NCBI RefSeq assembly: GCF_014698145.1
Contig: NZ_JACJSM010000001.1
Span: 1 to 24,632, forward strand
Length of the DNA stretch: 24,632 nt
DNA from: Oscillatoria sp. FACHB-1406
Lineage (GTDB): Bacteria > Cyanobacteriota > Cyanobacteriia > Cyanobacteriales > Spirulinaceae
Direction: 5' to 3'
The notes below the pieces were generated by a model that did no database searches, was not told the origin of the DNA, and saw nothing but the letters and a program-made list of their open reading frames with translations. Shown here in pieces: positions 1-24,632 of this stretch. Numbering within the stretch: position 1 is the first letter of the stretch; the number at the start of each line of letters is the position of its first letter. The translations under genes and the position numbers were made by a program.

Positions 1-97
1 CGCATCCAATTGTCCGGCGCAATATTTGTTCTTGCTCGGAGGTTGGGTAAAAACGGTAGCGGTAGGCTTTTTCCATGTTTCACATTGTACTATAGTC

Positions 98-132
98 TCT
101 GAGACCCCGTGCTAGAAGCACGGGGTCTCAGA
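98..132 (+). terminator. Perfect GC-rich inverted repeat, 16-bp stem with 3-nt loop (tCTGAGACCCCGTGCT-aga-AGCACGGGGTCTCAGa), followed by ACCCAATTTTT. Candidate intrinsic terminator of an upstream off-window gene, or a small palindromic insertion.
   Basis: Read directly. Left arm 98-113 is the exact reverse complement of right arm 117-132. A U5 tract begins 5 nt after the stem. It lies immediately 5' of the GTG start of the kinase ORF. Confidence 0.45.
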
Positions 133-158
133 CCCAATTTTTCGATGATCCCTACGGG

Positions 159-1871
159 GTGTTGATGTGTCATGGCAAGCAAGCTGGACAATTTACGCCA
201 GAAGATGTTTCGTTTCTACAGTCGATAGCCAATACACTGGCGGCAGCCCTACAGCGAGAAAAAACAGCCGCAGATTTGGCACAAAGTCGCGAACGGCTCG
301 ATCTGGCTCTATATGCGGGCAACATGGGCGTATGGGAGTTTGATATTGCGACTCAGAACACCTCCTGGAACCGGATTGAATACGAACTGCTGGGGTTAAA
401 CCCAGACGACAATCATCCCGCTAATACCGAGGTTTTCTATCGCTATGTCCATCCAGAAGATCGGGAGCGAGTTCAGCAAGAGGTCGATCGAGCGATCGCC
501 CAAAAAACGGAATTTAACAGCGAATTTCGCATTCATCAGGCGAATGGTCAACTGCGCTGGCTAGCGGGCAAAGGCAGAGTCATCACCGATGCAGAGGACA
601 ACGCGATCGAAGTGATTGGAGTGAACTACGACATCACCGAGCGCAAGCAGAACGAAGAAGAATTGCAGGCAGCCGATCGCCGCAAAGACGAATTCCTTGC
701 CGCTTTAGGACACGAACTCCGCAATCCTCTCAATGCTTTAAGTGGCAGCATTGCCTTAATACCCTTGCTCGTGCAATCCTTCCAGGAGCGCGATTGGGAT
801 TTTTCAATGTTCCGCGATCGGATCTTGTCTTTCTATACGATCGCTTGGCGGCAACTCAATCAATTAACCCGGATAGTTGACGATCTGCTGGAAGTCTCGC
901 GAGTAGCCTACGGCAAAATTCAGCTACAGCGTCAGCCCGTCGAACTCACCCAAATCCTGCGAGATTTAAGCCAAGACTACCAAGCTCGTGCCGCAGAAAA
1001 AGGCATCCAGATCGATCTGACGATTTCAGATCGGAAAATTTGGGTTGACGGAGATGCGGTTCGCCTGATGCAGGCTTTCTCGAATATTGTGCAAAATGCG
1101 ATCAAATTTTCTAACTCAGACAGTCAGATTGCGATCTCTATCGCAGTAGAGGCAAACCGAGCCACGATAAAAATTACGGACAGCGGTGTAGGAATCGAGG
1201 CAGAAGCGCTTGCTCGCATTTTCAAGCCCTTCAACCAAGAAAACCGCAGCCTCGCTCGTAATGATGGACTGGGCCTGGGGCTGCCGCTGGCAAAAGGGAT
1301 TATCGATCTGCACGACGGGCAGATTAGCGCAGAGAGCTTAGGGCTAAATCAAGGCACAGAAATCACCATTCATCTGCCCCAAATTGAAGCACCAGAGGGG
1401 GATAGACAGGCCGCTCCCGCGTTCGATTTGCCTTCAGAAAATCAAGAGTCTACCACTGAACGGGGAAAGGTTCTGATTGTTGAAGATGACGAAGACTCGG
1501 CTTTGTTGCTCGAGCTTTCTCTCGAAGAGGCAGGGTATCAAATTGCGATCGCCCGGGATGGACAAACCGGCTTAGCATTAGCCAGACAATTCCAACCCGA
1601 CCTGATTATCAGCGACATCGGTTTAACCAAAGCGATGAATGGCTATGCTTTTGCTAGAGCGATTCGTGCAGACCCCGAACTGAGCCATATTTACCTGATT
1701 GCCGCAAGTGGCTACGGACAGCCAGAAGACAAAGCCAATGCTAAAGCAGCCGGATTTGACGAGCATTTCACCAAACCGATCGACTTCGAGCAACTGCAAA
1801 TTTTTGTTGCCCAGCAATTAGCTCAAATCGATCGTCAGCCCCCAGCATCTTTAGATCGGGGCGATAGTTGA
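159..1871 (+). CDS. Hybrid sensor histidine kinase. It has the tail of a GAF domain, then PAS/PAC, HisKA, HATPase_c, and a C-terminal receiver domain. It appears N-terminally truncated: the ORF opens with GTG inside the last helix of a GAF domain.
   Basis: H-box LGHELRNPLNAL. N/G boxes: NAIKFS, DSGVGI, GLGLGL. Receiver: VLIVEDDEDS ... LIISDIGL ... KP. The N-terminus MLMCHGKQAGQFTPEDVSFLQSIANTLAAAL matches the conserved C-terminal end of GAF domains. An in-frame stop lies at 93-95, so there is no upstream extension. Confidence 0.85.
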   Translation: MLMCHGKQAGQFTPEDVSFLQSIANTLAAALQREKTAADLAQSRERLDLALYAGNMGVWEFDIATQNTSWNRIEYELLGLNPDDNHPANTEVFYRYVHPEDRERVQQEVDRAIAQKTEFNSEFRIHQANGQLRWLAGKGRVITDAEDNAIEVIGVNYDITERKQNEEELQAADRRKDEFLAALGHELRNPLNALSGSIALIPLLVQSFQERDWDFSMFRDRILSFYTIAWRQLNQLTRIVDDLLEVSRVAYGKIQLQRQPVELTQILRDLSQDYQARAAEKGIQIDLTISDRKIWVDGDAVRLMQAFSNIVQNAIKFSNSDSQIAISIAVEANRATIKITDSGVGIEAEALARIFKPFNQENRSLARNDGLGLGLPLAKGIIDLHDGQISAESLGLNQGTEITIHLPQIEAPEGDRQAAPAFDLPSENQESTTERGKVLIVEDDEDSALLLELSLEEAGYQIAIARDGQTGLALARQFQPDLIISDIGLTKAMNGYAFARAIRADPELSHIYLIAASGYGQPEDKANAKAAGFDEHFTKPIDFEQLQIFVAQQLAQIDRQPPASLDRGDS

Positions 1872-2116
1872 CACCAATAAGTAATGCTCTGCCCTAATTG
1901 TGCAAATAGTGCAAAATCAATGAAAACTGGTCTGAGTACAGGAGGAGCGTTTCCGGAGCGCTCCCGCAGGGATCCGCGTAGCGGCACGCATTAAACTCCC
2001 CTCATATTAAATTGGTATTATTAAGGAGCATAAACGCTTGTTCCACCACAGTTTTTCTTAGCTGAAATCTGCTGCCGCTTGCCGTCTAATTTAGGTTTGG
2101 AACTCGCTCAAATTTT

Positions 2117-2962
2117 TTGAGATTAGACAGTCTGATTGATAAAGTCAGTCCGCTTAAGGCTAAAACGGCTGAAGATCGCGAGCCAATTCGACCCGGATAT
2201 ATTTATGTCGCTCCGCCCGATCTGCATATGCTGCTTAAGCCCGGTCATATACACCTGCGTCGCGGGCCGAAAGAGAACCGGCATCGTCCGGCGATCGATC
2301 CCTTGTTTCGCTCGGCAGCAGTCGCGTATCGGGCGCAAGTCGTGGGAGTTGTCCTGACGGGATATCTGGATGATGGTACTTCTGGCTTACTCGCCATCAA
2401 GCGCTGCGGTGGGATTGCTGTGGTTCAAGATCCAGAAGATGCAGATTATCCAGATATGCCCAAAAATGCGATCGCTAAAGTCGAAATTGACTATCAGCTA
2501 CCCATTCACAAGATGGGGAATGTGATTCGTCAAATTGTAGAGCAGCCCGCCCCTGCGATCGACGAAGTTCCCCAAGATATCGTACTAGAAGCTGAAATTG
2601 CAGCACAAACCATGAGCAATATTAGCGACGAGAACCGACTGGGGCATTTAGTACCGGTTAGCTGCCCCGAGTGTGGCGGACCGCTGTGGCGAATCGAGTC
2701 CGATCGCGTGAAGCGCTACCGCTGTCATGTAGGACATGGTTTCACTGCAAAGGCACTGATGGCAGACCAGGATGAGGCTTTAGAGCAAGCGCTGTGGGCG
2801 GCAATGCGAACGATGGAAGAGCGCGCAAATATCGCTTTGGCGATGGCAAAAGATGAAGAAAAACGCGGGCATAGTCGGTCGGCGCAAGCGTATCAAGAGC
2901 AGGCTAAAGTCTCTAAGGCGCACGCTAACGTTATTCGCAAGCTGTTGGTAGAGGGAATTTGA
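2117..2962 (+). CDS. CheB-type methylesterase domain protein, C-terminal half only, followed by a C-terminal zinc ribbon (CPECGG ... RCHVGHG) and a coiled-coil tail. TTG start. Likely a truncated or inactive derivative.
   Basis: GYIYVAPPDLHMLL ... NRHRPAIDPLFRSAA ... GVVLTGYLDDGTSGL ... GGIAVVQD matches the second half of CheB_methylest. The N-terminal half carrying the catalytic Ser (GASTGG) and His is absent. An in-frame stop lies at 2087-2089. No CheB-like coding sequence is found in 1872-2116 in any frame. Confidence 0.6.
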   Translation: MRLDSLIDKVSPLKAKTAEDREPIRPGYIYVAPPDLHMLLKPGHIHLRRGPKENRHRPAIDPLFRSAAVAYRAQVVGVVLTGYLDDGTSGLLAIKRCGGIAVVQDPEDADYPDMPKNAIAKVEIDYQLPIHKMGNVIRQIVEQPAPAIDEVPQDIVLEAEIAAQTMSNISDENRLGHLVPVSCPECGGPLWRIESDRVKRYRCHVGHGFTAKALMADQDEALEQALWAAMRTMEERANIALAMAKDEEKRGHSRSAQAYQEQAKVSKAHANVIRKLLVEGI

Positions 2963-3020
2963 GTCTTTCGGTGGAAAGATTCCGATCTTCTCAAAAAGTC
3001 ATATAGCAGTTTTCACGTGA

Positions 3021-3087
3021 GTGAGGTACACCCAACGGGCGCAAGCCTTGCGCCCCTACCGATTTGATTTTGGAATCCGTACCTCAC
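3021..3087. terminator. Nested hairpin between convergent genes. The outer 9-bp stem is GTGAGGTAC/GTACCTCAC. It encloses an inner GC-rich hairpin GGGCGCA-agcct-TGCGCCC (3037-3055). The inner hairpin is followed by CTACCGATTTGATTTTGG. Candidate bidirectional terminator or structured RNA.
   Basis: Inverted repeats read directly from the sequence. It sits between the stop at 2962 (+) and the stop at 3174 (-). Confidence 0.35.
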
Positions 3088-3173
3088 GCCTATGAAAAAC
3101 GCTATATACTCTTCAAAGCTTAGATTCTTGTCTTGTCGGTATTCGATCGCCTTCCCATACTTCAACGGTTATT

Positions 3174-3662
3174 CTATTGACTCGAGTCTAGCAGTTGCTT
3201 AACCATCAACAGCGATTGCTCCTGGTATCCCAAACGGCGATACAAGCTCAACGCCGGACGATTTTCGCAAAACACTTGCAGCCCGATTTGGCGATCGCCC
3301 CGTCTTCTGGCCCAATCTTCCGCTTTCTGCATCAGCGCCGAACCAATCCCCCGACAGCGATACTCCGGGACGACATAAAGCAGGAAAATATGAGCATAGC
3401 GATCGCCTTCCGCTTGCGCGATTGCGTTTCCCATCCACAAACCCGCAATTTTCGCCCCATACGCCCCCAAACTCGCTCCCGACACCACCCACCACAGTGG
3501 CGTTTCTGAGGAAAAATAACGTTCTACCGTCGTTGCCAGATGGGAGTATTCTTGATTTTCGGGGAATAACTCTTGGTAGCTGCGGGTTAAAAAGCGCAAT
3601 AACAAGGCCCGATCTCTGCCGCAGCCTTCCATAATTTCATAGTCGGGAACTCTAGCGTTCAA
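3174..3662 (-). CDS. GNAT family N-acetyltransferase. The listed TTG start is at 3662. An in-frame ATG at 3632 is an alternative start.
   Basis: Acetyl-CoA binding motif RGIGSALMQKAEDWARRRG, and the C-terminal block ENRPALSLYRRLGYQE. Confidence 0.8.
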   Translation of the reverse strand: MNARVPDYEIMEGCGRDRALLLRFLTRSYQELFPENQEYSHLATTVERYFSSETPLWWVVSGASLGAYGAKIAGLWMGNAIAQAEGDRYAHIFLLYVVPEYRCRGIGSALMQKAEDWARRRGDRQIGLQVFCENRPALSLYRRLGYQEQSLLMVKQLLDSSQ

Positions 3663-3835
3663 CTTTCTGGAATGCTAGAGGGAACTGCTGCCTTTGCCCC
3701 GTCTATCTCCTCAATCGGTGCGGGGGCGGCTAAGTCGGAGGGTAAGAAAATGCGCGCGCTGACCGCTACTAGCGCGATCGCGAAAGTCAGCACAACCAAC
3801 AAAGGGGCAATATACTGGCGGAAAAAAGCCATCAT
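3659..3835 (-). CDS. Candidate small membrane protein, 58 aa: MMAFFRQYIAPLLVVLTFAIALVAVSARIFLPSDLAAPAPIEEIDGAKAAVPSSIPES. It is not in the ORF track because it is below the size cutoff. Its TGA stop overlaps the TTG of the GNAT ORF (TTGA).
   Basis: My own translation of the minus strand. The N-terminal part is predicted to be one transmembrane helix. It sits immediately upstream of, and co-directional with, the GNAT gene. The alternative plus-strand 65-aa ORF 3672-3869 is low-complexity and less protein-like. Confidence 0.3.
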   Translation of the reverse strand: MMAFFRQYIAPLLVVLTFAIALVAVSARIFLPSDLAAPAPIEEIDGAKAAVPSSIPES

Positions 3836-3938
3836 ACGAGGATTTATGCAATCTTTGATCTTCCTCTAGTCTAACGAGCCGCCGGATATATGATAAAAAA
3901 ATAGTATTAACAAATCTTTATAAAACCAGCATAGAGCC

Positions 3939-4841
3939 GTGATACAAGCAACTTCCCCCAGCCTCCAAAACCGTTCAACTTGGAACTGGCAAAACCATCA
4001 AATCCAGTACGCCGTCCAAGGAACGGGCAGCCCTCTACTCTTAATTCACGGCTTTGGGGCTTCTATCGGTCACTGGCGCAAAAATCTTCCCGTCCTCGCC
4101 GCTGCTGGTTATCGCGTCTTTGCCCTCGATCTCTTGGGATTTGGCAACTCCGATAAACCCCTCCTCAACTACACCTTAGACCTGTGGCAGCAACAAATTT
4201 ATGACTTTTGGCAAGAAAAAATACAAGCCCCAACAGTTTTCATCGGTAATTCTATCGGCGGTTTGCTCGCGTTGATGGTAACGGCAAATTTCCCCGAAAT
4301 CGCCGCCGGATGCACGGTTATTAACTGTGCGGGCGGTCTCAATCACCGTCCTGAAGAGTTACCCGCCCCCCTGCGCGCGGTGATGGGAACGTTTACGAAA
4401 GTGGTGAGTTCTCCGCTATCGGGCCCAGTTCTGTTTAACTTAATCCGTCGCAAACCTCAACTACGCCGTACTCTAAGCCAGGTTTACCGCGATCGCGCCG
4501 CCATTACCGAAGAATTGGTGGAAATGCTCTATCAGCCTTCCTGCCATCCCAACGCCCAAAAGGTCTTTGCTTCAATTCTCACTGCACCGCCAGGACCCAC
4601 GCCAGCAAGCTTGCTGCAACGCCTAGAACGCCCGCTGTTGGTAATTTGGGGCGAGGACGATCCTTGGACTCCTCTGGCGGGTGCAAAAGTTTATCGAGAA
4701 TTAGCAGAACGGAACCCAGACGTAACTTTCACTTCTATCCCTAAAGCAGGCCATTGTCCCCACGACGAATGCCCCGATCTGGTCAATGCTTCGCTCCTGG
4801 ACTGGCTTAATAGCGATCGGTTCTCAGTTATCAGTCCTTAA
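3939..4841 (+). CDS. Alpha/beta-fold hydrolase.
   Basis: The HGFGAS oxyanion region, the GNSIGG nucleophile elbow, and a C-terminal GHCPHDE catalytic His region. Confidence 0.8.
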   Translation: MIQATSPSLQNRSTWNWQNHQIQYAVQGTGSPLLLIHGFGASIGHWRKNLPVLAAAGYRVFALDLLGFGNSDKPLLNYTLDLWQQQIYDFWQEKIQAPTVFIGNSIGGLLALMVTANFPEIAAGCTVINCAGGLNHRPEELPAPLRAVMGTFTKVVSSPLSGPVLFNLIRRKPQLRRTLSQVYRDRAAITEELVEMLYQPSCHPNAQKVFASILTAPPGPTPASLLQRLERPLLVIWGEDDPWTPLAGAKVYRELAERNPDVTFTSIPKAGHCPHDECPDLVNASLLDWLNSDRFSVISP

Positions 4842-5125
4842 TGAATGGTGAATAAGGGAAAAGGGATAGCGATCACTCCCTCTCTCCTGCACCAGTCACC
4901 AGTAGCAAGACCCTCTCCCCCTCATCTCCTTCCGGATAGAATGCGGCTTTAATGTAGAGAACTATATTGCTTATCGGCTGCTGACGGGCTAACTGATAAC
5001 GTTCGACTGTTCTGCATCGCGATTGACGGATGACTCCTGATTGTTAACTGTATAACTGATAACTGTTAACACCTAGAGCTATAATCCTGGATGAGGATTG
5101 TGAAGTTAAATGAAGGGCAGCGATC

Positions 5126-6703
5126 TTGCGCTCTCCTGACCTGATGAGGGAGTGCAGCGCGAGGAAAAAGCCGCCGGAAACCGCCCTAAAATTTGTTGGA
5201 TGTGTGAGGTTAAATGTGAGAAATCAAACGGAAGCATTGCCGAGCAATGCAAGAAAGGATTCATCTAAACCCTTGCGTCAAACGCCTCCGAGCCTCGAGA
5301 GCGAAAGCCTTTTGAGTCCGACAGTTCCCAAGCGTCGATCGCGTCTGACTCTCTTCAATATCTTGATGCAGAAGCGAATTTGGCTGTGGAGTAGTACCTT
5401 TGCGATCGCGGTAGGGATTTCTGCGGTATCAGGGGCTGCGATCGGATTATTTGCACCGATTCCCAAAAGCTTCGCCCATTTCGTACCGGGATCGGAAACG
5501 AGCGCCGACGGTAAAGTTCTGGAACATCAAAAACTGTGGGACTTTTTCTTACGTTACGAACTCGATCGCCCCGTTAACATTTTAGTATTGGGGATCGATC
5601 GCGTCCTTGATGCCCAGCCCGGTTCTAAAGAAGCGTTCGACGGTCACAGCGATACGATGTTACTGTTGCGCTTCGACCCCGAAAAGCACGTTCTCCAAAT
5701 GCTCTCCATTCCTCGCGATACGCGCGTGCTTATCCCTGGAGAAGGCATGGTGAAAATCAACGATGCTAATTTCTCTGGCGGTGCCAAACGTGCTACGGAA
5801 GTTGTGAGCGAAACTCTCAATGATATTCCGATCGATCGCTACGTCCGAATTACTAACGATGCGTTTCGCGAACTGGTGGATCTCGTCGGCGGGATTGAAG
5901 TCAATGTTCCCCACGCTATGCAATACCGGGATGAAACACAGCAACTCAATATTAACCTCGCACCCGGACGACAAATTTTAAACGGCGATCGCGCCGAACA
6001 GTTCGCCCGCTTCCGTAAGGATAGTTACGGCGATATCGGGCGCATTCAACGCCAGCAAATTCTGCTCAAAGCACTGCGGGAACGCCTGCAAAGTCCGGCA
6101 ACGTTGCCCCGCCTCCCGCAAGCCGTACAGATGATGCGGCAGTACGTCGATACAAACCTCAGTTGGGAAGAAACGCTCGCGTTAGTCGGTTTTGGGTTGA
6201 AGCTGGAAAAAGAACAAATTAAAATGGTCATGCTGCCCGGTCGGTTCAGCGAGAAGAATGAATTTAATGGCGTGAGCTATTGGTTGATGTCGGAGCGAGA
6301 ACGCGATCGCATCCTTCGTAACAACTTCGACCAACCCGTACCGGGCGAGGAAACCACGAGCGAAAAGACTGAAGCTTCGGAATCGGAGCAAGTCAAACCG
6401 TTACGCGCCCGCATTGCTATCCAAAACACCACCGCCGATCCCGCTGTCGCCGAGCGAGTTCTCGAATATCTTCAAGCTCGCGACATTCGTAACGCTTATA
6501 TCTCCGAGCGCCCCGCCCCGCAAGTCCTCGAACAAACCGAAATTATCGTGCAACAAGGCGATCGCGAAACAGCGAAGCGCTTGCACGCCCTCTTAGGTTT
6601 TGGCAGCATCGAAGACGATTCAACCGGCGATATTGGTTCTCAGTTGACGCTGCGCGTGGGAAGCGATTGGTTGCCAAAACTGGAAGCAGAACCAAGGAAG
6701 TAG
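5126..6703 (+). CDS. LytR-CpsA-Psr (LCP) family cell-envelope protein with a C-terminal LytR_C domain. The N-terminus is uncertain; ATG at 5366 (MQKRIWLW, just before the TM helix) is an alternative start.
   Basis: LCP core: LVLGIDRV ... GHSDTMLLLRFDP ... LSIPRDTRV ... GGAKRATEVVSETLNDIPIDRYVRI ... LNGDRAEQFARFRKDSYGDIGRIQRQQ. A TATAAT box lies at 5079-5084. Confidence 0.8.
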   Translation: MRSPDLMRECSARKKPPETALKFVGCVRLNVRNQTEALPSNARKDSSKPLRQTPPSLESESLLSPTVPKRRSRLTLFNILMQKRIWLWSSTFAIAVGISAVSGAAIGLFAPIPKSFAHFVPGSETSADGKVLEHQKLWDFFLRYELDRPVNILVLGIDRVLDAQPGSKEAFDGHSDTMLLLRFDPEKHVLQMLSIPRDTRVLIPGEGMVKINDANFSGGAKRATEVVSETLNDIPIDRYVRITNDAFRELVDLVGGIEVNVPHAMQYRDETQQLNINLAPGRQILNGDRAEQFARFRKDSYGDIGRIQRQQILLKALRERLQSPATLPRLPQAVQMMRQYVDTNLSWEETLALVGFGLKLEKEQIKMVMLPGRFSEKNEFNGVSYWLMSERERDRILRNNFDQPVPGEETTSEKTEASESEQVKPLRARIAIQNTTADPAVAERVLEYLQARDIRNAYISERPAPQVLEQTEIIVQQGDRETAKRLHALLGFGSIEDDSTGDIGSQLTLRVGSDWLPKLEAEPRK

Positions 6704-6790
6704 TTTGTAATTCGTAATTCGTAGTTCGTAATTCGTAATTCGTAATTCGTAATTCGGATTTCATAACTCATAATTCATCATTCATAACTC
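6700..6790. repeat. Heptanucleotide tandem array, 12-13 units. GTAATTC occurs 6 times plus the variant GTAGTTC, then degenerate units GGATTTC, ATAACTC, ATAATTC, ATCATTC, ATAACTC. It starts at the LCP stop codon and ends 19 nt before the ATG of the pentapeptide gene.
   Basis: Units delineated by hand from 6707 in exact 7-nt register. It resembles cyanobacterial STRR-type heptamer repeats but does not match STRR1-3 consensus sequences. Confidence 0.9.
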
Positions 6791-6808
6791 ATCTGTTGAA
6801 ACGAGAAA

Positions 6809-7318
6809 ATGGGAAAAACGTTAGTTGAGAGAGGGCGGGGGTTAATTGCAATTATAGTGCTGGCGCTGCTGTGGCTGTTATTAACGGCAATGCCTGCGAT
6901 CGCGCAAGATAAAACCGTCAATTATACCCAAACCGACTTGCAAGGGCGGGACTTTTCGGGGGAAGACTTATCCAAAGCAGTTTTCGCGGCTGCTGACTTG
7001 CGCGAAGCCAACTTGGAGCGATCGGATTTAAGCGGCGCTATTCTTACGAAAGCCGTGTTGTTCAAGGCAAATTTAAAAGATGCGAACTTATCCGGCGCGC
7101 TCGCCGATCGCGTCACTTTCGATGCAGCCAACCTCGAAGGCGCAATTTTTACCGATGCGGTAGCGACCCGAACGCGCTTTTTCGATGCTGAAATTACGGG
7201 AGCGGACTTTTCGGGGACGATTCTCGATCGCTACCAAGTGAGTTTGATGTGCGATCGCGCTGCGGGAACGAATCCAGTAACGGGAATCGCCACGCGAGAA
7301 AGTTTGGGATGCGATTAA
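6809..7318 (+). CDS. Secreted pentapeptide-repeat protein, Rfr / thylakoid-lumen type, with an N-terminal signal peptide.
   Basis: Signal peptide [23 protein letters not shown], followed by consecutive A(D/N)LxxANLxx pentapeptide repeats. Confidence 0.85.
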
Positions 7319-7740
7319 AATTTCCCAGACAATCCCGCTAAAGTGATGGCGCGATCGATAAACATTATCGCCTGCTCTGGCTGACCTATTTCGGCTAAGT
7401 CGCTGGCACTTTCTGCGAAGGCTAACGCTTGCTGTTGCTGACTTTCCAAACCCTCGATCGCTTGCAAGGCGCGATCGATTTTGCCAGTTTCAATTAAAGT
7501 CGGTGCAATTGAAGATAACGCCTTTGCACTCCACGGTTCAGATCTAAAGCGTTGAATCAGTTGTAGGGCGCGATCGTATTGTCCTACCTTGGCAAGAGCG
7601 ACGGCAATCGCTGATACGACTTCAGAGTTTAGTGCATTGGCGGGGACGGGAGAAAGGGGGTGTTGCACGAACAGCAAGGGAGAAGCCAGCTTTCCCGACG
7701 CAGTTTGTTCGATTACTGGGGCTGCATTCGCTCCGGTCAC
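7315..7740 (-). CDS. TPR-like repeat protein, probably exported. The listed GTG start falls inside what looks like a signal peptide that is split across two reading frames, so the true start is probably at 7816. See findings.
   Basis: Three helical repeats of the form G(Q/K)xDRALQxI. Upstream in-frame sequence encodes [23 protein letters not shown] before the GTG. The ATG at 7816 opens MQCPLAAFLTHT in the +1 frame. Confidence 0.55.
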
Positions 7741-7890
7741 AGCAAAGAGGCTGAGAGTGGCGAACAGAACAACAAGAGGGTGTGTGAGTTAAAAAAGCCG
7801 CGAGCGGGCATTGCATTCTTCACAAATTTTTGCAAAGGTTATTGACGGGGGGACTATCCCCCTCCAATTGTCGTGGTATTAATACTGTCT

Positions 7891-8619
7891 ATGATAGACT
7901 CCAATACACAATCGATTCGAGAAACGGCATCGGATGAGATAGCGGCTCTGCGCCAGCAACTCTTCTGCGAGCCAGAAAAAAAACAACTGACCTTGCTTGA
8001 TAAACTCGCCAGTTTCGGGGATGAAGGACTGAGCGCGATCGCAGAATTTTTGCAAGCGAGCGATCGCAACTCCCCCACCCCCGCCCTTGGCAAAGCCGAA
8101 CTCTTGCTGCTCGCTGCCGATACGCCGCAAACCCGAACCTTTTTAGAAACCCATTTTCCCGATGGGATTGTCCCCCTTCACTCCGAGCAAAACATCGATT
8201 GCAGTCCGATAGCGCGCGCTCTGCGCGAACAAGACTTCCTGAACGCCGACCGCCTCACCCTCGAAAAACTCTGCGAACTCGTCGGTCCAAGTGCCATCCA
8301 GCGCAAATGGCTGTTCTTCTCCGAAGTCGAGAAAATTCCGATCGCCGACCTACGCGCGATCGATAGCTTGTGGCGCGTATATTCCGAAGGAAAATTCGGC
8401 TATTCCGTCCAGCGCGAAATCTGGTTGGCGCAAGGGAAAGATTTCGGCAAGCTCTGGTCTAAAATTGGCTGGAAAACCGACAAAAACTGGACGCGCTACC
8501 CTAACGAATTTATTTGGAATGTCAGCGCGCCGCGAGGTCATTTACCCCTCTCAAACCAACTGCGCGGCGTTCGGGTTATTGCTAAGTTGTTTGACCATCC
8601 TGCCTGGTCGGTAGATTGA
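7891..8619 (+). CDS. GUN4-domain protein (Ycf53-like, Mg-chelatase regulator family). ATG at 7891 is preferred over the GTG at 7873.
   Basis: GUN4 core motifs: DLRAIDSLWRVYSEGKFGYSVQREIW and RGHLP. Confidence 0.75.
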   Translation: MIDSNTQSIRETASDEIAALRQQLFCEPEKKQLTLLDKLASFGDEGLSAIAEFLQASDRNSPTPALGKAELLLLAADTPQTRTFLETHFPDGIVPLHSEQNIDCSPIARALREQDFLNADRLTLEKLCELVGPSAIQRKWLFFSEVEKIPIADLRAIDSLWRVYSEGKFGYSVQREIWLAQGKDFGKLWSKIGWKTDKNWTRYPNEFIWNVSAPRGHLPLSNQLRGVRVIAKLFDHPAWSVD

Positions 8620-8881
8620 CGGATTTAGATCGTACAATAGTTACTAGGAATTGCGAGATTTTCTTGAAAATGTTAGGTGGATTCACACTCCAATCCCCGA
8701 AGAGAATACTAAGTTTTTTGACTTTTTTCGATTTCCGGCTCAAATTTTACGTTTTGAAAGATGAATTCTAAGAGAACCTAGGGAACGCTAGGAATGGCAA
8801 AGCAATCATGTTTACGATCGCAAATGGGATGGAAAGCGAACATTGTCAAGCAACAAAACAATTCGGAAGGTAGGGGAAATT

Positions 8882-10417
8882 ATGGTCAATCCGAATAATA
8901 GAATTTTTTGTCGTTTAGATGGTTTGACCCCAATCGTTCGAGAACAGCGCCGCTTAGAGACGCTCGAGCGCTTGGGCTTGCTGGATGGCGAAGCTGTTCC
9001 CGTATTTGACGAGGCAACCCAAACCATCGCTCGAACCCTCGAAGTTCCCATCGGGATTTTAGAGTTAATGGTTCAAGATAAACTCTGGCTAAAATCGGCA
9101 GTTGGACTCTCGAATATCGGCTTGATGAATCAATTAGCCACGTCTCGCAATATTCCTCGCAACGAAGCCTTTTCCACCTATGCGATCGATAGCGAACATT
9201 ATCTCGCGATCGAAGATGCGTCCGCCGATCCCGTATTTTCCAGCAGTACCCTCTTTCAACACTACGGAATTCGGGCTTACCTTGGCGTTCCCCTCATGAC
9301 CTCCGACGGTCAGTGCATCGGCGCGCTCGGCGTGATGTCCCTAGCGCCGCGAACCTTTAGCACGATGGATATCGACTTTCTCCTGCTTGCTGCTCGCTGG
9401 TGCTTGAGCGAGTTTGAACGCAACCGTTTCTTGCAGCAGCAACACTCCGATAGAACCCGCGATGAACGCGCGTATGTCGAGACGATAGCCGAATCGCCCT
9501 TCGTCAGTCAGTACCCGAGCGATTTCAAAGCAATGGTGATGGAGAAGGAGCAGGACTTTTCGGAGGGAGCGGAAGCGATTAACGCAGCCGACTCACTCAA
9601 AGTCAAACTGTTAACCAAGCTCACAGAAGAATTGCGCACGCCTTTAACTTCAGTGATGGGAATGGCGCGGATTTTAGAACGAGAAGTTTACGGAGCGCTC
9701 ACCCCAAAACAAAAAGAGTATATCGAAATTATTCACAACAGCGGTCAGCATCTCCTCGCCCTTGTCGAAGAAATTATTAGCTTGGGGGTATTTTCGCCCG
9801 AAAATGCAAACTTGCAACTCGCGCCGGTCGATATCGAAATGCTCTGCCAACAAGCCATTAACAATCTGCATCAGATTGCCCGACAAGAGCGACAGCGATT
9901 GCGCTTGTCCGTCGAACCCGGACCGCGCATTTGGTTACTCGATAAGGAAAAAGTTCGTCAGGCGCTTTACTATCTAGTCCGCACCGTGATTCAATCGGCA
10001 GAATCAGGGAGCGAAGTTCGCATTCACGTCTCCCGGAAAGACTACCTTCTTAACCTTGCGGTTTGGGTGTCGCATCCTTGGCTGGGCGATGGGCTGCCGC
10101 AAGTGGAAATTTACTCTCAACCGCTGAATTTAGAAATTACACCGAGTTGGGAGACGGCGGTAGCACTCACGGAACCGGAGACGGAGGAGTTACCTTCCAA
10201 CCAACAAATTCTCGCCAATCCATCGCTCTCCCCCCTCGAAAAAGTCGAACAACTGCAACAAAAGTCCCCAGAAGAGAATTACCGAGATATTTTGGGCCTC
10301 GTGTTAAGCTGTCATCTGGCTGAGTTGCATGGCGGTAGTATTACGATTCAAGGTTCTCTTCAATCGGGCTATCGATACGTTTTTAAGTTGCCGACAGTGG
10401 AGACTCACGAAAGTTAA
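8882..10417 (+). CDS. GAF-domain histidine-kinase-like protein. The phospho-accepting His is replaced by Glu and the ATP-binding domain is degenerate, so it is predicted to be a pseudokinase. ATG at 8882, preceded by AGGTAGGGGA, is preferred over the listed TTG at 8843.
   Basis: N-terminal GAF (RLETLERLGLLDG ... FSTYAIDSEHYLAIEDASADPVFSSS ... AYLGVPL ... GQCIGALGVMSLAPR). H-box reads LTEELRTPLTSVMG, encoded by gaa gaa where cac/cat is expected. The X-region is conserved. The C-terminal domain lacks the N-box Asn and the G1 DxGxG, with only a remnant of G2 (ILGLVL ... LHGGSI). Confidence 0.75.
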   Translation: MVNPNNRIFCRLDGLTPIVREQRRLETLERLGLLDGEAVPVFDEATQTIARTLEVPIGILELMVQDKLWLKSAVGLSNIGLMNQLATSRNIPRNEAFSTYAIDSEHYLAIEDASADPVFSSSTLFQHYGIRAYLGVPLMTSDGQCIGALGVMSLAPRTFSTMDIDFLLLAARWCLSEFERNRFLQQQHSDRTRDERAYVETIAESPFVSQYPSDFKAMVMEKEQDFSEGAEAINAADSLKVKLLTKLTEELRTPLTSVMGMARILEREVYGALTPKQKEYIEIIHNSGQHLLALVEEIISLGVFSPENANLQLAPVDIEMLCQQAINNLHQIARQERQRLRLSVEPGPRIWLLDKEKVRQALYYLVRTVIQSAESGSEVRIHVSRKDYLLNLAVWVSHPWLGDGLPQVEIYSQPLNLEITPSWETAVALTEPETEELPSNQQILANPSLSPLEKVEQLQQKSPEENYRDILGLVLSCHLAELHGGSITIQGSLQSGYRYVFKLPTVETHES

Positions 10418-10429
10418 ACTGGAGGTCCG

Positions 10430-10466
10430 TAGCAACTTTTCCCTACTGAAGAGGGAAAGTTTGCTA
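10430..10466 (+). terminator. Imperfect 15-bp stem-loop (TAGCAACTTTTCCCT-actgaag-AGGGAAAGTTTGCTA) 13 nt after the stop at 10417. No U-tract follows.
   Basis: Inverted repeat read directly, with 2 mismatches in 15 bp. Confidence 0.3.
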
Positions 10467-10495
10467 ACTCCCTGAACTTAGATAAGTACACTGAC

Positions 10496-11119
10496 ATGGC
10501 AAAACTTTCAGTTGAATTAAACCGCTATTTTTTTGAAGAAGAGCGCCTGCCTCAAGTCAAGTTAGGCGATATCTTAGCGCTAGCTGGGGAACGAATTTTT
10601 GGCTTTTTGTTTGTCGTGTTAGCTTTGCCGTCGGCACTACCCTTGCCCGCCGCAGGTTATTCAACGCCTTTCGGGATTGTGATGTTGTTGCTGGCTTTGC
10701 AATTGATTGTGGGCGCTCGTCGCCCCTGGCTGCCCCAACGCATTTACAATAGTTCGATTAAGCTCGAAAATGCCCAGAAGTTTGTGAAGGCAGGGATTCC
10801 CTGGTTTCGACGGATTGAAGCGATTACGAAACCGAGATTGTCTTGGATTTGTACGAGCTTGCCCGGTCGGGTTATTTTAGGGTGCGCGATCGCATTAATG
10901 GCAATTTTTATGATTATTCCCATCCCCGGAACGAATACCCTACCGGCGATGGTGATTTTTGTTATTGGTTTCGGTTTGGTGGAGGACGATGGAATTATTA
11001 GTATTGGGGGCTTAGTTCTGGGGGTTGTAATTGCGGTGTTAACGACTTCGGTTATTGCTGCCTTTGTTTGGGGGGGGACGAGCCTGTTGGATTCTTTAAA
11101 AACCTGGCTCAAAGGCTAG
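10496..11119 (+). CDS. ExoD-family (exopolysaccharide synthesis) membrane protein.
   Basis: LGDILALAGERIFGFLFVVLALPSALPLPAAGYSTPFGIVMLLLALQLIVGARRPWLP ... ITKPRL matches the ExoD-family pattern as I recall it. Confidence 0.7.
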   Translation: MAKLSVELNRYFFEEERLPQVKLGDILALAGERIFGFLFVVLALPSALPLPAAGYSTPFGIVMLLLALQLIVGARRPWLPQRIYNSSIKLENAQKFVKAGIPWFRRIEAITKPRLSWICTSLPGRVILGCAIALMAIFMIIPIPGTNTLPAMVIFVIGFGLVEDDGIISIGGLVLGVVIAVLTTSVIAAFVWGGTSLLDSLKTWLKG

Positions 11120-11259
11120 AAAGGCTATTGCAAAATCTGAAATTTACGCTTTAAGTAAAATTCTTGAGAGTTTGACCTTGACAATGTGGAATTGTAGAGG
11201 GTGAGTTTAAAAGCAGCGGTACGAGTATCGCTGCACCTCGTAATTCTGTTTTATGAGCA

Positions 11260-12399
11260 ATGAAAGACGAGCTTGTCACTCTATCTGACCTCTCAGCGTT
11301 CAATTTGCTGCGATCGCCGGTTTGGGTTTTTGATATTTATGAGATGAAGGCGTGGTGGGCGAATACCGCCGCCATCCGGTTGTGGGATGCGCCTAACCTA
11401 GAGGCTTTTCTCTCGCGCAACTTTAACGATGCTTCTCAAACAACACGCACCCGCTTGCAGGGATATTTAGAATGCTTTGCTCGCGGCGAAACAGTTGTGG
11501 ATCAATGGACGTTCTATCCTAACGGTCAACCCACCTCCGTACAGTCTACTTTTTCGGGAATTCGCATTGCTGAAAAGAATGGCAGAATAGCGATGCTTGT
11601 CGAAGCAACCTACTCTTCCCCCCATGTTAATTCGGATTTGTTGCGATCGGTGGAGGTGCTGCGCCATACGCCTTTATTGGTTTCCCTCTGGACGCTAGAG
11701 GGAGATGCAATCTTGCAAAATCCGGCGGCGATGGAATGCTACGGAGAACTCAGTCCGCAACTCTCAAAACGATTCGCCGATCGCGCCCTCATCCAGCTTA
11801 TTCGCCAGCAAACCCAACAGCAGGGCGGTTTTTGTACGGAAACGGTTATGAGAACGCGGTACGGACTGCGCTGGCATCGGGTAGAGTTGAAGCAAACGAC
11901 CGATCCGGTTACAGGATCGTCCGTTATTTTAGTGAACGAAATTGACATTAGCGATCGCATCGCCGCAGAAATCGCCCTCGGCCGCGAGCGCAATAAGCTC
12001 GCTCGAGCGCAGCAAGTCGCCCACCTCGGCAGTTGGGAACTGAATTTATCAACCCTGGAAATGATTTTATCGCAAGAATCATTCCGCATTTTTGGCTTGC
12101 CGTGCGATCGCGCCGCGCCCCCTTACCGCGAATACCGACAACAAATTTATACCGAGGATTTATCCCTATGGGATAGTCGCTTGCAACAACTTATTCAAGG
12201 ACAAGAAACAGAAATTGAATTTCGCATTGTCCGTCCCAATGGCGAGATTCGATATCTTTTAGGGCGGGGAGAACCTATTTTTAATGGCGAAGGACAAGTT
12301 GAAAAACTCTTCGGAACCATTCTCGATATTACCGAACGGAAACAAACCGAAATTGCGCTCCAGCAGGCGAAAGAAATCGAAACTCATGAGAAGGATTAA
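11260..12399 (+). CDS. Multi-PAS/PAC sensor-domain protein with no output domain. It ends right after the coiled-coil linker, where a HisKA domain is normally found.
   Basis: Three PAS/PAC-like segments. The C-terminus ERKQTEIALQQAKEIETHEKD-stop is the usual PAS-to-HisKA linker. No HisKA is found in any frame downstream. Confidence 0.7.
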   Translation: MKDELVTLSDLSAFNLLRSPVWVFDIYEMKAWWANTAAIRLWDAPNLEAFLSRNFNDASQTTRTRLQGYLECFARGETVVDQWTFYPNGQPTSVQSTFSGIRIAEKNGRIAMLVEATYSSPHVNSDLLRSVEVLRHTPLLVSLWTLEGDAILQNPAAMECYGELSPQLSKRFADRALIQLIRQQTQQQGGFCTETVMRTRYGLRWHRVELKQTTDPVTGSSVILVNEIDISDRIAAEIALGRERNKLARAQQVAHLGSWELNLSTLEMILSQESFRIFGLPCDRAAPPYREYRQQIYTEDLSLWDSRLQQLIQGQETEIEFRIVRPNGEIRYLLGRGEPIFNGEGQVEKLFGTILDITERKQTEIALQQAKEIETHEKD

Positions 12400-12409
12400 T
12401 CAGCAGCTT

Positions 12410-12430
12410 GAGACTAATGACGCTAGTCTC
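12410..12430. terminator. Hairpin GAGACTA-atgacgc-TAGTCTC between convergent genes (PAS gene stop 12399, GGT stop 12449). A T-rich tract (TTATTTTATT) lies 11 nt downstream on the plus strand.
   Basis: A 7-bp inverted repeat read directly. It is a weak candidate bidirectional terminator. Confidence 0.3.
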
Positions 12431-12448
12431 AACGAGCAATTATTTTAT

Positions 12449-14011
12449 TCAGCAGACCCCCGCTACAGCCCCTTCGCGCCTCGGATCTCCCGCACCTGTA
12501 ACCCATCCGCCTTCCGCTTTTCCAACCGCATGAACGCCACCAAAAAACATATTTTGAGCCTTCCACAATAAGACTTCTGTTTCATTAGGTAACTGCAATT
12601 TAGCAACTCGTTCGGACGGAAAAGGCGGCTCGATATTCAGCAAGTTATTTTCCCAATGAACGCGAGAATTAGCGACAGCAACTTCGAGGGGCAGTTGAAA
12701 ATCGAGCAGATTGATAATAACTTGTAAAATTGCGGTTCTAATTCGGTTCGAGCCGCCGGAACCTAACACGAATAACGGATTTCCGTTCTGGAGAATTAGC
12801 GTTGGCGACATCATCGAAGACATTCTGCGATCGCACGGCCATTGATGAAATCCTGATGGGTTTAAATCTTCCTCCCCGAGCATATTATTCACCATAATAT
12901 CCGTACCGGGAATGATATAAGCGGAGCCTTCACCGTTGGAAGTGGTAATACTAGCGGCATTTCCTTGATCGTCAATTGTACTGATATGGGTGGTGCTTCC
13001 CCAACGATTGACTCCTTCTGTAAGTTGTTGTTGGTAAAGGGCTAAATGTTCGGGAGAGAGAAACTTCTCGGCAACATCTTCATCGTACAAATTGGCATTA
13101 TAACCATCTTTGCGAGCAACATTGGTTAATTGCATTGCTCGCGCGAGTAGTTCGATATATTGAGGACTACCCAACGCTAACGAACCGACTTCGATGGTTT
13201 CTAAAAGTTTGAGCGCAAAGGCAATTAAGGTTCCTCCCGAACTGGGCGGCGGATTGGTAATAATTTCATAATCGCGATAGCGAATCGTGAGGGGTTGGCG
13301 TTGGATGACGCGGTAGTTTTCTAAGTCTTCGCGGGTTAAATAGCCGCCGCGATCGCGACAATCTGTTACTAATTTTCGAGCAATTTCACCGCGATAAAAT
13401 TCATCAACCCCCTTACAACTTATCTCCCGTAAAGTTGCCGCAAAATTTTTCATATAAAACCGATCTCCAGCTTTTACCAAGCATCCTGAAGGCGCAAAAA
13501 GTTTTTGTCCGAGCGGCTCGGCAAGAAGGATAGGATAGAGGTATTGATTGATGCAAGTATCTTGGAAAGCACTTAGGGTAATGCCGCGCTCTGCATATTC
13601 AATTGCCGGTTCTGCGATCGCTTTGAAAGGTAAGCTACCGAGGTGTTGGTGAACGGCAAATAAACCGGCTAAGTTGCCGGGAGTTGCAATCGAACCAAGA
13701 CCGATATGAAAGCTTTGAATCGTATCGCCAAAATCAATATCAATGGGGTAAAAATTAACTTCGGAAAGCGGTCTTTTTTGACGCGGCGTTTGCGTGAAGA
13801 AATCAAATAAAATGTTGCGTTTTTTTGAGGTATGTGCTAATAAAAAACCACCCCCTCCGGCTGACGTGAGCGTGGGTTCGGTAACGAAGGCAGCGAGGGT
13901 TGCTGCAATGGCGGCATCGAAGGCATTTCCCCCTAATTCAAAGATAACTTTTCCGGCTTCTACGGTGAGAGCATTGCCCGCCGCGATCGCGCATTTGTGT
14001 TTTTCTCGCAC
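12449..14011 (-). CDS. ggt: Gamma-glutamyltransferase (GGT), with a GTG start.
   Basis: GGGGFLLAH. The catalytic-Thr region TTHISTIDDQGNAASITTSNG. The C-terminal block GAGDPRREGAVAGV. Confidence 0.85.
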   Translation of the reverse strand: MREKHKCAIAAGNALTVEAGKVIFELGGNAFDAAIAATLAAFVTEPTLTSAGGGGFLLAHTSKKRNILFDFFTQTPRQKRPLSEVNFYPIDIDFGDTIQSFHIGLGSIATPGNLAGLFAVHQHLGSLPFKAIAEPAIEYAERGITLSAFQDTCINQYLYPILLAEPLGQKLFAPSGCLVKAGDRFYMKNFAATLREISCKGVDEFYRGEIARKLVTDCRDRGGYLTREDLENYRVIQRQPLTIRYRDYEIITNPPPSSGGTLIAFALKLLETIEVGSLALGSPQYIELLARAMQLTNVARKDGYNANLYDEDVAEKFLSPEHLALYQQQLTEGVNRWGSTTHISTIDDQGNAASITTSNGEGSAYIIPGTDIMVNNMLGEEDLNPSGFHQWPCDRRMSSMMSPTLILQNGNPLFVLGSGGSNRIRTAILQVIINLLDFQLPLEVAVANSRVHWENNLLNIEPPFPSERVAKLQLPNETEVLLWKAQNMFFGGVHAVGKAEGGWVTGAGDPRREGAVAGVC

Positions 14012-14016
14012 GATCG

Positions 14017-14163
14017 TTAACTCACCGCAAATCCTGTATAGGGACGAACAAAAGGTTCTTGAAATCCTAAAACAATATCCTCTTTCGGAACGCCGAGTTT
14101 AACTAATTCATCTGCCATCTCAATTTCAGTTCCATCGTGCTGCACCCAAATCTTACCATTTTT
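14017..14163 (-). pseudogene. Remnant of an XisI-like gene, C-terminal ~47 codons only: KNGKIWVQHDGTEIEMADELVKLGVPKEDIVLGFQEPFVRPYTGFAVS-stop. It lies in the same frame directly after the permease TAG stop.
   Basis: My own translation of the minus strand. The motifs GKIWxQHDGTE ... ELVxxGVPKEDIVLGF ... P ... R ... TGFAV match the conserved C-terminus of XisI-family proteins as I remember it. The N-terminal ~65 codons are absent because the permease gene occupies that position. Confidence 0.45.
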
Positions 14164-15072
14164 CTACTTCTCTTCTTCTGCAATTCTTAAATAAAGAACA
14201 ATTGGTACGACAACCGCCGCCATCATAACGATAGAAAGAACGGAGCCAAAGGGCCAATTGCGCGATCGCAAAAATTGACTTTGAATTAAGCTCCCAATCA
14301 TCAGCGTTTTAGCGCCGCCGAGAATATCCGGCGTAATAAATGCGCCAACGGAAGGAATAAAAACCAGCAAAGAACCCGCCACAATTCCCCGTAATGTCAG
14401 CGGTAGAATGACACGAAAGAAGGTTCGCCAATCGTTTGCCCCTAAATCGTGTGCTGCCTCAATCAGAGAAAAATTGAAGCGTTCGATCGTTGAATAGAGT
14501 GGCAAAATCATAAACGGTAAGTAACCGTAAATCAAGCCAATAACAACAGCAAAGGGCGTGAATAACCTGAAGAACGGATGGTCGAGAATGCCCAAACTTT
14601 GCAGCCCGATATTCAAAACACCTTCGGTTCGCAACAACACCATCCAAGCATAGGTTCGGACTAAAAAATTTGTCCAAAATGGAATAATAATTAGGAGCAA
14701 TAAGGCATTGCGCCAGCGAGGAGTGCGAGTCGCAATAAAAAATGCAATGGGATAGCCAATTAACAAGCAAACAACGGTCGTTAAAAATGCCCAAAGAACC
14801 GAGCGCCAAAGCACAGTCCAATAAACTGTTTCTTTCAGGCGCAGATAATTATCGAGGGTGAATTTCCAGACAACACCCCCATAAACGCCGCGTTCGAGAA
14901 AGCTGTAGAGTAAAATCACTCCCAATGGCGCAATAAAAAAGATTAATAACCACGCCGTACCGGGAAATAAAAGTAGGGAGAGGTAAGCGCGTTTGCGAGT
15001 TTCTAGGGCAGAAGGAGAACTTTTTCGCTCGGGAGGAAGAACGGTCATGTTCGGGAACCTTAGTGATGGCAA
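14164..15072 (-). CDS. ABC transporter permease, polyamine/opine PotB/PotC type. It is an orphan: no ATPase or binding-protein gene is adjacent.
   Basis: Six TM segments and the EAA loop IEAAHDLGANDWRTFFRVILP. Confidence 0.8.
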   Translation of the reverse strand: MPSLRFPNMTVLPPERKSSPSALETRKRAYLSLLLFPGTAWLLIFFIAPLGVILLYSFLERGVYGGVVWKFTLDNYLRLKETVYWTVLWRSVLWAFLTTVVCLLIGYPIAFFIATRTPRWRNALLLLIIIPFWTNFLVRTYAWMVLLRTEGVLNIGLQSLGILDHPFFRLFTPFAVVIGLIYGYLPFMILPLYSTIERFNFSLIEAAHDLGANDWRTFFRVILPLTLRGIVAGSLLVFIPSVGAFITPDILGGAKTLMIGSLIQSQFLRSRNWPFGSVLSIVMMAAVVVPIVLYLRIAEEEK

Positions 15073-15294
15073 AAACGGGTTGAAGCTGAGGTCGGATGTC
15101 TCAATGCTGTTGATTGTATCCTCAAATTGACCCGTTCGTCGCGCTTGAGAGGAGATGCGCGGTAGGTTGCGTACCCCTTAATAAGCACAATTGAAACTCA
15201 ATAGTCTGGAAAAATTTATTAAAAATTGAACGGTTGCGGTAAGATTCAGAGATTGAGGCTGGGGTTCTAGCTGTTTTTAGGATATGTTTGAGTA

Positions 15295-15621
15295 ATGAGT
15301 ACATTCCGGCTAACAACTGTAGTGGCGATGGCTGCTAGTCCCACGGTAACGCCAGACCGAACGAGTCAGGTGGTTAGCAAGCCGTATCCAAACTACAAAG
15401 TCATCGTTCTCAATGACGACTTCAATACTTTTGAGCACGTGGCTAATTGTTTAATGAAGTATATTCCAGGAATGACGAGCGATCGCGCCTGGAATCTCAC
15501 CAATCAGGTACACTATGAAGGTCAAGCGATTGTTTGGGTCGGTCCCCAAGAAATGGCGGAACTCTATCACCAACAGTTGAGTCGCGAAGGGTTAACGATG
15601 GCTCCCTTAGAAGCCGCTTGA
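15295..15621 (+). CDS. clpS: ATP-dependent Clp protease adaptor ClpS.
   Basis: YKVIVLNDDFNTFEHVANCLMKYIPGMTSDRAWNLTNQVHYEGQAIVWVGPQEMAELY. Confidence 0.8.
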   Translation: MSTFRLTTVVAMAASPTVTPDRTSQVVSKPYPNYKVIVLNDDFNTFEHVANCLMKYIPGMTSDRAWNLTNQVHYEGQAIVWVGPQEMAELYHQQLSREGLTMAPLEAA

Positions 15622-15680
15622 GTCAAGTTTTTGGGGTTACTATAGGTTAGATTTATCTTTGCTGAATAGCTTAACAACTG

Positions 15681-15971
15681 ATGAGCCGTGCCAATGAAGG
15701 ACGATTAGTTTGGAATCATTCAACGCACATTCCCGGGTTAATCCCAATTTTGGAGCGACTGATTACTTACGATGGCATCGGGACGGTTACGCCGGGAGTG
15801 ATTTCTCGCGCGAAAGGTCACTCTCCGGCAATGAAATTGCGCGTTTCCGTGCCAATTCGCGGCGGTTTTAAATTAATTGCCCGTCAGGGAAAAACAGTTC
15901 AGGAAGTGTTTGTTTTGACGGAATTGAGTCAACAAGATTTAGAAGGCACGATCGCGGACATTTTAAAGTAG
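15681..15971 (+). CDS. Hypothetical conserved protein, 96 aa.
   Basis: A clean ORF in a gene-sized gap, with a coding-like composition. No family is confidently recognised. Confidence 0.45.
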   Translation: MSRANEGRLVWNHSTHIPGLIPILERLITYDGIGTVTPGVISRAKGHSPAMKLRVSVPIRGGFKLIARQGKTVQEVFVLTELSQQDLEGTIADILK

Positions 15972-16070
15972 CTTAAAATTCTTTGTCTAAAGATTATAGA
16001 TTTCTTGATTCTGGTTGGGCAAAGTAAGAAGAGAGTAACTCTAACGCCCGAAAGTTAGGAAGGCATCACC

Positions 16071-16274
16071 ATGTTATCGACCCCCTTAGAAACCCAAATT
16101 GACTTAGATTGTATTGTCGAACGAATTTTTGCGTTCCGCCAAATTACTCGCCTCGACCAGCGCCTGCTGATGTCGGTTATGTTATCGAAAACCGAAATTA
16201 CACCGGAAGAACATATGCAAATCGACCGAATTTTTGAGGGGGTAAAATCCGGTCGGTTGCAAGTTGTCGATTGA
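16071..16274 (+). CDS. Hypothetical small protein, 67 aa.
   Basis: ATG preceded by AGGAAGG at -8. It fills the gap before the urt operon terminator region. Confidence 0.45.
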   Translation: MLSTPLETQIDLDCIVERIFAFRQITRLDQRLLMSVMLSKTEITPEEHMQIDRIFEGVKSGRLQVVD

Positions 16275-16394
16275 TGTTAACGAATAACTCAGTAAAAAAC
16301 CGGATGACTTAACAAAATATTCCTGCTAGTAACCCAGTCTCTTGTAGGCAGGATTCGGTTTCCTAGTCATTGAACTTTGCTTTTTCTACTTTTT

Positions 16395-17096
16395 TTAAAC
16401 CGCTAAGAAACGTTGAATCGTTTCTTGAGAGAGTTCGCTAGTTGCGCCGGAAGCAACGATACCGCCTTTTTGCATGGCGTAATACCAGTCCGCTTGGCGC
16501 ACGAAATGGAGGTGTTGTTCGACGAGTAAAACAGAGATTCCGGTTGCTTCGATAATGCGTCGGACAGCGGCTTCAATTTCAAGAATAATCGAGGGTTGAA
16601 TCCCTTCGGTGGGTTCGTCGAGAACGAGAAGCTTGGGTTTCCCCATTAAAGCACGCGCGATCGCGAGTTGTTGTTGTTGTCCGCCGCTCAAATCGCCGCC
16701 CATCCGCGATAGCATTGTTTTCAACACCGGAAACAGCGTAAAAATCTCTTCTGGAATATCTTTTTTCCCCTGTCTTCCTTTCGGTAATGCTTCCAAACCC
16801 AGCAACAAATTTTCGCGAACCGTGGCGCGGGGAATAACTTCTCTTCCTTGGGGAACGTAACCGATTCCGGAGCGCGCGCGGCGATCTGGGCTATCTTTTA
16901 AGAGGGAGCGATCGTAAAAAACAATATTACCAGTACGCGGCTGAAGTAAGCCCATAATTGTTTTTAAGAGTGTCGTTTTTCCGACTCCATTTCTCCCGAT
17001 TAAGCAAACCATTTGTCCCGGCGGAACAGCCATATCGACACTGCGAAGAATATGACTTTCGCCGTAATAAACATTGAGGTTAGAAACTTGTAACAT
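16395..17096 (-). CDS. urtE: Urea ABC transporter ATP-binding protein UrtE (LivF-like).
   Basis: Walker A GRNGVGKT, signature LSGGQQQ, Walker B LLVLDEP. It is the last gene of the urtABCDE order. Confidence 0.8.
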   Translation of the reverse strand: MLQVSNLNVYYGESHILRSVDMAVPPGQMVCLIGRNGVGKTTLLKTIMGLLQPRTGNIVFYDRSLLKDSPDRRARSGIGYVPQGREVIPRATVRENLLLGLEALPKGRQGKKDIPEEIFTLFPVLKTMLSRMGGDLSGGQQQQLAIARALMGKPKLLVLDEPTEGIQPSIILEIEAAVRRIIEATGISVLLVEQHLHFVRQADWYYAMQKGGIVASGATSELSQETIQRFLAV

Positions 17097-17123
17097 TTAT
17101 TTGAGTGATTAGTTATTAGAGAG

Positions 17124-17227
17124 AGCGGAAATCTGTAATTCGTTGTCAATTATCCATTTGCTCTGGCGGAACAGCCATATCGACACTGCGAAGAAGCGGG
17201 AATCCGTAATTCGTTATCAATTATCAA
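17124..17227. repeat. Two ~33-bp direct repeats bracket a 42-bp duplicate of part of the urtE coding region. R1 (17124-17156) is AGCGGAAATCTGTAATTCGTTGTCAATTATCCA. R2 (17195-17227) is AGCGGGAATCCGTAATTCGTTATCAATTATCAA. The duplicated segment is 17154-17195 and copies 17009-17050 (urtE codons 16-30).
   Basis: Read directly. R1 and R2 differ at 4 of 33 positions. The duplicated segment differs from its source at 3 of 42 positions, with the last 31 nt identical. R2 ends at the urtD stop codon. Confidence 0.8.
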
Positions 17228-17974
17228 TTAACTTTCTTCACTGCCTAAATAAACTTCAATCACGCGCGGATCTTGCTGTACTTCATCCATCGTGCCTTCA
17301 CACAGAACGGAACCTTGATGTAATACAGTTACTTTACGAGCGATTTGGCGCACGAACTCCATATCGTGTTCGATCACGATAATTGAATGACTTTCCGCCA
17401 GCGCAATTAATAAAGCCCCTACGTTTTCTGTTTCCTCGTCGGTTAATCCGGCAACGGGTTCATCAACTAACAGTAATTGCGGCGATTGTGCGACTAACAT
17501 TCCGATTTCCAAGCGCTGTTTTTCGCCGTGGGAAAGGAGGGCAGCTTGTAAGTCGGCTTTCGCGGCTAAACCAATCGTTTCAAGGAGTCCGATAACGTGG
17601 CGGCGATCGCTTTCTCTCGGCTGGGCAAAGAGCGTGCTTAACACATTTTTGTTGCGATTGCAAGCCAAGTCTAAATTTTCGCGCACGGTGAGATTGAGAT
17701 AGACTCGCGGGGTTTGAAATTTACGACCAACTCCGAGGCGGGCAACTTGATGTTCGGACAATTTTCGCAAGTCTCGCCCGTCAAATCTAACCTGTCCTTC
17801 CGTGGGTTTGGTTTTGCCGGTAATGACATCGAGAAAGGTCGTTTTTCCCGCACCGTTGGGGCCGATAATCGTGCGGAGTTCGCCCGCATCCATACTGAAG
17901 TTAAGGTTATTGATGGCTTTAAATCCATCAAAGTTAACGGTGAGATTATCGATTTCGAGAATTTTTGAGGTCAT
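17228..17974 (-). CDS. urtD: Urea ABC transporter ATP-binding protein UrtD (LivG-like). The true start is the ATG of MTSKILEIDNL. The listed ORF runs 35 codons further upstream, to a TTG at 18079.
   Basis: Walker A GPNGAGKTT, signature LSHGEKQRL, Walker B LLLVDEP. An AAAGGATAATAATG ribosome-binding context precedes the start. Confidence 0.8.
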   Translation of the reverse strand: MTSKILEIDNLTVNFDGFKAINNLNFSMDAGELRTIIGPNGAGKTTFLDVITGKTKPTEGQVRFDGRDLRKLSEHQVARLGVGRKFQTPRVYLNLTVRENLDLACNRNKNVLSTLFAQPRESDRRHVIGLLETIGLAAKADLQAALLSHGEKQRLEIGMLVAQSPQLLLVDEPVAGLTDEETENVGALLIALAESHSIIVIEHDMEFVRQIARKVTVLHQGSVLCEGTMDEVQQDPRVIEVYLGSEES

Positions 17975-18068
17975 TATTATCCTTTCATTATTAATGGGGA
18001 GGGCAGGTTTGAAGACAGAGGATTGCTGTAATAGCAAGGGTTTTTGGGGAAACCTGCCCCTACAATAC

Positions 18069-19217
18069 TTATCTCTCAAATTCTTCCCGTTCTTGTTGCA
18101 CTTCTGGATTTTCTTCGAGTTGGGGATAGGTGATGAGTTTTGGACGCAAGAAGGGAAGCGATCGCGCGTATTTCAGCAGTCCCATTAAACCATCGGGTAG
18201 GACGGTGACAACGATGAGAAAAAGCGCGCCTTGAAAGAATGTCCAAACGGCGGGATATTCTTCGCTTAAAAAGGTTTGAGCGAAGTTAACTAAGAGAGTG
18301 CCAATAATTGCCCCAACCAGCGTTCCGCGCCCCCCCACAGCCACCCAAATGACCATTTCGATTGAAAAAGCCACTTCCATTGCGTTGGGCGTAATAATGC
18401 CGGTTTGCGGCACGTAAAGCGCTCCAGCTAATCCAGCGATCGCGCCAGAAATGGCAAAGACTAAGACTTTAAACCAAGTCGGATCGTAGCCGGAAAAACG
18501 AACCCGCGTTTCGTCGTCGCGAATGGCAACGAGTAAGCGCCCGAAACGCCCGCTAGTAAGCCAGCGACAGAGGGCGTAAGTGAGGACGAGGAAGAGAATG
18601 GTAAGGATGTAAAAAGTGAGTTGGGCGCGATCGGAACTCACCACCATCCCGAAGATGACATCTTTATCGGTTTTTAAGCCGTTTGTGCCGTTAATTAATT
18701 TTTGTTGGCCGTTGAAGAAATTGAAAAAGACAAGCAGCGCGGCTTGAGTGAGAATGGAGAAGTAAACGCCGCGAATGCGATTGCGAAAGACGAGATATCC
18801 GAGTAGTCCGGCGACGATCGCGGGAATCACAAAAATCGCGATCGCGGTGAAGGGAAAAGAATAAAACGGTCGCCAAAATCCCGGCAGTTCCGATACGCCG
18901 TAAAGGGAGAAAAAGTCGGGAACGGGCGCTTCCGGGCCATTGAGTTTGAGATACATCGCGATCGCGTATCCCCCTAGGGCAAAGAATATCCCGTGTCCCA
19001 AACTCAACAATCCGGTATAACCCCAGATTAAATCGATCCCTAAAGCCGCGATCGCCAATGCCAAAAATCGACCCAAAAGTTTAAGCCGAAAAGCCGGAAT
19101 CAGTAGGGGCATAATGACCGCGAGGAACAAAACAATCCCAGCAATAATCCCCGCTTCTTTAAGAAGCGCCCGATCGAGCTTAAGTTTAGATTTAGGAAGT
19201 TCGCTTTTCGATTTCAT
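18069..19217 (-). CDS. urtC: Urea ABC transporter permease UrtC (LivM-like).
   Basis: About 10 TM segments of a LivM-type permease, with an N-terminal basic cytoplasmic tail MKSKSELPKSKLKL. Confidence 0.8.
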   Translation of the reverse strand: MKSKSELPKSKLKLDRALLKEAGIIAGIVLFLAVIMPLLIPAFRLKLLGRFLALAIAALGIDLIWGYTGLLSLGHGIFFALGGYAIAMYLKLNGPEAPVPDFFSLYGVSELPGFWRPFYSFPFTAIAIFVIPAIVAGLLGYLVFRNRIRGVYFSILTQAALLVFFNFFNGQQKLINGTNGLKTDKDVIFGMVVSSDRAQLTFYILTILFLVLTYALCRWLTSGRFGRLLVAIRDDETRVRFSGYDPTWFKVLVFAISGAIAGLAGALYVPQTGIITPNAMEVAFSIEMVIWVAVGGRGTLVGAIIGTLLVNFAQTFLSEEYPAVWTFFQGALFLIVVTVLPDGLMGLLKYARSLPFLRPKLITYPQLEENPEVQQEREEFER

Positions 19218-19298
19218 GAAAGTTATGGGGGGAATGCTGAGTTGCGAGTCGCGCGTCCGATTTTGTCAGGGGCATAGCACTGCTACGCCCTAACAAGC

Positions 19299-20528
19299 TT
19301 AAATTTCTGCCGTTCTTCCTTTCGGGGCAAAAATTCCAGCGGGTTTAACTTGTAAGAAGGCAATAATTAAGGCGAAAACCAGCACTTTTGCCATACTGGT
19401 CGTCGAAAAGAATGTCAGAATTTCGGTGAGGGGCTTTAAGGCTTCAATCGGTTGAGAAAGCGTCACTAACGTTCCCGAACCAATCAGAAAAGAAACGGTT
19501 CCGATCGCCATTGCCGCTAAAATCGTCCCCAAGAGATTGCCTACGCCGCCGAGAACGACGACCATAAACGTATCGACGATGTAGTTTTGTCCGGTATTAG
19601 GGCCGACCGAACCCAACATCGCGATCGCGCAACCGGCAATTCCCGCCAATCCCGAACCGACTGCAAACGTCAGCGCGTCTACCTTAGCGGTCGGAATGCC
19701 CAAACAGGAACTCATGCTGCGATTTTGGGTGACGGCGCGAATTCGCAGCCCCCAATCGGTGTAGTTGAGGAAAAAGTAAGTCCCCAATACGCACAAAATC
19801 GTTAGCGCGATGATAAATAAGCGGGTGCGGGGTAGCGGAAAACTTTCGGCCCCCAGCGGGAATTTTATCGGTTCCTGCAATAACCAATTCGGGGCAGTCA
19901 CATCGACGTTTCGCGCGCTGAACCAGGGCTTGACAAAAAAGTCTTTTTTTGTATTCGCCATTAATAAACCCGCGACGAAGGTAATTGCGCCGCTGATTGC
20001 GACATTCGCCGGGATCGCCCAACGCGGGACGACAATGGGATTGCGTCGCAGTACGGTCAGCGCGCCAAAAAAGAGGAGACAGAATAGCGCGATCGCGATC
20101 GCCAGCAAAGTATTTATACTTCGCACCAACTCGCGCAAAATCAAACTTACGCCCCAAGTCGCCAACAGCGTTTCCAGCGGTCTTCCGTACAAAAAGCGGA
20201 TTGCACCTCGTTCCAAGGCTAAACCCACTAATCCCGCCACAATAAACGCCGCAATTAACGCATAAAAAATATACATTTCGCGACTGACAACAAACGCGAT
20301 CGCGTTCCCCAAAAATCCCGCTTCCGCTGTCGGTTTAAACTCCGGTAAGATCGCCTTAGCAATATTCTGCACCACAAACGTGGTATACGCTCCCAGCATC
20401 ATCAATTCCCCGTGAGCGAGATTAATCACGCCCATCAACCCAAAGACAATTGCCAGTCCTAATGCCGACAACAAAAGGACAGAACCGATACTAATCCCAT
20501 CAAAAATACTTTGAAGAAGTTGCAGCAC
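19299..20528 (-). CDS. urtB: Urea ABC transporter permease UrtB (LivH-like). GTG at 20528 gives MLQLLQSIFDGISIGS, the typical UrtB N-terminus. The listed TTG at 20558 is 10 codons upstream.
   Basis: LivH-type permease with the long periplasmic/cytoplasmic insert typical of UrtB. It is the first gene downstream of urtA. Confidence 0.8.
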   Translation of the reverse strand: MLQLLQSIFDGISIGSVLLLSALGLAIVFGLMGVINLAHGELMMLGAYTTFVVQNIAKAILPEFKPTAEAGFLGNAIAFVVSREMYIFYALIAAFIVAGLVGLALERGAIRFLYGRPLETLLATWGVSLILRELVRSINTLLAIAIALFCLLFFGALTVLRRNPIVVPRWAIPANVAISGAITFVAGLLMANTKKDFFVKPWFSARNVDVTAPNWLLQEPIKFPLGAESFPLPRTRLFIIALTILCVLGTYFFLNYTDWGLRIRAVTQNRSMSSCLGIPTAKVDALTFAVGSGLAGIAGCAIAMLGSVGPNTGQNYIVDTFMVVVLGGVGNLLGTILAAMAIGTVSFLIGSGTLVTLSQPIEALKPLTEILTFFSTTSMAKVLVFALIIAFLQVKPAGIFAPKGRTAEI

Positions 20529-20636
20529 GATAATTCGGAGATAGAGATAAGCGAGCAATAATCGGTGTTAGATAGCGAAAGTTGGCAAGTAAGCCATTGA
20601 TGTCAAAATCCAGGAGTCGAGCAACTCTTTAGAAAA

Positions 20637-20700
20637 AATCGGATTTCCGACTTGCGATCGTTTTCAAAAAACTACACCTCAAGAAATCCGATTTCTTACC
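20637..20700 (-). terminator. urtA-urtB intercistronic stem-loop. Arms are AATCGGATTTC (20637-20647) and GAAATCCGATT (20683-20693), separated by 35 nt. On the minus-strand transcript it is followed by UUUUUUC. Candidate partial terminator or attenuator.
   Basis: An 11-bp inverted repeat read directly. The T6 run lies immediately 3' of the stem on the transcribed strand. Confidence 0.4.
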
Positions 20701-20751
20701 CATTCATTCAATTAAGGGTTTTTCGATCGCCCCTCAAGAATTGACTAGCCC

Positions 20752-22086
20752 TTAACTCACTTTATACTTACCGCCTTTCTTCGGATCGGTCCAATCGCAA
20801 CCAAAACCCTTCGTATCCGGAACGAATTGGTTCCAAGGCTGCGGTTCTAAGGGGGCATCGGTAGACCAAACAATCTTAAAGAGTCCATCGTCTTGGACTT
20901 CGCCGATGCGAACCGTCTTAGAAATATGATGGTTCGGGAACATTTTAACCTTGCCTTCCGGAGCCGCCAATTCTTGACCGACTGCCGCCGCGCGAACTTT
21001 TTCTAAATCGTCTGCCGTTCCGGCTTTTTCGACCGCTTGTTTCCACAGATAAACCATGATATAAGCCGCTTCCATCGGGTCGTTCGTTACGCGATCCGCG
21101 CCGTACTTCGCCTTAAACGCTTCCACAAACTTCTTGTTTTCCGGCGTATCGACGGTTTGGAAATAATTCCAAGATGCGTAATGTCCTTTGAGGAATTCAG
21201 TCCCGATCTGACGAACTTCTTCTTCGGCTACGCTAACGGACATAACCGGATATTTCTCGGGTGTAATCCCCGCGCCCTTCAGTTGTTTGAAGAATGCGAC
21301 GTTGCTATCGCCGTTGAGGGTGTTGAAAATAACGCCGCCGTCGGGCAACGCTTGACGAATTTTTGTGATAATCGGCGTAACTTCGGTATTTCCTAAAGGC
21401 AAGTAATCTTCCCCAACGGTTTCGCCGCCTTTGGCTTTGAGTTGTTCTTTGATAATCGTATTAGCCGTGCGCGGGAAAACGTAATCGGAGCCGACTAAGA
21501 AGAACTTTTTACCTTTATTTTTAAGCAACCAATCGACAGCCGGTTCGATCTGTTGGTTGGGTGCTGCACCGGTATAGAAGACGTTCTTAGAACATTCTTG
21601 ACCTTCGTATTGAACGGGATACCATAACATATGGTTTTTCGACTCGAAGGTGTCGAGAACGGCTTTGCGGCTAGCAGAAGTCCAACATCCAAAGATGGTA
21701 ACAACTTTATCTTTATCGATAAGTTTTTCAGCTTTTTCTTTGAAAACATCCCAATCGGAAGCACCATCTTCTTTAATGGGTTCGATTTGTTTGCCCAGAA
21801 CGCCGCCTGCTTTGTTGATTTCTTCGATCGCGAGCATTTCGGCATCAACGACTGTAGTTTCACTAATCGCCATCGTACCGCTCAGCGAGTGAAGAATTCC
21901 GACTTTAATCGTATTGCCGCTGCCTGCGGCGACGGGTGTTGAAGCACTCGTCGGACTTTCCGCTGCGCTCGGGCTGGCAGTGGGCGCTGTGGTTTGGGAT
22001 TGCCCACAACCTTTAAGTAAAATGCTAGTTCCTAATGCTGCCGAACCGTAGAGTAAGAATTTTCTTCTTCCAAATTGCCTTGCCAT
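20752..22086 (-). CDS. urtA: Urea-binding periplasmic lipoprotein UrtA.
   Basis: Signal peptide [27 protein letters not shown] with a lipobox Cys. The UrtA-type block [40 protein letters not shown]. The C-terminus [11 protein letters not shown]. Confidence 0.8.
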
Positions 22087-22176
22087 AGCCGTCTCCTAAC
22101 ACCTTGCTGAAAATGAACTATCGCAGTTTAGACATAGATTTAACTGCGCCGATAGTATCGATTAAATCGCGTAAGG

Positions 22177-22225
22177 ATATTAGATCGCTCCAGAGCAGTA
22201 TTTTGTAGTCCAGGATACAAAATAC
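22177..22225 (-). promoter_or_regulatory. NtcA-activated (class II) promoter of urtA. The NtcA box is TGTAGTCCAGGATACA (22204-22219), embedded in a 28-bp palindrome GTATTTTGTA-N8-TACAAAATAC (22198-22225). A -10 TAATAT lies 21 nt downstream on the minus strand (22177-22182 in plus coordinates).
   Basis: GTA-N8-TAC, then 21 nt, then TAN3T, read directly. NtcA control of urt operons is established in Anabaena and Synechocystis. The predicted TSS is near 22170, giving a 5'UTR of about 85 nt. Confidence 0.7.
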
Positions 22226-22403
22226 TTCAAGAATCGTGAGGTAAATATTAAATTTTTGTACGCTAACCGTAATATTGACGATAATTTAAGCTTTTTGGGC
22301 GATCGCACCCGTTTCTGGACGATAAAATTAGAGCATTTGACTGAGGAAGTCTCAATAAAAATACCGAGCAATATTAAACCCATTTTTTTTTGGAAAGCGA
22401 TTT

Positions 22404-22628
22404 ATGGCCCATACGATTGTCACGGAAACTTGTGAAGGCGTTGCAGACTGCGTTGCACCCTGTCCGGTCGCTTGCATTCATCCCGGGCCGGGTAAAAATG
22501 TGAAGGGAACGGATTGGTACTGGATTGATTTCGAGGTTTGCATTGATTGCGGCATTTGCCTGCAAGTTTGTCCGGTGGAGGGAGCAATTCTTCCAGAAGA
22601 ACTGCCTTCGTTACAAAAAACGCCTTAA
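22404..22628 (+). CDS. Ferredoxin-like protein with two Cys clusters (CxxxxxCxxxCPxxC and CxxCxxCxxxCP), resembling the 7Fe-type [3Fe-4S][4Fe-4S] pattern.
   Basis: TETCEGVADCVAPCPVAC and CIDCGICLQVCP. It is divergent from urtA. Confidence 0.7.
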   Translation: MAHTIVTETCEGVADCVAPCPVACIHPGPGKNVKGTDWYWIDFEVCIDCGICLQVCPVEGAILPEELPSLQKTP

Positions 22629-22649
22629 AGTTTTGGGCTGAATAACGAT

Positions 22650-23627
22650 TCACTTAACGGTTCGCTGTTCGCTGTTGGCTGCCTCCCGTTCCCCATTCGC
22701 TGAGATTCGCGACTTCTTGGAGGGGGAGGGTTGGCGGTTAAGATCGGGATCGGTTTCAATGGTACAAGTAATTTGAATCGGACCGTAGCGTTCGCGCAGC
22801 ACTTGTTCGATTTTACGAGCAACTTTGGGGGCAAGTTGGCGATCGCCCGATTCAAGCACTAAGGATATAGAAATATAGACAAAGCGACCGATCAAACCGC
22901 GCGATTTGATGTTGTAACATTTAATTACGCCGTCAATCTTTAAGATCGTCCGTTCGAGAACTTCCGGCGCGATCGCGGTTTGTTCGACCAACAGGGGAAA
23001 ATGCCAAATTAGTACGCGCCAGAACCCTTCTAGGGCTAAAACGAGTAAAATAGCGGCGGCGATCGAGTCAAATAAAGGTTCGCCCCACCACACCCCGATC
23101 GCGCTCGCTAAGGTGAGCAACATCAAGCCAGCATCTTTAAACAATTGTTCGGCATTGAAGCGTAACATTGGATAACGACAGATTCGAGCTTGGATGCGAT
23201 CGAGCAAAGCCAAAGCTAGGGTTGCAACTAAGAATAAGCCCAAAAATTGCAGCATTGGAAGGTTTGCCCTCACCGGAAATGGTAAAGGAGCTTGGTTCCA
23301 AATTGCAGCAAGCTGTTGCAGGCAAAAAAAAGCTAATCCCAACCAAGCCACTGCAAAGGAAACTGCAAACAAAAGCACCAAAAATGTTTCCCGCTTGCCA
23401 TGACCGTAAATTTCCTCTCCAGTCGGGCGATCGGGACTGGTAACGGCTAACCAACTAAAGAGCAGGCTAAAAGTGGCAATCTCGCTATGAAGCGATTGAG
23501 CGAGCAGAGCGAGGGACTGGAATTCCCACCCCATCCACACTTTAGCACCTAACAGCAAGATCGTCAGCCATAACGTCGCCCATAAAACTGAACGACTGAT
23601 AAAGTAGCGATCTTGTCGGTCGGTCAT
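22650..23627 (-). CDS. Cation diffusion facilitator (CDF)-like transporter with a C-terminal cytoplasmic domain. Several canonical metal-site His/Asp residues are substituted.
   Basis: Six TM segments. SLALLAQSLHSEIATFS is CDF signature-like. YGHGKRETF, and a C-terminal ILKIDGVIKCYNIKSRG ... fold. Confidence 0.65.
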   Translation of the reverse strand: MTDRQDRYFISRSVLWATLWLTILLLGAKVWMGWEFQSLALLAQSLHSEIATFSLLFSWLAVTSPDRPTGEEIYGHGKRETFLVLLFAVSFAVAWLGLAFFCLQQLAAIWNQAPLPFPVRANLPMLQFLGLFLVATLALALLDRIQARICRYPMLRFNAEQLFKDAGLMLLTLASAIGVWWGEPLFDSIAAAILLVLALEGFWRVLIWHFPLLVEQTAIAPEVLERTILKIDGVIKCYNIKSRGLIGRFVYISISLVLESGDRQLAPKVARKIEQVLRERYGPIQITCTIETDPDLNRQPSPSKKSRISANGEREAANSEQRTVK

Positions 23628-23997
23628 GGATAAAATACATCGAATATAGCTTGAGAATTCAGTTATATCATGCTGGGACTCTTTATAACGCTTCTACCGC
23701 TAAAAGTCAGGAATTCCCCGTTCGCCCAGCTAACTTCTTTCCCTGAACTTTACTAATCTACAAAAATATAATCAAGGCTTATTAGACTGTACTGCAATTA
23801 ATAGCCTTCAAGCCGACATTTTTTAAGGTAAGGTGAGAAAAAGCAAAATTGGCAACACCCATTTTAACCTCTAACGTTTACTCTAATGCAAGATCGATGG
23901 AGCCGGAAATCGCCAGACTATCGGCTGCTGAAAGCCTCAATCTGTCGTTATAAAGGTATAAAAAGGTGTCTTTACCGAACTCACATCTAGAAAGAAT

Positions 23998-24632
23998 ATG
24001 AATCAGGAGTTGGCGCGCGTTTTACTCGTCGAGCCGAGCGAAACAACGGCTCGTTTCCTGCGAGATTGTTGCGCTCGTATTTCGAGCTATCGCCTCGAAT
24101 TCGATTGGGTAACAACGCGAGAAGCAGCCTTAGATGCGCTATTGTGCGTGCCTTACGATGCCTATTTGCTCGACCTTCAGTTTGTTCTGGGTAAGGATGG
24201 AGATTTATTGCCAGCGATTTTAGAGTTAGGTCGCTTTGCTCCAGCGATCGCGCTGGTGGATGGAGTAGAGTCCGGACGCGCCGCCTTAGAATTGGGGGCT
24301 GCCGATTTTTTAGAAACAGAAAAACTCGATCCGATGGAACTGGAACGTTCGCTGCGCTTAACGCTGAGAGCTAGCCGCAGCGAACGGCAACTGGCGTGCG
24401 ACCATCGCGATCGCCAACTCGCTGAGGAGACTTGGCAAGAAAATGAATGGGCTTTTCAAATCAACGAGGAACGACTGCATGGCATCCTCGAATCGCTCGA
24501 TGATGTCGTCTTGTCGTTTAACCCCCAAAGCCATAAATTACTCTATTTGAATGCCGCAGTCGAGTCGGTTTACGGTTATACCGTGTCGGAGTTTTTCCAA
24601 GACTTGGACTTGTGGCGAGCGCGGATTCATCC
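23998..24632 (+). CDS. Receiver-like (pseudo-receiver) domain plus PAS protein, 3'-partial; it continues past the window edge.
   Basis: My own translation: MNQELARVLLVEPSETTARFL ... YDAYLLDLQF ... AIALVDG ... FLETEKLDP, then a PAS segment. The acidic pocket DD is replaced by EP. It is not in the ORF track because the frame is still open at the window end. Confidence 0.6.
   Translation, partial: MNQELARVLLVEPSETTARFLRDCCARISSYRLEFDWVTTREAALDALLCVPYDAYLLDLQFVLGKDGDLLPAILELGRFAPAIALVDGVESGRAALELGAADFLETEKLDPMELERSLRLTLRASRSERQLACDHRDRQLAEETWQENEWAFQINEERLHGILESLDDVVLSFNPQSHKLLYLNAAVESVYGYTVSEFFQDLDLWRARIH

What the first reader, a model, noticed from the sequence alone, without database searches (positions are those of the whole stretch)
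6700..6790. GTAATTC heptamer tandem array in the promoter/5'UTR of a secreted pentapeptide-repeat gene
Twelve to thirteen tandem heptamers decay from perfect GTAATTC units into ATAACTC/ATAATTC variants. They begin at the LCP stop codon and end 19 nt before the pentapeptide gene ATG. Heptamer arrays are known in heterocystous cyanobacteria (STRR), but this unit is not one of the classical STRR sequences. Copy-number change would alter promoter-to-start spacing for the downstream gene. The same GTAATTCGT core recurs in the urtD-urtE spacer repeats and, partially, at 11238-11247 (CGTAATTCTGTT).
Basis: seen in the sequence. Interest (0 to 1): 0.5.

Follow-up and report, generated by a model that had tools for sequence, protein, structure and literature searches.

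The report
Heptamer microsatellite between two cyanobacterial genes
The 91-base run of 7-base repeats is real, but it is an ordinary "STRR-type" heptamer microsatellite that fills the gap between two neighbouring genes of a filamentous cyanobacterium, and nothing suggests it is a promoter switch.

Summary
The array exists exactly as described: 13 in-register heptamers at 6700-6790. The stop codon of the LCP (LytR-CpsA-Psr cell-envelope) gene lies in unit 1. The last unit ends 19 nt before the ATG of the pentapeptide-repeat protein (PRP) gene.

It is two juxtaposed arrays rather than one decaying array: (GTAATTC)x8, then a 21-nt-period ATAACTC-ATAATTC-ATCATTC array.

The source is Oscillatoria sp. 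FACHB-1406, which is not heterocystous.

GTAATTC is not a classical STRR unit, but it is not rare. Exact (GTAATTC)3 occurs in more than 120 stretches of reference genomes and 47 viral-collection stretches. Same-composition control heptamers gave 2-5.

Orthologous LCP-PRP spacers in 11 lineages carry the same unit (1), other heptamers (5), an octamer (1), or no array (3, spacers of 28-161 nt). The gene therefore does not need this sequence.

No sigma-70-like promoter, terminator or stable RNA structure is predicted.

Most likely this is a tolerated, slippage-prone intercistronic spacer. The closest relative differs in a way most simply read as one unit.

The "recurring core" elsewhere in the window is at chance level.

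It is a new member of a known kind, of low to moderate interest. How the same unit comes to be seeded at many sites and in several phyla remains open.

The parts
6700..6755 (+). Array 1: eight units of the GTAATTC family (GTAGTTT, GTAATTC x2, GTAGTTC, GTAATTC x4). It has a higher-order 21-nt period. TAA or TAG occurs in every unit, so all three + frames are closed.
   Evidence: in-frame stops every 21 nt
6701..6703 (+). TAG stop codon of the LCP gene. It lies in unit 1, in the same phase as the TAA of the following units.
   Evidence: same arrangement in relative L001
6756..6762 (+). Junction unit GGATTTC, with 2 mismatches to GTAATTC, between the two arrays.
6763..6790 (+). Array 2: ATAACTC-ATAATTC-ATCATTC-ATAACTC, a composite unit with a 21-nt period. 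It is a distinct dispersed family, not decayed GTAATTC.
   Evidence: TRF row 6761-6792. It is 26/28 identical to L002 3017-3044 in a non-homologous spacer. Exact (ATAACTC)3 occurs in 17 viral-collection stretches.
6791..6808 (+). Unique 18-nt leader ATCTGTTGAAACGAGAAA, with a purine-rich Shine-Dalgarno-like GAGAA before the ATG.
   Evidence: read from the sequence; function inferred
5126..6703 (+). LCP (LytR-CpsA-Psr) family gene. The longest ORF is 525 aa; the database protein P0001 is 476 aa and 100% identical.
6809..7318 (+). Pentapeptide-repeat protein gene, 169 aa, with a signal-peptide-like N-terminus ([34 protein letters not shown]). It is identical to P0121 of Oscillatoria sp. FACHB-1406.

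Best explanation
This is a compound heptanucleotide microsatellite of the cyanobacterial STRR / long-simple-sequence-repeat kind. It occupies 91 of the 105 nt between two co-oriented, syntenically conserved genes of Oscillatoria sp. FACHB-1406: an LCP cell-envelope transferase and a signal-peptide-bearing pentapeptide-repeat protein (PRP). It consists of two juxtaposed arrays. Array 1, (GTAATTC)x8, supplies the LCP stop codon. Array 2 has a 21-nt period (ATAACTC-ATAATTC-ATCATTC) and ends 19 nt before the PRP start. Both units belong to families that recur at many loci in many genomes. Once present, the array changes length by slipped-strand mispairing in multiples of 7 nt (inferred from the comparison with L001). 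At this locus it most likely has no sequence-specific role. It is a tolerated, 70% A+T, unstructured, stop-rich spacer that is probably transcribed with the LCP and PRP genes, as an intercistronic region or leader. It is not a switch that sets promoter spacing. Shown: the anatomy, the distribution of the unit, the lack of conservation of the sequence among orthologous spacers, and the absence of predicted promoter, terminator or structure. Inferred: co-transcription, slippage as the mechanism of change, and neutrality.
For: Anatomy.
Source and gene context. LCP-PRP-GUN4-GAF/HisKA synteny is conserved in relatives.
Orthologous LCP-PRP spacers in 11 lineages:
- same unit in L001
- CAGTAAT in L002
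- GGAATAG plus CAAAATC in L170
- TCATTAG plus GACAAAG in L174, and TTGTTAG plus ACTATCC in L175
- GTTTTAR plus GACCAAT (the STRR2-type unit) running into the ATG in L388
- an octamer in Lusitaniella L172
- no array in L171 (28 nt), L177 (49 nt) and L390 (161 nt)
Heptamer arrays are common in these genomes. 16 of 56 spacers carry one. Period 7 dominates TRF output in the fetched loci even without the selected unit.
Unit difference between lineages: the GTAGTTC variant is unit 4 in the window and unit 3 in L001. The higher-order period is 21 nt in the window and 14 nt in L001.
No promoter-like or terminator-like site in 6300-7000. No terminator in three orthologous spacers.
The spacer RNA folds less well than shuffles, z = +1.9.
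Rfam finds nothing.
Literature: 7-bp STRRs lie between co-transcribed hupS and hupL, including in non-heterocystous Lyngbya (PMC2670836). Heptanucleotides are the most abundant long SSR class and are attributed to polymerase slippage (Mrazek 2007 as summarised in PMC4679880). Heptamer repeats sit 0-50 bp after, or overlap, stop codons on the coding strand (PMC4692102).
Against: The unit is not random. Exact (GTAATTC)3 is about 10 times commoner than three same-composition control heptamers in the viral collection: 47 stretches against 4, 5 and 2.
This particular spacer carries a period-7 array in 7 of 11 lineages, against 12 of 50 other spacers. Fisher p = 0.03, or 0.05 if the window and L001 are counted once.
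In cyanobacteria these arrays begin at a stop codon far more often on one strand: 22 against 5. Slippage alone does not explain that.
Reporter work in Nostoc suggests heptamer repeats can modulate expression of recF and recO (bioRxiv 10.1101/2022.06.06.494920).
A weak -10-like CATAAT (6769-6774) lies inside array 2. Cyanobacterial promoters often lack a -35 element, so an internal promoter is not excluded.
There are no transcript data, and the rest of the source genome could not be scanned.
Confidence: 0.65

Rival explanations
1. The array is a cis-regulatory repeat. The tandem heptamers would be multiple binding sites, on RNA or DNA, for a trans-acting factor such as an S1-, Csp- or CsrA-like single-strand binder or an unidentified DNA-binding protein. 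That factor would tune translation, mRNA stability or transcription of the flanking genes, as part of a genome-wide heptamer network.
For: The unit is specifically enriched: 47 stretches against 2-5 for the controls. It recurs across phyla. Arrays sit at gene ends with a strand bias. The modal length is 32-34 nt in cyanobacteria, 31 of 65 arrays. MacGregor 2015 proposes this for TAACTGA repeats. Pradhan 2022 reports effects of heptamer deletion at recO.
Against: Orthologous spacers use unrelated units or none, so no conserved site serves this gene pair. The array is separated from the ATG by 18 unique bases that include the likely ribosome-binding site (RBS). No binding factor is known for any cyanobacterial heptamer. 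More than 70 different heptamer units form arrays in the sampled cyanobacterial loci, which would need many factors or a non-specific one.
Confidence: 0.15
2. The array is a contingency locus. Unit-number changes in a promoter or 5' UTR would switch or grade expression of the secreted pentapeptide protein. The model is the (ATCTTTC)n repeat upstream of Haemophilus influenzae hmw1A.
For: The array is of a slippage-prone kind and lies upstream of an exported protein gene. L001 differs from the window in a way most simply read as one unit. The precedent is a heptameric SSR in the hmw 5' UTR (PMC12721329).
Against: No promoter-like site is found. A 91-nt array cannot sit between a -35 and a -10 element. 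Internal unit changes do not alter the sequence adjacent to the start codon. The hmw mechanism needs a long repeat-containing hairpin cleaved by RNase III, whereas this RNA is less structured than shuffles. Relatives run the same gene pair with a 28-49 nt spacer. Rehm 2015 found that genes next to heptamer repeats are not enriched for surface or adaptation functions.
Confidence: 0.07
3. This concerns origin rather than function. The GTAATTC array would have been seeded here by insertion or copying of a preformed array of a dispersed, quasi-mobile heptamer family, not by slippage of local sequence. Slippage would then only have resized it.
For: The same unit is found at many loci and in several phyla. 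In Dolichospermum L164, 33-nt and 54-nt copies lie in-frame inside a methylase gene and a helicase gene. The methylase insertions sit at five separate sites and are absent from more distant orthologues. Array 2's 21-nt composite recurs 26/28 identical at a non-homologous spacer in L002. Further small elements are nested inside arrays.
Against: No transposase, target-site duplication or defined termini were identified. In some orthologous spacers the unit looks locally derived: in L170 the GGAATAG repeat is the last 7 nt of the gene. Convergent emergence of A+T-rich, stop-containing units is not excluded. The three control heptamers are a small sample.
Confidence: 0.3
4. The array is an assembly artefact, with a collapsed or chimeric repeat in the draft genome.
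For: Short-read contigs of two relatives end inside the arrays, which shows that assemblers struggle here.
Against: The same array, starting at the same stop codon, is present in an independent assembly from another sample (L001). The array contains variant units that anchor it, and at 91 nt it is shorter than typical reads. Only the exact unit count could be uncertain.
Confidence: 0.02

Closest known systems
STRR (short tandemly repeated repetitive) sequences of filamentous cyanobacteria, e.g. the array between hupS and hupL
   Same: Both are head-to-tail 7-bp units, intergenic, often between co-oriented or co-transcribed genes. Several unit families coexist per genome and their function is unknown. 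Transcript stability or translational coupling has been suggested (PMC2670836).
   Different: The unit GTAATTC is not STRR1, STRR2 or STRR3 (CCCCAGT, TTGGTCA, CAACAGT; recalled from Mazel et al. 1990, canonical forms compared). The host is Oscillatoriales, not heterocystous. The hupS-hupL STRR can form a hairpin, and this array does not.
Heptanucleotide long simple sequence repeats (Mrazek et al. 2007, as summarised in PMC4679880)
   Same: Both are arrays longer than chance, with 5-11 nt units. Period 7 is the dominant class, the arrays are mostly non-coding, and they are attributed to polymerase slippage. Period 7 also dominates in the loci fetched here.
   Different: That is a statistical class with no unit specificity. 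It does not explain the roughly 10-fold excess of this unit over same-composition controls.
TAACTGA direct repeats of Beggiatoaceae, Cyanobacteria and Bacteroidetes (MacGregor 2015, PMC4679880)
   Same: Both involve one specific A+T-rich, stop-containing heptamer that recurs as intergenic arrays in Cyanobacteria and Bacteroidota, with no known transfer mechanism. Indels come in 7-nt steps between strains, and contigs end in the repeats. In the viral collection TAACTGA gives 107 stretches and GTAATTC 47.
   Different: The unit is different. In the Beggiatoaceae genome BOGUAY the repeats lie within a few nt of start codons. Here the array starts on a stop codon and is 18 nt from the start. GTAATTC is also found in Acidobacteriota, Chloroflexota, Planctomycetota and others.
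GGGGA(C/T)T / GGGAATC quadruplex-forming heptamer repeats of Nostoc and Xanthomonas (Rehm 2015, PMC4692102)
   Same: Both are genome-wide intergenic heptamer arrays that prefer the spacer between co-oriented ORFs. [quoted passage not shown] GTAATTC arrays show the same stop-codon adjacency and a 32-34 nt mode.
   Different: There are no G-tracts, so no quadruplex is possible. The shared preference for 4-5 units therefore cannot be due to G4 formation in this family.
Haemophilus influenzae hmw1A (ATCTTTC)n phase-variable 5'-UTR repeat (PMC12721329)
   Same: Both are heptameric SSRs upstream of a gene for an exported protein, and the unit number can change by slippage.
   Different: The hmw repeat is in a mapped 5' UTR, forms a long hairpin with a G-rich arm, and is cleaved by RNase III. 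Here there is no mapped TSS, no predicted promoter and no stable structure, and relatives lack the array.
Heptamer repeats upstream of recF and recO in Nostoc PCC 7120 (bioRxiv 10.1101/2022.06.06.494920)
   Same: Both are contiguous heptamers next to start codons in a filamentous cyanobacterium. The recO unit GAC(C/T)AAT is the unit that fills the orthologous LCP-PRP spacer in L388 and runs into the PRP ATG.
   Different: That work deleted the repeats and saw modest reporter effects. Nothing of the kind is available here, and the unit differs.

Membership tests
STRR (cyanobacterial short tandemly repeated repetitive sequences) | Head-to-tail tandem repeats with a 7-nt unit | tested here: met
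   13 in-register units; TRF period 7, 11.6 copies, score 99
STRR (cyanobacterial short tandemly repeated repetitive sequences) | The unit is one of the classical STRR1/2/3 sequences (CCCCAGT, TTGGTCA, CAACAGT; recalled from Mazel et al. 1990) | tested here: not met
   The canonical form of GTAATTC is AATTACG and that of ATAACTC is AACTCAT. The STRR units give ACTGGGG, AATGACC and AACAGTC.
STRR (cyanobacterial short tandemly repeated repetitive sequences) | The same unit is dispersed as arrays at many loci of the genome | tested here: inconclusive
   There is only one GTAATTC array of 3 or more units in the 24.6-kb window. The rest of the source genome could not be reached. The unit is multi-locus in other genomes, e.g. 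9 arrays in 8 kb of L164 and several contigs of Fortiea, Desmonostoc and Nostoc. Array 2's composite recurs at another locus in L002.
STRR (cyanobacterial short tandemly repeated repetitive sequences) | The host is a heterocystous cyanobacterium (original definition) | tested here: not met
   The source is Oscillatoria sp. FACHB-1406, Oscillatoriales. STRRs are, however, also reported in Lyngbya.
Heptanucleotide long simple sequence repeat (LSSR) | Unit of 5-11 nt and an array longer than expected by chance in that sequence | tested here: met
   12 GTAATTC in the window against 3.5 +/- 1.9 in shuffles, 0 of 100 shuffles reaching 12; TRF score 99
Heptanucleotide long simple sequence repeat (LSSR) | Non-coding location; length changes in whole units between relatives | tested here: met
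   The array lies between the LCP stop and the PRP start. The variant unit is shifted by one unit in L001, most simply a one-unit indel, and the higher-order period is 14 nt there against 21 nt here.
Phase-variable SSR / contingency locus (hmw1A type) | The repeat lies in the mapped promoter or 5' UTR of the regulated gene | tested here: inconclusive
   There are no TSS data. No sigma-70-like promoter is found in 6300-7000. Co-transcription with LCP is plausible, since there is no terminator and the spacer is 28 nt in L171.
Phase-variable SSR / contingency locus (hmw1A type) | The repeat-containing leader folds into a long hairpin that RNase III processes | tested here: not met
   MFE is -15.7 kcal/mol against a shuffle mean of -21.7, z = +1.9
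Phase-variable SSR / contingency locus (hmw1A type) | Unit number varies within populations and sets the expression level | not testable with these tools
   This needs long-read or amplicon data and expression assays. Only a between-lineage difference was seen.
TAACTGA start-codon-proximal repeats (MacGregor 2015) | The unit is TAACTGA | tested here: not met
   The units are GTAATTC and ATAACTC/ATAATTC/ATCATTC. A separate 2-unit TAACTGA repeat lies at 5052-5065 upstream of LCP.
TAACTGA start-codon-proximal repeats (MacGregor 2015) | The repeats lie within a few nt of the start codon and overlap the ribosome-binding region | tested here: not met
   18 unique nt, with a GAGAA purine run, lie between the array and the ATG
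G-quadruplex-forming heptamer repeats (GGGNATC type) | Each unit carries a G-tract of 3 or more, so that four units can form a G4 | tested here: not met
   No unit has more than two consecutive G, and the array is 70% A+T

The most novel reading that the evidence does not exclude
(GTAATTC)n would not be a by-product of local slippage. It would be the footprint of an active, unit-specific seeding process, a quasi-mobile 'heptamer cassette' or a template-copying mechanism, shared by Cyanobacteria, Bacteroidota, Acidobacteriota, Chloroflexota and others. The cassette would be deposited preferentially at stop codons, on opposite strands in cyanobacteria and in the other phyla. It would have a preferred size of about 33 nt and could enter coding sequences in frame. 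The array at 6700-6755 would then be one insertion of this element, later expanded. The evidence does not exclude this. The unit is about 10-fold enriched over composition-matched controls. There are five independent in-frame insertions in one methylase gene. There is a strand and stop-codon bias (Fisher p = 9e-5). The modal length is 32-34 nt.
Probability: 0.2. Interest if true: 0.65.

Novelty: new member of a known kind. Interest (0 to 1): 0.3.

Why it matters
For this locus it matters little. The array is a typical intergenic heptamer microsatellite, and it should not be annotated as a promoter element or as a regulator of the pentapeptide gene.

It is useful as a marker. Locus-specific unit counts could type strains, and such arrays explain contig breaks in short-read assemblies of these cyanobacteria.

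The wider pattern it belongs to is an old open question: why specific heptamers form arrays at gene ends in filamentous cyanobacteria and in unrelated phyla. The data gathered here sharpen that question in three ways:
- GTAATTC is a recurrent family about half as common as the described TAACTGA family in one collection.
- It shares the stop-codon adjacency and the 4-5 unit preference previously ascribed to G-quadruplex formation, although it cannot form one.
- It can sit in frame inside genes.

Tried and rejected
Source genome. Exact-product look-ups for the window's PRP, LCP and a cation-efflux protein found no contig. In one search I trimmed the wrong end of a minus-strand gene.

Strain comparison. 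No PRP orthologue closer than 75% identity is in the protein database apart from the source itself. The only near relative is the truncated contig L001.

Contig ends. Three short-read contigs stop inside the arrays (L001, L002, L389). I considered reading this as evidence of within-sample length heterogeneity and rejected it. The final k-mers still contain unique sequence, so the cause cannot be inferred.

Structure. I tested a hairpin, terminator or RNase III-type model. The RNA is less stable than shuffles and the DNA fold is unremarkable, z = -1.6.

Known RNAs. Rfam at gathering thresholds finds nothing in the whole window.

Promoters. The consensus scan finds none in 6300-7000. Scans of three orthologous spacers give chance-level hits and no terminators.

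Minus-strand ORF 6543-6764 (73 aa). It runs through the array because GAATTAC has no stop in any frame, and it lies antisense to the LCP 3' end. I treated it as a by-product and did not test it by homology.

Literature. No paper in the library prints GTAATTCGTAATTC or its complement.

PDB. A sequence search for the L164 methylase gave no hit.

Lusitaniella. Its repeat was first read by eye as a heptamer. TRF shows period 8.
Full report
**1.
Positions 6700-6790 hold 13 heptamers in one register. They are GTAGTTT, GTAATTC x2, GTAGTTC, GTAATTC x4, GGATTTC, ATAACTC, ATAATTC, ATCATTC and ATAACTC.
- Tandem Repeats Finder reports period 7, 11.6 copies, 85% matches and score 99. It also reports a 21-nt higher-order period over 6700-6756 (94%, score 100).
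- GTAATTC occurs 12 times in the window against 3.5 +/- 1.9 in dinucleotide-preserving shuffles.
- The upstream ORF 5126-6703 carries LytR_cpsA_psr and LytR_C domains. The downstream ORF 6809-7318 is a pentapeptide-repeat protein (PRP).
- The PRP N-terminus has basic residues, a long hydrophobic stretch and AIA/QD, as a signal peptide would (read from the sequence, no predictor available).
- The LCP stop TAG (6701-6703) lies inside unit 1, in the same phase as the TAA of later units. The last array base is 19 nt before the ATG.
- Read in the LCP frame, the array gives a stop every 21 nt. All three forward frames are closed, whereas the reverse strand (GAATTAC) has no stop at all.

**2.
The 3' part is not a decayed GTAATTC array.
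- Units 10-13 (ATAACTC-ATAATTC-ATCATTC-ATAACTC) form a 21-nt-period composite.
- This composite recurs 26/28 identical at L002 3017-3044. That is a non-homologous spacer next to an acetyltransferase gene, in a relative whose LCP protein is 66% identical.
- Exact (ATAACTC)3 is itself recurrent, with 17 stretches in the viral collection.
- The spacer therefore holds two different arrays side by side. Orthologous spacers of L170, L174, L175 and L388 show the same layout.

The "same core elsewhere" is at chance level.
- GTAATTCGT at 17135 and 17206 lies in two copies of one 35-nt direct repeat in the urtD-urtE spacer.
- Single GTAATTC heptamers outside the array number 6 against about 3.5 expected, including the one at 11240.

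**3. Source and context.**
- The LCP and PRP proteins are 100% identical to proteins of Oscillatoria sp. FACHB-1406. This is an Oscillatoriales strain, not a heterocystous one.
- The window has 41 HIP1 palindromes (GCGATCGC) against about 1 expected. It also carries GUN4 and a urea ABC-transporter operon. All of this fits a cyanobacterium.
- The order LCP-PRP-GUN4-GAF/histidine kinase is kept in relatives whose LCP is about 60% identical. LCP-PRP adjacency persists down to about 41% LCP identity.

**4. The unit is common, not exotic.**
- Exact (GTAATTC)3 is found in 47 stretches of the viral-contig collection.
- About half of those stretches are cyanobacterial: Nostoc, Calothrix, Anabaena, Dolichospermum, Fortiea, Nodularia, Scytonema, Stigonema, Planktothrix and Oscillatoriales.
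- The rest include isolates of Chitinophaga, Flavobacterium, Pontibacter, Algoriphagus and Vibrio sagamiensis. They also include metagenome-assembled genomes (MAGs) of Acidobacteriota, Chloroflexota, Planctomycetota, Ignavibacteria and candidate-phylum bacteria.
- Three control heptamers of identical base composition gave 4, 5 and 2 stretches in the viral collection. The published TAACTGA repeat gave 107.
- The sampled loci are rich in heptamer arrays generally. After removing the selected unit, period 7 still outnumbers every other period, and more than 70 different units occur in each group of loci.
- No paper in the searchable library prints this unit as a repeat. The unit appears undescribed, but the kind is not.

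**5. The gene pair does not need this sequence.**
I collected the LCP-PRP spacer from 11 lineages.

| Lineage | Spacer content |
|---|---|
| Window | GTAATTC array plus ATAACTC-type array, 105 nt |
| L001 (LCP 88% identical) | Same GTAATTC array on the same stop codon |
| L002 | CAGTAAT, with the TAA stop inside the array |
| L170 | GGAATAG (a duplication of the gene's last 7 nt) plus CAAAATC at the start |
| L174 | TCATTAG x7 plus GACAAAG x8 |
| L175 | TTGTTAG x8 plus ACTATCC x8 |
| L388 | GTTTTAR x3 plus (GACCAAT/GACTAAT) x14, the classical STRR2-type unit, running into the ATG |
| Lusitaniella L172 | An octamer |
| L171 | No array, 28 nt |
| L177 | No array, 49 nt |
| L390 | No array, 161 nt |

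The position is often occupied, but the sequence is not conserved. Heptamer arrays are frequent in these genomes: 16 of 56 spacers of 30 nt or more carry one. The excess at this spacer is only modest. It is 7 of 11 against 12 of 50 (p = 0.03), or p = 0.05 if the window and L001 count once.

**6. Evidence for length change.**
- In the window the variant unit GTAGTTC is unit 4. In L001 it is unit 3. The flanking coding DNA aligns without gaps.
- The higher-order period is 21 nt in the window and 14 nt in L001.
- The simplest reading is gain or loss of whole units since the two lineages split (inference).

**7. No sign of a promoter switch.**
- A consensus scan finds no sigma-70-like promoter and no intrinsic terminator in 6300-7000.
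- No terminator lies in three orthologous spacers.
- The spacer RNA folds less well than shuffled versions, z = +1.9. Rfam finds nothing.
- A 91-nt array cannot lie between -35 and -10 elements. Because it is periodic, gaining or losing an internal unit leaves the sequence next to the start codon unchanged.
- The only documented heptamer switch of this type is hmw1A of H. influenzae. It depends on a long repeat-containing 5'-UTR hairpin cut by RNase III, and nothing comparable is predicted here.
- A -10-like CATAAT at 6769-6774 inside array 2 cannot be excluded as a weak promoter (read from the sequence, untested).

**8. Best explanation.**
The feature is a compound STRR-type heptanucleotide microsatellite. 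It is tolerated in, and largely constitutes, the intercistronic or leader spacer of a probably co-transcribed LCP-PRP pair. It changes by slippage in 7-nt steps and has no sequence-specific role at this locus. I put confidence at about 0.65.

Published descriptions fit this reading.
- Heptanucleotides are the dominant long SSR class.

**9. What slippage does not explain.**
I used crude ORF calls (100 aa or longer) around 137 (GTAATTC)n arrays.
- In cyanobacteria, 22 of 65 arrays begin within -12 to +24 nt of an ORF's stop codon on the GTAATTC strand, against 5 on the other strand.
- In the other phyla the bias is reversed, 7 against 20 (Fisher p = 9e-5). Often the stop codon is the array's own first TAA.
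- The window array follows the cyanobacterial rule.
- Array length in cyanobacteria peaks at 32-34 nt, in 31 of 65 arrays, rather than declining from the 21-nt minimum.

In Dolichospermum L164, nine arrays lie in 8 kb.
- Seven lie inside two long ORFs, an Eco57I/MmeI-type methylase and an SNF2 helicase. There they read GAATTAC, are 33 or 54 nt long, and are translated as NYELRITNYEL.
- An alignment of 20 orthologous methylases shows these segments to be lineage-specific insertions at five separate sites.
- One site lies between LEFPEVF and GFDCVLGNPPW. Some sites carry further nested insertions.

The same unit appearing five times in one gene argues that arrays of this family can be seeded by copying or inserting a preformed array. 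That is the most novel reading left open (probability about 0.2). Some non-independence among related genomes, the rough ORF calls and the small number of control heptamers limit these side results.

**10. Verdict.**
The STRR-like classification is right. The claims of an unusual unit, a decaying array, a recurring core and promoter spacing are not supported. This is a new member, with an undescribed but widespread unit, of a known kind of repeat. Interest is 0.3.

Noticed in passing
L164 1-8000 (Dolichospermum sp. ST_sed8, JAKOGY010000182.1); ORFs 420-4460(-) and 4927-7896(-): Nine (GTAATTC)n arrays lie in 8 kb. Seven lie in frame (33 or 54 nt) inside an Eco57I/MmeI-type methylase gene and an SNF2 helicase gene and are translated as NYELRITNYEL. 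Orthologue alignment shows five separate lineage-specific insertion sites in the methylase, some with nested extra insertions. A one-unit change would frameshift the methylase, so this is a possible phase switch of a restriction-modification gene.
   Followed up: partly
Loci L050-L169 (one search hits): (GTAATTC)n arrays abut ORF stop codons with opposite strand preference in different groups. The counts are 22:5 (GTAATTC strand: other strand) in cyanobacteria and 7:20 in other phyla. The modal array length in cyanobacteria is 32-34 nt. The 4-5 unit preference resembles that reported for G-rich heptamers, although this unit cannot form a quadruplex.
   Followed up: partly
L058, L060, L064, L071, L076, L110, L117 and others (Acidobacteriota, Chloroflexota and Bacteroidota MAGs): Pairs of arrays in inverted orientation, (GAATTAC)n ... 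(GTAATTC)n, lie a few tens of bases apart and would form long hairpins.
   Followed up: no
window 17009-17050 vs 17154-17195, and 17124-17158 vs 17195-17229: The urtD-urtE spacer contains a 93%-identical copy of 42 nt from the 5' coding end of urtE, flanked by two copies of a 35-nt direct repeat. This is a local duplication. It is the source of the two extra GTAATTCGT matches.
   Followed up: partly
window 5045-5070 (and 4989-5001): The spacer upstream of the LCP gene holds a short TAACTG(T)A array that includes two exact TAACTGA units, the heptamer described by MacGregor 2015. Relatives carry other heptamers in the same upstream spacer: GATAACT x5.9 in L001, AATCCAA x3.6 in L002 and TTTTAGA x3.1 in L170.
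   Followed up: partly
L002 3017-3058: The array ATAACTC-ATAATTC-ACCATTC-ATAACGC-ATAATTC-ATCATTC overlaps the TGA stop of a minus-strand GNAT acetyltransferase gene. It is the same 21-nt composite as window 6763-6790 but at a different locus, which is evidence that this composite is a dispersed family in the clade.
   Followed up: partly
L388 1797-1917 and L389 1-25: The orthologous LCP-PRP spacer is made entirely of GTTTTAR x3 plus about 14 GACCAAT/GACTAAT units, the STRR2-type unit also found at Nostoc recO. The PRP ATG lies in the last unit. A second assembly of the same gene starts inside this array.
   Followed up: no
L001 end (1859), L002 end (6489), L389 start: Three short-read contigs of relatives terminate inside the LCP-PRP heptamer arrays within 16-29 nt of the gene end. 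Such arrays are likely break points in k-mer assemblies.
   Followed up: no
Nostoc loci L054, L103, L119, L127, L141, L148: GTAATTC arrays in Nostoc are often interrupted or followed by short GC-rich hairpin-like inserts, e.g. ...CGTAAT-gacgctcctacggacgctcg... and actcgccaaaggcgagaagcaagc. These resemble the small dispersed repeats described in Nostoc punctiforme (recalled from Elhai et al. 2008, not checked). In the methylase they are translated as VSEALPKGAL-type segments.
   Followed up: no
window, 41 sites: The HIP1 palindrome GCGATCGC occurs 41 times against about 1 expected, the usual cyanobacterial signature.
   Followed up: yes

Follow-up and report, generated by a model that had tools for sequence, protein, structure and literature searches.

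A repeat-flanked copy of a urtE segment in the urtD–urtE spacer of a cyanobacterial urea-transporter operon is probably a lineage-specific scar at a decayed heptamer tract

Our analysis of the spacer between the urea-transporter genes urtD and urtE reveals that it contains a near-exact copy (X′) of codons 16–30 of the adjacent urtE gene (X), and that the copy is flanked on each side by a direct repeat of heptamer-tract character (R; copy R2 adjoins urtD, and copy R1 lies on the urtE side). The R1-X′-R2 feature is real and statistically certain. The arrangement is probably a neutral, lineage-specific scar of a duplication or templated insertion at a decayed heptamer tract, having no function of its own.

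The window (the whole stretch of DNA analysed, 24.6 kb) contains a complete urtABCDE urea ABC-transporter operon, all of it on the minus strand. The gene names assigned in the initial annotation are right, with UrtA, UrtB, UrtC, UrtD, and UrtE all matching NCBIfam equivalog models above the curated cutoffs (Table 1). UrtE of the window is 100% identical to UrtE of Oscillatoria sp. FACHB-1406, which the taxonomy record places in the Oscillatoriales. The urtD–urtE spacer comprises 131 nt (17097–17227). The products of the other ORFs have housekeeping or signalling roles; the ORFs of the 24.6-kb window include no gene for a Cas protein, a reverse transcriptase, or a transposase. Three further observations concern individual elements of the window. 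The match of the UrtB ORF (419 aa when read from the farthest start) to its equivalog model falls into two stretches, which suggests an insertion within the permease relative to that model. A CheB-methylesterase ORF (2117–2962) matches only positions 42–173 of its Pfam model, from residue 3, and may have an N-terminal truncation or a mis-called start. An imperfect inverted repeat (83–147; 31-nt arms, 77% complementary, 3-nt loop) is located upstream of the first histidine-kinase ORF.

Table 1. Positions of the urt genes, of the elements of the urtD–urtE spacer, and of the tandem heptamer array in the window
Feature	Coordinates	Strand	Basis or remark
urtA	20752–22086	minus	above curated NCBIfam equivalog cutoff
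urtB	19299–20558	minus	above curated NCBIfam equivalog cutoff
urtC	18069–19217	minus	above curated NCBIfam equivalog cutoff
urtD, urea ABC transporter ATP-binding protein	17228–17974	minus	TIGR03411, 378.6 bits versus cutoff 304.1
R2, heptamer-derived repeat adjoining urtD	17195–17229	minus	repeat search; strict duplicated unit 17195–17225
X′, copy of urtE codons 16–30 (39/42)	17154–17195	minus	repeat search, alignment
Mini-ORF MAVPPEQMDN*	17146–17178	minus	translation
R1, repeat copy on the urtE side	17124–17158	minus	strict unit 17124–17154; downstream flank TCCGCTCTCT
Remaining ancestral spacer = urtE untranslated leader, CTCTCTAATAACTAATCACTCAAATAA	17097–17123	minus	18/23 identical to L001
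urtE, urea ABC transporter ATP-binding subunit	16395–17096	minus	TIGR03410, 323.7 bits versus cutoff 285.8
X, source segment in urtE, codons 16–30, ILRSVDMAVPPGQMV	17009–17050	minus	repeat search, alignment
Tandem heptamer array, (GTAATTC)n, then ATAACTC/ATAATTC variants	6700–6792	plus	lag-7 identity 0.84

The repeat search defines R1 and R2 as direct repeats of 35 nt that are identical at 31 of 35 positions and are spaced 71 nt from start to start. The strict R unit comprises 31 nt, of which 28 are identical between the two copies (E = 9.9e-06), and the last 2 nt of the 35-nt register of R2 overlap the urtD stop codon, TAA. X and X′ are each 42 nt in length and are spaced 145 nt apart, with a gap of 103 nt between them; they have in common an exact 31-mer (17020–17050 = 17165–17195; blastn-short E = 6.8e-13 versus the window), and no other non-tandem direct repeat in the window is as long. 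X corresponds to nucleotides 47–88 of the urtE coding sequence and has the same orientation as X′. At the junctions X′ has 1 nt in common with each flanking repeat, and each junction, read in gene orientation, contains one ambiguous base (CCCGC[T]TCTTCGC from R2 to X′, and CAAAT[G]GATAATTG from X′ to R1).

These measurements bear out what the initial annotation had described from the letters: two direct repeats around a near-exact copy of urtE codons 16–30, a source about 100 bp away in the same orientation as the copy, and a tiny minus-strand ORF, MAVPPEQMDN, between urtD and urtE. A 25-nt consensus of R from the same annotation occurs in the window, with up to 3 mismatches allowed, at the R1 and R2 sites only, and was matched in 0/100 shuffles. 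An assembly artefact is not plausible, because the paralogous copies have diverged from each other and differ at 6 positions.

R is best described as a short, decayed, STRR-like heptamer tract, which extends into the urtD stop codon. Specifically, R on the plus strand parses as GGAATCC, GTAATTC, GTTATCA, ATTATCA, and ATTAACT, with a lag-7 identity of 0.57 for R1, 0.66 for R2 (with flank), and 0.69 for the corresponding R of a relative (L001, described below). At other lags, except for lag 14, the identity is roughly 0.1–0.4. Shuffled sequences reached the lag-7 value in 5/20000 cases for R1 and in 0/20000 cases for R2. Along with this 7-nt periodicity, R has an intergenic location and a unit that recurs in the window, in a clean tandem array (Table 1; sequence GTAATTCGTA) that comprises ~8 GTAATTC/GTAGTTC units and is intergenic between a LytR-family gene and a pentapeptide-repeat gene. 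The array is not part of the rearrangement, and it uses the same heptamer vocabulary as R; the two have GTAATTC plus 2–3 bases in common (10-mers CGTAATTCGT and TGTAATTCGT). The initial annotation had stated that the repeats and the array at 6700–6790 contain the same core. The statement holds for the heptamer GTAATTC and for the 7-nt periodicity of R, but the core quoted there, GTAATTCGTT, is absent from the array and occurs in the window in R1 and R2 only.

Filamentous cyanobacteria often carry heptamer tracts in their intergenic DNA, and these tracts have been implicated in polymerase slippage (PMC2670836, PMC4692102); 7-bp STRRs between the genes of operons have been described in these organisms (PMC2670836). 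The urtD stop codon of a more distant relative (L002, UrtE 88% identical, MAG GCA_034189065.1) is also located in a lag-7 tract (4871–4905; TAATGAG, TAATGAA, TAATGAC), for which 12/20000 shuffles reached the observed value. This second tract at the urtD stop codon suggests that the heptamer tract there may be old and may have been evolving by slippage.

Comparison of the spacer with that of a related strain, which the initial annotation had proposed as a check, reveals a single copy of R and no X′. A protein search yielded one close relative only (L001; P0002, UrtE 98% identical in amino-acid sequence, 5.2-kb contig, run SRR21279718). The nucleotide identity between L001 and the window is 88% over 4.7 kb and 91% over the 3′ end of urtD; the divergence at 4-fold sites is 27–31%; and the intergenic identity is 67–88%, or 81% pooled (~19% divergence). 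The urtD–urtE spacer of L001 contains a single R directly after the urtD stop codon and contains no urtE fragment. In alignment A2, the upstream flank and 27-nt R core of L001 are identical to those of R2, and the downstream flank of L001, TTCGATCTCT, corresponds to TCCGCTCTCT after R1; the R1 downstream flank is orthologous to the flank of the single R of L001. L001 and the window can also be aligned over the final ~20 nt upstream of the urtE ATG. The spacer of the window thus amounts to the single-R state plus 71 nt, consisting of ~40 nt of X′ and a second R of 31 nt. Because the L001 upstream flank leads to R2 and the L001 downstream flank leads to R1, we infer an in-situ duplication that brackets an insert. 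The single-R state appears to be ancestral, with one outgroup comparison, that with L001, as the basis.

X′ matches the urtE of its own genome rather than that of the relatives. In particular, in alignment A1, X′ and urtE of the window have T at column 11 and GCT at columns 27–29, whereas column 11 is G or C, and columns 27–29 are AGC, in L001, L002, and L014. The presence of window-specific urtE states in X′ argues that X′ was copied from the urtE of its own lineage after the split from L001. The relative thus has an unduplicated orthologous site, and the donor is nearby and of the same lineage; together with the continuity of the L001 flanks with R2 and R1, these observations strengthen the proposal, made in the initial annotation, of a duplication or recombination scar.

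The copies have since diverged. The three clustered differences between X and X′ (CCGGGACAA versus CCAGAGCAA) are derived in X′, and the core of R1 has 2 derived transitions relative to R2 and L001. All six differences between paralogous copies are transitions (3/42 in X′, 7%; 3/31 between R1 and R2, 10%), and the copy divergence of 7–10% is well below the 27–31% neutral divergence between the window and L001. These values fit an event whose age is roughly one third to one half that of the L001 split, with neutral drift thereafter.

The reverse polarity is improbable. In that scenario, R-X′-R, or a larger partial duplication of urtE, would be ancestral, L001 would have lost it when one R copy recombined with the other, and gene conversion would have maintained the likeness of X′ to X in the window lineage. 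Deletion between direct repeats of 31–35 nt is easy, and L001 is clearly rearranged at the same spot, where it has a 143-nt insert. However, the derived, window-specific urtE states at 4 positions of X′ would require a later gene conversion over the 42-nt tract, and the copy divergence is lower than the neutral divergence between the genomes. Furthermore, relatives at 88% (L002/L003) and 85–87% (L011–L015), which are too diverged to align in the spacer, have short spacers with no urtE fragment. The same is found at greater distance: the urtD–urtE spacers of other cyanobacteria comprise 8–116 nt between the called genes (~41–116 nt to the conserved UrtE start), are unrelated in sequence, and contain no urtE fragment.

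The alignment of L001 with the window breaks only in the urtD–urtE spacer, where positions 17120–17200 of the window (~81 nt) have no counterpart in L001, and positions 343–485 of L001 (143 nt) have no counterpart in the window. The other indels in the ~5 kb common to L001 and the window are 1–4 nt in length, except for one of 24–25 nt. The exception is an L001-only segment between the genes for a gamma-glutamyltranspeptidase and an ABC permease (window 14012–14163). The independent 143-nt insertion in L001, ~10 nt downstream, argues that the site beside the heptamer tract is, as judged from these alignments, a local hot spot for rearrangement. The 27-nt core of R2 is identical to L001 at 27/27 positions, versus a pooled intergenic identity of 81% (nominal P about 0.003); the 39-nt perfect run with L001 that contains the R2 core is only the 11th longest in 5 kb. 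These values give a weak hint that the original R tract, and not the duplication, may be constrained.

We infer the molecular route, and the neutrality of the product, as follows. The ancestral urtD–urtE spacer would have comprised ~60 nt: the stop codon of urtD, a single R in the form of a short, decayed heptamer tract, and a urtE leader of ~27 nt. After the split between the window and L001, a single local error of replication or repair would have placed 71 nt beside R, consisting of ~40 nt from urtE codons 16–30, 103 nt away, and a second R unit of 31 nt. That the donor is only 103 nt away speaks most strongly for such a local error. Two routes can be envisaged. In the first, serial template switching, synthesis would have jumped forward from the end of R to X, continued for 40 nt, and jumped back to the start of R. 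In the second, a tandem duplication of 145 nt (from R to X) would have been followed by an internal deletion of 74 nt, removing the duplicated leader and the first 15 codons. Both routes would give the same product. The redundant copies would since have drifted by point mutation, and the segment would be co-transcribed in the urtABCDE mRNA as additional untranslated spacer. Against this reading, the junctions have just 1 nt of microhomology on each side, short of what simple replication slippage typically shows, and the sizes (a duplication of 31–35 nt and an insert of 36–40 nt) resemble those of staggered-cut integration.

The initial annotation had also considered that a small repeat element might have taken up flanking DNA and left the structure as its footprint. 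In this scenario R would be a mobile or dispersed repeat of very small size, similar to an SDR or a MITE, the second copy of which carried or captured the adjacent urtE DNA. Small dispersed repeats within heptamer tracts are known in the Nostocaceae (Elhai et al. 2008, as reported in PMC5861425), and the spacers of the operon contain other small repeats. In particular, the urtC–urtD spacer (17975–18068, minus strand) contains a hairpin element that reads GTAGGGGCAGGTTT, ~46 nt, and AAACCTGCCC (stem of 11 bp, z −1.6), and the 16-mer AAACCTGCCCCTACAA of this hairpin recurs at the end of the 143-nt L001-only insert. The presence of the 16-mer in both places suggests a small dispersed palindromic repeat family in the genomes of the window and L001. 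The HIP1 octamer, GCGATCGC, is present 41 times in the window versus ~0.4 expected and accounts for most of the window's short dispersed "repeats".

R itself shows no sign, in the sequences scanned, of being such an element. The 24.6-kb window and the 5.2-kb L001 contig contain no further R-like copy within 13/35 mismatches. A scan for the 20-nt core of R, AATTGAYAACGAATTACRGA, in GTDB species genomes, JGI metagenomes, and IMG/VR gave 1 match in genome contigs (a Pirellulales MAG), 6 in metagenome contigs, and 1 in viral contigs; judged by their unrelated flanks, all matches outside the window and L001 are chance matches. A distant-mode blastn search of plasmids with the spacer gave no match. 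R has no terminal inverted repeats, and the repeat search found no inverted repeat within the spacer, which thus has neither the inverted termini nor the hairpin of a MITE or SDR. The continuity of the R2 and R1 flanks with the single ancestral R points to duplication in situ and not to arrival from elsewhere, and SDRs are not found outside the Nostocaceae (PMC5861425). A mobile or dispersed element is therefore an unlikely origin for R, and this part of the initial annotation is not sustained.

A functional cis-element, namely an internal promoter, a leader peptide MAVPPEQMDN, or a decoy that resembles the 5′ region of urtE and is aimed at an antisense RNA or a regulatory protein, is very improbable, the scar being the preferred reading. 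R contains GATAAT in gene orientation, a promoter-like match on the gene strand (17247–17220) places its −10 hexamer in R2, and the core of R2 is fully conserved with L001. In addition, effects of heptamer tracts between the genes of operons on the stability of transcripts or on translational coupling have been proposed (PMC2670836). However, promoter-like sites are at chance level (3 found versus 2.3 expected), and the spacer folds no better than shuffles on either strand (z +0.40 and +0.30). No terminators were found. Rfam gave no match at gathering threshold over the window; on 16950–17350, with E values up to 10, it gave only weak, meaningless matches to PYLIS_6 and SNORD123 and no CRISPR-DR match. 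The mini-ORF has no Shine-Dalgarno-like sequence upstream and is absent from L001, the closest relative; it results incidentally from the urtE fragment, which is in frame, continuing into R1, and is probably not a gene. X′ and R1 have been gathering substitutions, with the three clustered changes altering the copied codons, and nothing comparable is present in other urtD–urtE spacers.

The initial annotation had further pointed out that the structure is formally a repeat-spacer-repeat unit with a self-matching spacer. As a description of geometry this is correct: CRISPR arrays have direct repeats of 23–47 nt and spacers of similar length, and the window has repeats of 31–35 nt, with 3–4 mismatches, around a single insert of 36–40 nt. 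No CRISPR feature beyond geometry was found. An ectopic, CRISPR-type integration ("neo-CRISPR"), in which Cas1-Cas2 would have acted at R as an off-target site, with staggered cuts, entry of ~40 nt of self DNA, and duplication of R by gap filling, is accordingly highly improbable. The single R in the relative and R-insert-R in the window agree with the geometry of such an event, as do the sizes of duplication and insert and the 1-nt overlap at each junction, and new arrays are reported to arise by off-target integration (Nivala et al. 2018, as presented in 10.1101/148544 and PMC6698737). Against this, a donor 103–145 nt away is very improbable for genome-wide sampling but is what a local copying error would naturally use; no cas gene is present in the 24.6-kb window; Rfam gives no match to a CRISPR direct-repeat or other family with E values up to 10; and only one "spacer" is present. 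We also take R, a non-palindromic, AT-rich heptamer tract, to lack the usual ends of a CRISPR repeat. In its more specific form, a natural birth of a neo-CRISPR, with Cas1-Cas2 acting on a non-CRISPR heptamer tract and a self fragment of ~40 nt supplied by local DNA damage, the scenario is extremely improbable; if it were true, the structure would preserve, within a housekeeping operon, the initial stage of de novo array formation. A diversity-generating retroelement was rejected: the window has no reverse transcriptase, the mismatches are not adenine-specific (1/3 at G of the putative template), and the segment in urtE retains the ancestral sequence unchanged and is located at codons 16–30, not at the 3′ end of a target gene.

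Taken as a scar, R1-X′-R2 is ordinary and not a new genetic element, and it has little import for biology at large; only ectopic Cas1-Cas2 integration, in the unlikely case that it were true, would bear on how CRISPR arrays originate. The structure would nonetheless illustrate, cleanly and in a form that can be dated, how decayed heptamer tracts in the spacers of cyanobacterial operons act as hot spots for small structural mutations: two lineages have each been rearranged, independently, within ~10 nt of one and the same tract. It also serves as a warning that scars of this kind can mimic repeat-spacer-repeat units, tiny ORFs, and the footprints of mobile elements.

Among known systems, the cyanobacterial STRR heptamers resemble R in being 7-nt periodic and intergenic within an operon, and the unit GTAATTC is present in a clean array elsewhere in the window. 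R differs in being short (~5 units) and degenerate, and the period of the duplication is 71 nt and not 7 nt, such that the event was not a simple change in unit number. The classic STRR units of Mazel et al. 1990 are reportedly CCCCAGT, TTGGTCA, and CAACAGT, and R consists of none of these. The SDRs of the Nostocaceae, as described in reports of Elhai et al. 2008, are likewise very short, associated with heptamer tracts, and located in cyanobacterial intergenic DNA; R, however, has no dispersed copies in the sequences scanned, and SDRs occur only in the Nostocaceae (PMC5861425), whereas the host belongs to the Oscillatoriales. The neo-CRISPR of Nivala, Shipman and Church 2018, as outlined in accounts of that work, likewise converts a single sequence into two direct copies around a self insert of spacer size; here no cas genes are nearby, the sequence is not repeat-like, one unit is present, and the donor is ~100 nt away. 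Templated insertions and complex duplications, formed by serial replication slippage, by short-range template switching, or by tandem duplication and later deletion, likewise have a local donor (here at 103 nt) in the same orientation, a target duplicated around the insert, and minimal microhomology; their scars are likewise present in one lineage only, with copies that then decay neutrally. Template-switch models of this short-range kind have been described (PMC5453318, PMC7954356). Most documented short template switches occur within or between strands and yield inverted copies or mutation clusters, whereas here both jumps would have kept the orientation, giving a product that mimics a repeat-spacer-repeat unit.
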